From: an uncultured bacterium
GTDB lineage: Bacteria; Babelota; Babeliae; Babelales; Vermiphilaceae
Assembly: GCA_963701085.1 (NCBI GenBank)
Contig: OY969561.1
Span: forward strand, 1,024,001-1,088,000
Direction of reading: 5' to 3'
Length of the DNA stretch: 64,000 nt
Positions 1-64,000 of the stretch are shown one piece after another. The notes under the pieces are model-generated. The model had not been told where the DNA came from. It made no database searches and saw only the letters and a list, made by a program, of their open reading frames with translations. The stretch's first letter is position 1, and each line of letters begins with the position of its first letter. Position numbers and translations under genes: made by a program.

Positions 1-697
1 CCGCTGTAGCAATACCAAAGTATGTTGATCCTTTGCATGCAATAATTTCATACGCCTTATTTTTAACTGACTCTGCCATTGCATTAAGATCTTTTGATTG
101 TATGCCAGGATAGTCCGCAATGGGAATACCCGCAATTTGCGCTGATGACCACGCAGCAAACTGTGAATCACCATGTTCACCAAGTATGTATGCATCCACC
201 GATGAACTGGCAACGCCAGTTTTTTCTGCAATAATACTGTGCAATCGTAATGTATCCAAAAAGGTTCCTGAGCCAAAGACTTGGTTGCGAGGTAGTCCAG
301 CAAGGGATAGCGCATAATAGGTCATCAGATCAAGAGGGTTGGTGACAATAATAATAATCGCTTGTGGGTTGATTGGCTTAATTGTGATAAAGATTGCATC
401 AAAGATGGGTTTATTTGCTTGCAATAGCTTGCGACGATCTTCATTAGGCTCTTGGGGTTTACCTGCAGCTATGACGATAATATCCGCTTGTGCGGCATCC
501 TGAGCATTGCCTAATCTAATCTTGGAAGTCCCATCAAATGATAAGGCATCAGAAAGATCAAGAATTTCCCCCCGGCAGCGGACTTCATTCACGTCCACGA
601 GGATAATTTCAGCGGCTATATTTTTCAGCAGGAGTGCATAGGCCGTTGTAGATCCGACAAAACCAGCGCCAATAATAGCTATTTTTGAGTGTTTCAT
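1..697 (-). CDS. ldh: L-lactate dehydrogenase (3' end runs off window)
   Basis: Not in ORF track; hand translation from ATG at 697: MKHSKIAIIGAGFVGSTTA (Rossmann motif), AAGKPQEPNEDR (Gln at the LDH/MDH specificity site), VTNPLD, GSGTFLDTLR, LGEHGDSQ. Confidence 0.88.
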   Translation of the reverse strand, partial: MKHSKIAIIGAGFVGSTTAYALLLKNIAAEIILVDVNEVRCRGEILDLSDALSFDGTSKIRLGNAQDAAQADIIVIAAGKPQEPNEDRRKLLQANKPIFDAIFITIKPINPQAIIIIVTNPLDLMTYYALSLAGLPRNQVFGSGTFLDTLRLHSIIAEKTGVASSSVDAYILGEHGDSQFAAWSSAQIAGIPIADYPGIQSKDLNAMAESVKNKAYEIIACKGSTYFGIATA

Positions 698-846
698 GGG
701 GTTTTTCCTGTTTTGTATGGCTTAATTATATTTGTCAGTAAGCATTTTTGATGGTATTATAATTAAGATAGTTTTTAATTATTATATTTTTCAACCTTTT
801 TACTCATTTCTCATGACATATGAGAAACGATTGTAGGACCAGCTAA

Positions 847-2781
847 ATGGCAAAAGAACTCATAAGACCGGAACAATTCTGTACGGTCAAAATCAAAGCA
901 AGCTTCGACCCATCTTCCTTACAACTTAATGAAGATCTTCAAAGAGAGCTTGATACTCTTTATAAAGGTGCCGTTGAAACATTTCAATTAGGTAAACTTA
1001 TCACCGGTACTATTATAGCAATAGAAGATAACGGTGTTCTTGTTGATATTAAATATAAATCACGTGGATTAGTGCCTCGCTATGAATTTGGCGAGTATGA
1101 ACTTAAAAAATTACATCCAGGTGATGTTATAGAAGTTATCCTTGATCAACTTGAAGATGCTGATGGCAGAATTGTATTATCATACGAAAAAGCTAAAGAA
1201 ATGCGCGCATGGGATGCTGTCACCAAGCTCTTTGAGAAAGGTGAACCAGCTGAAGGTATTGTTACGCATAAAGTTAAGGGTGGCTTGAACGTTGATATAG
1301 GTATTCCTGCATTCTTGCCGGGATCTCAAATTGATCTACAACGTGTCACTGATTTTGATCAATATGTTGGTCAAACCATTAAAGCTTGTATTCTTAAGTT
1401 AAACAAAAAACGTGGAAACGTTATTATTTCACGTCGTAAATACCTCCATGATCAACGTTCTGAAGATCGTAAGAAGATCTTAGAAACATTGACTGAAGGA
1501 CAAGTAATCCAAGGTGTTGTTAAAAATATTACCAACTATGGTGTATTTATAGACATAGGTGGTGTTGATGGACTTCTTCATATCACTGATATGACATGGG
1601 GCCGCGTTGCACATCCAAGTGAAATGGTACGCATTGGCGAAACTATCGCTGTTAAAGTTCTCAGCTTTGACAAAAACAATGAGAAAATTTCTCTTGGTCT
1701 TAAACAGTTGCAAACAAATCCTTGGGATCAAATTAGCCCAAGTATCGCTGTTGGTAATAAAATCAAAGGTCGTATTTCAAGCATTACCGATTATGGTTTA
1801 TTCATAGAAGTTGCTCCAGAAGTAGAAGGTTTAGTACATATTTCTGAAATTTCATGGACAGATCGTATTACGGATCTTAACCGTCTTTATAAGGTTGGTG
1901 AAGAGATTGAAGTGCTTGTTGTTTCTTTGGATAAAGAAAACCGTCGTATGTCATTGAGCATTAAACAACTTGGTAAAAATCCTTGGGAAATGGTGAACGA
2001 ACAGTTCAAGCCAGGTCAAACAATTAAAGGCAAAATTAGCAACATTACCGATTTTGGTATTTTTGTTCAATTGTTACCAGGCATTGATGGTTTAGTTCAT
2101 ATTTCTGATCTTTCATGGACAGAACATATTGAGCATCCATCAGACCGTTATAAACCAGGCCAAGAAGTTGAAGCAGCTATTTTGGCTATTGATAAAGATA
2201 ACAAAAAAATATCACTTGGCATTAAACAATTAACAATAGATCCATGGGAAAAAGTTGCAGAACAGTATCCTGTAAATTCAATTGTTGATGGTGAAATTAG
2301 CAAAATAACCAATTTTGGTGCATTTGTTAGATTGCCAAATAATATTGAAGGTCTTATGCATAATACAGTTCTTACTCAAGAACAGGGTAAAAAAGCTGAA
2401 GAATTCTTCACAGTAGGACAAAAGGCGCAATTCCGTATTGTTAATATTAACAAGGAAGAACGTAAGCTTGCTTTAAGTACACTTCTTGAAGAAAAGAAAC
2501 AAGAACTGAAAAAAGCTGAGCCTAAAAAAGTTGAACCTAAAAAAGAAAAATCAGAAGGTGCACGCCCGGCTCCACAGCAGCAAGCTCAGCCTAAACCTTC
2601 TTCCGCCAAAGCTTCCTCTTTTGTTGAAGCTTCAAAGGACAGGTCAGACGGCAGACAGCAACCTAAGAAAGAGAAAAAAGAAGAACCTCAACAACAAAAA
2701 GTGCGTGGTTCTTTACAAATTGCTCTTGAGTCTGCAATGCAAAAAACTGATAAAACAAGCAAGAATAATACAGAAGAATAG
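847..2781 (+). CDS. rpsA: 30S ribosomal protein S1 with low-complexity C-terminal extension
   Basis: Repeated S1 domains (ITNYGVFIDIGGVDGLLHITDM, ITDYGLFIEV..EGLVHISEISW). Confidence 0.97.
   Translation: MAKELIRPEQFCTVKIKASFDPSSLQLNEDLQRELDTLYKGAVETFQLGKLITGTIIAIEDNGVLVDIKYKSRGLVPRYEFGEYELKKLHPGDVIEVILDQLEDADGRIVLSYEKAKEMRAWDAVTKLFEKGEPAEGIVTHKVKGGLNVDIGIPAFLPGSQIDLQRVTDFDQYVGQTIKACILKLNKKRGNVIISRRKYLHDQRSEDRKKILETLTEGQVIQGVVKNITNYGVFIDIGGVDGLLHITDMTWGRVAHPSEMVRIGETIAVKVLSFDKNNEKISLGLKQLQTNPWDQISPSIAVGNKIKGRISSITDYGLFIEVAPEVEGLVHISEISWTDRITDLNRLYKVGEEIEVLVVSLDKENRRMSLSIKQLGKNPWEMVNEQFKPGQTIKGKISNITDFGIFVQLLPGIDGLVHISDLSWTEHIEHPSDRYKPGQEVEAAILAIDKDNKKISLGIKQLTIDPWEKVAEQYPVNSIVDGEISKITNFGAFVRLPNNIEGLMHNTVLTQEQGKKAEEFFTVGQKAQFRIVNINKEERKLALSTLLEEKKQELKKAEPKKVEPKKEKSEGARPAPQQQAQPKPSSAKASSFVEASKDRSDGRQQPKKEKKEEPQQQKVRGSLQIALESAMQKTDKTSKNNTEE
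2596..2655 (+). repeat. Degenerate nested type-B palindromic element inside rpsA tail
   Basis: Inner 29-mer 2616-2644 (ctcttttgttgaagcttcaaaggacaggt) matches the reverse complement of 30747-30775 at 22/29 positions; flanked by ttccgccaaagcttc...agacggcag. Confidence 0.65.
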
Positions 2782-2799
2782 CACAGGAAGGCATATTCA

Positions 2800-3285
2800 A
2801 TGGAATTGACAAAATTGACCTTTGCGATGATTAAACCTGATGCTGTTGCCGCTAAGCATTGCGGTAAAATTATTGATATTATTGAGCATAATGGTTTTGA
2901 AATTGTTCGTATGCAAAAGGTTGTTATTGCTAAAGATTTAGCAGAAGAATTTTATGCAGTGCATAAAGATAGACCATTTTTTGCAGAACTCGTTGAGTTT
3001 GTTATCTCAGCTCCTGTCATTATTATGGCGCTTCACAAAGAAGATGCTATTAATTCATGGCGTGAATTGATTGGTGCTACTGATCCAGCTAAAGCAGCTG
3101 AAGGTACCATTCGCAATTCATTTGGAACCAGCATTGGTAACAACGCGGTTCATGGTTCAGATTCATCAGCAACTGCAGCAACTGAACTTGAAATGTTCTT
3201 CCCTGATTTATTTGAATATGAATCAGCGGGCGAAAACTGCTCAAAAGACAAATGTTCAGATGATGACGATTGCTGCGATCAATAA
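2800..3285 (+). CDS. ndk: Nucleoside diphosphate kinase
   Basis: TFAMIKPDAV, GTIR, NAVHGSDS catalytic His motif. Confidence 0.97.
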   Translation: MELTKLTFAMIKPDAVAAKHCGKIIDIIEHNGFEIVRMQKVVIAKDLAEEFYAVHKDRPFFAELVEFVISAPVIIMALHKEDAINSWRELIGATDPAKAAEGTIRNSFGTSIGNNAVHGSDSSATAATELEMFFPDLFEYESAGENCSKDKCSDDDDCCDQ

Positions 3286-3311
3286 TCGCACAGCGATAGT
3301 TATTAAAGAAT

Positions 3312-3354
3312 AAAAAAAGATCTTGTAGATTAATTTCTGCAGGATCTTTTTTTT
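3312..3354 (+). terminator. Intrinsic terminator after rpsA-ndk
   Basis: A-tract, agatcttgtaga/tctgcaggatct stem, T-tract. Confidence 0.75.
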
Positions 3355-3434
3355 GCGTCGAGAGTAATATATAAGGTTAATGTTTTCTGCTATAATATTT
3401 TTAATAAAGCATTCAATAAATACAGAGGTTCTTC

Positions 3435-4220
3435 ATGATAAAGCAGATAGTTATTGTTTTGGTTTTCAGCATCATAATGCAAGCATCTGCTATGGAAATA
3501 CAACCTACAATAGATGATAAAAAATTGTGTTATTTGACCTGCATGCCCGTTGATGTGCAAAATCATATATTATTTTTTGTGAAAGATGATGAAACAGAAG
3601 AAGAGTTTATTGCGCGAATTAAAAATTTAGAAAAATCTTATGCGCATGAGCTGTGTGCAAAATATAATTTGTATGCTAAGCATGGTAGGCACGATTTTCA
3701 TGATATTGCTTTTTGTCTTGATGAATCGAAGTATGTTGTTTATGATTGGACTTCTCGGTTATTAAGATTGGTTGATAGAAAAGAAGATAAAATTTTGCAT
3801 AGTAAAGAGATATGTTGCAATAACAGAATATTTTTGATGCTTGCTCTTTCTCGCCATGCTAATATGATTGCAATGTTCGAACGTTCTAGCCATACAGAGG
3901 AGATTCGTAATGGGGTATTTCATGTAGTCATAGAAAATATTGTTACACACAAAAAATGGGAATTTGAACGATCGCTTCGCTTTGGGGAGACTATAAATGT
4001 ATTTGAATTTAATAAGCAAGGAACTCATCTCATTATAAAAGGAAGTAGTATTTGTTTACAATCGTCCAATGAAATATTGTCTCATTTGATTGTGCCAATT
4101 TTCAATGAAAAGAAAAAGACTGATACGCTACTCAAAATAGAAGATTTTAATCAAAAAACCCCATTTCAGCAGTATTTGATAGAGCGGCGGATTTGTAAGA
4201 GCATTGAATACAAAAAGTAA
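3435..4220 (+). CDS. Secreted hypothetical protein with F-box-like motif and possible beta-propeller region
   Basis: Signal peptide ending ASA|ME; LTCMPVDVQNHILFFV; beta-rich segments such as FEFNKQGTHLII. Confidence 0.6.
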   Translation: MIKQIVIVLVFSIIMQASAMEIQPTIDDKKLCYLTCMPVDVQNHILFFVKDDETEEEFIARIKNLEKSYAHELCAKYNLYAKHGRHDFHDIAFCLDESKYVVYDWTSRLLRLVDRKEDKILHSKEICCNNRIFLMLALSRHANMIAMFERSSHTEEIRNGVFHVVIENIVTHKKWEFERSLRFGETINVFEFNKQGTHLIIKGSSICLQSSNEILSHLIVPIFNEKKKTDTLLKIEDFNQKTPFQQYLIERRICKSIEYKK

Positions 4221-4255
4221 TCCTACGGAGATTATCCGTAGGATTACTTTTTTTT
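4212..4255. terminator. Bidirectional intrinsic terminator
   Basis: aaaaagtaatcctacgga-gatta-tccgtaggattacttttt between convergent genes. Confidence 0.85.
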
Positions 4256-4270
4256 ATTTACATAATTGTT

Positions 4271-5221
4271 TTAGACAACTTTGAGCCAGAGACCTTTTGC
4301 TCTGTCTATTTTGCGTGATAATGAGTCGACTGATTCTGAGACCCTGTCTAACACATGTTGATGCCTTGCAGGAACATTTTTGAGATCTTCCTTGATGTTA
4401 TTTAATTTAGTAAGAAGATCTTTTGCTTGGGTTAACTGATATGCTGTTGAAATTTCCTTTGATAATATCTCTGATTTGCGGAGATTATGCCATGATTTGA
4501 TTGCGGCATGTTGTTTTTTTGTTTCAGCCGAACCACGCATATGCTGTTTTGGCGCGTGATGTTTTTTAGCCGTTCCACTTTCTTGCGTAAGTTTTGCACC
4601 GTGAGTACCAGCGTGCCAATCTATGTCATAGGCAATTCCGTATGAGTTACCTACGATCAAGTTGTGTATAGCGAGCTTGATTGTGTTGCTCCATGGTTGT
4701 CCTAAAATCATTTCTTGGTCGTTCATTGCAGCGCGTATATCTTTAAGCTCTGCATGGAGTCTTCTTTGTTTTTTTTCTGCTTGGCTGCGTACGTCAGCTT
4801 TGCCTGGCTTTGCGGTATCAATGATAAGACCGACATCTGTCATATCGCGTATTTTCAGTCTGTTGCTCTCAAGTTCTATTTTGAGTGAATTTTCACGCAT
4901 GAGTAAATCTGCGAGTGTTAGCGCTGCTTGGCGTCTTTGTGCTGGGTTGTATCCTTTTATGATATTGGTACCAAATGTTTTAAGGTCATTAAGGTTATCG
5001 AGTAATGTTTGTGCAGCTTCACGAGCATTTTTTAAGGATATTTGCTTTTCAGCATCTCCTACAGATGCTTTAAAGACTATATTTGCTGTTTCGACATTTG
5101 CTCCTAATTCTCTAATAACTTGTTGCCCGAGTACCGGTGCTTCGGGTGCTGCAACACTATTGTTAATTATTGTAATGGCGGCTATGACTGTTCCAAGAAC
5201 TATATTCATCATTTTTTTCAT
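4271..5221 (-). CDS. Secreted hypothetical coiled-coil protein
   Basis: Long ORF, signal-like N-terminus MKKMMNIVLGTVIAAITIINNSVA, helical composition. Confidence 0.7.
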   Translation of the reverse strand: MKKMMNIVLGTVIAAITIINNSVAAPEAPVLGQQVIRELGANVETANIVFKASVGDAEKQISLKNAREAAQTLLDNLNDLKTFGTNIIKGYNPAQRRQAALTLADLLMRENSLKIELESNRLKIRDMTDVGLIIDTAKPGKADVRSQAEKKQRRLHAELKDIRAAMNDQEMILGQPWSNTIKLAIHNLIVGNSYGIAYDIDWHAGTHGAKLTQESGTAKKHHAPKQHMRGSAETKKQHAAIKSWHNLRKSEILSKEISTAYQLTQAKDLLTKLNNIKEDLKNVPARHQHVLDRVSESVDSLSRKIDRAKGLWLKVV

Positions 5222-5460
5222 AAACAAATTCCTTTTTTTTGATCTTTTTAACCCATTTTTCTCATGATAGGCTTATCTGTTTCAAATTGTCAACGGCTTA
5301 AAAAAAGAATGATTAAACTTCTATTATATGTGTAAAAAGTATTACGAGTAGTGATATGAACAAATTTTGAATATTTTTTTTAGTACATGCATATAAAAAT
5401 TTGACTGTAAAAATGGTCCGGCTTATGCTAAGTATAGAGCTTTTTTTTAGAAGAGATTGT

Positions 5461-6297
5461 ATGCATATCATCAAAAAGATTCGGACTATTTTTTTTGTTT
5501 TCTTTCTGTCTATGGCGGTTGAAACCAAAGCTCAATCAGTTTTTATACTTATCCATGGAACATGGGGGGCTGATTGTAGTTGGTATACGCCAAGCGGTGA
5601 TTTTTTTGATGCACTAGAAGATACGGTGTGTGAAAAAAACAGTGTTGTCGTTCCTTTCCGTTGGAGTGGTGGTTGTGGCCATGATTCCCGCGTAAAAGCG
5701 GCGCATGTTTTGATAAAACTTATCAAAACATATGATCCTAGTACGGCAATTTTTGTGATTGCTCATAGTCATGGTGGTAATGTGGTAACATTAGCATCGC
5801 ATCTTTTGGCGCAGGAAGAAGACAATAAACACCGTATTCGTGCTTTATTTGCCTTGGGAACACCGGTAATGAGTAACTATTTGCCGAATATGAAAGTTAT
5901 ACAATATGTGTATAATTTGTTTTCTTTTGAAGATATTATCCAGACGGTCTTGGGTATATCAGTGCGTGAATTTCCTGAACATAAACGCATAGCTAATTTA
6001 CGTGTTGTTATTAATGGAAAAGAGCCAGATCATGCAGGGCTTCATCATCCTTTGGTTGGTAAATGGATTGCTTACATTCATCAGCATTTTAAACAATATT
6101 TAGAAGGTAAAGATGTGATTGATCATATATCAGAGCCAAGCGTAGTCTATTTTGACGATAACAAGGCTCCTGAGTATGAGCAAGATATGTATAGAAATGA
6201 TTTGCTTGAGCGTGATCGTCAGCTTTCTGTATTAATACTTAATTCTTTACGGAATTCCTTAGAAACAGGGTCCAATATTCCATTAACAAATCTGTAA
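5461..6297 (+). CDS. Secreted alpha/beta hydrolase (lipase/esterase-like)
   Basis: Signal peptide, LIHGTW oxyanion motif, AHSHGG nucleophile elbow, LGTP. Confidence 0.8.
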   Translation: MHIIKKIRTIFFVFFLSMAVETKAQSVFILIHGTWGADCSWYTPSGDFFDALEDTVCEKNSVVVPFRWSGGCGHDSRVKAAHVLIKLIKTYDPSTAIFVIAHSHGGNVVTLASHLLAQEEDNKHRIRALFALGTPVMSNYLPNMKVIQYVYNLFSFEDIIQTVLGISVREFPEHKRIANLRVVINGKEPDHAGLHHPLVGKWIAYIHQHFKQYLEGKDVIDHISEPSVVYFDDNKAPEYEQDMYRNDLLERDRQLSVLILNSLRNSLETGSNIPLTNL

Positions 6298-6740
6298 GCA
6301 TCTTCCTCGGCAAAGCATTTTGCAAGTTCAATTGCTTCATTAATGATAATGCGAGCATCAGTTTCGGTGTATTTAAGTTCCCAAATAGCAAACAATAAGA
6401 TCAGCTTTGTGCAAACACTTATGCGTTCAGAGCGCCAGTTTGCAAGATAGGGCTCATAAATTTTTTCAAGCTCATCGCGTTTGGTAATGATTGCGTTAAC
6501 TATGTTAAATAGTTCGCCGTTCAAGGGTACATTAAGATCAAAACCACGATTAAAGTTATCTATAATAGACTGCAGAGACTCCTCGTAATTAAAGGCATCT
6601 GCTGCATAGAGAAAGTGAAAAACAAGAGAGCGAACATCACGCCGAGATAAATCATCATATGATTTAGGCATTATTTGCTCGCCATCTTGTTGAGTAATAT
6701 CTTCTGTTGATGTAAAAGAACACATATTAAATTCCCCCAT
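6219..6740 (-). CDS. nusB: Transcription antitermination factor NusB
   Basis: LANWRSERIS, IIINEAIELAKCF, FVNGILD; downstream of efp. Confidence 0.93.
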   Translation of the reverse strand: MGEFNMCSFTSTEDITQQDGEQIMPKSYDDLSRRDVRSLVFHFLYAADAFNYEESLQSIIDNFNRGFDLNVPLNGELFNIVNAIITKRDELEKIYEPYLANWRSERISVCTKLILLFAIWELKYTETDARIIINEAIELAKCFAEEDAYRFVNGILDPVSKEFRKELSINTES

Positions 6741-6766
6741 AAAATTTAATTTAATCAGATTAAAAA

Positions 6767-6806
6767 CCGCTCGCCCTGAGTGCCCCGTTAGGGGTGTATC
6801 GAAGGA
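6767..6806. repeat. Type-A palindromic element (single)
   Basis: ccgctcgccctgagtgccccgttaggggtgtatcgaagga, nearly identical to 18784-18823 and 41829-41868. Confidence 0.9.
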
Positions 6807-6811
6807 TCAAT

Positions 6812-7378
6812 TTATTTTTTAACACGTTCCATATAATTTCTGTCGCGTGTGTCTATCTTAATGACATCGCCTTCATTAACGAATAAAGGAACTTGGAGAA
6901 CAAGTCCAGATTCAAGAGTTGCTGGTTTTGTTGCACCACCTTGAGCTGTATCACCTCTAACGCCAGGCATTGTTTCTTTAATGGTCATTTCCATGAACAT
7001 TGGTGGAGTTACCGCTATTGGCTTACCTTCAAAATTAAGTACGGTGTAAACTGCTTGTTCTTTTAAGAAATCGAGTACTTCTTCAACTTGATCTTTGTTG
7101 AATGAAACTTGATCGTAGGTATTCTGATCCATGAAGTGGTATAAGCCGTTGTCTGAGTAAAGATATTGCATTTCATTGTATTCCAGGTCTGGTTGTTCAA
7201 ATTTTTCACCAGAGCGGAATGTATCTTCCCAGATAAGTCCAGTTATCATGTTTCTCATTTTTGTTTTAACAAAAGCGCCACCTTTTCCTGGTTTTACGTG
7301 ATGATAGTCAAGAACCATGTAGGGAGCGTTATTATAAAGTATTTTTATACCTTTTTTAAAATCTGTCGTAGCGATCAT
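6812..7378 (-). CDS. efp: Elongation factor P
   Basis: HVKPGKGGAF loop, PGVRGDTA, KPATLESG, VPLFVNEGD. Confidence 0.97.
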   Translation of the reverse strand: MIATTDFKKGIKILYNNAPYMVLDYHHVKPGKGGAFVKTKMRNMITGLIWEDTFRSGEKFEQPDLEYNEMQYLYSDNGLYHFMDQNTYDQVSFNKDQVEEVLDFLKEQAVYTVLNFEGKPIAVTPPMFMEMTIKETMPGVRGDTAQGGATKPATLESGLVLQVPLFVNEGDVIKIDTRDRNYMERVKK

Positions 7379-7544
7379 TATAATTTCCTTGGGTTGACGC
7401 AATTAGTCCTTCTCTTAGTATAAAAAAACCCTTTAAAAAAGGCAAATGGCGTCATAATAGGCCATTATGGCAAAAATACCTAAATTCGCATAATCTATAT
7501 ATTCATCGATTGGCCTCAAAACTTCTTAACCTTTGGAAATAGTC

Positions 7545-8777
7545 ATGAACTTGAATATAAAAGACCCACACATATTTCAGATGATTGAACGTGAAAAACA
7601 ACGTCAGGATCAGACGATAAATCTTATTGCCTCAGAAAATTATGCCTCAGGAGCGGTTATGGAAGCAACCGGGTCAGTGTTGACTAATAAATATGCCGAA
7701 GGGTATGCAGGTAAACGTTATTATCCTGGTTGTGCGGTGATTGATGAAGTTGAGCTCTTAGCAATAGAGCGTTGTAAAGAACTTTTTCATGCAGAACATG
7801 CAAACGTGCAGCCACATTCCGGTTCACAAGCAAACATGGCGGTTTATTTTTCTCTTTTGCAGCCGGGCGATACCATTTTAGGCATGAGTTTAAGTTCTGG
7901 AGGGCATCTGACGCATGGACATGGTGTTAATTTTTCCGGTACTTTATTTAAAAGCGTGCAGTATACCGTTGACCAGGAATCAGAACTTCTTGATTATAGC
8001 GCCATTGAAGAAATGGCGCATAAATGTCAGCCAAAATTGATTATTTCAGGGGCATCGGCTTATTCACGTACCATTGATTTTGAACGATTAGCTCAAATAG
8101 CACAGAGCGTTAATGCTCTTTTACTTGCCGATATTGCGCATATTGCCGGATTAGTTGCTGCCCGTCTGCATCCAAGTCCTATTAATTACGCTGATTTCAC
8201 CACGAGCACAACACATAAAACATTGCGCGGCCCACGTGGAGGACTTATTATGACGTCTGCTGCTCACGCAGCTAAAATTGATCGCTCTATTATGCCGGGA
8301 ATGCAAGGTGGGCCATTAATGAATACCATTGCTGCAAAAGCGGTAGCATTTCATGAAGCGCTGCAACCATCTTTTGTTGAATATCAAAAACAGATTATTA
8401 ACAATGCCAAAAACATGGCTGATGAGTTAATTAATTTGGGATATCGCATAGTTGCTGGTGGCACCGATAATCATCTTTTTATTGTTGATTTGCGGTCAAA
8501 AAATATTACGGGGTTAAAAGCAGAAACTGCGCTTGAAAAGGCGGGAATTACCGTCACGCGCAGTTGTATTCCCTTTGATCCTGAAAAACCATGGATAACG
8601 AGTGGCATTCGTATTGGCACGCCGGCTATTACCACGCGTGGCATGCAGGTTGAGACTGCCAAAGAGATAGCACATTTGATTGATGATGTTATTCGGCATC
8701 ATGATAATGAAACGGCGTTGAATGCGACAAAAATTAAGGTTCGGGCTTTGTGTGCAGAGTTTCCGATAAACGTTTAA
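7545..8777 (+). CDS. glyA: Serine hydroxymethyltransferase
   Basis: [37 protein letters not shown]. Confidence 0.98.
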
Positions 8778-8837
8778 TAATAATTTTCTTGTTTGATTTA
8801 GGTTTTAATTTTTAGATATTTGCTTTTCATTGATGAC

Positions 8838-8863
8838 AAATGATATCATATATGATATCATTT
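8838..8863. promoter_or_regulatory. Perfect 26-bp palindrome, probable HicB operator
   Basis: aaatgatatcata|tatgatatcattt, 35 bp upstream of the hicA start. Confidence 0.65.
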
Positions 8864-8898
8864 TAATTGTGTAAATCTTTCAAAGGAAAAGATATCTT

Positions 8899-9126
8899 AT
8901 GAGTAAAATTGAGAAATTAATTCAGAAGATTTTTGATCATCAGCAAGTATCTTATAGCGATGCAGAAAAGATATTATTAGGTTTAGGGTATGAGTTAAAG
9001 ATTAGAGGATCGCATCATGTTTTTAGAAAAAATGGCTATAAACATGTAACTATTAAAAAGCGACCACAGTTGTTATCATATCAACTTAAAGATTTAGAGG
9101 AGGTTTTAAAAGATCATGGCTATTAA
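8899..9126 (+). CDS. hicA: HicA-family toxin (mRNA interferase)
   Basis: 75 aa, basic, IRGSHHVFRK motif; overlaps the downstream antitoxin. Confidence 0.88.
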   Translation: MSKIEKLIQKIFDHQQVSYSDAEKILLGLGYELKIRGSHHVFRKNGYKHVTIKKRPQLLSYQLKDLEEVLKDHGY

Positions 9127-9502
9127 AAAACAGTACAAAAAATTAAGTTATTATCTCAATTTGCCATGGACATACACGGTTGAACAAGCAAGAGATGAGA
9201 ATGATAGTAAAATATATGTTGTGTGTGTTAATGAATTGCCGGGAATATGCACGGATGCTTCATCAGTGGATGAGGCGATGAAGTTAATTCAAGAGCCAAT
9301 ATCTGCAGCAATCGAATTTTATATGGAAAATAATCAAGATATTCCAGAGCCGATCAGCCCAGAAGATTTTAAAGGTAATATAGCATACAGGACAACAAGC
9401 AGACGGCACTATCTTATTAGTAAAGAGGCACAGAAAAGAAAATTGTCCTTAAGTCAGTTGATTGATAATTTAGTTGATACGGTATTGATGGATAAGCGGT
9501 AA
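9116..9502 (+). CDS. hicB: HicB-family antitoxin with C-terminal RHH-like domain
   Basis: YYLNLPW..VNELPGICTDASSVDEA..IPEP, FKGNIAYRT..LSLSQLI. Confidence 0.88.
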   Translation: MAIKKQYKKLSYYLNLPWTYTVEQARDENDSKIYVVCVNELPGICTDASSVDEAMKLIQEPISAAIEFYMENNQDIPEPISPEDFKGNIAYRTTSRRHYLISKEAQKRKLSLSQLIDNLVDTVLMDKR

Positions 9503-9525
9503 TATAAAATTGATGAAATAATGAT

Positions 9526-9554
9526 AAAAACTCCGATTAAATTCGGAGTTTTTT
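9526..9554 (+). terminator. Intrinsic terminator after hicAB
   Basis: aaaaactccga-ttaaat-tcggagtttttt. Confidence 0.8.
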
Positions 9555-9685
9555 ATTTTTGTTTTTTACTGTATGGGTTGCAGGAGACTTAAGGATTTCT
9601 ATTATTGTTGAACGTAATTTTATTTTGCCTTCTTTATAGGCAATGATTTCTTTGAGCCCTGTTTTTAAGTCTGTGTAAAATTTAC

Positions 9686-10798
9686 TCATTTATATTTTCC
9701 CCAATTGAAGTCATATCTGCGTTTGATATCTTCATATGTATCTGTTTCTGGCAAAATGGATTCCATCCTAAAACCACGTCTTTTGAGGGTGTCAATATTA
9801 GTTTCTTTGAAGCTATTTATAGTCTGATCTTTTATATAATCGCCAGCTTTATCGCAATAATTGCCAATAACAACACCGGAGAAATTTAAGGTCGCTGTTC
9901 TGAGTTCGGATATAATTATGGGCAATACTTTTACTGCTATTGGGGGAGATAGTTCTTCTGTTAACATATGACTCCCTAGCCTCACTAGTAATGTTAGTCC
10001 TATAGTAATAGTTGTGGTTAGGGGTGCTAATTCTGAAGCAATTATTCCTGCACCTAAACCAATGTATGTTTCAGGGGATATTATTTGAGCTGCAATAATG
10101 GTGCAAGCTTTTAGGGTGAATCTTGTTATTAGTTTGGCTTTTGAGCCCAGTAGCTCTGCATTTTTTGTTCTTGCAGTGATATTATCTCCCAATAACTTGT
10201 TAATAAATGAAGGTTCTTGGTAATTGGTGTTAATAAAAATATCTTTACCATACAACTGTGCTAGATTTTCTCGTTGTTCCCTTCGTAAGCCTTGAAGCCG
10301 ATTAAACATTCCTTGTGAGAATTTTCTATCTTTACCTTCTATGGTAATAGGTTGATTGTCTTTACGATTTGCGTTAGTAATGAGATATAATATAGCTTCC
10401 AGCTGACCTTTATTAAAGGAGGTTATTTTTGAGTTCGAAAGTATTTTCTTAAGCGATTCGTTAGTAAAAAGTAATTCGTTACAAAAAGGACCAGTTTTTA
10501 AACTTTTGCTATACTGATAAGGCAATTGGATACTCATTGTTACTATTAAATTGGTTACGTCTTTGGGGAAAATTTCTTTATCATTCATTTCCTTTGCCCA
10601 GCGTAATTCATCAATAATAGAACGATCCGCATCAATGTCTTTTTTTATAAAATCACCGTATTTGGCATTAATATCTTCTATTGGTTGATACGAGCTACAG
10701 GTTCTTGCCACAAAATGCCAACTTTTTTGTGTATCCATGCTGTATAATGGAGCTGAGATTATCGATAAACTTGTTAAAAAAACAAGGAGCTTTTTCAT
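9686..10798 (-). CDS. Secreted/membrane hypothetical protein
   Basis: Likely start MKKLLVFLTSLSIISAPLYS|MD, 11 nt after the upstream GT2 stop; hydrophobic segments in the C-terminal half. Confidence 0.65.
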   Translation of the reverse strand: MKKLLVFLTSLSIISAPLYSMDTQKSWHFVARTCSSYQPIEDINAKYGDFIKKDIDADRSIIDELRWAKEMNDKEIFPKDVTNLIVTMSIQLPYQYSKSLKTGPFCNELLFTNESLKKILSNSKITSFNKGQLEAILYLITNANRKDNQPITIEGKDRKFSQGMFNRLQGLRREQRENLAQLYGKDIFINTNYQEPSFINKLLGDNITARTKNAELLGSKAKLITRFTLKACTIIAAQIISPETYIGLGAGIIASELAPLTTTITIGLTLLVRLGSHMLTEELSPPIAVKVLPIIISELRTATLNFSGVVIGNYCDKAGDYIKDQTINSFKETNIDTLKRRGFRMESILPETDTYEDIKRRYDFNWGKYK

Positions 10799-10809
10799 AT
10801 GCGAGGTAC

Positions 10810-11673
10810 TTAGGATGAACGGGCAAAATGATGCTGCCACCACACGCCAAACATTGCGCTCAGCATACGCACGCCACCGCGCAGTGTTAATTTGCTGCCT
10901 TCGCGATCTTCCCACACCGTTGGAACTTCTATAACGGTGTAGCCAGCTTTTTTGCATAAATATAACAGCTCAGCATCAAAAGCCCATTGCTTAACGGTTA
11001 GTTGTGGATTAATTTTTTCCAGTGTTGCTCGTTTGAACAGTTTTGCACCGCATTGGAAATCATAATATGTTAAGCCAAATAATAACCAGATTAATGGTTC
11101 ATAAATAATGCGACTGCCGTAGCGTTTATACGCAGGGCGTGGCGGTGAAATTTGTGCTCCTGGCATGTAGCGGCTTGCAATGATGCCATCATTACCGTTA
11201 ATTTTTTCAATAAGATCATAGAATGCATTTGGATACGTTGACATATCAGCATCAACAAAGCCGATGAGATCGTTATCACGTGTTAGAGCGTCAGCAAATC
11301 CTGCTTTTATAGCCAGTCCTTTGCCTGCTTGTTGTAAATCAATAATAACAATGGAGCTTGTTGTTAACTCATTGCGCACGCGTTCAACAACACCGATGGT
11401 ATCATCTTTACATCCGTTAAGTACAATAACAAATTCGAATGGCATGTTTTTTTCTGAGAAGAATTGATGATAGGTACGTATTGTTTTTTCAATACGTTTT
11501 TCTTCATTATATGCGGGGAAAATAATACTCAGTTTCATCATACTTACATCTTTTTTTGTAGTGGTTTTACCATTTTCTTTGGTGAAGAATTTGTCTCGTA
11601 CATATTCAAATGTAAAGATAATCAGAAATAGTGAAAGTAATGCAAGACTTATGGTGAAAAAAGGATGTTTCAT
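10810..11673 (-). CDS. GT2 glycosyltransferase (polyprenyl-phosphate glucosyltransferase/Alg5-like) with N-terminal TM anchor
   Basis: SIIFPAYNEEKRI, GKGLAIKAG, GFVDADMST, DFQCGAKLF, WAFDAELL. Confidence 0.88.
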   Translation of the reverse strand: MKHPFFTISLALLSLFLIIFTFEYVRDKFFTKENGKTTTKKDVSMMKLSIIFPAYNEEKRIEKTIRTYHQFFSEKNMPFEFVIVLNGCKDDTIGVVERVRNELTTSSIVIIDLQQAGKGLAIKAGFADALTRDNDLIGFVDADMSTYPNAFYDLIEKINGNDGIIASRYMPGAQISPPRPAYKRYGSRIIYEPLIWLLFGLTYYDFQCGAKLFKRATLEKINPQLTVKQWAFDAELLYLCKKAGYTVIEVPTVWEDREGSKLTLRGGVRMLSAMFGVWWQHHFARSS

Positions 11674-11881
11674 GAGAATTCCTTAGTATCCATTTTTTGT
11701 ATCTGATAAATATTTTTTGTTTAATATACGGCTATTCATTTTTTTTGTATATTGTCTTGCAATTACAGAGTAATCATTTTTTAAAACGGGAAAGGTTAAG
11801 TAAGACATACAGTACAGTAACAAATATCGGGATACGTATACAACAAAAACATATTTTATAGTGCTTTTTAAGGATTTAGTT

Positions 11882-12382
11882 ATGCAAAAAAAATTATCAT
11901 TCATTTTAAGTATCATGTTGCTCACTGGTTTAACCAACTTTGTTAAAGCAGAAGATGAGATAAAGAAGCTTTTGATTATAGGTTCGCTTGCTACTCTTGG
12001 TTATGGAGGACATTGTCTTCAACAGATGAATGATGAGTATTCAAAAAAAAATAAAAAGCCTGATATGCAAATGCGTTTAACAAAAACAGCTCTAGCAGCG
12101 GGTTCTATTTTAGCGGTTGATATTCTTACGGGTGATACAAGTACAACACAACAACATTTAGCAAAAATAGGAGTTGCGGCTATTGCTATGGCGGCTACTA
12201 CGCAGCCAGTAGCTGATGTATTACGACCAATACCATTAATAGGGGGCCTTCTTACAGATCCTGTTGATGAAGATGGTGATGAAAGAAAAGATATCGGAGC
12301 TATTGCTCGTTTTGCATTAGCATATATTCCATTGCGACAATTGGCAGTGAAATGTTTTCCTAGTGTACAAAGCAAGAAATAA
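11882..12382 (+). CDS. Hypothetical membrane/secreted protein
   Basis: Signal peptide MQKKLSFILSIMLLTGLTNFVKA plus several hydrophobic segments. Confidence 0.65.
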   Translation: MQKKLSFILSIMLLTGLTNFVKAEDEIKKLLIIGSLATLGYGGHCLQQMNDEYSKKNKKPDMQMRLTKTALAAGSILAVDILTGDTSTTQQHLAKIGVAAIAMAATTQPVADVLRPIPLIGGLLTDPVDEDGDERKDIGAIARFALAYIPLRQLAVKCFPSVQSKK

Positions 12383-12395
12383 TTGATTTACGGTG

Positions 12396-12430
12396 AAAAA
12401 AGCTCCCTTCAATTTGAGGGAGCTTTTTTT
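12396..12430. terminator. Bidirectional terminator
   Basis: aaaaaagctccctt-caatt-tgagggagcttttttt between convergent genes. Confidence 0.8.
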
Positions 12431-12438
12431 ATGAATTA

Positions 12439-13014
12439 TTATTGAGAATTTTTTTGTTGAGTAATCTGTTCCAGCATGTGTTGATGTATGTTGGTCATAT
12501 AATCACAAAAATTTTGAGTGAACATTGTTTTATCACAACGTAAAAATTTAGTTAATTCATCTTGATGATGTTGAACTAACTGGGCTTCTTTTACGTTTAA
12601 TTCTAACTGTTTTTCTCGAGTATTATTGATTTTTTCTTGAGCTATATTGCGTTGCTGTAATATATAAACATTGGAATAATCAGGATGATTTTTGAGGTCA
12701 AGTTCCATTTGTTTTTCTTTTTTTGTAAGAGCTGTCATTTCAGGATCTTCATTCCATTTATTATAGGCATAATTTACGGTTGCACCGGCAACAATTGGCA
12801 GCAGCGTCCAACCAAGTCTATAGTACCCTGAATTTTCTTCTGAAGATGAATCAGTTTTTTGCTGAAATGTGACAATATGTATAGGGTTATCTTTGTCACC
12901 GAGACCCCCCTTTAGAAAATCTTCCATTCCATAACATTGGCTACTAAAAGCGAAAAATAAGATGATTGGTAAAAAAAATGATTTTTTATTTTTGATTTTA
13001 GATAAACTGAACAT
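12439..13014 (-). CDS. Hypothetical protein (signal, one TM, coiled coil)
   Basis: FFLPIILFFAFSSQCYG|ME; TM LGWTLLPIVAGATVNYAY; E/K/Q-rich tail. Confidence 0.65.
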   Translation of the reverse strand: MFSLSKIKNKKSFFLPIILFFAFSSQCYGMEDFLKGGLGDKDNPIHIVTFQQKTDSSSEENSGYYRLGWTLLPIVAGATVNYAYNKWNEDPEMTALTKKEKQMELDLKNHPDYSNVYILQQRNIAQEKINNTREKQLELNVKEAQLVQHHQDELTKFLRCDKTMFTQNFCDYMTNIHQHMLEQITQQKNSQ

Positions 13015-13091
13015 AGAAACTCTTTCATTTTTAAAGTTATTTAATGCATTACTATAATCAATAAATAATATTTGATAAAGCAGATAAAACA

Positions 13092-13751
13092 ATGATTATA
13101 TTTAAACCTCATAAAACCGTCGAGGTTCTTAAATCTTTTTTGCCAGATAACCCAATTATTGTGGAAGCTGGTGCATTTGATGGCAATGATACCAATAAGA
13201 TGGCGTTGCAGTGGCCACAGAGCACGATTCACGCTTTTGAGCCAGTGCCTGAAATTTATGAACGCTTATTGAAAAATACGCGTAAGTTCTCCAATATTTG
13301 TTATCATCCATTGGCGCTGAGTGATCATAATGGCACAGCGCATTTTTACATTTCAGAACGCCCCTCAAGGCCTGGAGTTGCTTCTCAAGCTGGATCCATT
13401 CATAAACCAAAAGAGCGATTATCAAAATCTCCGCTTATATTTCCTCGCACAACAACAGTGCCAACCATTACGCTTGATACATGGGCAGATGAAAATGGCG
13501 TTAGTGCGATTGATTTGTTGTGGCTTGATACGCAAGGTCATGAGCTTGCAATCCTCAAGGCAGCGCCAAAAATGCTTAAGCATACCAAGGTTGTTTTGGC
13601 GGAAGTTTCATTTATAGAAAGTTATGAAGGTCAACCGCGTTATGAAGATGTTATTGCGTGGATGACTGATCAAGGCTTTGAGTATGTTGGGCGTGATTTT
13701 ACCGAGACAACAACATGTTTTTTTGGCAATGTACTTTTTGTGAAAAAATAA
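13092..13751 (+). CDS. FkbM-family SAM-dependent methyltransferase
   Basis: IVEAGAFDG, HAFEPVP, TITLD, IDLLWLDTQGHELAILK. Confidence 0.9.
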   Translation: MIIFKPHKTVEVLKSFLPDNPIIVEAGAFDGNDTNKMALQWPQSTIHAFEPVPEIYERLLKNTRKFSNICYHPLALSDHNGTAHFYISERPSRPGVASQAGSIHKPKERLSKSPLIFPRTTTVPTITLDTWADENGVSAIDLLWLDTQGHELAILKAAPKMLKHTKVVLAEVSFIESYEGQPRYEDVIAWMTDQGFEYVGRDFTETTTCFFGNVLFVKK

Positions 13752-13756
13752 CTTTT

Positions 13757-14707
13757 TTAAGCAATTGTTATCTTTTTTGTTTTCCATTTATCGCTAACTT
13801 GTGCCCGTGTTTTGATATTAATAACGTTAATTACTTTTTTCCCATCACTGTTTTTTTTGATGCTTTCTGGATAAATGACCACTTTATTGTTGCCAAGACG
13901 CTGTACAAAGCGTGAAAAATGAGATCCAGGACGGATAAGGCAATCAAATTCCATCATAGAAAAAAAATCTTCTAGTACATTTGAGCTGTGACTGTTGTCT
14001 TGTTCGCGATAGCCAAAAGTAATACGAGGATTATCGAGGGATTGTTTAAATTTTTGCATGAGCACTGCAGGTTCTTGGTGATCGGTGAATATGTGTACAT
14101 ACAAATTCTGTTCAGGGAACATGTCAGCAAGACGTGCTATTTGTGCAATAAAAAATTCATCGGGAACAAAACGTAATGGGCAGCGTTCTTTTTCTTCTTC
14201 TGTATCAACAATAAATCCACCACCATTGCGTACGTGCACGGCAATTGATATATACCCGTTAGGAATAATAACTTTTTCTAGTTCATATCGTGGGGCAATA
14301 TTTTTTTTGATCTCTTCTACAAAAGCTTGATCATACCAATCAATGGTGATATTGGAGTGCCAAGTGCTCATATAGAGCGTATTATTGTAAGGTAGTAATA
14401 TATATCTTATTGGTATATGTATGATAGTAGCAAACTGTTGTGTAGATTCGGGGGTAAATATATTTTCTTTTTCATGAATCATCAGTTGGTCAGAATATTT
14501 GAAGGGGAGATAAAGGAGTGGAATGTTGTATGTGTATGAAAGCCATTTTGCTCTTGAGTAAGAAAGAAGATTATCACCGAAGCGTCCTCCATTTGGTTCC
14601 CATGTAATGGCACTTGTGTACATTTCTTTGTGGTTCGTTTCCAAACATTGAGCTAAACAATTAAGCGATAGTGCGGCGAGAGTATATAAAAAAAATTCTT
14701 TTTTCAT
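13757..14707 (-). CDS. GT11-like (alpha-1,2-fucosyltransferase-like) glycosyltransferase with signal peptide
   Basis: GGRFGDNL, IAVHVRNG, HIFTD, EDFFSMMEFDCLIRPGSHFS resemble fucosyltransferase motifs I-III. Confidence 0.7.
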   Translation of the reverse strand: MKKEFFLYTLAALSLNCLAQCLETNHKEMYTSAITWEPNGGRFGDNLLSYSRAKWLSYTYNIPLLYLPFKYSDQLMIHEKENIFTPESTQQFATIIHIPIRYILLPYNNTLYMSTWHSNITIDWYDQAFVEEIKKNIAPRYELEKVIIPNGYISIAVHVRNGGGFIVDTEEEKERCPLRFVPDEFFIAQIARLADMFPEQNLYVHIFTDHQEPAVLMQKFKQSLDNPRITFGYREQDNSHSSNVLEDFFSMMEFDCLIRPGSHFSRFVQRLGNNKVVIYPESIKKNSDGKKVINVINIKTRAQVSDKWKTKKITIA

Positions 14708-14799
14708 GAAGGTTCCTTTTTTTGTAACTACTTTTTGTGTTCTTAGTGCTAAAGTAATAAGCGTGATAAAAAAACACAATCATTTAAAAAGGAGTTATT

Positions 14800-15555
14800 G
14801 TGAAAAAATTGTTTGTTATCTCTGCTATTTTCTTATTTTGTTATGCGATAGAATCCTTTCCCCATGAAAAAATAAAGATTTATGCTTTGTATACCCCATC
14901 ACATGAAGTTTTAAAAGATGAATTTTTTTTACCTTCTCTTCACGATGATTTTGATATAGTTTTTGAATTTTGTGATCAAACATGTCCATCAGCAAAGTTT
15001 ATGAGTGAAGGATGGACAGAGACGACAATGCGTAAAGTTGATCTTATTATTCGTGCAATTTGCGAAAATTGGGGTTCAATTTTTATCTTTTCGGATGTAG
15101 ATATTCAGTTCTTTTGCCCTATTCAAGAAGAAATACTGAGGTTAATGCTCGATAAGGATCTGGTAATACAAAGGAATACGCCGAGTGGTGTTTTATGTAC
15201 TGGTTTTTTTGCCTGTCGTGGCAATGAAAAAACATTACAACTGTGGAAAGATGTAAAAAAAAGAATGGAAATCAGTGGATCAAATAGTGATCAAAATTCA
15301 TTAAATCATTGTATAAAAAGAAGCAGTAAAAAGAATCCCTATAATGTTGTGTGGGATTATTTACCCGATACTTTTTTTGGCGGAGGTACACTTACCGGAT
15401 GTGAGTGGCATCCAGGCATGTTTTTGCCAATACCGCATGATATTATGATTCACCATGCTAACTGGACAAAAGGCATAAAAAACAAAATAGCTCAACTTGT
15501 GTACGTGCGCAATGTAGTGTCATCTCGCAAAAAGGCTATCGTGAAATTTCCTTAA
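14800..15555 (+). CDS. Nucleotide-diphospho-sugar transferase (GT77-like) with signal peptide
   Basis: IFSDVDI DxD, CTGFF, DQNSLN, HHANW; aaggag RBS before GTG. Confidence 0.78.
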   Translation: MKKLFVISAIFLFCYAIESFPHEKIKIYALYTPSHEVLKDEFFLPSLHDDFDIVFEFCDQTCPSAKFMSEGWTETTMRKVDLIIRAICENWGSIFIFSDVDIQFFCPIQEEILRLMLDKDLVIQRNTPSGVLCTGFFACRGNEKTLQLWKDVKKRMEISGSNSDQNSLNHCIKRSSKKNPYNVVWDYLPDTFFGGGTLTGCEWHPGMFLPIPHDIMIHHANWTKGIKNKIAQLVYVRNVVSSRKKAIVKFP

Positions 15556-17068
15556 CGGATTCATTGGTTAAAAATAGTCCTACGCGTGATGGTAGTAAAA
15601 AAGCAAGATGCATTTCTTTAAAAAGGTTATAGGTATTATAAAAGTTTAAATTTTTAATCTCTTGATAAAGTGTTGCTTTGTTGCACAGAAAAACATCTTC
15701 TCCTATGACTGATCCTTTCCATATATCTGAACCGGCAGGATTTTTCCATGCACATATTTCATCATTGAGGGTAATAAATCGTGGAGCTCCTTTTTTTAAA
15801 GGATGCCTATTAAGGTAAAAACGATAGGCATATGTTTTTTCAAGCCAAAAAATATAATGAGAAATATCTAATGGTTTTGTGATCAAACAGGAATCGGTTG
15901 CCATTAGGATATGATCATTTTTACATAATCCTAAGTACGTTAAAAGTCGGTTTTTCAAACTTTTACTACCATCCACATCATACGGTATGAAAATGACATT
16001 TGGGAAATCTTTCCTCATAAATCGACATATCTTTTTGTTAGCTTCTGTGTTGTGGTAGAAGGTGTGGATTGTTCCTAGGTTAATAGTGTTGTTTTGGATG
16101 TTTTCTAGGATGCTGGCTATATCAGTGAGGTCATAACGACACAATAAAAACATATCGGCATGTGCATTTTTTACTGGAACAAGCCTTTTCTTTTTTGGTT
16201 GAAACTGCACAGGATAGCAACTTTTCTTTCTTATTTCACGTGCTGATGCCGTTTGAATTCGTCGATCAACTTTAAAACCAACAATCTCTGAATATAAATT
16301 TCTTATATATAAAATATCAGAAATGAACTTAATGTGAGTATGGGCCATTTCTACCATGGGGAAATACATAGCAACATCATTACTTGCAGGATAAAAGTCG
16401 CCTTGAAAACCTTCAATGTTATCCGCTATGAGATCTTCAAGTTTTACTAATTTAAATAACCATGATCTAAAGGATCGTGGATGCATATAAACAAAACTGT
16501 AGTAGCGATATGCTCGTTTTCGTTGAACATGTTTAGGAACAGCACGACAATATCCCATTTCTTTGTGTCCCCATTGAATTGCTTGGGAAGCGGGGACATT
16601 TTTATACTGGCCATAAGAAAACCATATATTTTCATCTTTGTAGAGGTTGTTATAGAATTCGAGTACGTGTGAATGTGCTAATGAATCGTCACCATCAACC
16701 ATAACAATAATTTCGTCATCATCACACTCATAGAGGACTTTGTATAAATTAAATAGCTTACGATGACGTTTTTTATTGCGAATAAAGGTAACACGGTTTT
16801 GCAAATTATGATTATCAATATACTGTTGAATAACCTCACAATTGTTATCCGTTGAGCAGTCATCAACAATAATTACTCGAAAATTGTCATATTCTTGTGT
16901 AAATATTGAGTTAAGAGTGTTTTCAGACCACTGATCATTGTTATATGAACAGATAACAACAACAATGGGAAGTTCGATAGAATCCTGTGTTGTTGATATT
17001 GCTCCGTTCGCAAGGTGCCCAAGACATAAAAAGAATGTGGCTAGTATTTTGATATGGTTCATTATCAT
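15536..17068 (-). CDS. GT2 glycosyltransferase with signal peptide and extra C-terminal domain
   Basis: VVICSYNN, IIVDDCSTD, MVDGDD; N-terminus HIKILATFFLCLGHLANGA. Confidence 0.85.
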   Translation of the reverse strand: MIMNHIKILATFFLCLGHLANGAISTTQDSIELPIVVVICSYNNDQWSENTLNSIFTQEYDNFRVIIVDDCSTDNNCEVIQQYIDNHNLQNRVTFIRNKKRHRKLFNLYKVLYECDDDEIIVMVDGDDSLAHSHVLEFYNNLYKDENIWFSYGQYKNVPASQAIQWGHKEMGYCRAVPKHVQRKRAYRYYSFVYMHPRSFRSWLFKLVKLEDLIADNIEGFQGDFYPASNDVAMYFPMVEMAHTHIKFISDILYIRNLYSEIVGFKVDRRIQTASAREIRKKSCYPVQFQPKKKRLVPVKNAHADMFLLCRYDLTDIASILENIQNNTINLGTIHTFYHNTEANKKICRFMRKDFPNVIFIPYDVDGSKSLKNRLLTYLGLCKNDHILMATDSCLITKPLDISHYIFWLEKTYAYRFYLNRHPLKKGAPRFITLNDEICAWKNPAGSDIWKGSVIGEDVFLCNKATLYQEIKNLNFYNTYNLFKEMHLAFLLPSRVGLFLTNESVKEISR

Positions 17069-17235
17069 TTCCTTTTTTAAATGATATCGTTAATAGATCA
17101 CAAAAATAGATTACGAAAAATAGTAACAAATTTTATAAAAAAAGCCTAACAGTTGCTGATTATATGGAACAATGTATAGAATAGAAAAAACATATTCTAT
17201 GTTTTAGTTAGAATTTATTAAAAAAGGAGATTCTT

Positions 17236-18735
17236 ATGTTTTTGTCCACTGTGATGAGAAATTTTGTTTTTGGATTACTGGTATTGCCATCTTTGCTTAT
17301 CAATGCTCAAAGTGACAAGATAATAACTATTATTGGTACCGGATATGTTGGTCTTGTTTCAGGGGCCTGTCTTGCAGAAATTGGTAATTCAGTAATTTGT
17401 GCGGATATTGATTCAAGAAAAATAGAGATGTTGCATAATGGAATCATGCCAATTTATGAAAAAGGTCTTGCAGAACTTGTTGAACGTAATGTTGATGCAG
17501 AAAGATTAATGTTTACTGATAATGTTGTAGAAGCAATAGAGCTCGGGGACATTATTTTTATTGCTGTTGGTACACCAATGGGGGATGATGGTAGTGCAAA
17601 TTTATCATATATTGATGGTGTTGTAAGAATGATTGCTGAAAATATTAATTCATACAAAATTATTGTTACCAAAAGTACGGTACCAGTTGGAACAGGAAAA
17701 GGCATACGCGCACAGCTAGAAAATGATTACGGTATAGATCCAAATCTGTTTAGCATTGTTTCTAATCCTGAATTTTTACGCGAAGGACTTGCGGTTAATG
17801 ATTTCCTTTACCCAGACCGTTTAGTTATTGGAACAGATTCTGATAGTGCGCTTATCGAGTTATGTGAAGTATATGAAGCATTAATTGCAGGTGGTACGCC
17901 GTACGTGCTGACTAATGTGCAAACGGCGGAAATGATTAAATATGCAGCTAATGCATTTTTATCAGTCAAAATAAGTTATATCAATGAAGTTGCTAATCTT
18001 TGTGATGCAACTGATGCTGATGTAAAAACAGTTGCGTATGCCATGGGGCTTGATCATCGCATAAGTCCTGCATTCTTAAATCCAGGTCCTGGTTTTGGTG
18101 GTTCTTGTTTTCCAAAAGATTCTCAAGCAATAGTGTATATAGCTCATACACATAATTTACCTTTCTATACCGTGCAGGCGGCATTACATGCAAATACTGT
18201 TCAACAAGGCAAGACTGTTGAAAAATTACAAGCACTTATGCAAATAGAGCGGCAGGAAGATCTTGAGGGGAAAATAGTAGCTGTGCTTGGTCTTGCGTTT
18301 AAAGCTGATACTGATGATGTTCGTTATTCTCCTTCCATTAGAACCATTGAGTTGTTGCAAGAGTTAGGGGCAATTATAAAAGCCTATGATCCAATTGCAA
18401 CTGATAATATGCGGAGAATATTCCCTGATATAATCTATTGTTCATCACCTTACGATGCGGCAACAGATGCTGATGCGGTTGTTATTATGACTGACTGGGA
18501 TGAGATTAAACAACTTGATTTTGCACGGTTAAAAAAGTTTATGCATTACCCAATGATTGTTGATGCGCGCAATGTGGTGAATCCTGAAATTCTCAAACAG
18601 CTTGGTTATGTATGTGATTCGATTGGGCAATCATACTTGTGTAAAAAACGTAATGAATATGTTCGTACATTGATGCCAATACATCTACATAAACGTGTTC
18701 CATTGACTAAGTTTACAACAAGAAAAGGTAAGTAA
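17236..18735 (+). CDS. ugd: UDP-glucose/GDP-mannose dehydrogenase family (Ugd-like) with signal-like N-terminal extension
   Basis: IIGTGYVGL, IAVGTP, KSTVPVGT, SNPEFLREG, GFGGSCFPKD, GLAFKADTDD; aaggag RBS. Confidence 0.92.
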   Translation: MFLSTVMRNFVFGLLVLPSLLINAQSDKIITIIGTGYVGLVSGACLAEIGNSVICADIDSRKIEMLHNGIMPIYEKGLAELVERNVDAERLMFTDNVVEAIELGDIIFIAVGTPMGDDGSANLSYIDGVVRMIAENINSYKIIVTKSTVPVGTGKGIRAQLENDYGIDPNLFSIVSNPEFLREGLAVNDFLYPDRLVIGTDSDSALIELCEVYEALIAGGTPYVLTNVQTAEMIKYAANAFLSVKISYINEVANLCDATDADVKTVAYAMGLDHRISPAFLNPGPGFGGSCFPKDSQAIVYIAHTHNLPFYTVQAALHANTVQQGKTVEKLQALMQIERQEDLEGKIVAVLGLAFKADTDDVRYSPSIRTIELLQELGAIIKAYDPIATDNMRRIFPDIIYCSSPYDAATDADAVVIMTDWDEIKQLDFARLKKFMHYPMIVDARNVVNPEILKQLGYVCDSIGQSYLCKKRNEYVRTLMPIHLHKRVPLTKFTTRKGK

Positions 18736-18783
18736 CTTTATTAATTAAAAGATGTTTGGATTCATTAACGTGACTTTTACATT

Positions 18784-18914
18784 CCGCTCGCCCTGAGTGC
18801 CCCGTAAGGGGTGTATCGAAGGGTGCAATAAAAAAAAGATTATTTATGTCCGTATTTCTTTTGTGTTGCATCCTTCGATACTTTTTTGCAAGCAAAAAAA
18901 CTCAGGACGAGCGG
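18784..18914. repeat. Inverted doublet of type-A elements
   Basis: 18784-18823 ccgctcgccctgag[tgccccgtaaggggtgta]tcgaaggg and inverted 18871-18914 tccttcga[tacttttttgcaagcaaaaaaa]ctcaggacgagcgg. Confidence 0.9.
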
Positions 18915-18976
18915 CGGGTAGATCAAGATAATTTATAGAAGTTTATGTTAATTATTCCAATACTTCGAGCCGTCCG

Positions 18977-19005
18977 GCCTCCTGTTTTGCAGGAGGTTTT
19001 TTTTT
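18977..19005 (+). terminator. Terminator hairpin, copy 1
   Basis: gcctcctgttttgcaggagg + T-tract; identical 20-mer at 19689. Confidence 0.8.
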
Positions 19006-19080
19006 GTTTATTATAGTTACATATGATATAATACAAATTATTTAATTTTTTCAAATTAACAATATCAAGTGGGTTTTTTT

Positions 19081-19662
19081 ATGAATAACAAAATATTTTT
19101 TTTTCTTATGCTATCTGTTTTTTCTCTTTCAATAGCATCGGAAACAATGGTAAAACAACGCATGGTTGCTCAAATTCAGGTAAATAATGCAGCTGCTGAA
19201 GATTATGAAGTTAGGGATGTTCGAAAACTTGGTAGATATGCAGTAGCAGGGAGTGGTGTTTATGAATATCCAACAAGAATCAAAGAAAAAGATATAGAAT
19301 CTATTGAAAAAAATTTAAAATTGATTGTTATCCAAAATGCGATAGAAATAACGGGGAGTGGTGAAAATCTGTATGATATACAATTTGTTGGTGCTTCTCT
19401 TGCAAATCTAAAAAAAGCATTAGAAAAAGCTAATGAACTGAGGGAGACGAGGCTTGGTGATCAAGACTTTATGATTAGTTTAGTAAATCAAGATGTGACA
19501 AAAGGTGTTTCTTTTTCTTTAACAGAAGAACAATTTGAGTTCATAACTCAGGACTTTCATATGGCAAAAATAGTAACAATGTTTGGTGTTGCTGGATTAA
19601 TTGCTTTGATGTATTATTTTAATCTTCATTCAAAATGCATGGCGTTATTAGGACGTGGATAA
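19081..19662 (+). CDS. Hypothetical protein with signal peptide and C-terminal TM
   Basis: MNNKIFFFLMLSVFSLSIA; IVTMFGVAGLIALMYYF. Confidence 0.7.
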   Translation: MNNKIFFFLMLSVFSLSIASETMVKQRMVAQIQVNNAAAEDYEVRDVRKLGRYAVAGSGVYEYPTRIKEKDIESIEKNLKLIVIQNAIEITGSGENLYDIQFVGASLANLKKALEKANELRETRLGDQDFMISLVNQDVTKGVSFSLTEEQFEFITQDFHMAKIVTMFGVAGLIALMYYFNLHSKCMALLGRG

Positions 19663-19688
19663 ATAATTTTTTGAGATAATGTAAAGAA

Positions 19689-19713
19689 GCCTCCTGTTTT
19701 GCAGGAGGCCTTT
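19689..19713. terminator. Terminator hairpin, copy 2
   Basis: gcctcctgttttgcaggaggcc between convergent genes. Confidence 0.75.
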
Positions 19714-19716
19714 GTG

Positions 19717-20634
19717 TTAATTATTCCAACTCGCGGCGGATGAATCGTTATTTATATTTTGGAACATAGCCGGGCGGTAATTTTTAGGCATCCAGCTTTT
19801 TGCCCACCAGTGCACCGCATAAGAACCTTGTTGAGTCCAACCACTTCTGTTGCCTTCTGTCTCTCGACAGCCCAGTGGGTAAAAATAAAATGCAGGGAAT
19901 GCTATATCTGTATTACCATCCATGTCAGCGCATGCATAAAATGATTTAGTAAAATGCACAGGACCAGTTTTCTTGGGTGCGCCTTGTAAATGCCAATCAT
20001 TTCTAATGGTTTCTATGCAATGTCGTAGGATTGGATGTCCTGGGCGAGAGCCGAATAATGCAGCTCCCAGTTGAACAAACCAGGTATCGAGTGGTTGAAG
20101 TGCGGTATAAAAATCATAAGTGTAGTGAAAATCATCTAATGCGCGCAAGCACTCGTAATCCATATCAACATAAACGCCGCCATAAAAATATAAGATCTCC
20201 CAGCGTAAAATATCAGATTTTATTCCATAATTATCAGTTGCATCATAAAATTCCTGATTATACAGTTGCATTTGCGCCACATCTTCATCGGTCCATAATT
20301 TATAGAGCCAATCGCGTCCCATGTGGTGTTCAATCCATGACTGCTGTAATGCTATGAATGATTCTGGCACGGGACTGCCCAACCAAATTTGGTGAATTAT
20401 TTTAGGAATTTTAAGTTCGCTGCCGGGGGTAATGTGTGAGAAATTATTTTTTTCATAGAGCATTGCAAAGAAGGCGTACAACATATCACCGTCAAGGCCA
20501 ATAATGCGTTCTGTTGTTGGAATTGCATTTGGATAGCTGTTGCGCTCCATTGCGTCGTCAAAAGGAAGGTAGTGCCATTCATCTGCACTGAGTGAGAATG
20601 ATGATAGTAATAATAACAACATTGGAATAATCAT
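19717..20634 (-). CDS. GT32 (OCH1-like) glycosyltransferase with signal peptide
   Basis: IPKIIHQIWLG, SDILRWEILYFYGGVYVDMD, TGP, HWWAKSW; MLLLLLSSFSLSA|DE. Confidence 0.88.
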   Translation of the reverse strand: MIIPMLLLLLSSFSLSADEWHYLPFDDAMERNSYPNAIPTTERIIGLDGDMLYAFFAMLYEKNNFSHITPGSELKIPKIIHQIWLGSPVPESFIALQQSWIEHHMGRDWLYKLWTDEDVAQMQLYNQEFYDATDNYGIKSDILRWEILYFYGGVYVDMDYECLRALDDFHYTYDFYTALQPLDTWFVQLGAALFGSRPGHPILRHCIETIRNDWHLQGAPKKTGPVHFTKSFYACADMDGNTDIAFPAFYFYPLGCRETEGNRSGWTQQGSYAVHWWAKSWMPKNYRPAMFQNINNDSSAASWNN

Positions 20635-20653
20635 GAGAACTCCTTTTTATATA

Positions 20654-20720
20654 AGCGCTCATCCTGAACTTGTTGAAGGATTAAGCGCTTTAATTCTTCG
20701 ACAGGCTCAGAATGAGCGCT
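20654..20720. repeat. Type-A inverted doublet (hairpin)
   Basis: agcgctcatcctgaacttgttgaagga-ttaagcgctttaa-ttcttcgacaggctcagaatgagcgct. Confidence 0.9.
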
Positions 20721-20825
20721 GAGGGGAAAAATTTCTTCCAGCCTACTGCAGTTTTGAAAAAAATAGAAAAGAAAGTTTTTCTGCTGCATAATGAATATAG
20801 GTACCTGTTATAAAGGAAAAAAAAG

Positions 20826-23424
20826 ATGAATTCACGAGATATTAGACATAAATTTATACAATTTTTTGTTAAAAATGGGCATGAGGCAGTAGCAAGCTCA
20901 TCATTAATTCCCGCGCAAGATCCAACGTTACTTTTTGCAAATGCGGGAATGAATCAATTCAAAGACCTTTTTCTTGGTCATGAAACACGGAGTTATAAAC
21001 GAGCGGTCAGCATCCAAAAATGTGTACGCGCTGGTGGTAAGCATAATGATTTAGACAATGTTGGCTTCACCAAGCGTCATCTTACTTTTTTTGAGATGAT
21101 GGGCAATTTTTCTTTTGGTGATTACTTTAAAAAAGAAGCTATTGCTTATGCATGGGATTTTTTAACTCGTGAACTGAATATTGACCCCAACACGCTTCAT
21201 GTATCGATTTTTGAAACGGATGATGAGGCATATGCGATTTGGTCGAATGATATTAAAGTTCCTGCAGATCGTATTTATCGTTTAGGGGCAAAAGACAATT
21301 TTTGGCAAATGGGTGATGTAGGGCCGTGTGGTCCATGCACAGAAATTTATGTGGATCGTGGTGCAGTGTATGGTCATGCTGATATTGCTGAATGCGGTCC
21401 TGGTTGTGATTGCGATCGTTTTTTAGAAATATGGAATCTTGTTTTTATGCAATTTGATCGTCAGCTTGATGGATCATTAAAGCCTCTTAAACAAACCGGC
21501 GTTGATACCGGTATGGGGCTTGAAAGACTCTGCAGCGTTATACAAAACAAAGATTCTGTGTATAACACTGATATTTTTGCGCCAATTTTGGCAAAAATTG
21601 AGGAACTTACCGGATTGCAGTATGAAAAACAAAACGCAGAAAATAAAGCAGCGTTTCATGTGATTGCTGATCATATCCGTTCATCAACAATGATTATTGC
21701 TGATGGTTGTGCGCCAACAAATGAAGGACGCGGATATGTTTTACGTAAAATTATTCGTCGCGCTGCATTGTTTGTACAAAAGTTAACTGATAAAAATATT
21801 TTTCCTGAACTTTCTTATACAGTCGTGCAAGAGTTCGGTGCAATATACCCAGAATTGCAAACAAATAGGGAACTTGTATACACAACACTCAAAAGTGAGG
21901 TTGATAAGTTTGCGGTAAATCTTGTTCGCGGTAAAGTGATTCTTGAACGTTATTTTGATGAAACTAAAAAAAGTAAAATTATCACGGGTGATCAGGCATT
22001 TAAATTATATGATACATACGGTTTTCCGATTGAAATAGTTATTGTTGTTGCGCGTGAAAGAGGCTATACCGTTGATATGGATGGTTTTGATGCTGAAATG
22101 GAAAAACAGCAAAATCAATCAGGCAAAAAAACGATTGATGCGTTATCACAACTTGAAGTTGGCGTAGTTATCAGAATTTACGGGATATGATGAATTAGAA
22201 ACAACATCAGAAGTTGCAGCGCTTGTTGTTGAAGCGCACACTGTTGATACAGTTGCAGCGGGGCAAGCATGTTATGTTATTACAAAAAAATCGCCATTCT
22301 TTATTGTTGGTGGTGGGCAAGTTCCCGATCAAGGTTGGGTGACTATTAATGGCATAGAAACAGCAATTATGCAGGTGCGTTTTATTGGTAATGCAATTGC
22401 TGCTCAAATTACTGCACCAACAAAAATCAGTGTTGGAGATCGTGTAATATCACGCGTAGATAAAGTGTGGCGAACCAATGCAATGAAAAACCACACAGCT
22501 ACGCATTTATTGCAAGCGGCATTGATGCATATTTTTGGTAAGCAAATTCAACAATCTGGATCATTGGTGCATCCTGATTATTTACGTTTTGATTTTACGT
22601 ATCACAGTCAACTTTCTGCTGATGATATTAAACGTGTAGAAGATGTGGTTAATGAAAAAATTCGTGAAAATATTCCGGTAAATATTGAATATTGCAGTTT
22701 AAAAGATGCGCAAAAAAAGGGCGCGCTTGCATTTTTTGGTGAAAAGTACAAACCAGAAAATGTGCGTGTTGTACAAGTTGATGATTTTTCTGTTGAACTG
22801 TGTGGGGGCACGCATGTGCATGCCACTGGTGATATTGGTACTTTTAAAATTACTGAAAGCACCGCGCTTTCTGCAGGGCATCGTCGTATTGTTGCCGTGA
22901 CAGGTCCTGGTGCAATTGAGTTGTTTCAAGAAACATTTTCTGTTGTTAAAACATTATCACAAGATTATAAAGTTAAACGTGAAGAAGTGCTTGATGTTGT
23001 GTGTAAGCAAAAAGAACAGCTTAAATTGGCGCAACAAGAGATTAAGCATCTCACGCACCAGCTTATTACCACTCAAATGCCGATGTGGCTACAGTCAGTT
23101 GAATATATTGGTAGCATGCCATTTTTATGCGTAAATATTCCAACTATTTCTGTTGAGGATATGCGTATGATTGCTACAACGCTTGAACAAAAATTGCCAG
23201 GCTTTTATGTTATTATGAGCTCTGCTGATAACGCTCGTACAAAGTTTTACGCTGTATTATCACCCGCATATGCTGATGCTGTTGATATGAAGGCGTTTTC
23301 GGCATGGTTGAGCAGCGCACAAGGGTTGCGTGGTGGTGTGGCAAAAAATAGCATCCAAGGTGGTGGTGAAAAATATAATCCACAATTGGGTTCTGATATC
23401 AAGAAGTGGCTGCAAGCGAAATAA
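20826..23424 (+). CDS. alaS: Alanine--tRNA ligase (one apparent frameshift near 22170)
   Basis: DPTLLFANAGMNQFK, FFEMMGNFSFGDYFK; after the shift SEFTGYD, NHTATHLL, ELCGGTH; split into ORFs 20826-22190 and 22339-23424. Confidence 0.95.
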
Positions 23425-23436
23425 TAAGGATTTTTG

Positions 23437-23943
23437 ATGAAAAAATATTTAATTATACTGTTGCTCATGGTAATCGGTTGCGAAAATCAACTGCATGCTA
23501 TGTTTGGGGATTATGAAATAGCACAAGACAATATAAGGATACTCCGACGTCTAGCAGAAATGTTTCATCAGCGATTAATATTTGATTTTGGGGGAATTCC
23601 AGAACGTGAAATGCAAAAAATGCGGAACACAACAGCTAGAATTTTGAAAAAACAGCTAAAACGACGAGAAGAACAATTAGAACAAGTGATGCAACGGTTA
23701 CTACAACAACAGTGGCAAGAAGTACGACGACAACAAGCAGAACCACAGCAGCGACCACAACAGCGATGGCAAGAATGGCGGCGACAAGAATTTATATTAG
23801 AAGGACGGGCAGAAGCACAAGCCATTAAACATCAAAAGAAAACTTATAGCAAATATCATTGTGCGCAGACGCGCACCAATCAACACAATGCTCCTATACA
23901 TCAGCCGCGATCAAATAATTATGCTATAAAAAATAAGAGATAA
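23437..23943 (+). CDS. Secreted hypothetical protein, Q/R-rich, C-terminal PIHQPR
   Basis: Signal ending LHA|MF; internal repeat QQQWQEVRRQ / QQRWQEWRRQ. Confidence 0.65.
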   Translation: MKKYLIILLLMVIGCENQLHAMFGDYEIAQDNIRILRRLAEMFHQRLIFDFGGIPEREMQKMRNTTARILKKQLKRREEQLEQVMQRLLQQQWQEVRRQQAEPQQRPQQRWQEWRRQEFILEGRAEAQAIKHQKKTYSKYHCAQTRTNQHNAPIHQPRSNNYAIKNKR

Positions 23944-23973
23944 AAAATTTACGGTTAGATTAAAGGGATTGTA

Positions 23974-24246
23974 ATGAAGTTGATTATGTTTTTTGTGTTG
24001 CTAACAAGTTTTTTTGGAGTTTTATCTGATCGTGCTAATTCTCATTCAATACCACGAAGATATAGAGAAAGAGTACCGGTTTGGTTCGGCGTTCAGGAAA
24101 CATGGTTACAAGAGAAACCAGAGAAGTTATATTTTAAAAACGATAATCGTATTGATCGGCAAAAACATGCTCAGATCAATCAGCCAATTCATCAGCCGAG
24201 AAAGCATAATCATGAGCCGCGCTGCAATAGTCGTCGAAATCAGTAA
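23974..24246 (+). CDS. Small secreted hypothetical protein, C-terminal PIHQPR
   Basis: Signal MKLIMFFVLLTSFFGVLS; shares motif with upstream gene. Confidence 0.6.
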   Translation: MKLIMFFVLLTSFFGVLSDRANSHSIPRRYRERVPVWFGVQETWLQEKPEKLYFKNDNRIDRQKHAQINQPIHQPRKHNHEPRCNSRRNQ

Positions 24247-24409
24247 TTACTGATAAGAGCCTATTCTTAAGTTAATTTTTATTTGTGCTTTATAATATAC
24301 ATGATATAATAAAATATATTATTCAGTATGTTAAGCCTTTTGTTGCTTAATTATACAATTAGAAAATACCAAAGTAAGCAATAACAATCCAGAGGATCCA
24401 GGGGGATAC

Positions 24410-24796
24410 ATGAAAAAAAATATAACAATTGCTCTTTTTATCGTTAGTTGCGCTATGCCAATCTTTGGAATGGAAAATAAAGGGTTCGTCCAAAGTAATC
24501 CACAAATTATCACAAGGGAATCCCTAAAGGAAGAGCTAGTGATATTTCATACGATAGAATCATTACCTATTTATAAATTGCCTCCTGTTTATCCTATCTA
24601 TTCTGGTAATAGTCTGCCTCGGATAGAAACTCATTTGACACGCTGTGTATCTGAAGGATGTATGATAAATAAGCACTTTGAAGTAACAAATTCTAATCAA
24701 TCATACGGGTTTCCAATGGTAAGACCTCGCATAAACCCCTGTATTGAAAAAAGAATTGCTTACCATTCAATGAAAAAAGAATTTTTTTCTTTTTAA
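24410..24796 (+). CDS. Secreted hypothetical protein
   Basis: MKKNITIALFIVSCAMPIFG|ME; ggggg RBS. Confidence 0.65.
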   Translation: MKKNITIALFIVSCAMPIFGMENKGFVQSNPQIITRESLKEELVIFHTIESLPIYKLPPVYPIYSGNSLPRIETHLTRCVSEGCMINKHFEVTNSNQSYGFPMVRPRINPCIEKRIAYHSMKKEFFSF

Positions 24797-25403
24797 AACG
24801 GTTGGGTATACAATCTTTTTTCTTCCGATCATCCTGCCGTGTCCGACGAAGCTTTATGCGAAGTCTGGGAGTATTTTTGCTTTGCAAAAATGTATCGAAG
24901 ATCATTTCAATAGCTTTATCAATCAGTTGTTCAAGCTCATTAAAATTGTCGAAGTTGCTCAAAACATATTGGGCAACTTCTTCTTTATTTTCTGGCCGAC
25001 CAATGCCAAATCGTAGGCGCATAAAATCTGGCCCACAAAACTCCATAATTGAGCGCAATCCATTGTGTCCACGATGACTGCCACCAGTTCTGAATTCAAT
25101 TTTACCAAATGGTTTTTCCAGTTCATCATGCACAACTAATAGATTTTCAGCTTTGATGCCTTGCTTAAGTAATGGTGGAATTACTTTGCCGGAGCTATTC
25201 ATAAAAGTTTGTGGTTTGACGAGGATGATTTTTTCACCATTAACTTCAATGTCTGTAATTTCCATATCGGCCTTTTTTTGCCATGATGCATTATGTTTTT
25301 CTGCAAGTGCATCAAGAACTAAAAAACCAATGTTATGGCGATTGTAGTGGTACTGTTTTCCTGGATTACCTAGGCCTATAATTATTTTTATTTTATTTTG
25401 CAT
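24693..25403 (-). CDS. pth: Peptidyl-tRNA hydrolase with aberrant C-terminal extension
   Basis: IIGLGNPG, RHNIGF, KPQTFMNSSG, VHDELE, GHNGLRSI, RLRFGIGRP. Confidence 0.95.
   Translation of the reverse strand: MQNKIKIIIGLGNPGKQYHYNRHNIGFLVLDALAEKHNASWQKKADMEITDIEVNGEKIILVKPQTFMNSSGKVIPPLLKQGIKAENLLVVHDELEKPFGKIEFRTGGSHRGHNGLRSIMEFCGPDFMRLRFGIGRPENKEEVAQYVLSNFDNFNELEQLIDKAIEMIFDTFLQSKNTPRLRIKLRRTRQDDRKKKDCIPNRFKKKKILFSLNGKQFFFQYRGLCEVLPLETRMID
24825..24901. repeat. Type-A element with nested type-B unit, at the 3' end of pth
   Basis: ccgatcatcctg[ccgtgtccgacgaagctttatgcgaagtctggg]agtatttttgctttgcaaaaatgtatcgaaga. Confidence 0.85.
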
Positions 25404-25430
25404 GAGAATATTTTTCAATTGAGTTCGATA

Positions 25431-25500
25431 TGGTTCGACAGGCTCACCACGAACGGTATTAGAAGTTTATTTTTCCGTTCGTCCTGAGCTTGTCGAAGGA
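25431..25500. repeat. Type-A divergent doublet upstream of pth
   Basis: tggttcgacaggctcaccacgaacgg ... ccgttcgtcctgagcttgtcgaagga. Confidence 0.88.
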
Positions 25501-25538
25501 AACGAACGTCCAATAAATTATATCAGTAAGATTATTTT

Positions 25539-26196
25539 TTAAAATAGTAATTCTGTATTGAACATAAAAGATATTATGTATTGTATCAGCTCATGCGGCA
25601 TTTGCGAATTATTGATTATGAAATTAAGTAAGCATATTTTTTTTGGATATATTTTTTTGATTGATTCAATTCGTTCCAATCGTTCAACAAGAGCTAATTC
25701 TCTGTCTTCTGGCGTTGGTTCAAAACCAAGATCGCGAAGTATTTGTATAAATTTTTGTTTTTCTTCAAAGGTTACTTTTTCTGCCATAGTTGCAGATCCT
25801 AAGGCCGAGTAGTTGTTTATGCGAGTATTTTTTAATATGTCTAAATTCTGGAGGATCTATTAGCCGATGTAGAGATCTTATATTACACCCAACAAAGCAA
25901 TATTTACCATGATCATACTGGAAATTCGTTTCACGAGAGATGTCCCCATATGTTTTTTTATGAAGATCTTGGCGATATGTACATGATAAAAAGTAATGAT
26001 TAGGTTATTGATCCAACCCAATATGGGTCTAAGCCGAATTTCCAAAAATCTTTATTATCATCTAATTTTTGTTTAAATGCATCACGCTTTTTGGTTAGTT
26101 CTTGAATGCAGATTTGTTTTCCATGCATTGTGTTGCATTGGGGAGTAGTAAAAAGAGGGATAATAAAAGTAACTTTGTGTCTTGATAAAAAAACAT
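25539..26196 (-). pseudogene. Frameshifted secreted hypothetical gene (paralog of 26282-26749)
   Basis: Hand translation: MFFYQDTKLLLLSLFLLLPNATQC|ME, then shifts, then LKNTRINNYSALGSATMAEKVTFEEKQKFIQILRDLGFEPTPEDRELAL; shifts may be sequencing errors. Confidence 0.6.
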
Positions 26197-26220
26197 TTAA
26201 TTATCCTGTTATATTTAAAG

Positions 26221-26250
26221 AAAGCGGTTGAATTATTCAACCGCTTTTTT
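26221..26250. terminator. Intrinsic terminator
   Basis: aaagcggttgaat-t-attcaaccgctttttt. Confidence 0.8.
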
Positions 26251-26281
26251 AAGTTCTTTTATGATTTATTTTCATATGATA

Positions 26282-26749
26282 CTAAAAGTCCAAGATCAGT
26301 GCTAGTTCTATATCCTTTTCTGTTGGCCTACAGCCGGCAGCATACAAGTTTTGTATAATTTTATTTTTTTCCTGATCAGATATATCTGTTGGAAGGGTTG
26401 CTACCCCCATGGCAGAATAACCTTTGTAGCGAGCATTTTTTAGCATATTCATTTTTGAAAGAGTTTCTACATTATGGTCAAGTAGAGCACCTTTGTAAAA
26501 CTCATTATCAGTTTCTACGTATCCGTATGTATGTTTAGGGTATCTGCATATTACGAGATATTGTAGAGGATCCTCAAATCGTAGCCCTTTCCAACCTCGA
26601 GCATTCCATAAGGCTTCCTCTAAATGATTTCTCTCACGTGCTATGTTATCAAGGTATTCTTTTCGTTACAGGTTTATGCAACGTACAATTTTCATGCAGT
26701 GTACGGTAGTAGGAATGAGTAAAAGAGATAATAAAAACATTTTTGTCAT
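26282..26749 (-). pseudogene. Frameshifted secreted hypothetical gene (paralog of 25539-26196)
   Basis: MTKMFLLSLLLIPTTVHC|MK, shift near 26665, then ...LKNARYKGYSAMGVATLPTDISDQEKNKIIQNLYAAGCRPTEKDIELALILDF*. Confidence 0.6.
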
Positions 26750-26783
26750 GAGAATGCCTTTTTTTATTTTTTATAGAGATGTA

Positions 26784-27443
26784 CTACGCACCAATTTTAG
26801 CAGGCTTTGCAGTAGCTGTTTTATTATCAGCAACTTTGAGCGAACTTTCTGTTTTTTTATTTTGAGCAAGTTCAATTTTGTATGTTTTATTCATTTCATT
26901 GATTGCTTTATCAGTAAAATCAAATTTGTCTGAAACGTAGATTGCGCGGCCGGTCATTTTGTCAAAAACAATGTCTATGTTTTCATTTTTAGCGAGTTTA
27001 GTTACGCTTATTTCAAGATCTTGAGCGAGGCTTTCGGTAGCTATTTGCATATCCATTTTGAGCTCTTCTTCTTTTTCTGCAACAAGATTTTTTATATCAC
27101 GTTCCATTTTTAATAATTTTTTTTCTTCTTTTTCACGTGCAGAATCACTCATTGTTGTTGATTTACTGACATAATCATTTTTTGCTTTTTCAAATTTTTT
27201 TGATTCTTCTTGAAGTTCACCAGTTGCTAAATTTCTTTTGCCTTCAATTTCTTTACGTTTTTCCTGACCTTTTTCACTTTCTCCCATCATGGTGAATGAT
27301 TCAACAAATCCAACTGTTGCATTGATAGTAACTTTACTATCGCTAAGAACATCAGCGGTGGAAAGTGATTTTTGTTCAGCATTAATCGAGTTGCTTAATA
27401 AAATTGCGCATAAAGTTGTTGCGGTGATCATACGATTTTTCAT
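26784..27443 (-). CDS. skp: OmpH/Skp-family periplasmic chaperone
   Basis: Signal ending INA|EQ, VGFVE, long coiled coil, AKNENIDIVFDK..IYVSDKFDFTDKAI. Confidence 0.8.
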   Translation of the reverse strand: MKNRMITATTLCAILLSNSINAEQKSLSTADVLSDSKVTINATVGFVESFTMMGESEKGQEKRKEIEGKRNLATGELQEESKKFEKAKNDYVSKSTTMSDSAREKEEKKLLKMERDIKNLVAEKEEELKMDMQIATESLAQDLEISVTKLAKNENIDIVFDKMTGRAIYVSDKFDFTDKAINEMNKTYKIELAQNKKTESSLKVADNKTATAKPAKIGA

Positions 27444-27461
27444 GAAATTTTCCTCATTTTT

Positions 27462-27564
27462 AGCGCTCAAAGATACCCTTCAACAAGTTCAGGGCGAGCG
27501 CCTAAGATATAAATATTTTTTCTTCCGTTCATCCTGAGTGCTCCGTTAGGAGTTTATCGAAGGA
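27462..27564. repeat. Type-A divergent doublet between P-type ATPase and skp
   Basis: agcgctcaaagatacccttcaacaagttcagggcgagcgc (like the murE copy) and ccgttcatcctgag[tgctccgttaggagttta]tcgaagga. Confidence 0.88.
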
Positions 27565-27578
27565 TACTCTTTTTACAT

Positions 27579-30269
27579 TCATGCGTCAATGTGAGAATAC
27601 CATCTGCGCGCAACTGTTTTGCGAATTTCTTCCATGATAATAATGGGTGCGGTGACTGCTATAATAATAATCCAATCAGATCCGGAAAGGGGCACTGTTT
27701 TGAATATATATCGCATAAATGGCACGTAGACGATTGCTGATTGCAGGGCAAGCACAAGCGCCATCACTGCAATAAGACCTTTATTAGTAAATAACCCAAT
27801 TGTAAAAAGGGAGCGTGTTGTTGAGCGGCAGTTCCATGCATTAAACCATTGGTACATTGCCATGGTAATAAGAGTCATGGTACGGGCATATGCTAAATCA
27901 GTTTGGTAATACATAAGAAATAGTGCAAGTGATCCAATACCCATTGGGATTGCCATAAATAACATTTTCAGTAATAGTGCACCATCGATAAGACGTTGTT
28001 TTTTTTCAAGCCAAAATTGTTTGAGTAATCCTGGTTCTTTTGGCTCCATTGCAAGTCCAACATCCAGAAAACCATCAGTTACCAAATTAAGCCATAAAAT
28101 TTGAACGGCAGTAATTGGTAGCGGTAAATCTATGCCGGTTAGTAGTGTTGTGAGAAATGCAAATAAGACGATTAAAATTTCACCCATGTTGGTAGAAAAG
28201 AAATAAAGAACGATACGTTTTAGTGTATAAAAAATATGTCTGCCTTGTTCAATTGCATTAATGATATTGATAAAAGAATCATTGAGTAGCACTAAATCTG
28301 CAGCCTGTTTTGCAACTTCAGTACCGACGCTTCCCATGGCAATACCAAGATCTGCTTTGACCAATGATGGTGCATCGTTAATGCCATCGCCGGTCATGGC
28401 AACAATCTTGCCTGATGTTTGGAGTAATTCAATAATGCGCATCTTGTGATGCGCCGATACACGTGAAAATACGGTGATATGGTTGATGCGCGAAAGAATT
28501 TGTTCGTCAGTTGATTGATCTATTTCAGAACCATCAATAGACTCATCACCTTCACGGAAAATACCAACACGTTTTGCCACGTGTAAAGCGGTGATTTGAT
28601 GATCGCCTGTTGCCATGATAATTGATAATCCTGCGTTGCGCGCATCTTGAATGACTGATGCCACTTCTGGTCTGATGGAATCTTCAATGCCTGCAAAGCC
28701 AAGAAGTTGGATATGAGTATCGAGTAAGGCTTGATATGCTTCAACATTATGTAAACCATCATACGTATGTGGTGGTAACACTTTCATACCAATGGCAACA
28801 ACGCGCAGACCATCAGCAAGAAAACCGGTTAATACTGTTTCAGATTCTTGTGGTTTTTCTGGTGTACGCTTAAATACTGCTTCTGGTGATCCAATAATAA
28901 ATGCTATGCATGTAGTATCTTTTTCGTAAAAACCAGCATGGTAGCGGGTAGTGGAGCTGAATGGGATTTCATATTTTTTGATATAGTGGGATGCTTGTTC
29001 ACTGATAATTGATCCCAGTTTTTGTGAGAAAATGGCAAGTGCAGCTTCAGTTGGATCACCTTTGATATCAAAAATATCAAGCTTGGGCAGATGAATAATT
29101 TCGGCATTGTTAAGCAATTGTGCGGCAATTGCCATCTGCGTGAGAGAGCTTTCTTTATTAAAATCTTTAATGATAGTACCATTTTTGCATATGGTACCTT
29201 CGCAGTGATATCCGCTACCAGTTATTTGCCAGATATTATCAGCAGTCCATACGCGAGAAACAATCATTTCATTACGCGTGAGTGTTCCTGTTTTATCAAT
29301 AACAATAACATTGGTGCGCCCAAGCGCTTCCACTGCTTGCATGTTACGCACAAGAACAAAATGTTTTGCCATGTGTAGTGCTCCTGTAGCAAGTACTAAC
29401 GTTAGTACTACCGGTAATCCTTCCGGTACCACGCAAATAAAGAGTGCGGTGAGCATAACGAGCAGTTCTTTGATTGGTTTGCCGGTAAAAATACCCACAC
29501 CAAATAAAAAGAGACAGGTGATTAAGATAAAGAGGAGAATCCAGTGAGATAAGCGCTCTAATTCCGTGCGCAGCGGAATATCGGTATCAATTTCTTCGGT
29601 GATAACTTGTATTTTTCCTATTTCAGTTGCCGCTCCTATTGCGGTAACAATTGCCTTGCCAGATCCGGCTACAACGTAGGTGCCTTTAAAAAGCATATTG
29701 ATGCGATCTCCGAGTGAAACAGCACGAAAGATGGTATCACTCTGTTTTTCTACTGCATGTGCTTCACCGGTTAATATGGCTTCATCAACACGTAAGTTAT
29801 TTGATGTTATGACGCGCGCATCAGCAGGAACGCGTTGTCCTTCTTGTAAAAAAATAATATCACCAACAACAAGATCTTTATCATCGACAACTGTTTTTGC
29901 TCCATCACGCAGTACAACAGATTCTGCTTTTATGTAACGCTTGAGGTTTTCAATAATATTTTTAGTACGTGCTTCTTGTACGGTGCCTAAAATGGCATTA
30001 AAAAAAAGAACGCCGCTGATGATAAAAGCGTCGAGTTTGTCTTCACCAAAAATAAAGATAATTAATGCGGCAAAAAAGAGGATGTAAACGAGAGGGTCTT
30101 GGAATTGACTGATAAAAATAGAAACAATGCTGCGTTGTTTTACGCCATGCAAAACATTATAGCCATGGCGCTTTTGTCGCTGAGCAACTTCTTTTTCCGA
30201 TAATCCTTTTTCACTGTCCACCGCCAATGTTTGCGTGATACTTTCTATGCTTGTGCGATACGATTCCAT
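27579..30269 (-). CDS. Cation-transporting P-type ATPase (type II, Ca2+-like)
   Basis: LTGEA, VPEGL, DKTGTLT, KGDPTE, TGDGINDAP, QILWLNLVTDG. Confidence 0.93.
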   Translation of the reverse strand: MESYRTSIESITQTLAVDSEKGLSEKEVAQRQKRHGYNVLHGVKQRSIVSIFISQFQDPLVYILFFAALIIFIFGEDKLDAFIISGVLFFNAILGTVQEARTKNIIENLKRYIKAESVVLRDGAKTVVDDKDLVVGDIIFLQEGQRVPADARVITSNNLRVDEAILTGEAHAVEKQSDTIFRAVSLGDRINMLFKGTYVVAGSGKAIVTAIGAATEIGKIQVITEEIDTDIPLRTELERLSHWILLFILITCLFLFGVGIFTGKPIKELLVMLTALFICVVPEGLPVVLTLVLATGALHMAKHFVLVRNMQAVEALGRTNVIVIDKTGTLTRNEMIVSRVWTADNIWQITGSGYHCEGTICKNGTIIKDFNKESSLTQMAIAAQLLNNAEIIHLPKLDIFDIKGDPTEAALAIFSQKLGSIISEQASHYIKKYEIPFSSTTRYHAGFYEKDTTCIAFIIGSPEAVFKRTPEKPQESETVLTGFLADGLRVVAIGMKVLPPHTYDGLHNVEAYQALLDTHIQLLGFAGIEDSIRPEVASVIQDARNAGLSIIMATGDHQITALHVAKRVGIFREGDESIDGSEIDQSTDEQILSRINHITVFSRVSAHHKMRIIELLQTSGKIVAMTGDGINDAPSLVKADLGIAMGSVGTEVAKQAADLVLLNDSFINIINAIEQGRHIFYTLKRIVLYFFSTNMGEILIVLFAFLTTLLTGIDLPLPITAVQILWLNLVTDGFLDVGLAMEPKEPGLLKQFWLEKKQRLIDGALLLKMLFMAIPMGIGSLALFLMYYQTDLAYARTMTLITMAMYQWFNAWNCRSTTRSLFTIGLFTNKGLIAVMALVLALQSAIVYVPFMRYIFKTVPLSGSDWIIIIAVTAPIIIMEEIRKTVARRWYSHIDA

Positions 30270-30296
30270 TATTCTTACTCCACATTAAAAAAATAT

Positions 30297-31451
30297 TTAT
30301 GTTAGAGGATATTTTTTAAGTAAATTTTTATCAAGATGCGCGCATGTTTGTTCAAGTTCTTTACTCGTCAGTAATCCCGTTTGTGTGCCAAGATGTTTAA
30401 TAACGGAAGCACTATTGATAATGCCTGCGCGTAAAGCATCATCAATAGATTTGTTATTAAGCAGTTGTGCTACAAAGCATGAGCCGAATGCATCTCCTGC
30501 ACCAATACTGCTCACAATATTGATTTTTATGCTGGGATGGAAGTAGATGTTGTTTTTATCAGAGGCATAGACTCCTTCAGCTCCATTAGTAACAACAATG
30601 ATATCTGGTCCGCATGTATGCACTGCATTAAAAAATTGCTGTAAAGTAAAACAGGTTGTTGCAGACCCAAGCGGTTTTTTAAGCAAATCTGGTAGAGTTT
30701 TATCGTGAGGTGTAGGTATTTCAAGGGGCCTGTCCGCCGTAGCTTTACCTGCGCTTTGAAGCCTTGGCGAAAGAGTGGCGAAGGAGGGTGGTAGCTTGAG
30801 TGATAGGGATGTCATGAGCAGTTCAGCTTCATAGCTGTTTAAAATTAAAATAGTAATGCCTGATAATGCTTCTTTTAAAAATTCAGCACCAGCATGCAGT
30901 TGACTAGTTCCCGGATTGGCTGCAACAGGTTTGTTGTATTTTTTAGCGAGTTGTGTGATGGGAATTAAGAGTGGCGCAGCAGGACCAGTCAGTGAGGTGA
31001 TATAGAGTTGATCAGTATCAGCAATGGCGGATTCAGGCAGTTCTTTGTGCGTGAGGGTAATATTTGCACCGCGATAAACTAAAACTGCACTATTGCCTTG
31101 CGGTCCGGGAATAATAAAAGATTGGCCAGTTGGTGCTGCATCTGTGCGTAGTGCATGAGTGGTAGAAACATGTTCTTGTGCTAATGTTTGTAAAATAAAA
31201 TCACCAGCGTTATCAGTTCCAATTTTGAAAAAGCTTTGCACATCAAAGCCGGCGCGTGCAAATGATACCGCGCTATTTGTTGCACCGCCACCACAATAGT
31301 ACATGATATCTTGCAGTTCTATTTTTCTTCCCGCTCGCATGCATACATACGCAAAATCCTCTTCTTTGGTATGCAGGTGTAATGTTTCTACACCTTCATA
31401 TTGAGTAAAAATATCCTGCATGCCGCTGCCGATTGTTAACACTTTTTTCAT
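30297..31451 (-). CDS. PfkB-family carbohydrate kinase
   Basis: GGGATNSAV, VYRGAN, LNSYEA, VVTNGAEG, IGAGDAFGS. Confidence 0.9.
   Translation of the reverse strand: MKKVLTIGSGMQDIFTQYEGVETLHLHTKEEDFAYVCMRAGRKIELQDIMYYCGGGATNSAVSFARAGFDVQSFFKIGTDNAGDFILQTLAQEHVSTTHALRTDAAPTGQSFIIPGPQGNSAVLVYRGANITLTHKELPESAIADTDQLYITSLTGPAAPLLIPITQLAKKYNKPVAANPGTSQLHAGAEFLKEALSGITILILNSYEAELLMTSLSLKLPPSFATLSPRLQSAGKATADRPLEIPTPHDKTLPDLLKKPLGSATTCFTLQQFFNAVHTCGPDIIVVTNGAEGVYASDKNNIYFHPSIKINIVSSIGAGDAFGSCFVAQLLNNKSIDDALRAGIINSASVIKHLGTQTGLLTSKELEQTCAHLDKNLLKKYPLT
30729..30788 (-). repeat. Nested type-B element in frame inside the PfkB kinase gene
   Basis: Coding strand ccctccttcgcca[ctctttcgccaaggcttcaaagcgcaggt]aaagctacggcggacagg; GC-rich 60 nt = PSFATLSPRLQSAGKATADR. 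Confidence 0.85.
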
Positions 31452-31533
31452 ATTTATCCTTTTGTAATCATATATTTTTTGATAATATAAGTTTATCTCT
31501 ATTGGTTATAACAAACATGAAGGGCGAAATTAT

Positions 31534-32037
31534 ATGAAACGATATATCTTGTTGAGTGCATGGTGCATGTTATTTTTTAGTGCAATGAATTTTGGTATGC
31601 AAGATGAAGCTAAATCGCGTTGTATTGTTAATAAGCCCCTTACTATAGAAGAGATAGTGCAGCAATATATTATTAAAGGGCAATATATTAAAGGACAGTG
31701 TTGTGTTAGTGATGTAGTTATAAATGGAAAAAGATATATTATTAAACAAAAATTGAATAGTAGTGTTAAAACTAGCTTTATGAAAAAGAGACAAGACTTT
31801 TTCAGGGAAATGAATGGTACTTCTGATGTTTCTTCTGCAGTAGGGCAATTAATTGAAGAAATTGAAGTTGCTAAAAATAAACAGCAACCAATTGAGTGTA
31901 TATATGAAGAAGGTGAATTGTTGTTGTTTGAACGTAGCGAGAAAATGCATAAAGCACCACTATTAACATTCAAACCAGGCAAAGCTCTTAAAAAAGCTGC
32001 GCGTGTTGAAAGTCAATTAGATTTACAAATAAAATAA
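31534..32037 (+). CDS. Secreted hypothetical protein
   Basis: MKRYILLSAWCMLFFSAMNFG|MQ. Confidence 0.62.
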   Translation: MKRYILLSAWCMLFFSAMNFGMQDEAKSRCIVNKPLTIEEIVQQYIIKGQYIKGQCCVSDVVINGKRYIIKQKLNSSVKTSFMKKRQDFFREMNGTSDVSSAVGQLIEEIEVAKNKQQPIECIYEEGELLLFERSEKMHKAPLLTFKPGKALKKAARVESQLDLQIK

Positions 32038-32060
32038 GGCTCCATGCGGAGCCTCTTTTT
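32037..32060. terminator. Short terminator hairpin between convergent genes
   Basis: aggctcc-atgc-ggagcct followed by T-tract. Confidence 0.65.
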
Positions 32061-32589
32061 ATTCAATACGTTTAAATCGTGGCACATTTGTACCATCAAT
32101 TTCTATGTTTTCTAAGAACATTTCCAAAGGGCGATGCCAGATTTTGCTGACAGGATTATCGTACAATGCTTCATATACAACGTACCATGATAAATCTTCT
32201 GAATAGCATGAAATAGCAAGAATACGATAATCTTTATTTTTGTAGTGGCGCCAAATTTCGCCTGATTTGATTTGTGTTTGCATATTATACTCATTTAAAC
32301 CATCTTCTAAACTAACATCCCAAATTGATAATTCTTTTTGATATTCAAGCCATTCTTTATGATTTTTTTTTAATTTAGAATATTCATCATTTGCTTGTTT
32401 TAAAATGGTTTCTTTGTCTTTTTCACACCATGCAAGATAATCATTGATGGAATCTTGAAATGCTTTTTTGAGTTCATTAACATTTTTCCCTTGGAAAGTA
32501 ATGATATCTTTGAGACCAATTACTTCACCATGAAATATTTTTGCTTCATTATCGTACGTTACTTCTCCAAAATAACCTTTATATTTCAT
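32059..32589 (-). CDS. Chimeric HicB N-domain / antitoxin-like segment / DUF1653 protein
   Basis: MKYKGYFGEVTYD..IFHGEVIGLKDIITFQG..SINDYLAWC (HicB); WRHYKNKDY..VVYEALY..WHRPLEMF..PRF (DUF1653). Confidence 0.75.
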   Translation of the reverse strand: MKYKGYFGEVTYDNEAKIFHGEVIGLKDIITFQGKNVNELKKAFQDSINDYLAWCEKDKETILKQANDEYSKLKKNHKEWLEYQKELSIWDVSLEDGLNEYNMQTQIKSGEIWRHYKNKDYRILAISCYSEDLSWYVVYEALYDNPVSKIWHRPLEMFLENIEIDGTNVPRFKRIE

Positions 32590-32594
32590 TATTT

Positions 32595-33854
32595 TTATTT
32601 CTTCAACCGTGCAACAAGATCAACTTGAGCAACAGCTTCTTCAGCCCCCGTGGTCATATTTTTGAGCATGACGGTGCGATTTTGTTGTTCAGTTTCACCC
32701 AAGATAAGTGCGTATGCAGCGCCAAGTTTGTTTGCTTTGCGCATCATGGTTTTGATTGAACCTTCAAACAAAATATCAGTACATATGTTATGAGCACGTA
32801 ATTCATCTGCAAGTAGCAGTGCCAAAGTATGTTGCGTAGCAGTCATAGGAATTATGAGATGTAGTGCGGGAGGATGAGGGATATTGAGCTGATCGCGCAG
32901 TGGTTCTAGTAATAACATAAGACGTTCGATGCCAAATGCGGCACCAACAGAAGGTTGGTCTTGATTGCCGCCTAGATCTTTTACTAATTGGTTGTATCGT
33001 CCACCGCCACAAAATGTGTCTTGTGCGCCAAGATTTTTGCTGACGAACTCAAATACCGTTTTAGTATAATAATCAAGGCCACGGACCAATGTTGGACGAT
33101 ATACGTGAGAGATGGATAAAAGACTGAGTTGTTTTTGTAGCTCCTGCCATTCTTGTGTACAAGCCTCGCAAAGATTATCAGCAATATAGGGAGCTTGTTT
33201 ATATATTTCTTGGCACTGCGGATTTTTACAATCAAAAATACGCATAATGTTGTGTTCTTTTCTTTCTCGGCATTGATCGCAGATGTTTTGTGCAACTTCT
33301 GGTTTATCCATAAACTTTTTTAAGATGACAAGATAGTTTTCACGATCTTGTGTACAGCCTAAAAAGTTGAGGACAAGTGCATAGCTATTTATTTTTAAAA
33401 TTTCATGAAAAAAACGGTCAAGCATCGCAATAAATTGTACATCTTGTGCAATTGCCCCGGAACCAATAACTTCCATTGTGACTTGATGGAACTGACGGAA
33501 TCTTCCTTTTTGAGGACGTTCGTAGCGGAACATGGGGCCGTATGAAAAAACTTTCCATGGAGTGAGTTCAATATGATGTTCATTAAATGCACGCACGGTG
33601 GGTGCTGTGCCTTCTGGTCGTAAACAGATGCGATCTTCACTGCTTGCTTGGCGGGACTCTATAACAAACATTTCTTTGGAGACCACATCGGTGTATAGCC
33701 CGAGTGAACGGTGAAAAAGGTCAACAAATTCTAGAATGGGAGTTTGAATTTCATTGAAATGGTAGATGATAAGATGTTTTTTTACTGAATCAATAATAAA
33801 GTTAAACAGCGTGCAATCTATAAAATCTTGGGTGCCTTTTACGCGTGGAATCAT
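32595..33854 (-). CDS. hisS: Histidine--tRNA ligase
   Basis: RVKGTQDF, LRPEGTA, FRYERPQKGRFRQFHQ, LVRGLDYY, GGGRY, FGIERL. Confidence 0.98.
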   Translation of the reverse strand: MIPRVKGTQDFIDCTLFNFIIDSVKKHLIIYHFNEIQTPILEFVDLFHRSLGLYTDVVSKEMFVIESRQASSEDRICLRPEGTAPTVRAFNEHHIELTPWKVFSYGPMFRYERPQKGRFRQFHQVTMEVIGSGAIAQDVQFIAMLDRFFHEILKINSYALVLNFLGCTQDRENYLVILKKFMDKPEVAQNICDQCRERKEHNIMRIFDCKNPQCQEIYKQAPYIADNLCEACTQEWQELQKQLSLLSISHVYRPTLVRGLDYYTKTVFEFVSKNLGAQDTFCGGGRYNQLVKDLGGNQDQPSVGAAFGIERLMLLLEPLRDQLNIPHPPALHLIIPMTATQHTLALLLADELRAHNICTDILFEGSIKTMMRKANKLGAAYALILGETEQQNRTVMLKNMTTGAEEAVAQVDLVARLKK

Positions 33855-33884
33855 AATAATTATTCCCTGTTTTAGTTCTTTCCT

Positions 33885-33985
33885 GCGCTCGCCCCTGACC
33901 CTTCGGCAAGCTCAGGAGTAAACACCCGCCTGGCCTCCGAAGCCTCGGCGAAGGACGGCTTGAAGGGTTTTCTTCGAGCGCTCGG
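33885..33985. repeat. Composite element: type A carrying nested type-A and type-B units
   Basis: gcgctcgcccctga[cccttcggcaagctcagg]agtaaacac[ccgcctggcctccgaagcctcggcgaaggacgg]cttgaagggttttcttcgagcgctcgg. Confidence 0.85.
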
Positions 33986-34119
33986 TTATAAAATTTCTTA
34001 TTACAGATTATACCAAATTTTAACAAACAAAAAAACATAGCAATTGACTTGATGAATCTATTCATGGTAGAGAATACAAGAAGTAGTAACATAAAGACGG
34101 AAAAACCAAAAGGAGAAAA

Positions 34120-35751
34120 ATGAAGCATAAAAAATTAGTAGCACTTTTATCATTAAGTGCTATGGCAGGATCATTATCAGCTGATTGCGATAGAAATGAT
34201 AGTTCTTTGTTAGAAGCAACAAATAAAACAACACTTACCATTCATCCACTTTTTGTATCGCAACAACCAGAACTTGTTTCAGGATTCCGTAATGATCGCA
34301 ATCAAACGCGTGAAAATGGTTGGGGCGGAGCATTCCAAGCAGTACTTTTTGGAAGCCGCACATCAGATGGAAAAGATTTAGCTCGTTACTTTTTTCCCGA
34401 TGCACATGAATCATTAGTTGCTGCCAATGATGGTCCTGTAGCAGGCCAAGCGGGATTTAGTGTAAAAAAAGATCTTCTTGCGCAAGATTTTAATGTCTTT
34501 ACGGTGAATAATAATTTTGAAAGTACTATTTCCATTGAACCGCAACAAAGCGTTATTGGTCTTGGTTTGCATGTTCGTCAAAGTTTTTGGAAAAGTCATG
34601 AAAAAGGAAGAGGCCTTTGGATAAGCTTTTCTGCTCCTATTATGCACGTCAAAAATGATATGAATTTTTTTGAAAATGTAATGAATGATGGTGGTGGTGC
34701 AAATGAAGCAGCTAATCCAGTTGTTGTTGCAAATATGACTGAAGCATTCCAACAATCAGATTGGAAGTATGGTAAAATTACCGAATGTGCAATGAAAAAA
34801 ACTGGCCTGGGTGATATAGAAGCAAAGGTTGGTTATGAGTGGTTGCAACATGAGCCAGTGCATATGGAATCATATTTTGGTCTTGTTATTCCAACAGGTA
34901 ACAAAAATGAAGGCGAATTTGTTTTTGAACCAATTGTTGGCCGTGGTAAATATTTTGGAATTATGCTTGGTAGCTCGTTGGGTCTAGAAATTTGGACGAG
35001 TGAAGATGGTGATAAAAATCTTCGTTACGAATTAGCAAACCATTATGAAGTGTTGTTTAAAAAAGATCAAAAACGTTCTTTTGATTTAAAAAACAAACCA
35101 TGGAGCCGTTATTTGCCAGTGTATGCTAATCAAGAAGAAGCAGCTGCAGCGGCAGCGCTTGTCGGTGGACCAAATCCACTTTATGCTCAAAATGTTTCAA
35201 CTCCTGGTATTAACGTATTCACGCAAGAAGTAAAAGTAACGCCAGGCTTAACAACAGATATTAATACAGCATTTGTCTTTACATGGAAAAAGTTCCAGGC
35301 TGAAGCTGGTTATAACTTCTTAGCAAAACGGGCTGAAAAGGTAGAACTTGATTGTCCATGGCAAGTAGGGCCGGCGCTGAAGCATTTCCTTGGAGCAGGT
35401 CAAACTAACCCAATTCGCACGATCAATGGCAGTCCATTTTATGAACAAATTGTGAGCAGTATACCAGTACCGACGCCAACACCAGTTGTGCCAGGTGTTC
35501 TGATTATTCCTGTGCAAGTAGCGCCAGCAGATTATGAAATAAGCTTGATTCAAGAATCAGATTTAGATCTTAATTCTGCAGCAACACCAGCACTCTTTGC
35601 TAACACGTTGTATGCTACGCTTGGATTCCATTGCCAAGATAGAGAATATCCGATATTTGGTAATTTTGGTGCGTCATACACATTCTCAAAAAATAATGAT
35701 GCAGTTCCACGTCGCTGGGTTCTGTGGGTAAAAATGGGCGTATCGTATTAA
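34120..35751 (+). CDS. Large secreted protein, probable outer-membrane beta-barrel
   Basis: Signal peptide; amphipathic strands (GDIEAKVGYEW, FQAEAGYNF, IFGNFGASYTF); aromatic terminus WVKMGVSY. Confidence 0.65.
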   Translation: MKHKKLVALLSLSAMAGSLSADCDRNDSSLLEATNKTTLTIHPLFVSQQPELVSGFRNDRNQTRENGWGGAFQAVLFGSRTSDGKDLARYFFPDAHESLVAANDGPVAGQAGFSVKKDLLAQDFNVFTVNNNFESTISIEPQQSVIGLGLHVRQSFWKSHEKGRGLWISFSAPIMHVKNDMNFFENVMNDGGGANEAANPVVVANMTEAFQQSDWKYGKITECAMKKTGLGDIEAKVGYEWLQHEPVHMESYFGLVIPTGNKNEGEFVFEPIVGRGKYFGIMLGSSLGLEIWTSEDGDKNLRYELANHYEVLFKKDQKRSFDLKNKPWSRYLPVYANQEEAAAAAALVGGPNPLYAQNVSTPGINVFTQEVKVTPGLTTDINTAFVFTWKKFQAEAGYNFLAKRAEKVELDCPWQVGPALKHFLGAGQTNPIRTINGSPFYEQIVSSIPVPTPTPVVPGVLIIPVQVAPADYEISLIQESDLDLNSAATPALFANTLYATLGFHCQDREYPIFGNFGASYTFSKNNDAVPRRWVLWVKMGVSY

Positions 35752-35770
35752 TAATAGCTTTTTATAAACA

Positions 35771-35808
35771 AAAAAAGATCCTGGGTTTTTCCCAGGATCT
35801 TTTTTTTT
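35771..35808. terminator. Bidirectional terminator, copy 1
   Basis: aaaaaagatcctggg-ttttt-cccaggatcttttt. Confidence 0.85.
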
Positions 35809-35816
35809 CACCGTTA

Positions 35817-37010
35817 TTAAAATTGTGCGGTCGACATCATAGCGAGTTTCATTCCAATATCTTTAACCGATTTACTCAGGTCTTGTTCTTTTATATATTT
35901 TATTAGTTCTTTTTGTGTGTCTAGATTAAGCTCTGAGAGTTTATTTACGATTTTCGCTTCTATCATTGGAAGTCTCAGAAGGCCGTCAGCAAGTTGGTCT
36001 TTGAATGCCTGCTCTGTTATTATGCTAATCACTTGACAGAGGCGCCATATACCCATGTCTCCGAGCTTGTTGGTTTTAATAAAGGAGTTCAAATTCATAT
36101 CAACGTTGGCTTGTAAGTCTTCTTCCATTTGCCGTTGGTTTGGTTGCCCTGTCATAGGTTCTTTTTCTTCAATAGGAACTTGTTTCGCTATTATAGCGAG
36201 TTGCCTTCCAATATCTTTAACCATTTTACTCAGGTCTTGTTCGTGTATATATTTTATTAGTTCTTTCTGTGTATCTAGGCTAAGCTCTGAGAGTTTATTG
36301 ACGATTTTTACTTCTATCATTGGAAGTCTCAGAAGGCCGTCAGCAACTTGTTCTTTGAATGCCTGCTCTGTCATCGCGCTAATCGCTCGACAAAGCTTCA
36401 ATATCTCCACTTCTCCGAACTTCCATCCTTGCTTGTCAAATTCAATAAGGTGGTACAGTTTCAGATCAACCATGTCTTGTAAGTCTTTTTCCATTTGTTG
36501 CTGGTTTGGTTGCCCTGTCATAGGTTCTTTTGTTGGCGCTAGTTCTTGTTCTAATTGCTCTCTTCTTTCTTTTGCATCTTCAAATAAATTATCAAGTTTT
36601 GCCTGTGTGTTAGGATTAGGATTATTGATCTCGTTTATAGGAACAACGGTGCCGGCTACATGTAAGCTGTCTAAAGCGCTTGCTAATGAACCTTTTTCAA
36701 TCTCTTCGAGCTCAGAGATTCTCACGCGATACATAAACTGTATCATTTTATCGGTAAATTTTGATTTATCCGGCATAAATACATCGTTTACGTTCATGTT
36801 TCTCAGTTCAGTAAGGAACTGTCTGTACGTTCCTTTTTGAAGTTGCGGTTGTTGCTGTGGTTTTGGTTGCATTTGCCCCATTGGTTGACCCGTTTGTGGT
36901 CTTATTGGTGCAGTTGTTACGGGTTCTGTTTTTTTGAGACCTTTTGCAGTCGCTGAACCGATGGCGAATAATGCCAAGATTGCGAGTGTGTTTTTCAAAA
37001 ATTTCATCAT
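35817..37010 (-). CDS. Secreted MKFLK-family protein with about 120-aa tandem duplication
   Basis: MKFLKNTLAILALFAIGSATA; two copies of KEPMTGQPNQ...ADGLLRLPMIE.KIVNKLSEL.LDTQKELIKYI.EQDLSK. Confidence 0.75.
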   Translation of the reverse strand: MMKFLKNTLAILALFAIGSATAKGLKKTEPVTTAPIRPQTGQPMGQMQPKPQQQPQLQKGTYRQFLTELRNMNVNDVFMPDKSKFTDKMIQFMYRVRISELEEIEKGSLASALDSLHVAGTVVPINEINNPNPNTQAKLDNLFEDAKERREQLEQELAPTKEPMTGQPNQQQMEKDLQDMVDLKLYHLIEFDKQGWKFGEVEILKLCRAISAMTEQAFKEQVADGLLRLPMIEVKIVNKLSELSLDTQKELIKYIHEQDLSKMVKDIGRQLAIIAKQVPIEEKEPMTGQPNQRQMEEDLQANVDMNLNSFIKTNKLGDMGIWRLCQVISIITEQAFKDQLADGLLRLPMIEAKIVNKLSELNLDTQKELIKYIKEQDLSKSVKDIGMKLAMMSTAQF

Positions 37011-37041
37011 CAATCCTTTTTTTTATGATATTTTTATTTTA

Positions 37042-37515
37042 TTACCATGCAAGGGATGAGCCCATGTATGCCTTATCTAATTCAAAGTCAAACTTATCCA
37101 TGGCCTGCCACCGCTGCTCTTCAAGTTCTTTTAATAGAGCAGCATCTTCTTTGGGGCCAGTAAATTGTGCATGATAATCTCTCGCTGCTTTCAATAATAA
37201 TTCTAAATCATCCTTATTTATATCTGCTGCTATGGCATCGTTTACGAGGTTGTCAACAAAGGTTTTACTCAGCAGTTGGGTTTTGCTATCCCAAGCATTT
37301 CTTGCACTTTTTACCTCATTAAAGAGTTGCGCAAAAGTTTTTACTGTGCGTTGTTGTTGTGGTTTTGGTTGTGGTTGTACTTGCCCCATTGGTTGGCCTG
37401 CTTGCGGTCTTGTTGGTGCCGTTGTTACAGGTGCTGTTTTTGTGAGACTCTTTGCGTTCACAGCTCCGATGGCAAGCAATGCTACGATTGCTAATGTACT
37501 TTTGAGAAACTTCAT
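37042..37515 (-). CDS. Secreted MKFLK-family protein
   Basis: MKFLKSTLAIVALLAIGAVNA, P/Q/T-rich linker. Confidence 0.75.
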   Translation of the reverse strand: MKFLKSTLAIVALLAIGAVNAKSLTKTAPVTTAPTRPQAGQPMGQVQPQPKPQQQRTVKTFAQLFNEVKSARNAWDSKTQLLSKTFVDNLVNDAIAADINKDDLELLLKAARDYHAQFTGPKEDAALLKELEEQRWQAMDKFDFELDKAYMGSSLAW

Positions 37516-37600
37516 ACAATTCTCCTTGTTTTTTATACGAAAACATTATTATTACTAATTTGCAGTATTGCACAGGTTGTTTTTGCTACGTAATGGTTTA

Positions 37601-37637
37601 AAAAAAGATCCTAGGTTTTTCCCAGGATCTTCTTTTT
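37601..37637. terminator. Terminator, copy 2 of 35771
   Basis: aaaaaagatcctaggtttttcccaggatctt, one mismatch to 35771-35801. Confidence 0.75.
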
Positions 37638-37667
37638 ATTGTGCTTACATTACGTAAAACAACTTAT

Positions 37668-38183
37668 TTACTTTGGAGTTACTTTTCCACTTCTTGCCTG
37701 TCGTCTATATCGGCGAGTTCCCCTGCCAGTTTCCTTACCAGGTGTTACTACAGGTGCTATTGTTGTGCTAGGACCATTCATAGTATTGTCTATGCATTGT
37801 TGAATGGATGCCATTTTCTCACCTTCAATACGGAACAATCCAACAAAAGAGTTACAGAACTCTATCATTCTTTCCTTAAATAATTTTTTCGCGGTAGGGA
37901 TATTCATAGGAAATTCACTGGATATAATCTGCGCAAGATTTTTAATAAATTCACAGGCGCCTTCTTTTCCATAATCATTATAGTTATCTATGAAAATATC
38001 TTCCATATCGTCATTGTTTTCATTGAATACTTGATCTATGAAATTACGTATGGTCTGTTCAGTGACTACTGGTTGAGCAATTGGCTGAACTGCAGGTTGA
38101 GTTTTTTTTGTAAGCACTTTTGCATCAACTGAAACAATGGCAAGCAATGCTACGATTGCTAATGTACTTTTGAGAAACTTCAT
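37668..38183 (-). CDS. Secreted MKFLK-family protein with basic C-terminus
   Basis: MKFLKSTLAIVALLAIVSVDA; 59 nt around the start identical to neighbour; tail GRGTRRYRRQAR. Confidence 0.72.
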   Translation of the reverse strand: MKFLKSTLAIVALLAIVSVDAKVLTKKTQPAVQPIAQPVVTEQTIRNFIDQVFNENNDDMEDIFIDNYNDYGKEGACEFIKNLAQIISSEFPMNIPTAKKLFKERMIEFCNSFVGLFRIEGEKMASIQQCIDNTMNGPSTTIAPVVTPGKETGRGTRRYRRQARSGKVTPK

Positions 38184-38336
38184 ACAATTCTCCTTTTTCT
38201 TGAGAAAAACGTTATTATTACTAGTTTCAGCATTGCACAAACAATTTCTATTGTGCAATACTTTTATTAAAAATAGTGTTAAATACGTAGAAAATACCGT
38301 GTGGATAGTATAATAAGTTTTTATAAAATGGTATTT

Positions 38337-41042
38337 TTATGAAGTTTGCCACCATTGCCGGAAGTAGTCTATGACGTTAGAAATAGGTTTTTTAATGGTT
38401 TCTATGATGGTTTTGACAACCCCAACAGTCTCTTTTTGTGGTGCTTTTTCTTCAGCAACTGCTTTGGAAACTGGCATTTCTACTGCTTTTGGTTCTTTTT
38501 TACTGATTTGGTCTTGTAGTTGTATTTTTTGTTGTAATTGACGTTTAATCCAGTCTGGTAGCAGTTCTTTCCAATTTCCGAGCATATTTTCCCACCATGT
38601 TTGGTTTTGTGGCTGAACTTTTTTAATACTTTCTACTTCTTGTATTGGTTCTTCTTTTTTGGGTTGACCAGTTATCTTATCCCCCGTGCGTGATTTATAG
38701 GGTGATGATGGGTAGTTGCTGGGGAAGTTTTCCACTGCTGTTGATGATGATGAGGCCGAAGGGGTTGTTGAAGGTGTTTGGGTAAATGTACGCGCTGCTG
38801 AGGGGCTGCTGGTTGTAGTGCTGGTGTAAGAGGGTGTTCTTCTGCTAGTGGTTTGACTAGCTTCCATACTAGAGGGGGTTGTTGGTTGGGTAATAGCAGA
38901 GATTGGTTGAGTAGTAGGTTGTGTTTCCTCTTGCGGTGGCAAGGTTGGCTCATATATTTTTGTGGTAGATGTTTCTTTGGGGAGGGTGATTGTTTCAGGA
39001 GATACTTCTGTTTTCTTTTCTTTCTCAGTGGTTAATGCTACTGGGCGTGGAGCTGTTAACGCTGTGGTTCTTTCTTCAGTGCTTTTTTCTTCTTGATATT
39101 CTTTTCCTTCTTTTCCTTCGGGACCTCCACCTTCACCTTTTTCTTCTTTTGTTTTCTCTTCTTTTTTAGCTTCTTGCTCAACTTTTGCTTTGTCCAATTC
39201 TTGAGATTGCAGTTTTTGTTTTTGGAATGTTTCTAATTCTGCATGAATGAGTTCCAGATCACGCTCATAGTTTGCGCTTATTTTTTGTTTTGCTTCATTA
39301 TTTGCTTTTTCGATTAATTGTTGTTTTTTTGCTAATTCTTCTTTTGATACCGCTTCTAATTCTTCAAGTTTTTTGAGTTGCTCTTGATTTGTTTTATTAA
39401 TAAATTCTTGTGATTGTTCAAGAGATGCTTTAGTTTGTTGTAGTTGTTCTTTTTTTTCTTGTTCTATGCGTTCTAGCTCTGTTTGAGCTTTTATCTCTAT
39501 TTCTTTTTTTTGTTGAGCAAAATCTGTTTCAGCATCTTGTATGCGTTCTTTGATTTTTGTAAATTCGTTTTTGGTTTGTGTAAGTTCTACTTCAAGTCTT
39601 TCTATTTCTTGAGCTTTTTGCTCAGCTTCAATAGCTTCTTTTTTTGCCTGTAATGATTCAGCTTTAATTTGTTCTAACTCTTTTGTGCGCTGAGTTGATT
39701 CAATTTTTTGTTGAGCTGCTAAGGCATCAGCTTCTTTTTGAGTTGCCAATTCAAGAGCGCTGTTTTTTTCTTGAATAGCCTTTAAGTGTTCTTCTTTTTT
39801 TAATTGTGTTTCTTGGATTTTAAGTTTATTTTGCTCCAATGCAGCTTCATTATCGGCTATGTCTTTCATTAGTTTTTCTTGTTCAGCTTTACTTGCAACT
39901 TTTTCTTGTTCAAGTTTGAGTTGTCTCAGCTCTTCTTCAGCTGTAGCGAGTTCTTGTTCAGTTCGTTCTAAACGAGCATTGTCTTTTTCAAACTGTTCGT
40001 ATTCTGCATCAACTTCTTTTTTTAATTTTTCTTCAGTTAATTGTGCCTGTTCTGCAGCAGCCTTTTGTCGGGCGGCCTCTTCTTCCGTTCGTAGCTTTTC
40101 AGCAGCAGCAGACTGTTTTTCTTGTTCCTCAGCAAGTTCTTTTGCCTTTAACTCGTTAGCTTTTTGTTCTTCTAGCATTTTTTTCATGCTCATTTTTTTT
40201 GGTTTTTTTACAACTTCTGTTGGTTTTGTTTCAGGCAATATTTGTTTTTCTACTTCTGCAAAAGCTTCTTCTAGTTCTTTATTTGCTAGTTCTTCTGTTT
40301 TTTCAGCCTCAGTTTTTTGAGATACTTCCTCTAATGTTTTTTCTTTGAGCATTTTTTCTAGATCTGAAAATTGTTCATCAATATAATGTAATCTTTCTTG
40401 TGAGGGATTTTTCTGTGCCTCTCTCACTAAGCTTTTCAGTTCTTTTATTCGCTCTTTAGGTAAGAATTTTTTTGCTTCTCTCGTGAGCTGAGTAAAATGA
40501 TCTATCTTCAATGCGAGTGTTATAGTGGAATATGTTTCATAAAATAAATCTACAGACTGTTGGTTAATTTTTTTTGGGTTACTTACATAGATATCCATGA
40601 GCTTGGCTAATTTTTGATAGTCTTCTATTTGTTGAGGGAGCCAGTATTTGGTTTGTTCGGCTTGTTTAATGAGATCTTTAAAGTTGTTTACATTAATCCT
40701 CAGCTCTTCGAGAGCTTCAGGTATTATAGCGGTGCTTGGTTTTTGGGATATGAGAGCATGAGATTGCTCTGTAAGCTTACTTCCGGGGCGGATCGGTTGT
40801 CCTGGAAATAATACAGGTGCTTGGCCTTTAATTTGTGTGGATGGAGTTCTTGCCTCAGTGGTAGAGGTAGAAGGTGTACGGTGTTCTGTGGGAGTCTTAT
40901 ATGTTGGTGGAGGGGTTATTGCTCCAATTGGTCTAAGAGCTTTTGTGGCTCCTGTTGCCAATCTTGTTGTCATACTATGTGAATACGTAGGCAAAAGAGC
41001 GCAGAGGAGCAATGGGATAAGAGTGATTCTGTTTTTTTTCAT
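38337..41042 (-). CDS. Large secreted coiled-coil protein with S/T/P-rich region
   Basis: MKKNRITLIPLLLCALLPTYSHS|MT; long E/K/Q heptad region; S/T-rich stretch; Trp-rich C-terminus. Confidence 0.8.
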   Translation of the reverse strand: MKKNRITLIPLLLCALLPTYSHSMTTRLATGATKALRPIGAITPPPTYKTPTEHRTPSTSTTEARTPSTQIKGQAPVLFPGQPIRPGSKLTEQSHALISQKPSTAIIPEALEELRINVNNFKDLIKQAEQTKYWLPQQIEDYQKLAKLMDIYVSNPKKINQQSVDLFYETYSTITLALKIDHFTQLTREAKKFLPKERIKELKSLVREAQKNPSQERLHYIDEQFSDLEKMLKEKTLEEVSQKTEAEKTEELANKELEEAFAEVEKQILPETKPTEVVKKPKKMSMKKMLEEQKANELKAKELAEEQEKQSAAAEKLRTEEEAARQKAAAEQAQLTEEKLKKEVDAEYEQFEKDNARLERTEQELATAEEELRQLKLEQEKVASKAEQEKLMKDIADNEAALEQNKLKIQETQLKKEEHLKAIQEKNSALELATQKEADALAAQQKIESTQRTKELEQIKAESLQAKKEAIEAEQKAQEIERLEVELTQTKNEFTKIKERIQDAETDFAQQKKEIEIKAQTELERIEQEKKEQLQQTKASLEQSQEFINKTNQEQLKKLEELEAVSKEELAKKQQLIEKANNEAKQKISANYERDLELIHAELETFQKQKLQSQELDKAKVEQEAKKEEKTKEEKGEGGGPEGKEGKEYQEEKSTEERTTALTAPRPVALTTEKEKKTEVSPETITLPKETSTTKIYEPTLPPQEETQPTTQPISAITQPTTPSSMEASQTTSRRTPSYTSTTTSSPSAARTFTQTPSTTPSASSSSTAVENFPSNYPSSPYKSRTGDKITGQPKKEEPIQEVESIKKVQPQNQTWWENMLGNWKELLPDWIKRQLQQKIQLQDQISKKEPKAVEMPVSKAVAEEKAPQKETVGVVKTIIETIKKPISNVIDYFRQWWQTS

Positions 41043-41281
41043 CTGATTCCTCTGCTTTTTATCTTTATAGCGCCATTTTTTTATTTTATTCCTTTTTAAA
41101 ACATACATTTTTTGGAATGGTAAATTCAAGAAACTAATAATTATTGCTTTTATCGAGTAGGTAGCTGAAATTTGTAAAAACTAAAGCAATTATTGCTATT
41201 TGGATTTTGAGATGTATACATTGAAGGAAAAGGATATGGGTGGGGTGAGTAGTAATGTGGAGTAAAAAAAGGAGCAAGATT

Positions 41282-41715
41282 ATGGTGAATAAAAGTAAAA
41301 GATTGATGATTATGATTATGTTGTAAGGATTGGTGTGAGTAGTAATGTGCTTGCATGTCTGACTACGGTCATTAATGATAGCAATGGTAAAATAGCTATT
41401 TTTAATAAGAATGATAAAAGTTTTATGCTTATTCCAAAAAATGGAAAACGACCATTTGGCCGCCATCATACGTATGCCTGTTTTGCTCTTTATACCCAGC
41501 AACCAAAAACGCCACTTTTGTATAGTCGAGCAAATGTTTGCAAACAGAATGAATGTGGTAGTAATGGCAATGTTCAATTAAAGGTTTCTGATATAGTAGA
41601 TAATACGGGCGAAGCACAATTATTTACCATCACCAAAAATAAGCCGCACTCTTCTATGGTGCGTGAATTACCCATGATACAAAAAAAGAATTGTCATACC
41701 TGTAATGGTGAGTAA
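41282..41715 (+). CDS. Small secreted Cys-containing protein (apparent frameshift in signal peptide near 41325)
   Basis: aaggag RBS then MVNKSKRLMIMIML, continuing in another frame as IGVSSNVLACLTTV... (ORF 41335-41715). Confidence 0.55.
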
Positions 41716-41717
41716 AA

Positions 41718-41868
41718 CCCTTCGATACTTTTTTGCAAGCAAAAAAACTCAGGGTGATACAGCGATACATTTTTGAGGACAAAAATACTCAGTATGAGCG
41801 GAAAGAAGTCTATCGTGATTTCCTTCCTCCGCTCACCCTGAGTGCCCCATTAGGGGTGTATCGAAGGG
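41718..41868. repeat. Cluster of three type-A elements downstream of secA
   Basis: cccttcgatacttttttgcaagcaaaaaaactcagggtga; cgatacatttttgaggacaaaaatactcagtatgagcgg; ccgctcaccctgagtgccccattaggggtgtatcgaaggg. Confidence 0.9.
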
Positions 41869-41879
41869 GGGTTATGTTT

Positions 41880-44328
41880 TTATGCAGGGTCATTTTCACC
41901 AGAAAAGTTGAGCCGTTCAAGCTCAGCATCGCGGCGCTTTTCAAATTCCTGTGCATTAAACTGGGTAAGATTGAGATGGAAAATATGATGGACAATATCA
42001 AAGCGGATATGGGTCATCATTTCACGGAACATATCAAATGCTTCACGTTTATATTCAATGAGCGGATTTTTTTGTCCCCAGCCACGTAAGCCAATGCCTT
42101 CTTTAAGATGATCAAGATTGAGCATGTGCTGACGCCATGCCTGATCAATTGTTTCAAGCACGAGCCATTTTTCAGCTGTTTTAATGACATTTTTCATTGT
42201 GGTGTCTGCGGTATAGATCATATTGTTCAAGTAAAAAGTTAATAAGATCTTTTTCAAACTGTTCAACATTGCGTGTGCTGATGCCTGCTTTTTCAAAATC
42301 TTTCTGCGTAAGCCTGGTCATATATTCTAAAGCTTCATATACTTTTTCAATTTGTTCTGTTTTGATGTTTCTTTTTGGTGCATTATATGCAATAAGCATC
42401 TTCAACAATGGTAGCAATAAAATCACGAATAAGTTCATAAATGCGATTTTCACCTTCAAGTGCATCAAGGCGATGATTGTAGATGACAATACGTTGTTGA
42501 TTGAGAACATCATCATATTCAAGTAAATGTTTACGGTTATCAAAGTTGTGTTTTTCAACTCGTTCTTGTGCGCGTTCAATTGTGTGTGAAACCAAGCTTA
42601 GATTCAATAATTTCATCTTCTTGCATACCAAAGAACTCCATTTTTTTCTTGAGTGATTCGCCGGCAAAAATACGAACTAAATCATCTTCAAGAGAGATAT
42701 AAAAACGAGATTCTCCTGGGTCGCCTTGTCGGCCAGATCGTCCTCGTAAGCTGATTATCAATACGTCTGCTTTCATGCCGTTCTGTGCCTAAAATATAAA
42801 GACCACCAGCTTCAATTGATTCTGGGGTGAGTTTAATATCAGTACCACGACCAGCCATATTGGTAGCAATAGTAATGTGGCCAGGTTCTCCTGCATGGGC
42901 AACAATTTCTGCTTCTCGTTCATGTTGTTTTGCATTAAGTACATCATGAGGAATACCATTTGCGTTTAAAATATGCACTTAATAGTTCTGATGTTTCAAT
43001 GGCAATGGTACCAATAAGAACTGGTTGTCCTGCTGTGTGACGTTCTTTAATATCTTCAACAATTGCTTTATATTTTGCATTTTTTGTTAAAAAAATAAGA
43101 TCTGGCATATCTTTTCTGATCATATGCGCGATTGGTTGGAATAGAAATAACATCAAGTTTATAAATGTTATGAAATTCTTCACTTTCTGTTGCAGCAGTA
43201 CCGGTCATACCCGCAAGTTTTTTATAAAGTCTGAAAAAATTTTGGAAAGTAATGCTGGCAAGTGTTTGGCTTTCGCGTTCAATTTCAACATTTTCTTTTG
43301 CTTCAATGGCTTGATGTAATCCATCACTGTAGCGTCGTCCTGGTAAAATACGTCCCGTAAATTCATCAACAATCAGAACTTGATTATCAGTAATAACATA
43401 TTCAACATCACGTTTAAAAAGTGCATGCGCGCGTAGTGCTTGATTGAAGTGGTGAAGTAGTTGCATATGTTCAATGAGAATATAGATTTTTAATATTAAA
43501 TGCTGCTTCAACTTTATCAACGCCAGATTCTGTCAAAAGAACTGAGCGTGCTTTTTCATCAACTTCATAGTCATTCATCTTTTTCTAAGATAAGAAACAA
43601 CACGGTCAGCATCTCGTATAGAGCGTGCTACTTCTTCAGATGAACCGGAAATAATAAGTGGTGTACGTGCTTCATCAATTAAAATTGAATCAACTTCATC
43701 AACAATGGCAAAAGAAAGCTCGCGTTGTACATAATCATTCAAGCGGAACTTCATATTATCGCGCAAATAATCAAATCCAAGTTCATTATTTGTTGCATAT
43801 AAAATATCAGCTGCATAGGCTTTTTTACGTTCTGCATCATTCATAGAATTTTGTAGACATGCAACGTTAAGTCCAAGGAATGTGTAAATAGGACCCATCC
43901 ATTCAGAGTCACGGCGTGCAAGATAATCATTAACGGTAACAAATGTGCCCCCTTTGCCCGTCAAGAGCATTAAGATAGAGGGCTAATGTTGCGGTGAGTG
44001 TTTTACCTTCACCCGTTTTCATTTCAGAAATTTTACCTTGATGCAGTACAATGCCGCCCATAAGCTGAACATCAAAATGGCGTTGGCCTAAGTTTGCGTT
44101 TTGCTGCTTCACGCACAACGGCAAAAGCTTCTGGTAAAATATCATTAATGTTTTGCCAGCAGCTAACTGTGGCTTTTAAATTCAATTGTTTTGTGGGCGA
44201 GTTGTTCATCGGTTAGTGAGTTGTATTGAAGGTTCAAATGCATTAATTTGTTCAACAACAGGGAGCATTTTTTTTAATTGGCGCTCATTATTTGTGCCGA
44301 CTATTTTTGCGAGTATCCGTGAGATCAT
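41880..44328 (-). CDS. secA: Preprotein translocase SecA, broken by about ten or more frameshifts (probably sequencing errors)
   Basis: Colinear fragments: [116 protein letters not shown]. Confidence 0.95.
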
Positions 44329-44555
44329 TGCAATCCCCATTTTTATTAGGTTTTAAAAGTACATTATTTCTTGCAAGAGTATCAAAAAAATAGATTTTGC
44401 TCAATATACGTATTTTCTCATCAGTAGCTACTTTATGACAAAGAGAAAATAATCTCTTGCTATATTATTATAATTATGGTACAGTTATTAGTGATAAGCA
44501 TACAAATAGTATTGTATGTGGCATTTTAACCAAATATTAAGAGTTGGAGATGTTT

Positions 44556-44840
44556 ATGAATAAATTATTAAGTCTCACTATAATGGTTTCAGTGCTCTCT
44601 GTTTTTGGTGTAGGTGCTATGGAGCGCTCTGAAGGAGCGGCGTATCCGCAGCTTACTCAGCAAGAGTTTGACGCACAACTTAGACAGCAAAGAGAAGCTA
44701 GGACAAGAGAGGCAAGAGAGCAGATGAGGCTGGAAAGAGAACAGCAAAGACGTGGTGCGCGACGTAACTTAAATCCTGAATTAGAATTGTATGATCCTAA
44801 TCGGGGTGAAGGTGCTTATCCTGTTGATCCTAATTTATAA
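44556..44840 (+). CDS. Small secreted hypothetical protein
   Basis: MNKLLSLTIMVSVLSVFGVGA|ME; EGAAYP/EGAYP flank an R/E/Q helix. Confidence 0.65.
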   Translation: MNKLLSLTIMVSVLSVFGVGAMERSEGAAYPQLTQQEFDAQLRQQREARTREAREQMRLEREQQRRGARRNLNPELELYDPNRGEGAYPVDPNL

Positions 44841-44861
44841 TTTCTATGAACATACGTTGTT

Positions 44862-44896
44862 AAAAAAAAGCTCTTTGAAAAAAAAGAGCTTTTTTT
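44862..44896 (+). terminator. Intrinsic terminator
   Basis: aaaaaaaagctcttt...aaagagcttttttt. Confidence 0.7.
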
Positions 44897-44963
44897 AATT
44901 TTTGAGATACTTTAATATAGAGAGCATCGTAATAGTAATTTTTGATCAAAAAAAGGAATCTCT

Positions 44964-45326
44964 ATGAAAAAAGTGGTGTTAGTTCTTGTAGTTGTTTTGG
45001 TAAGCAGTGCCAATAATGCTTTTCAGGGTAGTCAGCTTATACAAAAAGATGCTCCTTGTGGATATAATCAGCGTTTTCTTGATGCCGAGAGTCCAAGGGA
45101 TGAGTACGTGCATGTTGAAGAAAATCAAAGTGATATTGATGAATACGATCAGAATGTTTGTGACAATGTACAACCACCAAAAATATCTGCTTTAGAAGCT
45201 TCTTTAAGAGATATTATGGGGAAGATTCTTGTGCATTGTTTGATCGTAAAAGAGATGGCTACTGTTTGTTTTAAAGAAATTCAAGACACTCTTAATAAAT
45301 GGTTTGCTGTTGTGTTGAAGGCGTAA
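44964..45326 (+). CDS. Secreted hypothetical protein
   Basis: MKKVVLVLVVVLVSSANNA; aagga RBS. Confidence 0.6.
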   Translation: MKKVVLVLVVVLVSSANNAFQGSQLIQKDAPCGYNQRFLDAESPRDEYVHVEENQSDIDEYDQNVCDNVQPPKISALEASLRDIMGKILVHCLIVKEMATVCFKEIQDTLNKWFAVVLKA

Positions 45327-45354
45327 ATTTTTAAAAAAAAGAAAATAGTTCCTC

Positions 45355-46134
45355 ATGAGCGATATGGCAGTGCATAAAGATACGCATGAATTTGCTGTAT
45401 ATAAAGAATCATTATCTTTGTTACTACAGAAACAAGGTCCTGGTAGTAGTGTAATCTTTTCTGACGAAAAATTGTTCCATCGTATGGTGACGGTGTTGCG
45501 CCTGCGCGTTGGTGACGGGTGTATTTTTTTTGATAAAGAACGGTATATAGTAGCCAAAATTGAATCTTTTGTTGGGAAAAAACAGATTCAGGTGATAATA
45601 GAATCGGTACATCCAACAACCATTTTGCGTCCAAATATCACCTTTTTACTCCCTATGCTCAAACGTGATGATTATGAATCAGCTTTATATGCGCTTACTG
45701 AGGTTGGTGTGAGTACGATACAGCTCGTTTTTACTCAAAAAACCGGAAATTGCTGGTCGAAAGAACGGGATAATGATCGTGCTCAGCGAATACTCATTGC
45801 TGCGGCAGAGCAATCTAAAAATTTTGCATACCCACGATTGAAAGCGCCTATTTCTTTGGAGGTGGCATTACAAGAGCAGCGTGATGTTGGTGGAGGAGTA
45901 AAAATATTTTTTGATCCGCAGGGAAGCCATTTTTTTGATGTAATGAATAGATTGCATGATGACCGACCAGAACATGTTGTGCTGCTTATTGGGCCAGAGG
46001 GAGATTTAACTGTAGAAGAAAAAAAAATGGTACGAACAAACAAATTTATTTTTTGTGCTCTTACCCCTACCATTATGCGGGCTGTTCAAGCGGCAGCTCT
46101 TGCTGCTGGTTTTGTTCGATCTCTTCTTGTGTAG
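45355..46134 (+). CDS. rsmE: 16S rRNA m3U1498 methyltransferase RsmE
   Basis: VLRLRVGD, LTEVGV, IAAAEQS, LIGPEGDLT, IMRAVQAA. Confidence 0.88.
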   Translation: MSDMAVHKDTHEFAVYKESLSLLLQKQGPGSSVIFSDEKLFHRMVTVLRLRVGDGCIFFDKERYIVAKIESFVGKKQIQVIIESVHPTTILRPNITFLLPMLKRDDYESALYALTEVGVSTIQLVFTQKTGNCWSKERDNDRAQRILIAAAEQSKNFAYPRLKAPISLEVALQEQRDVGGGVKIFFDPQGSHFFDVMNRLHDDRPEHVVLLIGPEGDLTVEEKKMVRTNKFIFCALTPTIMRAVQAAALAAGFVRSLLV

Positions 46135-46256
46135 CTTTATGGCAAATGTATTCAAATAGTACTTACATTTTTGTTGATTTTTTATATTTTTGAGTATTAC
46201 ACTGTTATTAGTTGAGGATGAGAAGAGATTTTTGGGTGAGGATAGGGGAGAGTGTA

Positions 46257-47168
46257 ATGGAAAGCAGACAAGCGGGAATTTTGCGACTGAGCATCATAAT
46301 GGGGTTTTTTAGCGTCAGTATATTTTTTTTGAATAATAATAAAAAAAATTTTATTACGGCAACCCATATTGATGTTTTAAACTTTAAAGTTGACCCTATG
46401 GCAACTCTTTCATTGGATCAGGCATATGAAGCAATGCATTCATTGTTTATTGCTCATGATAGTGATCTGATTGTTAAAGTTATGAGTCAATTTAAATATC
46501 GCTTTGCTCATGATCTTATTGAGAAAATGATAAATGATGATGTTGTTTGTCTGTCTCATGAAGAAAAAATGGATATCATTTATGGTTTGGTAGCTCATTG
46601 TGGTACAAAAAAGAATGTTCAGTATGAGTTATTAGATCTTTTGTTGAAATATCCTGTTTTGCACTCTCAGACTCCCGCATTACTTTCTTTGGCTCGTGGT
46701 AAATATGCAGATATTATTGCGTTGTTTATTGCCTGGGGCAAAGATCGTCAGAAAAATGAAGCTTATCCTCATGATCTTTTATCTTCTTATGCTGAGCAGG
46801 CTTTTGCTGCAGCCTTAAAAAATGATGATTATGAAGCGATTGAAATGCTGCTGAGTAAAAAAGTTCGTATTTCTCAAGTCAAATCTTCAGCATTGCTCTG
46901 GGATATCGTGGAGCATGGCAAAAATAATAAGTTCATATCCTTGCTGGTTCGTCACGCGCAAGCGGATGTTAATTATGCAGAACAAGGTAAAACGCTGTTA
47001 ATCGCGGCTGTTGAAAAAAATAATATAGATATTGTGCGTGTGCTGTTGGATGAAGGAGCTGTTGTTGACCGTGTCAGTGATGGCGAACTTGGAACGGCGC
47101 TTACTGTTGCAATGAAACATAATTATCATTCTGTTGAACAGCTACTGCGTGAATACGGTGCGGCATAA
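46257..47168 (+). CDS. Ankyrin-repeat protein with N-terminal TM/signal
   Basis: ADVNY..GKTLLIAAVEKNNIDIVRVLLDEGA, GTALTVAMKHNYHSVEQLLREYGA; start uncertain. Confidence 0.82.
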   Translation: MESRQAGILRLSIIMGFFSVSIFFLNNNKKNFITATHIDVLNFKVDPMATLSLDQAYEAMHSLFIAHDSDLIVKVMSQFKYRFAHDLIEKMINDDVVCLSHEEKMDIIYGLVAHCGTKKNVQYELLDLLLKYPVLHSQTPALLSLARGKYADIIALFIAWGKDRQKNEAYPHDLLSSYAEQAFAAALKNDDYEAIEMLLSKKVRISQVKSSALLWDIVEHGKNNKFISLLVRHAQADVNYAEQGKTLLIAAVEKNNIDIVRVLLDEGAVVDRVSDGELGTALTVAMKHNYHSVEQLLREYGAA

Positions 47169-47203
47169 AAAATGATTTTTTTAATTTATAATGGATAGAG
47201 AAG

Positions 47204-47449
47204 ATGAAAATAGTTAATTTATTGGGTTTGGGTATTTGTTTGTTGAGTTTTAATATTGTTTGTATGGATAAAAATAGAGAGCAACGGCCATTAACGCCGA
47301 ATCAAGAATTGAAAATATGGCACTATAATAATATGCGGGAATTAGAAATTGAACGTCGAAGGGACATGCACTTTTTACAGATAGAGTCAAAATTACAACT
47401 AAAAATGCTTGTGGTGGAAACTGAAAGAAAGTACGGAAAGCTGGATTAA
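47204..47449 (+). CDS. Small secreted hypothetical protein
   Basis: MKIVNLLGLGICLLSFNIVC|MD. Confidence 0.6.
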   Translation: MKIVNLLGLGICLLSFNIVCMDKNREQRPLTPNQELKIWHYNNMRELEIERRRDMHFLQIESKLQLKMLVVETERKYGKLD

Positions 47450-47452
47450 TTT

Positions 47453-48121
47453 TTATAATTCTACCGCATGTTTTTTGAGATGAAGCGGCATCAGATAGCC
47501 ATCAGATACATCTTTATTTATAAATTTTTCTAAACCTAATCTGCCAATGGTTTCAATAGAGCACATTGGTGGGTTATTTTGTTTGATAATGGCGCTATTT
47601 CCGTAAATTTGTTTAATAAGATCATGGTGAAGGGTTACGCCGTTACCAATAAAATTGGTGGGGTGAGGAGCGCTAGAATGAGCGCGGTGAAGAAAAGCAT
47701 CAATTTTTTGGTATCCCTTAGATAAAACTTGATCCTGGTGTGCGATGCAATAATAAACTTCATTATTGAAAGCATTTAATAAAACAACGGTGTTTTGATA
47801 TGAATTGTCATAAAACTCTAAAAATGTTGCATCAAGGCCATCGATACCAATTAATGGCAGTTGTGTGGCTAAATGCAGACCATTAACTGAAGCAATAATG
47901 GAGCGTAAGGTAGAAAATGGTCCGGGGCCACAATTAACGGCGCAAAAATCAAAATCACTGATTTTTGCGTTATTTTTTGTGAGTAGCTCATCAAGTAAGG
48001 GAATAAACAGTTTGCTGGCGTGGCGTTTATCTTCACGCTGTTTATCAACAAATGTATTATTGATAAACAGCGCTATCTCGAAAACTTCATAGGTGTTTTG
48101 AATTGCTAAAAAGGAATGCAT
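47453..48121 (-). CDS. tsaB: tRNA t6A modification protein TsaB
   Basis: FLAIQNT, HASKLFIPLLDELL, AVNCGPGPFSTLR, LIGIDGL, FIGNG. Confidence 0.85.
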   Translation of the reverse strand: MHSFLAIQNTYEVFEIALFINNTFVDKQREDKRHASKLFIPLLDELLTKNNAKISDFDFCAVNCGPGPFSTLRSIIASVNGLHLATQLPLIGIDGLDATFLEFYDNSYQNTVVLLNAFNNEVYYCIAHQDQVLSKGYQKIDAFLHRAHSSAPHPTNFIGNGVTLHHDLIKQIYGNSAIIKQNNPPMCSIETIGRLGLEKFINKDVSDGYLMPLHLKKHAVEL

Positions 48122-48129
48122 GATATCTT

Positions 48130-48309
48130 TTAGTTGCGGTTTTTAGATTTTTGCTGCTGGTAAAAAAGACTAAACGAATCATATTCGATTGTTTTTTCTT
48201 TCTTTAATATTATTTTACCACAATTTAAACATTTCCACCCCTCAAAATTGAGAGGATTATCAAAAAATGATTGGAGGACCAATAATCCGTCACATTTTTG
48301 ACACTTCAT
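48130..48309 (-). CDS. Small zinc-ribbon protein
   Basis: MKCQKCDGLL...WKCLNCG; aggag RBS. Confidence 0.7.
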   Translation of the reverse strand: MKCQKCDGLLVLQSFFDNPLNFEGWKCLNCGKIILKKEKTIEYDSFSLFYQQQKSKNRN

Positions 48310-48433
48310 ACAACTACTCCTTTCAGCTATAAGCCTATCACTACAATACAATGGTACTAACGATAGTGCTGATGCGCTTCAAGTTGTTTTCCTTTTGTTT
48401 TTAAACCTAAAGCATAATCATGCTTCTTGTCAA

Positions 48434-48859
48434 TTAAACTTGGTCATCGGTAGGCGTTTGGTAGAATCGCTTGTATTCAAGATAGGAACTGAGAAAAATT
48501 GCAGCGGCAATAGCATGGGAACGGAGTTTATCTTCTTTTGTTTTTGTTGATCTTATAGTGGCAGCTTGTTTGCTTGTTAAGCGTTCATCCCACATTTTCC
48601 ATTCAATAGAGGGAAAATGATTTTTAAGTTCTTCAGTCATGGCAATAACTTTTTTTGTTTGATCACTTTCTGTGCCGCGCATTGTTGTGGGAAGTCCAAC
48701 AACAATAGTTGAGATGTGTTCTTTTGGGATTACTTTTTCTAAAAAAGTATATAAATCAGCTGTTTTTGTTGTGTCGTAAGGACGTGGCAAAATGCCAAGA
48801 GGGTCAGAAATTGCAACTCCGGTCCAACGATCACCAATATCAAGCGCAAGAATCTTCAT
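48434..48859 (-). CDS. ruvX: RuvX/YqgF pre-16S rRNA nuclease
   Basis: ILALDIGDRWTGVAISD, IVVGLP, WDERLTSKQA. Confidence 0.92.
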   Translation of the reverse strand: MKILALDIGDRWTGVAISDPLGILPRPYDTTKTADLYTFLEKVIPKEHISTIVVGLPTTMRGTESDQTKKVIAMTEELKNHFPSIEWKMWDERLTSKQAATIRSTKTKEDKLRSHAIAAAIFLSSYLEYKRFYQTPTDDQV

Positions 48860-48944
48860 TTTTTTGGCCTTATCCAAATATTAAAATTTCAGTATACTGG
48901 ATTTGTCGAAGTTGTAAAAAATTAATTTTTCCCAAGGAGTATTT

Positions 48945-50282
48945 ATGGAATTTGTTCAATTAATAAAACAACTCAGTGAGCTTGTTTCTGGCTGGCCGCT
49001 GATGATTTATGTCATAGTAATTAGTCTTTTATATACCATTGCTTTGCGCGGGATTCAGTTTAGATATCTTTTAACTGCTTTAAAAGCAACCGTATCTCCT
49101 TCAGGTCAGGGCGCTCAACAACAAGGCGATGTTTCTCCTTTTCATGCATTTATTAATACTATCAATTCAAATTTAGGTAACGGTATTATTGCTGGTGTAG
49201 CGACTGCTATTTATGCAGGGGGTCCTGGCGCAGCTTTCTGGTTTGTTGTTTTTGGTTTTGTGTTGATGTCGGTGCGTTTTGCTGAAGTATATTTAAGCAC
49301 ATATTATGCATCTCAAGAAACAGAAAAAACCACACTTGGTGGACCAATGCTTTACTTAAAACATGTTCCTGGTGGTAAGTATCTCCCTTTTACCTACGCA
49401 TTTTTTTGTATTTTCTACGGATTAATTGGTGGTAATATAATTCAAGCAAATTCAATGGCTACTAGTCTTGCTGCTACCTGGGCTATTGCGCCACTATTCA
49501 GTGGATTAGCTCTTTTAGTGTTTGTTCTTTATATTCTTCTTGGTGGTGCTGAACGTATTATTAAAATTTCCGTCAGCATTGTTCCGGTTAAAGTTGCGGT
49601 GTTTATGATTTCTACCATAGCAATTTTACTGTTTCACTATAAATCTTTACTACCAGCGTTATATCTTATTGTCTCAAGTGGTCTTGGATTGCAGGCATTT
49701 GCAGGTGGTGTTGTTGGATTTTCTCTGCAGCAAATGATTGCTGCCGGAATGTCTCGTTCTATTTTTTCTACTGAATCAGGACTTGGTTCTGCAGCAATTA
49801 TGTTTGGATCCACCGGTAATGATGATGCAATTCAAAATGGTTTTATGGGTATGGTGAGCACATTTATTAGTACCTGTATTGGTTTTATTATTGCATTATG
49901 CATTGTTGTATCCGGTGTATGGAATAGTGGTTTGAATAGTACAGCATTAACTATTGCAGCTTTTGATACGTTATTTGGTGTTTATGGTGGATGGATAGTA
50001 AGTTTTCTTTCTATTAGTTTTGGTTTTGGTGTTATGGTTTCTTATGCATATGTTGTGCGTTCTGCATGGTTCTTTGTAACAAATAATCGTTTTGCACATG
50101 GATTCATGGTGGTATACAGTCTTTGTGCATTTGGTGGAGCATTAGCAACTGTTGATTTGGTATGGTATTTAGCAGATATTATTATTGCAGTAATGCTTTT
50201 GATTAATTTATATGGATTACTAATGTTGTTACCAAAAGTACGAACAACATTACTCAATCAACTTCGTGATTATAAGGCATAG
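48945..50282 (+). CDS. Alanine/glycine:cation symporter (AGCS family)
   Basis: SPFHAF..GNGIIAGVATAIYAGGPGAAFW, GGPMLYL, IQANS, FSTESGLGSAAI. Confidence 0.92.
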   Translation: MEFVQLIKQLSELVSGWPLMIYVIVISLLYTIALRGIQFRYLLTALKATVSPSGQGAQQQGDVSPFHAFINTINSNLGNGIIAGVATAIYAGGPGAAFWFVVFGFVLMSVRFAEVYLSTYYASQETEKTTLGGPMLYLKHVPGGKYLPFTYAFFCIFYGLIGGNIIQANSMATSLAATWAIAPLFSGLALLVFVLYILLGGAERIIKISVSIVPVKVAVFMISTIAILLFHYKSLLPALYLIVSSGLGLQAFAGGVVGFSLQQMIAAGMSRSIFSTESGLGSAAIMFGSTGNDDAIQNGFMGMVSTFISTCIGFIIALCIVVSGVWNSGLNSTALTIAAFDTLFGVYGGWIVSFLSISFGFGVMVSYAYVVRSAWFFVTNNRFAHGFMVVYSLCAFGGALATVDLVWYLADIIIAVMLLINLYGLLMLLPKVRTTLLNQLRDYKA

Positions 50283-50291
50283 TATACGTTT

Positions 50292-51869
50292 ATGAATTCA
50301 CCAATTACTATTCCCAGCATATTCCCCGTTACGTGTCACACTGATTTTGTGGGACATGGATCCTGTTTTGTTGCTATTGAAGGGTATGCGGATAATGGTG
50401 TTAAGTATATTAGGCAAGCTATAGAAAAGGGTGCACGTACAATAGTCGTGCACCACAACACTTTTTTAGATGACGAATTATGTTCATTCATACACATGCA
50501 TGGAGTTGTTGTTGAACGTGTTGATAATACGCGCAAGGCGTTAGCTGAACTTAGCACTCAAGCTGCTGGTTTTCCCGCAAAAAAGTTACGCATTATTGGT
50601 ATCACCGGCACTAAAGGCAAAACAACAACCTCTTTTTTACTTGAACATATTCTCCATTCTGCCGGTTATAAAACGGCACTCATTAGTTCCGCTCAAAATC
50701 GCATTTGCGGTCACAATTTTTCTGCACCGTTAACAACACCGCAACCTGATTATTTACAGCAATTTCTGAAGTTGTGTGTGGAACATAATGTTGATTATGT
50801 GGTGATGGAAGTTGCTGCTCAAGCGCTTACACTTCATCGCGTTGCGGGCATTACATTTTGTGGTATCATTTTTACTAATTTTTCTCATGAGCATTTAGAA
50901 TTTTATCCAACACTTGATGATTATTTTTATGCAAAAACATTAATTTTTGACATGGCCGCACATGATGCACCGATATTGGTTAATGGCGATGATGCACATG
51001 GCATACAATTACTTGATCAACATATGCATGCTGTAGGTTATGGATTTGGTAATATTTCAAAAATTACTGTATCATCTGAGATTTTATATTCTAGCGCTCG
51101 TCCTGAACTTGTTGAAGGATATCCTCGAGCGCTCGAAGAAACCCTTCAACAGGTTCAGGGTGAGCGCGAAAAAACAAAAACATTGTCGGGTAACTCTCGT
51201 GATGTATGTTATAAAGGCATACATATATCTGATCCTATTCATGGCATTATGTTTGAAGTGCAGTACCGCAATGATGCGATGACAGTTGTCTGCCCAAAAT
51301 TGTTTGGGGCTTATAATGGCTATAATGTATTAGCGGCAACAAGTATGGCATTAGCATTATCCATAACACCCGATACTGTACATGCAGCATTACTTTCCTT
51401 TTCAGGTGTTCCGGGTAGGTTGCAGGAACATGTTCTTACTAATGGTGCGCGTTGTTTTATTGATTATGCGCACAATCCAGAATCATTTGAAGCAGTTTTA
51501 TCAACATTACGTTCTCTCACCCATCAGTTAATTGTATTGTTTGGTGCTGGTGGTGGCAGAGACAAGTCTAAACGTCCAATGATGGGCGCTATCGCCGCAC
51601 AGATTGCCGACATTGTGGTAATCACCTCAGATAATCCTCGCTTAGAAGACCCAATCGTAATAGCAGATGATATTATACAAGGTATACCTGTATCCTTGAA
51701 ACACAAGGTTGTGCAGGAACTTGATCGTAAAAAAGCAATTGAACATGCCTATTTTTTATCGGACCAGGGTTCTATTATCGCATTGCTGGGCAAAGGTCCT
51801 GATGAATATCAGATTATCGGAACAACAAAACATTATTTCAGCGAACAACGCGTTGTTGAGCAGTTGTAG
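50292..51869 (+). CDS. murE: UDP-MurNAc-dipeptide--meso-DAP ligase
   Basis: GITGTKGKTT, LTTP, FTNFSHEHL, VPGRLQ, DYAHNP, DNPR (mDAP-type), GKG. Confidence 0.95.
   Translation: MNSPITIPSIFPVTCHTDFVGHGSCFVAIEGYADNGVKYIRQAIEKGARTIVVHHNTFLDDELCSFIHMHGVVVERVDNTRKALAELSTQAAGFPAKKLRIIGITGTKGKTTTSFLLEHILHSAGYKTALISSAQNRICGHNFSAPLTTPQPDYLQQFLKLCVEHNVDYVVMEVAAQALTLHRVAGITFCGIIFTNFSHEHLEFYPTLDDYFYAKTLIFDMAAHDAPILVNGDDAHGIQLLDQHMHAVGYGFGNISKITVSSEILYSSARPELVEGYPRALEETLQQVQGEREKTKTLSGNSRDVCYKGIHISDPIHGIMFEVQYRNDAMTVVCPKLFGAYNGYNVLAATSMALALSITPDTVHAALLSFSGVPGRLQEHVLTNGARCFIDYAHNPESFEAVLSTLRSLTHQLIVLFGAGGGRDKSKRPMMGAIAAQIADIVVITSDNPRLEDPIVIADDIIQGIPVSLKHKVVQELDRKKAIEHAYFLSDQGSIIALLGKGPDEYQIIGTTKHYFSEQRVVEQL
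51093..51167 (+). repeat. Complete type-A hairpin in frame inside murE
   Basis: gcgctcgtcctgaacttgttgaagga-tatcctcgagcgctcgaagaaa-cccttcaacaggttcagggtgagcgc; 25 codons SARPELVEGYPRALEETLQQVQGER. Confidence 0.93.
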
Positions 51870-51986
51870 TCACTAGTTCTCTTCTTATTGTATCTATTTC
51901 TTGTTTGTATATGAGTTGCTTTGATACTATGCAAATAGAATTATACGATTTGTTTATAGCTAAAAAATAGGCAAGGGGACGATTAT

Positions 51987-53636
51987 ATGAATAGTGTAAA
52001 AATAGTTTTTCTTACCATCACGTTTTATTTTTTTTCTGGGTTAAATTTTTTGAGTGCAATGGAATCGGAAGTGAAACCAGCAGCAGAAAATGTTGCAATT
52101 TCACATACGAGTAGTTGGCAACAGGATTTAGCTAATTTATTAAATAATAAAAATTGGGATGATGATGGCTATCCAAAACAAGAATGGATCGACAATGCTG
52201 TTCAAGATGCTATAGAGCTTATTGAAGATAAGAAGAAGACGAGTGATGATCTTTTAAAGGAGCTGGGAGATGTATCGCGAAAATATTATAAGGATCGAGT
52301 TATACAAGTAAAAACTATACAAGATATAAAAAACAATTTTTTAGGAAATATTAAAGTTGCTCTGCAAAAGAAATCTGAACTGCAGCGAGTGGCAGAGAAA
52401 GAAAATAAAAAACTTCAAAAAAAGCAGGAAAAGCATGATCGAAAAGAGTTGTTTTTGAAAAAATTTGAAGAAAATAGACAACAACAGCAACAAAAATTAG
52501 AAAATGAGGCTCTGCAACTATTATTAGAGCAGCGTAAGAATGAGACGGTTTGGGAAAAATATTTAGCTGATTTATCAAAAGAAGAAAATTGGCATGATGG
52601 TGCTGAGATAGAACAAAAATGGATGAGTCGTATTGTGAAAAGTGGTGGAGAAAGTAGCGTGCCAACGCAGGCATGGATGGAAAAGGCTGCTGAATTTGCA
52701 GCAAAACTTATAAAAGAAGATAAAGCAACTACGATTAATATAGTGGTGCGTGCTCTTGATAAAGCATTATGGGATCATTATGCAAAGGTTCCTCAGAAAG
52801 TCTTTGTTGAAACAATTGAATTCGTAAAAGATAATTTTTATAAATTGTTGGAAAAAAAACAAGAATTAGAACGAAAAAGACAGAAACGGCAAGATAGACT
52901 AGCGGAACAAGAAAGACTAGAACAAGAGAAAGAAGAAAAACTAAACCAAGAAATAGACAAACTAATAAGGTCAGAAGAAGAAAAACAACAAAATGAGTAC
53001 AGACTAAAATATCAAGAATTAGAGCAAGAACTAAAACAAGGATTGAAACCATTATTAGGCAGAATCAGTGAGGGATGGAAAAAAGCACCAAGTGAAGATT
53101 GGCAAGGTAACATTGTCCGTGTTGCAAATGGGCTCATAAAAAAAAATAATACGCCAGCAAAAAGAAGTGAAATTTATAATCAAATAAACAACGCGATTAA
53201 TGGTTATAGCAAAACATTGTGGTTCCCTAATAGACAAGCAATAGCAGCTGCTAAAAATAATATCTTTAAGCAAATATATAGTGCTACTGTACCAGAGTTT
53301 AAGCAATTTGCTCACTATTTTAAAGAAGTTGCTCAAAGCCCAGCACAAGAAGACAATGGGATTGATATGCACTGGATTTATGATACAAAAGAAAGTTATT
53401 ACAATTTAAATCCAACAACGTTAAAAAAAATAGCAGATGATGCTGCAGTATTGATTAAAGATAGAATGGTGCCAAAAAGTGTCATTGAAAACATGATGAG
53501 TAGAGAGTTAGTAGAAGCACGGAGAGGTAAACATCCACAATTGCGGTCTCCAGGTCAACTAGGAATAATGAAAGCAACTCTCTACGCGAGTAGCAGAATT
53601 TTTGTGCAGGGCAGAAAATTGAATAAGTCTTTATAG
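51987..53636 (+). CDS. Secreted protein with repeated Trp-containing helical domains and coiled coils
   Basis: Signal ending [19 protein letters not shown] / [13 protein letters not shown] repeats. Confidence 0.72.
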
Positions 53637-53725
53637 TCCTTGCTATATTTACAATATCTCTATTTGGACGTACAATCATATGCGTGTTAAAAAACAGGCA
53701 TAATGATTTTTTATTGAGGAGGACT

Positions 53726-55762
53726 ATGGTTCCACAATTGTGTATTCTCGGATGTATAGCATTGCTCGGCCTTGTGGTTGTAGCAGTGCTTTTTTATGCT
53801 ATCCGAAAGTTAGAGGTTCATAACCAAAAAGCAGAACAAATTGCAGCAGCAATTCATGCTGGTGCGATGACGTTTTTGCAGGAAGAGTATAAAATTATTG
53901 CCGTGGTTGTTGCCATTGTTGCGATTATTTTAGGATTTATTTTTAAAAGTGGATTAGCAGCGCTGATATTTGTAGGCGGTGCATTTATTTCTATGCTTAT
54001 CGGTTTTATTGGTATGGTTGCGGCAACATCAGCTAATGTCAGAACAACAATTGCTGCAAAAGATGGTGGTGAACCAGCAGCATTTATGGTTTCATTTTAT
54101 GGTGGTGGTGTTATGGGATTTGCTGTTGCAAGCTTTGGCTTGTTAGCATTGACCAAAATTTTCTACTTATTTGGGAATCATCCTGACTTTGTTATATTGT
54201 TAACATGCTTTAGTCTTGGTGCAAGTTTAGTGGCATTTTTTGCGCGTGTTGGTGGTGGTATTTTTACCAAATCAGCAGATGTTGGTGCCGATTTAGTTGG
54301 TAAAGTTGAAGCAGGTATTCCTGAAGATGATCCTCGTAATCCTGCAGTTATTGCTGATAACGTTGGTGACTGTGTTGGTGATACTGCAGGCATGGGCGCT
54401 GATATTTATGAATCATATGTTGGCGCAATTGTTTCTACTGCAATATTGGCTATTGGCTCACAGATGGATCCTGAATATATACTGTTTCCTTTAGTTCTTG
54501 CAGGTATTGGTTTGGTCAGTTCTATTGTTGGTCTGCTATTTAACTTAGTATTACGCTGTGAACCAGCTGCAATGCTTCGCAATGCAACCTATGTAGCAAT
54601 TGTAGCTTTTCTTGCTGCAACGTATCTGTATCAGGTAAAGAATGGCATTGAAATGAGTTTATTCATTCCAATCGTGCTTGGATGTTTATCTGGAGTTGTT
54701 ATTGGTGCAATTACTGAATATTACACGGGTGGTCAACCGGTTATTAATATTGCAGAATGTTCACGATCTGGTGCAGCAACTAATATAATTTACGGTCTTT
54801 CTGTTGGTATGGAATCAACCGTAGCGCCGGTAATTATTTTAGGACTCATTGTATTGGTAGCACATCATTTTGGTGGTTTGTATGGTATTTCCATTGCAGC
54901 AGTTTCTATGCTTTCTACCGTTGGTATAACCATGACTGTTGATGCTTATGGCCCGATTGCAGATAATGCTGGTGGTATTGCGGAAATGGCAGGATTTGGA
55001 CCAGAAGTCAGAAAAATTACTGATAAGCTTGATGCATTGGGTAATACTACTGCGGCAATTGGTAAAGGTTTTGCAATTGGTTCAGCATTGCTTACCGCTC
55101 TTGCAATATTTTCTGCATATGCGCAACAAGCAGGAATTGATGTTCTTAATATTTTGGATCCGTATATTTTAACGGGTGTATTTATTGGTGGCACGGTGCC
55201 ATTTGTTATTTCAGCATTAACAATGCGTTCAGTCAGTGATGCTGCAATGAAAATGGTGATGGAAGTTCGTCGTCAGTTTAAAGAAATTCCTGGTATCATG
55301 GCAGGAACTGCGCAGCCTGATTATAAACGTTGTGTTGCAATCAGTACCAAGGCTTCATTGCGGGAAATGGTATTGCCTGGTGTATTAACGATCTCTATTC
55401 CCGTAATTGTTAAGTATACACTTGGCGTGCATGTTCTCGGTGGTGTCCTTGTAGGAGCAACTGTTGTTGGTGTATTGCTTGCACTTTTGATGGCAAATGC
55501 TGGTGGTGCATGGGATAATGCTAAGAAATATATTGAAGCTGGTAATTTGGGTGGTAAAGGATCGGTTGCTCATATGTCAGCGGTTATTGGTGACACGGTA
55601 GGCGACCCTTTCAAGGATACATCTGGCCCAGCACTTAATATTTTAATTAAGTTAATGTCGATCGTTTCATTGTTACTAGTTCTTAGTTGGTTAGAAAATA
55701 ACATGTGTAAAAAAAAGAGCTGCAGAATTTCTGTGGCTCTTTTTGCGTGGTGCAGAATATGA
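53726..55762 (+). CDS. hppA: Membrane-bound pyrophosphatase, K+-dependent, probably Na+-translocating
   Basis: [71 protein letters not shown]; gaggagg RBS. Last ~20 codons run through a terminator, so the true stop may be earlier. Confidence 0.95.
55712..55744 (+). terminator. Terminator, copy 1 (after hppA)
   Basis: aaaaagagctgcagaa-t-ttctgtggctcttttt. Confidence 0.8.
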
Positions 55763-55844
55763 ATAACTTGAAAACAAATGAGCTCTATGCCATCCTGTTA
55801 TTGAGCAAGACTCTTTCATGATCATGAACTATAAAGGAACTCAG

Positions 55845-56066
55845 ATGCTAAAAAATAAGGCCCCTTTATCTAAAATTACTCCGCAATATATTATTGATAA
55901 AGCTGGTAAAAAAACAGGCGTAATTCTTGATATTCTTGCCTTTGAGCAGCTTTTGGAAGAAATAGAAGATATTTATTTTGGATCCATTGCTCATAAAGCA
56001 TTACATGAAGAAGATGAGTATATTACGCATACCGATGTTAAAAAAAAGATAGCTAGGAAACGTTAA
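55845..56066 (+). CDS. Antitoxin of RelE/ParE-type module
   Basis: QYIIDKAGKKTGVILDILAFEQLLEEIEDI, acidic; TAATG-coupled to the toxin. Confidence 0.75.
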   Translation: MLKNKAPLSKITPQYIIDKAGKKTGVILDILAFEQLLEEIEDIYFGSIAHKALHEEDEYITHTDVKKKIARKR

Positions 56067-56350
56067 TGGCAAGTAATTTTGAAGACTTTTCTATTGTATG
56101 GCTTAAATCTGCCCATAAAAGTTTTGAAAAATTACCTATGCTTACCCAAAAATCTATTATAAAGCAGATAGATCTTTTACCCACTTCTTACGAAAATAGT
56201 GATATAAAAAAACTCAAAGGTCATTCAGATCTTTACCGGTTACGAGTCGGTGACTATCGCATTATTTTTTCAATAAATAAACAAGCGCAACAAATTCGCA
56301 TATCTGCTGTTGGTCATCGAAGAGATATTTATAATTTAATCAGTAACTAA
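56066..56350 (+). CDS. relE: RelE/ParE-family toxin (RelE/StbE-like)
   Basis: IKKLKG..LYRLRVGDYRIIF..VGHRRDIY. Confidence 0.92.
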   Translation: MASNFEDFSIVWLKSAHKSFEKLPMLTQKSIIKQIDLLPTSYENSDIKKLKGHSDLYRLRVGDYRIIFSINKQAQQIRISAVGHRRDIYNLISN

Positions 56351-56367
56351 ATTTTTTTTGAAAACGT

Positions 56368-56404
56368 AAAAAGAGCTGCAGAAATTCTGTGGCTCTTTTT
56401 TTTT
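56368..56404 (+). terminator. Terminator, copy 2 (after relE)
   Basis: aaaaagagctgcagaa-a-ttctgtggctcttttt, one mismatch to copy 1. Confidence 0.85.
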
Positions 56405-56482
56405 ATGTGCATGATGATGCAAGTTGTTGCGGTTGGCGCAATAATAACCGTATGCTGAAGATATAAAAAAAGGAGTGACGTC

Positions 56483-58018
56483 ATGAAAACAATATTTCAT
56501 AAGAAGTTTCTCTACTACATTTTAAGTTGCTATAGTTACTCAGCGAATTTTTCATTAGCGCTCGCCCTGAACAGTTTTATCCCCATCTTCAGTTCCTTTC
56601 AATGGGGTCCCCGGTTTGGAGTGAAACGAAAACTGGGGCAAAAGGGTGTCTTCGAGCGCTCGAGGATATCCTTTTGCCCCAGTTTTCGTTTTATTCCAAT
56701 CGGGGTCCCCATCAAGAGAAGTCGAAGATGGGGTGAGCTGACGAGCGCGGGGAATAAAGGGCAAGACTATTGGTTGTTATTATATTGTTTGTTAAGCATT
56801 GGTGCATTGTCGTATGCAGATGATATGCCTTTTAAACTTGGTGTTGAAAATATTCCCACTTCATTATTTAAAAAAATCTGTCCTCATAAAAAAAATGATT
56901 CTTGCATGGTTGGTTTAATCACCAATCAGACCGGTGTTGATCAAAAAGGTGTGCGAACAATTGATATTCTTGTGCAGCGCGGATGCGCATTGCGGTATAT
57001 TTTTGCTCCAGAACATGGGTTGAATGGTGTTCTTGCCGAGCGTGATGTGCACGATTCTGTTGATAAAAAAACAGGTGTTCCGATTATTAGTTTGTATGGC
57101 AATGGTTCGGGAAAAATGATTGCACCTGAGTATTTGAATAACATTGATTTTTTAATATTTGATATTCAAGATTCTGGCATGCGCCACTATACCTATATTT
57201 CTACACTGCTTAACACCATGAAAATCGCCGCAGAACATAATAAACCATTTGTGGTGTTAGATAGACCTAATCCATTGGCAACAGTTATGGAGGGCCCTCT
57301 TGTTGCTCCCGAACTTATCTCATTTATTTCCATTGCCCCGATTCCATTACGTCATGGCATGACCATTGGCGAACTTGCATGGTATTTTAATAAACATGTT
57401 TTAGATAAACCGGCAGTGTTGCACGTGGTTAAAATGAAAAATTATGATCGTACACAAGGTTTTGTTGGTGAACTTGTGCATCAATTATCACCAAATCTGC
57501 AATCACTACAATCATGTTATGGCTACAGTTTTTTAGGATTATTGGGAGAAATAGAACCGTTTGATGTTGGTGTTGGTACACCTATGGCGTTCCGTTGTAT
57601 TGCATTACCAGAAAGCATGCACGTGCCGCATGGTGTATGGGAACGGTTGCAAACAATACTCAGTTCATTTGGGGTGCAAAGTTTTCCATATCACCATGTT
57701 AATACAAAGAATAAAAAGAAGAATAGAGGATTGCGGTTGGAGTTTTCTGATGTTAATGATCTGCATGCATTTGAGCTTTTTATTACGATTTTGCAGTTTT
57801 TTAAAAAAGAGAAGATAACATTTTCTTTTTCAGCGGCGTTTAATAAAGCGGTGGGGACTAAGGATGTACAAGAATTAATTGCGGGAAATGTGTCCGAGCG
57901 CCAGTTTTTTAGACAAATACATAAAGATTTGCAACGCTTTCACCGGCGTGCGCAATCTTCATTCTTTTACCAACCAGCACCCGTAATTGCGTGTAAATCT
58001 TTGATCACCTCTTTGTGA
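56483..58018 (+). CDS. namZ: DUF1343/NamZ-family exo-beta-N-acetylmuramidase with repeat-expanded N-terminus
   Basis: VGLITNQTG, FAPEHG, SLYG, FDIQDSGMRHYTYISTL, VLDRPNP, RHGMTIGELA; aggag RBS. Confidence 0.88.
   Translation: MKTIFHKKFLYYILSCYSYSANFSLALALNSFIPIFSSFQWGPRFGVKRKLGQKGVFERSRISFCPSFRFIPIGVPIKRSRRWGELTSAGNKGQDYWLLLYCLLSIGALSYADDMPFKLGVENIPTSLFKKICPHKKNDSCMVGLITNQTGVDQKGVRTIDILVQRGCALRYIFAPEHGLNGVLAERDVHDSVDKKTGVPIISLYGNGSGKMIAPEYLNNIDFLIFDIQDSGMRHYTYISTLLNTMKIAAEHNKPFVVLDRPNPLATVMEGPLVAPELISFISIAPIPLRHGMTIGELAWYFNKHVLDKPAVLHVVKMKNYDRTQGFVGELVHQLSPNLQSLQSCYGYSFLGLLGEIEPFDVGVGTPMAFRCIALPESMHVPHGVWERLQTILSSFGVQSFPYHHVNTKNKKKNRGLRLEFSDVNDLHAFELFITILQFFKKEKITFSFSAAFNKAVGTKDVQELIAGNVSERQFFRQIHKDLQRFHRRAQSSFFYQPAPVIACKSLITSL
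56558..56748 (+). repeat. 191-nt compound hairpin in frame in the namZ leader
   Basis: Ends gcgctcg...cgagcgc; centre aagggtgtcttcgagcgctcgaggatatcctt is the reverse complement of the murE centre with one mismatch; both arms carry ccccatcttc..tgggg and ccccg..aaacgaaaactgggg modules. Confidence 0.92.
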
Positions 58019-58083
58019 GTGTTAAAGTTTATCGCTTCCTGCTAATTTTGTAATTATCCATTTTAAACCATAATAAATGTTGC

Positions 58084-59144
58084 TCATAAAGGTGGTAATT
58101 CCATTCCATATAAAGCTGATGGCTCGAGTAACATATATTGGTTGAGGTTTAGGTTCCTCGCTAACTTCGGTTTTAATTTTTTAGGTATTTCGACCACAGT
58201 TGGTGAAGGATGCTGCTCGTAAGTACTTATTACTGATTCTGGTTCTAGTGTTTCTTCTTCTGAAGGGACTTCTTCTACCGTCCCTGGTTCTTGAATAGGT
58301 TCTTCTTCTGGTATAATTGATATGATCATTGTGGGCTGATTGTGTTGCAATGTTATTTCTAGATAGAATAACGTTTGATCTGGCAGGCATGTTTTTATTT
58401 GAGCCAATTTGCTTTCTATTGTTGGCCACTGTTATTGGTTGCTACGTAATTAATGTAAGTTATCGCTTCTTCGTTAAGTTTGTTTATATATATAGTTGGA
58501 TCTTGTTTTACTTTTTTAATTATTTCTACTGTGCCAGATAGTCCTCGAAAATAGAGAGGAGTATATATCGAAAAATCTATTTTTGGATTTTCATGTGGAT
58601 GGTATTTTATTATATTTTCGAGCAGTTCTTTTTCTTTTTTTTCCTCACTATGTGCAACTATTAATTGTCGGGAAATTTGTTGTGGTATTTGTTTCACTTT
58701 TTGTTTTTTTTGAATGGATTGTTGTCCTAAATCAAAATACTCCTTTAAGATGGGATCACTTTCTGGAAAATAACTCTTTAAAATTGCTAATTTTACTTCT
58801 GATGTTGGGTATATAGGGTTGTTGATAATCCATTGAATACCTTTATTTGCATGGCTATTTAACTGTTCTTTATATTCTTTAAGTAGAAATAAGAATGTAG
58901 TGTTAGTAGGGTTTTTTTTGCGTAATTCAGTTAATTTGTTTATTTGTTTGGAAATAGGTTCAAAATAACCAAATTTGTAAATCAACTTATTGTTGTTGAG
59001 GTCTTCTTTTAGTTGATCAAGGGTTTCTAAATAGCCTTCTTTTATAGGATATTCTTTTAATTCAAGAAGAGGATTCATGCCACATGCATTAAAAAAGATC
59101 ATGATCATGCTGAATGTAGCAATATGCAAAGAATTATATTTCAT
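58084..59144 (-). CDS. Secreted hypothetical protein, probably one gene with a frameshift near 58420
   Basis: MKYNSLHIATFSMIMIFFNACG|MN; ORFs 58416-59144 and 58084-58407 abut in different frames. Confidence 0.55.
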
Positions 59145-59234
59145 GTGACCTACTCTTTTTTTTTACTATTGAATTCCATTTTTTTAATTAGTTTGTTTCA
59201 TAAGTTTATATTTTTATGCAAATGCGCCGATCAA

Positions 59235-60792
59235 CTAAAATGGCCACCATGAACGCAAATAGCTAAAGAAGTTACCAAAGGTTTGTTTTATTGCGGTGAA
59301 TTGAGTAGTTATCCATGATGGTATCCATCTTTGTGATTCTTGTCTCTCTTGTTCCAATATTCTTGCTCGTTCTAATAACTCTTGGTCTAGCCTTCGTTCT
59401 TCTCTCTCTCGATATTTTAGTCTTGCCTCGTTTTGTTGTTTTTCTTCTGCTGACCTTATTAGTTTGTCTAATCTCTCTTGCTCTAGTCTTTGTTCCTCTG
59501 CTATTTGTTGGTCATGTTTTTCATAGTCTTTTAGCGCATTTAGAATTTTGTTTCGATCCTCTGTGGTAATGCGCTCGTTTTGTGCATTTTTTGCTACTTC
59601 TCTTCTAAAGCCGGCATTAAGAGCTCTAAGACATTTCTCTGTAAGTTGTGCAGATTCTGATATTTTCTTTTGCTGCTCTTGTTCTAGTCTTTCTTGTTCC
59701 GCTAGTCTTTTTTGCTCTGCTATTATTACTTGTTCTAATTGCTTTTGTTCATCTCTTTGTTGTTGCAGTTTCCATTCTCGATAAGAACTGGCTTCTTTAA
59801 ACTTTTGATCTAGTTTGTTATATCGTTCAGAGAACTCATTTTGAAGATTTTTTCGTAAATCCGCAAGGAGCACAAGGTAATCAAAAAGCTGGTCTATGGT
59901 AAAATTTGTGTAATCTACTAATATTTGTTGATCGATTTCGGTGAACAAATTTATTTGATGAGAGACAATGCTGAGTAACTCCTGGTATGTTTCTTTTTTT
60001 GTTAGTCTCTTCGGGGTTTTTTGAATTTTTTAACTGAGCAATAGATGCTTCTAGATTTGTTTTATATGTACGGAGAGCTTTTAAGGGAATTTCTTCTTTT
60101 TGTAGCTTAGTTTTCAGTTGATCGTTGAATTGAAGTTCTAGTTTATCTATCTCTGTTTCAATTTCTGCCTTTTTGTCCAAACCAAAAGGATAGTTCACGT
60201 TGTTCAATTTCGTATTACTCTTTGAGTCTCGTGAGCTTGTAGGTTTTTTATAGAGAGAAGATTCAAGTTCTTTATAGATAGCCGGTTGAGGGAGATTATA
60301 GAGATCGGTTAATATGTTGAGTTTGTTTTTTAAACCGATTGGTTGTTGGTTGAGATCTTCGATTATCTTGTTAATGGTTTTGCCATTAATAATTTTTAGC
60401 GTGTAATCTATGGCGCTCAATTTATTTTTTGTTAGTTTTTTGGGCGTTTGAAGCTTTGATGAAATATCATCAATGATAGGTTTATATTTTTCTTGTTTAA
60501 GCTCATCAATATTTTTAATTTGCTCTGAAAGTGATTTGATTCTTTTTTGAGTGGATTTTTGTTGTAAAAAGCTGATAGGTTGTTTTTTAAGTGGCAATGC
60601 TTTTGAAATCTCTTTTTTTTGTTTCTCGGAGAATGAAGATTCAGAAATCATTGATTGAGGCAAATCAATAGTCCTTGGTTCAGAACGTTCAAAAAAACTT
60701 GATTGCATCAAGTCTCCTTCCATGCTCAAAGCTGGAGAGGTGATCGTAAGCATGATAAGTAACGCTGCATACAACGAATTATATTTTTTCAT
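59235..60792 (-). CDS. Secreted coiled-coil protein, probably one gene with a frameshift near 59950
   Basis: MKKYNSLYAALLIMLTITSPALS|ME; overlapping ORFs 59881-60816 and 59235-59948; ends YLRSWWPF. Confidence 0.6.
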
Positions 60793-61254
60793 AGTTTTTT
60801 TACTCATTTTTAACATTATTGCTTTCTATCGTCTTGTTTCTATTATACAGGATTTTATAAATAAAATGTAAGACTCGGTACTTTTTTTTTATACAATCAT
60901 GCAGTTTGGCTCATTGCGAGCCTTTTTGCATTTGATGTGGATTGGAATATTGAGTGAAGGGGAGGAGGGTAAAATAGACCATTTTTTGATAAATGAATTA
61001 CCCATAGGCGTTTTTAGAGAAATGTTTTTGCAAATGATTTACTTGTTTTTATTTGAGTAGAGGTCATTTTTTATTGCAAAATTGAGCTGTTCGCTCCTTG
61101 TGGCTGCGGCAATAGAAAGATGTTATGCCTGTGTTTTTTTATCCTAAATGAATTAAAAACAATTCGACGGTTGAAAAATATTTAAGAATATATTTTCTAT
61201 AAAAAGTTGAAAAAACTATTTGATTATAGGGGAGTTAGTCATTATCCTAGAATG

Positions 61255-61270
61255 ATACAACATGTTGTCT
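61255..61270. promoter_or_regulatory. Possible NrdR box
   Basis: atacaacatgttgtct palindrome resembling acaCwAtATaTwGtgt, about 160 bp upstream of nrdA. Confidence 0.35.
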
Positions 61271-61431
61271 TTTTTCATATAGCAACTATTTTAAAAAAGT
61301 TTTATATAAAAATAAGTTTTTTTAGTGCGCTTGTAATGCTTCAAACGCACTAATTAATCGTTGTATTTTTGTCCTCTAACAAGATGTATAGAATTAGTAG
61401 TGTGTAACACCTAAAAAAATTAAAGGATGAT

Positions 61432-63987
61432 ATGGAACAGCACGATCGTGTTTCAACCGCACCTTTTTTGACAAGTGATGCGGGTGAAAAAACAGAAAAA
61501 AATTTATATATGTTTTCTGTTGTAAAACCTGATGGAGTTCGGGAGATAGTAAGTGAAAAGCGGTTGCGACGAACGATTGGCTGGGCCTGCGTTGGGTATG
61601 AATCTTTTGTTGATGTTGAGTTAATTCTGAGTGAAACATTAAAAAATGTTTTTGATGGAATTACTCCTCAAGGCATAGCAGATGCTTTGATGCTAGCAAC
61701 AGTTACCTTTATTGAGCGTGATCCTGCGTATGGTAAAGTTGCGGTACGTTTACAGTTAAAAAAATTGTTTAAACAGGTAACACATAGTTCTATTATACGT
61801 ACTGATAGTGAAGAAGTTTATCGTAAATCTTTCGTGACTGGTATTACAACAGGCATAGATCTTGAACTGCTTGATGAACGTTTAGCTAGTTTTGATTTGG
61901 AATATCTTGCACAACAGTTATGTATTGAGCGGGATAATTTATTTGATTATATGGGTGTTAATACGTTGTATAAACGGTATTTTCTTAAACATGAAATACG
62001 TCATATAGAATTACCGCAAGTTTTTTGGATGCGTATTGCGATGGGGCTTGCGTATAATGAAGCAGATAAAAATAAAGCTGCTGTTGATTTTTATAACGTG
62101 ATGTCAACATTGCATTATGTACCAAGTACGCCAACATTGCTCCATGCAGGCCTCTTGCGCCCACAATTAAGTTCTTGCTTTCTTTCAACCGTGGAAGATG
62201 ATTTGGTGGATATTTTCAAAAGTTATTCAGATTCTGCGTTGCTTGCAAAATGGTCTGGGGGCGTTGCCGTTGATTGGAGTAATATTCGTGCCTGCGGAGC
62301 GATGGTCAATTCTATTAAAACGGAAAGCCAAGGTGTATTGCCGTTCTTGAAAATTAATAATGACGTTGTTGCGGCAATTAATAGAAGTGGTAAACGGCGT
62401 AGTGCTGCGGTTGTATATCTTGAAACATGGCATTTAGAAATTGAAGATTTTATTGATTTGCGCAAAAATACTGGTGATGAACGTCGTCGTACCCATGATA
62501 TTAATACCGCAAACTGGATTCCTGATCTGTTTATGAAGCGCGTAATTGCTGATCAAGAGTGGACATTGTTTTCTCCTGAAGAGACTCCTGATTTGCATCA
62601 TTTATATGGCAGTGCATTTGAAAGACGTTACACAGAGTATGAAGAGCTCGTGAAATTAAATGCTATCAAAATGCACAAGACACTTTCTGCACGAGGTTTG
62701 TGGCGTAAGATGTTAAGCCGATTATTTGAAACAGGTCATCCATGGATTACGTTTAAAGATGCATGTAACGTACGTTCACCGCAGGATCATGTTGGTGTTG
62801 TTCATAGTTCTAACTTATGTACAGAAATTACCCTTAATACTTCAGCACAGGAAATTGCCGTATGTAATTTGGGGTCAATTAATCTTGCATATCATGTGGC
62901 AAACGGCAAACTTGATGAAGAAAAATTAAGTAAAACAGTTGCGGTTGCCGTGCGCATGTTGGATAACGTTATTGATATCAACTATTATCCGGTTAAAGAA
63001 GCGCAAACATCCAATATGCGTCATCGTCCGGTCGGCCTTGGGGTTATGGGCTTTCAGGATTTATTGTATCAGGTAGGTCTTAATTTTTCATCAGAGAAAG
63101 TAATTGAATATTCTGATGAAGTAATGGAGTTGATTGCATATTATACCATTTTGACCTCATCGCAATTGGCCAAAGAACGTGGAGCATATGCATCGTACAA
63201 AGGTTCTAAGTGGGACCGTAATATTTTCCCTCAAGATACTATTGATCTTTTGGAAAAAGAACGCGGTGTTGCTATTGAATGTTCACGCGGTGGTAAACTT
63301 GATTGGACTCCCGTTCGTGAGCATGTACAGCGCCATGGTATGCGTAACTCAAATGTTATGGCAATTGCGCCAACAGCAACCATTGCAAATATTGCAGGAG
63401 TGTTCCCTTCTATTGAGCCGATTTATAAAAACATCTATGTTAAAACAAATATGAGTGGTGAATTTACCATTGTTAATAACTATTTGGTTGATGATTTAAA
63501 GGCTCTTGGATTGTGGGATCATGAGATGCTTGAATTGCTCAAGTATTATGATGGTAATGTGCAGATGATTGATGCTATTCCCCAAAATTTAAAAGATAAA
63601 TATCAAGAAGCGTTTGAGATTGGTCCATTACATCTTATTAATATTACTGCAGCACGTGGTAAATGGCTTGATCAAAGTATATCGCACAATGTTTTCATGA
63701 AAGGTGTTTCAGGGAAAATGTTGAACGATATTTATGTTGCTGCGTGGAGAGCTGGTCTTAAAACAACGTATTATTTGCGTACGCTTGGTGCGAGTCAGAT
63801 TGAAAAAGCAAGTTTGGATGCAAATAAGTTTGGCTTTACGCAAAAACGAATTTATAAAACAATGGATGGCGCAGTAGTTGAACTTGCTGAAATAGATAAA
63901 CAAGATGTTGTTTCATCAGATGAAGATATTGTTGCGGGTACTTCATGCAGTATTTCAGATGATCCTGCATGTGATGTGTGTCAATAA
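61432..63987 (+). CDS. nrdA: Ribonucleoside-diphosphate reductase class I alpha subunit with ATP cone
   Basis: VVKPDG ATP cone, PSTPTL, QLSSC, SNLCTEI, CNLGSINL, IAPTATI, LKTTYYLR, C-terminal CDVC. Confidence 0.96.
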   Translation: MEQHDRVSTAPFLTSDAGEKTEKNLYMFSVVKPDGVREIVSEKRLRRTIGWACVGYESFVDVELILSETLKNVFDGITPQGIADALMLATVTFIERDPAYGKVAVRLQLKKLFKQVTHSSIIRTDSEEVYRKSFVTGITTGIDLELLDERLASFDLEYLAQQLCIERDNLFDYMGVNTLYKRYFLKHEIRHIELPQVFWMRIAMGLAYNEADKNKAAVDFYNVMSTLHYVPSTPTLLHAGLLRPQLSSCFLSTVEDDLVDIFKSYSDSALLAKWSGGVAVDWSNIRACGAMVNSIKTESQGVLPFLKINNDVVAAINRSGKRRSAAVVYLETWHLEIEDFIDLRKNTGDERRRTHDINTANWIPDLFMKRVIADQEWTLFSPEETPDLHHLYGSAFERRYTEYEELVKLNAIKMHKTLSARGLWRKMLSRLFETGHPWITFKDACNVRSPQDHVGVVHSSNLCTEITLNTSAQEIAVCNLGSINLAYHVANGKLDEEKLSKTVAVAVRMLDNVIDINYYPVKEAQTSNMRHRPVGLGVMGFQDLLYQVGLNFSSEKVIEYSDEVMELIAYYTILTSSQLAKERGAYASYKGSKWDRNIFPQDTIDLLEKERGVAIECSRGGKLDWTPVREHVQRHGMRNSNVMAIAPTATIANIAGVFPSIEPIYKNIYVKTNMSGEFTIVNNYLVDDLKALGLWDHEMLELLKYYDGNVQMIDAIPQNLKDKYQEAFEIGPLHLINITAARGKWLDQSISHNVFMKGVSGKMLNDIYVAAWRAGLKTTYYLRTLGASQIEKASLDANKFGFTQKRIYKTMDGAVVELAEIDKQDVVSSDEDIVAGTSCSISDDPACDVCQ

Positions 63988-64000
63988 TCCGTTCGTATGG

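What the first reader, a model, noticed from the sequence alone, without database searches (positions are those of the whole stretch)
56558..56748. 191-nt compound hairpin inserted in frame into the NamZ leader
The same ends and centre as the murE element, inverted, but both arms carry two extra modules (ccccatcttc..tgggg and ccccg..ttgga.t.aaacgaaaactgggg). Symmetric expansion suggests copying between arms. About 64 codons stay open between the RBS/ATG at 56483 and the hydrophobic signal core (WLLLYCLLSIGALSYA|DD). The insert could be removed with the signal peptide, impair export, or attenuate translation through mRNA structure.
Basis: partly seen in the sequence, partly recalled or inferred. 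Interest (0 to 1): 0.75.

Follow-up and report, generated by a model that had tools for sequence, protein, structure and literature searches.

The report
Mobile hairpin repeat inside NamZ leader
A 191-base DNA hairpin sitting in frame inside the export signal of a cell-wall recycling enzyme is a recently inserted copy of a selfish palindromic repeat family, of a kind already known from Rickettsia, that spreads through this group of amoeba-associated bacteria.

Summary
Window 56558-56748 is a near-perfect 191-nt hairpin (RNA fold -135.9 kcal/mol, z -13.9) lying in frame in namZ. The ATG at 56483 aligns with the start codons of congeners' namZ.

It is not a special device. It is a composite, gene-less copy of a genus-wide palindromic repeat family in a Babeliales (Dependentiae) genome: 54 paired copies, basic form 74-75 nt. 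Other copies sit in frame in MurE, RecD2, DprA and a PP-loop protein, as Rickettsia palindromic elements do. All four small GIY-YIG nuclease genes of the genome lie at the centre of such palindromes. This resembles the published Ssn/SRM nuclease-repeat pairing, but the published SRM motif is not met.

The insertion is recent: a metagenome contig 98% identical downstream has 36 nt where this genome has 303 nt. Two congeners carry independent in-frame elements in the same leader. A paralogue pair in this genome shows a clean 213-nt insertion into another signal peptide.

Most likely the insert is translated as a basic N-terminal extension and removed with the signal peptide. A downstream TTG start and impaired expression are not excluded. 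In-situ arm copying is not supported. This scan has reported the same repeat-nuclease principle before, on other DNA.

The parts
56470..56485 (+). Shine-Dalgarno AAGGAG (56470-56475) and the ancestral namZ start codon ATG (56483-56485).
   Evidence: Sequence. Aligns with the SD and ATG of orthologues from G005, G002, G007, G001 and G010. Local-alignment z 6.4-12.9 against 6 of 10 orthologous leaders.
56483..58018 (+). namZ ORF of 511 aa. The exo-beta-N-acetylmuramidase NamZ domains begin at residue 143.
   Evidence: PF07075 E 1.1e-63; PF20732 E 2.9e-10.
56514..56816 (+). Block of 303 nt that a closely related metagenome contig replaces by 36 other letters. The net gain here is 267 nt, or 89 codons. 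It contains the element, its outer layers and the second hydrophobic segment.
   Evidence: tables 5, 5c and 8. Run X2 record 6 has 5 differences in 270 nt on 56817-57086 and 21 nt on 56493-56513. Only the namZ frame of this block is stop-free (1 of 6 frames).
56546..56557 (+). T-rich left outer layer (AATTTTTCATTA), shared with other copies of the family.
   Evidence: Matches to other copies start at query 33-36 of 56514-56816 and at 56547. Typical left flanks are TTTTTYCC.
56558..56748 (.). The 191-nt composite palindrome: termini, modules A and B on both arms, and the centre.
56581..56638 (.). Left-arm modules A (56581-56607) and B (56609-56638). Each is a mini-hairpin bounded by CCCC..GGGG.
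   Evidence: 97% identical to the arm at genome 124500 and 79% to this element's own right arm. In 12 other aligned copies the module-A hit lies on one side of the element centre or without a centre.
56635..56690 (+). Inner hairpin (20 pairs, 10 G-C) followed by AGTTTTCGTT. It is terminator-like on this strand.
   Evidence: (consensus scan only): 4 terminator-like sites in 56300-56900 against 0.4 expected. Three of them are this hairpin.
56677..56733 (.). Right-arm modules B' (56677-56705) and A' (56707-56733).
56734..56759 (+). Shortened right terminus TGAGCTGACGAGCGC (8 nt shorter than canonical) and the purine-rich right outer layer GGGGAATAAAG.
   Evidence: The same short right end occurs in the doubly armed copy of G010. 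Matches of other copies reach query 245-246.
56757..56776 (+). Possible alternative start: SD-like AAGGG (56757-56761) and an in-frame TTG (56774-56776), 12 nt apart.
   Evidence: Read. No in-frame ATG or GTG lies between the element and the hydrophobic core. Not tested.
56771..56824 (+). Hydrophobic core and likely signal-peptidase site: WLLLYCLLSIGALSYA|DD.
   Evidence: Kyte-Doolittle 15-residue mean of 1.92 at residues 98-112. Small residues at -3 and -1 were judged by eye. Orthologues have (P)FKLGVEN directly after their 19-30 aa leaders.
51094..51167 (.). Basic 74-nt copy of the family, in frame in murE (encodes ARPELVEGYPRALEETLQQVQGER).

Best explanation
**What it is.** The hairpin is the core of a composite, gene-less copy of a palindromic mobile-repeat family. 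The family is confined, among the genomes searched, almost entirely to this Babeliales genus. Its gene-carrying members enclose a small UPF0213-like GIY-YIG nuclease, which is the candidate mobilising enzyme.

**How it got there.** The copy arrived recently, already doubly armed and with outer layers, in the part of namZ that encodes the signal peptide. There it replaced about 36 nt by 303 nt and kept the reading frame from the ancestral ATG at 56483.

**What happens to the protein (inferred).** The protein is made with a leader of about 112 residues. The element-encoded stretch is strongly basic (13 K/R against 3 D/E), so it should stay on the cytoplasmic side. The following hydrophobic segment WLLLYCLLSIGAL would engage the Sec machinery. 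Cleavage after SYA would then discard the whole insert and leave mature NamZ unchanged.

**Bottom line.** The element is selfish DNA that survives because it landed in a disposable part of the protein. It is not a regulatory device.

**Shown versus inferred.** Shown: family membership, recency, frame conservation, the ancestral start, and recurrence of such insertions. Inferred: translation through the hairpin, topology, cleavage, and the role of the nuclease.
For: **Family.** There are 54 paired copies, and 35 of them are the 65-76-nt basic form. The family was found in 9 of 10 congeners and in only 1 of 20 genomes outside the genus, and that hit was weak.

**In-frame copies in real genes.** MurE, RecD2, DprA, a PP-loop protein and NamZ all carry one.

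**Ancestral start.** The region around ATG 56483 aligns with the orthologues' starts.

**Empty allele.** The X2 contig has 5 differences in 270 nt downstream and carries 36 nt in place of 303 nt. Read by hand, it stays in frame.

**Independent leader insertions.** G006 and G009 carry in-frame elements of other subfamilies between the start and the hydrophobic core.
- On the NamZ tree G009 is sister to the insert-free G003 (support 100/100).
- G000 is sister to the insert-free G002/G005/G007 (support 94/95).
- G006 has no ATG, GTG or TTG between its element and the hydrophobic core (read).

**In-genome control.** Two WD40 paralogues, 87% identical, differ by exactly 213 nt (71 codons). The extra DNA lies between MKxxIYL and LITAHFLITASCTA|MEN.

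**Charge and hydropathy.**

**Nuclease link.**
- 4 of 4 intact GIY-YIG ORFs in this genome sit at palindrome centres.
- 27 of 30 loci sampled across the family have flanking inverted repeats at z of 7.6 or more, as do 15 of 17 loci within the genus.

**Permissive background.** The RNase III model PF14622 was found in 0 of 31 Babeliales genomes searched.
Against: - No expression data exist. The only RNA contig laid covers 56825-56980.
- SignalP or a comparable predictor was not available.
- A first hydrophobic stretch at residues 23-39 (Kyte-Doolittle 1.66) could act as a signal anchor and invert the topology.
- The mRNA hairpin of -136 kcal/mol and a terminator-like inner hairpin with a U-rich tail could lower expression.
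- An SD-like AAGGG lies 12 nt before an in-frame TTG at 56774, which allows a downstream start. G009 also has GGGAGA before an in-frame TTG (read).
- Because the insertion is recent (about 2% divergence from the empty allele), an intact ORF is weak evidence that the gene still works.
- The empty allele rests on one contig of depth 3.6 with only 21 nt on its left side.
- The block that changed is not a simple insertion. The flanks differ as well, and that is unexplained.
- G005 has 40 repeat matches but no nuclease ORF was found there.
Confidence: 0.6

Rival explanations
1. The functional start has moved downstream. NamZ would be translated from the in-frame TTG at 56774, using the purine-rich right flank of the element (AAGGG) as ribosome-binding site. 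That gives a short leader, M-LLYCLLSIGALSYA. The element and the upstream open frame would then be a 5' leader or upstream ORF, and its being in frame would be incidental.
For: - SD-like AAGGG at 56757-56761 lies 12 nt before the TTG.
- Right flanks of the family are generally GGGRAAA, which is SD-like.
- G009 has GGGAGA about 6 nt before an in-frame TTG that precedes its hydrophobic core (read).
- Chance in-frame continuity is not negligible: 1 of 3 forward frames of the 191-mer is open.
Against: - The strong ancestral AAGGAG-ATG is retained and orthologous.
- Such a leader would have no charged n-region.
- G006 has no ATG, GTG or TTG after its element.
- All four leader insertions examined (G000, G006 and G009 NamZ; the WD40 paralogue) keep the frame from the ancestral ATG. 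That argues for selection on continuity, although these cases were noticed partly because their frames were long.
Confidence: 0.2
2. The insertion damages or throttles namZ. The long hairpin with its U-rich tail would terminate or stall expression, or the two hydrophobic segments would mis-insert the precursor. On this view the gene is a recent casualty on the way to loss, or is expressed at a much lower level.
For: - The insertion is recent, so an intact ORF says little.
- The inner hairpin plus AGTTTTCGTT is flagged as terminator-like.
- The hairpin is very stable, at -135.9 kcal/mol.
- There are two hydrophobic stretches.
Against: - Comparable in-frame leader insertions persist in G006 and G009, which have full-length NamZ frames.
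- The same holds for one of two WD40 paralogues.
- Basic 37-bp-stem copies are tolerated inside essential genes such as murE.
- RNase III was not found.
- Of the 5 differences from the empty allele downstream, 3 fall on third codon positions (worked out by hand). The number is too small to weigh.
Confidence: 0.15
3. The hairpin has been taken over as a regulatory element of namZ. One example would be a translation-coupled attenuator in which ribosomes reading the leader prevent formation of the terminator-like hairpin.
For: The layout formally resembles a leader-peptide attenuator: a start codon 75 nt upstream of a hairpin with a U-rich tail. The module-B variant that creates the tail is shared only by both arms of this copy and by copy 124500.
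Against: - The same family is scattered through unrelated genes and spacers.
- The insertion is recent and absent from a 98%-identical relative.
- Leader insertions in G006 and G009 are of other subfamilies without this tail.
- There is no conservation that would indicate selection.
Confidence: 0.05

Closest known systems
Rickettsia palindromic elements (RPE). Ogata et al. 2000 and 2002, seen only as summarised in passages of the review PMC10969869 and in passages of PMC3733652.
   Same: - A dispersed palindromic repeat family in a reduced genome of an intracellular bacterium.
- Many copies are inserted in frame in unrelated housekeeping genes and add a peptide without breaking the ORF.
- Insertions fall in tolerant parts of proteins: a variable MurE loop, interdomain linkers and leaders.
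   Different: - A different phylum (Babeliales/Dependentiae; record title).
- No sequence relationship to RPEs was tested.
- These elements are long, near-perfect palindromes with nested modules.
- They have gene-carrying members with a GIY-YIG nuclease.
- This copy lies inside a cleavable signal peptide.
Ssn single-stranded-DNA nucleases with NTS/SRM hairpin repeats (Chenal et al. 2025, PMC11893778). I read the abstract, sections 6, 7, 10 and 17, and passages of the discussion.
   Same: - A single-domain GIY-YIG protein of about 100 aa, flanked on both sides by copies of a repeat that is also scattered through the genome in many gene-less copies.
- Enriched in symbionts.
- The authors note the IS-like layout.
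   Different: - The published degenerate SRM motif has 0 matches in this genome, against 1-3 in shuffles.
- The flanks here are the two arms of one long palindrome, not separate 30-nt hairpins.
- The nearest solved structures are UPF0213 proteins (1zg2 at E 1.5e-13; 1ywl).
- Membership of the cd10448 clade could not be tested.
- In the parts of the paper I read, in-frame insertion into genes is not described.
REP elements with RAYT transposases, and CGTC-tagged REPs (Di Nocera et al. 2013, PMC3733652; passages read).
   Same: - Small GC-rich palindromes, sometimes inside genes.
- A dedicated enzyme gene is flanked by the repeats (REPtron layout).
- The CGTC-tagged class includes RPE-4/-6 and the Neisseria dRS3 repeat, and was reported to lack a transposase.
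- About half of the termini here read GCGCTCGTCC, which contains CGTC.
   Different: - No Y1/RAYT transposase in this genome (PF01797, 0 hits).
- The units are 74-nt palindromes, not 20-40-nt stem-loops.
- The left end of the NamZ copy reads CGCC, not CGTC.
[quoted passage not shown]
   Same: Short gene-less derivatives that share their terminal inverted repeats with rarer gene-carrying elements. Each of three subfamilies here has a matching ORF-bearing copy.
   Different: - The partner gene is a small nuclease, not a known transposase.
- No target-site duplication could be defined.
- The NamZ event replaced flanking sequence rather than simply inserting.

Membership tests
RPE-like in-frame palindromic repeats | Dispersed family of palindromic repeats within one genome. 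| tested here: met
   101+92 terminus hits against 2 in a shuffled genome, and 52-54 paired copies.
RPE-like in-frame palindromic repeats | Copies inserted in frame in conserved protein-coding genes with the ORF maintained. | tested here: met
   MurE, RecD2, DprA, a PP-loop protein and NamZ. The MurE insert is absent from 9 of 10 congeners at that site.
RPE-like in-frame palindromic repeats | Sequence homology to a described RPE family (RPE-1 to RPE-10). | not tested
   No RPE sequence was available from a tool. Rfam gave no match in the window.
Ssn / SRM system | Single-domain GIY-YIG protein of about 100 aa. | tested here: met
   Four ORFs of 96-115 aa, PF01541 at E 2e-18 to 1.6e-17, no other domain over cut-off.
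Ssn / SRM system | Nuclease gene flanked on both sides by the genome's own dispersed repeat. | tested here: met
   4 of 4 in G000. 27 of 30 and 15 of 17 loci elsewhere have flanking inverted repeats.
Ssn / SRM system | Repeats fit the published degenerate SRM search motif (methods section 17 of PMC11893778). | tested here: not met
   0 matches on both strands of the genome and none in four test regions (the NamZ and murE copies and two ORF-bearing copies). Five shuffles gave 1-3.
Ssn / SRM system | [quoted passage not shown] | not testable with these tools
   No CDD and no Ssn reference sequence were available. The nearest solved chains are UPF0213 proteins.
Ssn / SRM system | Site-specific cleavage of single-stranded DNA next to the repeat. 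| not testable with these tools
   This needs a biochemical assay.
REP / RAYT (REPtron) | Associated IS200/IS605-type Y1 transposase. | tested here: not met
   PF01797 gave 0 hits in G000. The control search hit 6 of 14 known genomes.
MITE | Terminal inverted repeats shared with a gene-carrying element. | tested here: met
   Arms of the ORF-bearing copies equal the two halves of the 74-mers. Because the inner end GAGCGCTC is itself palindromic, it also forms a direct repeat on both sides of the ORF.
MITE | Target-site duplication at insertion sites. | tested here: inconclusive
   No clear duplication at the WD40 paralogue junctions. The NamZ event is a replacement of 36 nt by 303 nt.
Sec-type cleavable signal peptide (NamZ leader) | Basic n-region, hydrophobic core, and small residues at -3 and -1. 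| tested here: inconclusive
   Kyte-Doolittle 1.92 at residues 98-112, preceded by 13 K/R. S-Y-A|D was judged by eye. No signal-peptide predictor was available. A second hydrophobic stretch lies at residues 23-39.
NamZ (exo-beta-N-acetylmuramidase) | Both Pfam NamZ domains, full length. | tested here: met
   PF07075 covers profile positions 1-202 of 203; PF20732 covers 3-152 of 152.

The most novel reading that the evidence does not exclude
The family may spread by a nuclease-triggered, homing-like copy-in that drags flanking DNA along. That would explain why 36 nt of the empty namZ allele were replaced by 303 nt whose outer parts resemble the flanks of other copies.

The T-rich left layer and purine-rich right layer encode hydrophobic and basic residues. 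A copy landing in a secretory leader would therefore rebuild an n-region and an h-region by itself, making signal peptides preferred safe harbours.

If the UPF0213-like nuclease is the driver, it would be a second GIY-YIG lineage, separate from Ssn, that mobilises RPE-like protein-coding palindromes.
Probability: 0.25. Interest if true: 0.7.

Novelty: new variant of a known kind. Interest (0 to 1): 0.45.

Why it matters
In-frame palindromic repeats have been a curiosity of Rickettsia for 25 years. Their means of spread remained open until a GIY-YIG nuclease was paired with related hairpins in 2025.

This locus shows the same behaviour in an unrelated phylum of protist-associated bacteria, with three useful extras:
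- a natural empty allele that dates the event;
- an in-genome paralogue pair that gives a clean before-and-after of an insertion into a signal peptide;
- three independent insertions into one leader.

Together these make the signal peptide a testable example of a disposable protein segment that shelters selfish DNA.

There are also practical consequences. Gene callers will mis-place the start of such genes, and signal-peptide predictors will probably miss the signal. Long palindromes also break short-read assemblies.

Tried and rejected
- **Rfam.** A gathering-threshold scan of the whole window gave no family.
- **RAYT/Y1 transposase as mobiliser.** Rejected: PF01797 gave 0 hits.
- **Duplication of the leader.** I tested whether the segment after the element is a duplicate of the segment before it, or matches orthologous leaders. 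Only a 16-nt match turned up (56449-56464 against 56811-56826, z 3.5). There was no significant similarity of the post-element DNA to any of 10 orthologous leaders. I dropped the idea.
- **BLAST of the NamZ flanks against the genome.** Uninformative. A local-alignment comparison with the flanks of other copies gave scores of 26-34, against a 99th percentile of 22-24 for random 60-mers. That is suggestive only.
- **Expression.** Among the 23 runs listed (20 hold at least part of the stretch), no run held half or more of the stretch's sampled words. The RNA contig laid covers only 56825-56980 and says nothing about the element.
- **Coverage in X1, X3 and X9.** Missing cover of the element in these runs carries no meaning.
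- **Literature.** Searches for GIY-YIG combined with inverted repeats, MITE, hairpin, UPF0213, YhbQ or COG2827 turned up nothing relevant by title or abstract start. The relevant paper came as a lead from earlier notes of this scan.
- **G007 leader.** I considered that its LALALRSF is a remnant of an element terminus. This rests only on a by-eye similarity and was not pursued.
- **Failed call.** One search failed on a wrong reading frame and was repeated correctly.
Full report
**Observation**

Its parts, from left to right, are:
- a 15-nt terminus, GCGCTCGCCCTGAAC;
- two mini-hairpin modules: A (56581-56607) and B (56609-56638);
- a centre around GAGC|GCTC;
- the mirror modules B' and A';
- a right terminus 8 nt shorter than canonical.

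The repeat finder reports arms of 53 nt at 83% complementarity and 36 nt at 75%. As RNA, 56540-56770 folds at -135.9 kcal/mol, against -70.4 for shuffles (z -13.9; 0 of 200 shuffles as good). The ORF 56483-58018 runs through the element and carries both NamZ Pfam domains from residue 143 onwards.

**A repeat family, not a one-off**

The genome is a single 1.2-Mb contig at 37% G+C. A congener's record is titled Candidatus Babeliales.

The terminus motif, with up to 3 mismatches, occurs 101 times forward and 92 times reverse, against 2 in a shuffled genome. It pairs up into 52 elements, or 54 when a wider pairing window is used and the NamZ copy is added.
- The basic form is a 74-75-nt near-perfect palindrome. 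Of the 52 pairs, 27 are 74-75 nt long.
- About a dozen copies of 129-143 nt carry an extra unit on one arm.
- Four copies are 390-435 nt long.
- The NamZ copy is the only one in this genome with modules on both arms.

The family was found in 9 of 10 congeners, with 22-60 matches each and none in G001. Outside the genus, 1 of 20 genomes gave a weak hit. Copies are 91-99% identical between species whose NamZ proteins are only 63-79% identical.

**In-frame copies in genes**

Of the 54 elements, 18 lie in stop-free frames of 100 codons or more. Many of those frames are probably spurious. Pfam confirms that five are real genes: MurE, RecD2 helicase, DprA, a PP-loop (TilS-like) protein and NamZ. A sixth is a WD40-like protein whose Pfam scores fall below the cut-offs.

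The MurE insert sits in a variable loop and is absent there from the other congeners. G009 has an independent insert of another subfamily about 15 residues upstream.

The basic element is rich in open frames. 20 of 35 copies have 4 of 6 frames stop-free, against a mean of 2.1 for random 74-mers. For the NamZ 191-mer the figure is 2 of 6, against 0.95. Being open is therefore not remarkable in itself. Keeping the gene's frame is what selection would enforce.

**Where translation starts**

The region 56449-56485 (promoter-like stretch, AAGGAG, ATG) aligns with the start regions of orthologues. Local-alignment z is 6.4-12.9 for 6 of 10 orthologous leaders. Eight of the 10 orthologues have leaders of 19-30 residues, followed directly by (P)FKLGVEN.

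A contig of run X2 matches 56817-57086 with 5 differences in 270 nt. It then has 36 other letters and then matches 56493-56513, where the contig ends (tables 5, 5c, 8). Read by hand, that allele stays in frame and gives ..IFHKKFL CSLIAFSSAYIVS DDMPFK.., an ordinary short leader on the same start.

This genome therefore gained 267 nt (89 codons) recently. The changed block, 56514-56816, is larger than the hairpin. Two caveats apply: this is one contig at depth 3.6, and only 21 nt lie on its left side.

The flanks of the NamZ copy resemble the flanks of a few other copies more than random 60-mers do. Matches to other copies extend to about 56546 and 56759. The inserted unit thus has outer layers. 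Why the remaining flank differs from the empty allele is unexplained.

**Recurrence of leader insertions**

G006 and G009 also carry in-frame elements with the same kind of termini, but of other subfamilies, between the conserved start and a hydrophobic core that precedes FKLGVEN. On a NamZ tree:
- G009 is sister to the insert-free G003 (support 100/100);
- G000 is sister to the insert-free G002/G005/G007 (support 94/95);
- G006 lies elsewhere.

Three independent gains are the simplest reading.

Within this genome, two tandem WD40 paralogues (87% identical) differ by exactly 213 nt. The extra DNA is a 138-nt composite plus outer layers, inserted between MKxxIYL and LITAHFLITASCTA|MEN. This is a clean before-and-after of the same phenomenon.

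**The symmetric arms**

Sixteen module-A arm hits in the genome were aligned, about ten of which also carry a recognisable module B.
- The NamZ left arm is 97% identical to the copy at genome 124500.
- It is only 79% identical to its own right arm.
- Both arms and copy 124500 nevertheless share a derived version of module B (..AAACGAAAACTGGGGCAAAAGG) that the other 13 aligned arms lack.

A doubly armed copy with the same shortened right end lies in an intergenic spacer of G010. The doubly armed form is therefore an older lineage, perhaps born by arm-to-arm templating or by recombination of inverted copies. It was not created at namZ.

Several nuclease-bearing copies in congeners have multi-layered symmetric arms up to about 180 nt long. 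Symmetric layering is thus a habit of the family.

**The nuclease link**

The four long copies each hold a 96-115-aa ORF at the palindrome centre. These are GIY-YIG domains at E 2e-18 to 1.6e-17. They are the only strong GIY-YIG hits of this kind in the genome, apart from one decayed hit.

Homologous small ORFs occur in 16 of 40 other sampled genomes of the taxonomic family and in 8 of 10 congeners. Flanking inverted repeats at z of 7.6 or more were found at 27 of 30 loci, and at z of 15 or more at 15 of 17 loci.

G001 has neither repeats nor the ORF. G005 has repeats, but no ORF was found there.

Database names say only "predicted GIY-YIG endonuclease". The nearest solved structures are UPF0213 proteins.

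**What is already known**

- RPEs insert in frame in Rickettsia genes (passages of PMC10969869, which cites Ogata 2000 and 2002; I did not read those two papers).
- CGTC-tagged REPs include RPE-4/-6 and the Neisseria dRS3 repeat, and were said to lack a transposase (passages of PMC3733652).
- Chenal et al. 2025 (PMC11893778; abstract, sections 6, 7, 10, 17 and discussion passages read) paired NTS/SRM hairpins with the single-domain GIY-YIG nuclease Ssn. They noted the IS-like layout and an enrichment in symbionts.
- Earlier notes of this scan led me to that paper. They report the same principle in other Babeliales and candidate-phyla genomes.
- The published SRM search motif has 0 matches in this genome, against 1-3 in shuffles, and no RAYT is present. 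This is therefore a look-alike or sister system, not a shown member.
- I found nothing on such repeats in Dependentiae. A search for Dependentiae plus palindromic gave 6 papers, none relevant by listing. A search for Babeliales plus repeat gave 13 papers. The TM6 comparative paper had 0 hits for six terms.

**Consequences for NamZ (inferred)**

The leader has two hydrophobic stretches:
- residues 23-39, mostly element-encoded, Kyte-Doolittle 1.66;
- residues 98-112, Kyte-Doolittle 1.92.

Between them lie 13 K/R against 3 D/E. By the positive-inside rule (established knowledge), the basic stretch should stay cytoplasmic. The second stretch should then act as the signal core, with cleavage after SYA removing the whole insert.

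Three observations point the other way:
- an SD-like AAGGG lies 12 nt before the in-frame TTG at 56774;
- the inner hairpin plus U-rich tail is flagged as terminator-like;
- the insertion is recent.

RNase III models found nothing in this genome. PF14622 found nothing in any of 31 Babeliales genomes. That may be why long RNA hairpins inside messages are tolerated.

**Verdict**

The finding is real, and it is explained as an RPE-like selfish insertion with a candidate nuclease partner. It is a new variant of a known kind. Its interest lies mainly in the signal-peptide setting and in the natural controls.

Noticed in passing
Genome C1: 231591-231980, 339093-339527, 1091301-1091692 and 1102820-1103217 (all outside the window): All four intact small GIY-YIG nuclease ORFs of the genome sit exactly at the centre of family palindromes. 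The palindromic inner end (GAGCGCTC or AGCGC) is present on both sides of each ORF.
   Followed up: yes
Whole genome G000 and 30 relatives: The RNase III models found nothing. PF14622 hit 0 of 31 Babeliales genomes, and PF00636 gave 0 hits in G000. The same search hit 8 of 14 control genomes.
   Followed up: partly
Genome C1: 801551-802909 and 804122-805264: Tandem WD40-like paralogues, 87% identical. One carries a 213-nt in-frame composite element inside its signal peptide and the other is empty.
   Followed up: yes
Window 55818-56350: A RelB-like antitoxin and ParE toxin pair lies directly upstream of namZ. In several congeners the upstream neighbour looked like an ankyrin-repeat gene on the other strand (by eye). 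The toxin-antitoxin pair may therefore be a local insertion.
   Followed up: no
Window 56449-56464 and 56811-56826: A 16-nt direct repeat (14 of 16 identical) links the namZ promoter region with the codons just before the mature protein (z 3.5). It is unexplained and may be chance.
   Followed up: partly
L009 (G009) and L017 (G009 murE): G009 carries elements of the CCGYTCGCCCTGAG subfamily in frame both in its NamZ leader and in MurE. In MurE the site differs from the G000 MurE insert.
   Followed up: partly
L005 (G007), namZ leader: The short G007 leader contains LALALRSF, which resembles the LALALNSF encoded by the element terminus in G000. A half-element remnant lies upstream of its start (by eye). 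Possibly the scar of a lost insertion.
   Followed up: no
L079, L081, L083, L078 (congeners): Some nuclease-bearing copies have two- or three-layered symmetric arms of 100-180 nt. These look like elements nested within elements, with the same order on both sides.
   Followed up: no
Window 56368-56400: A terminator-like hairpin with a T-run lies right after parE, so namZ probably has its own promoter in 56400-56470. The consensus scan found no sigma-70-like site on the + strand there.
   Followed up: no
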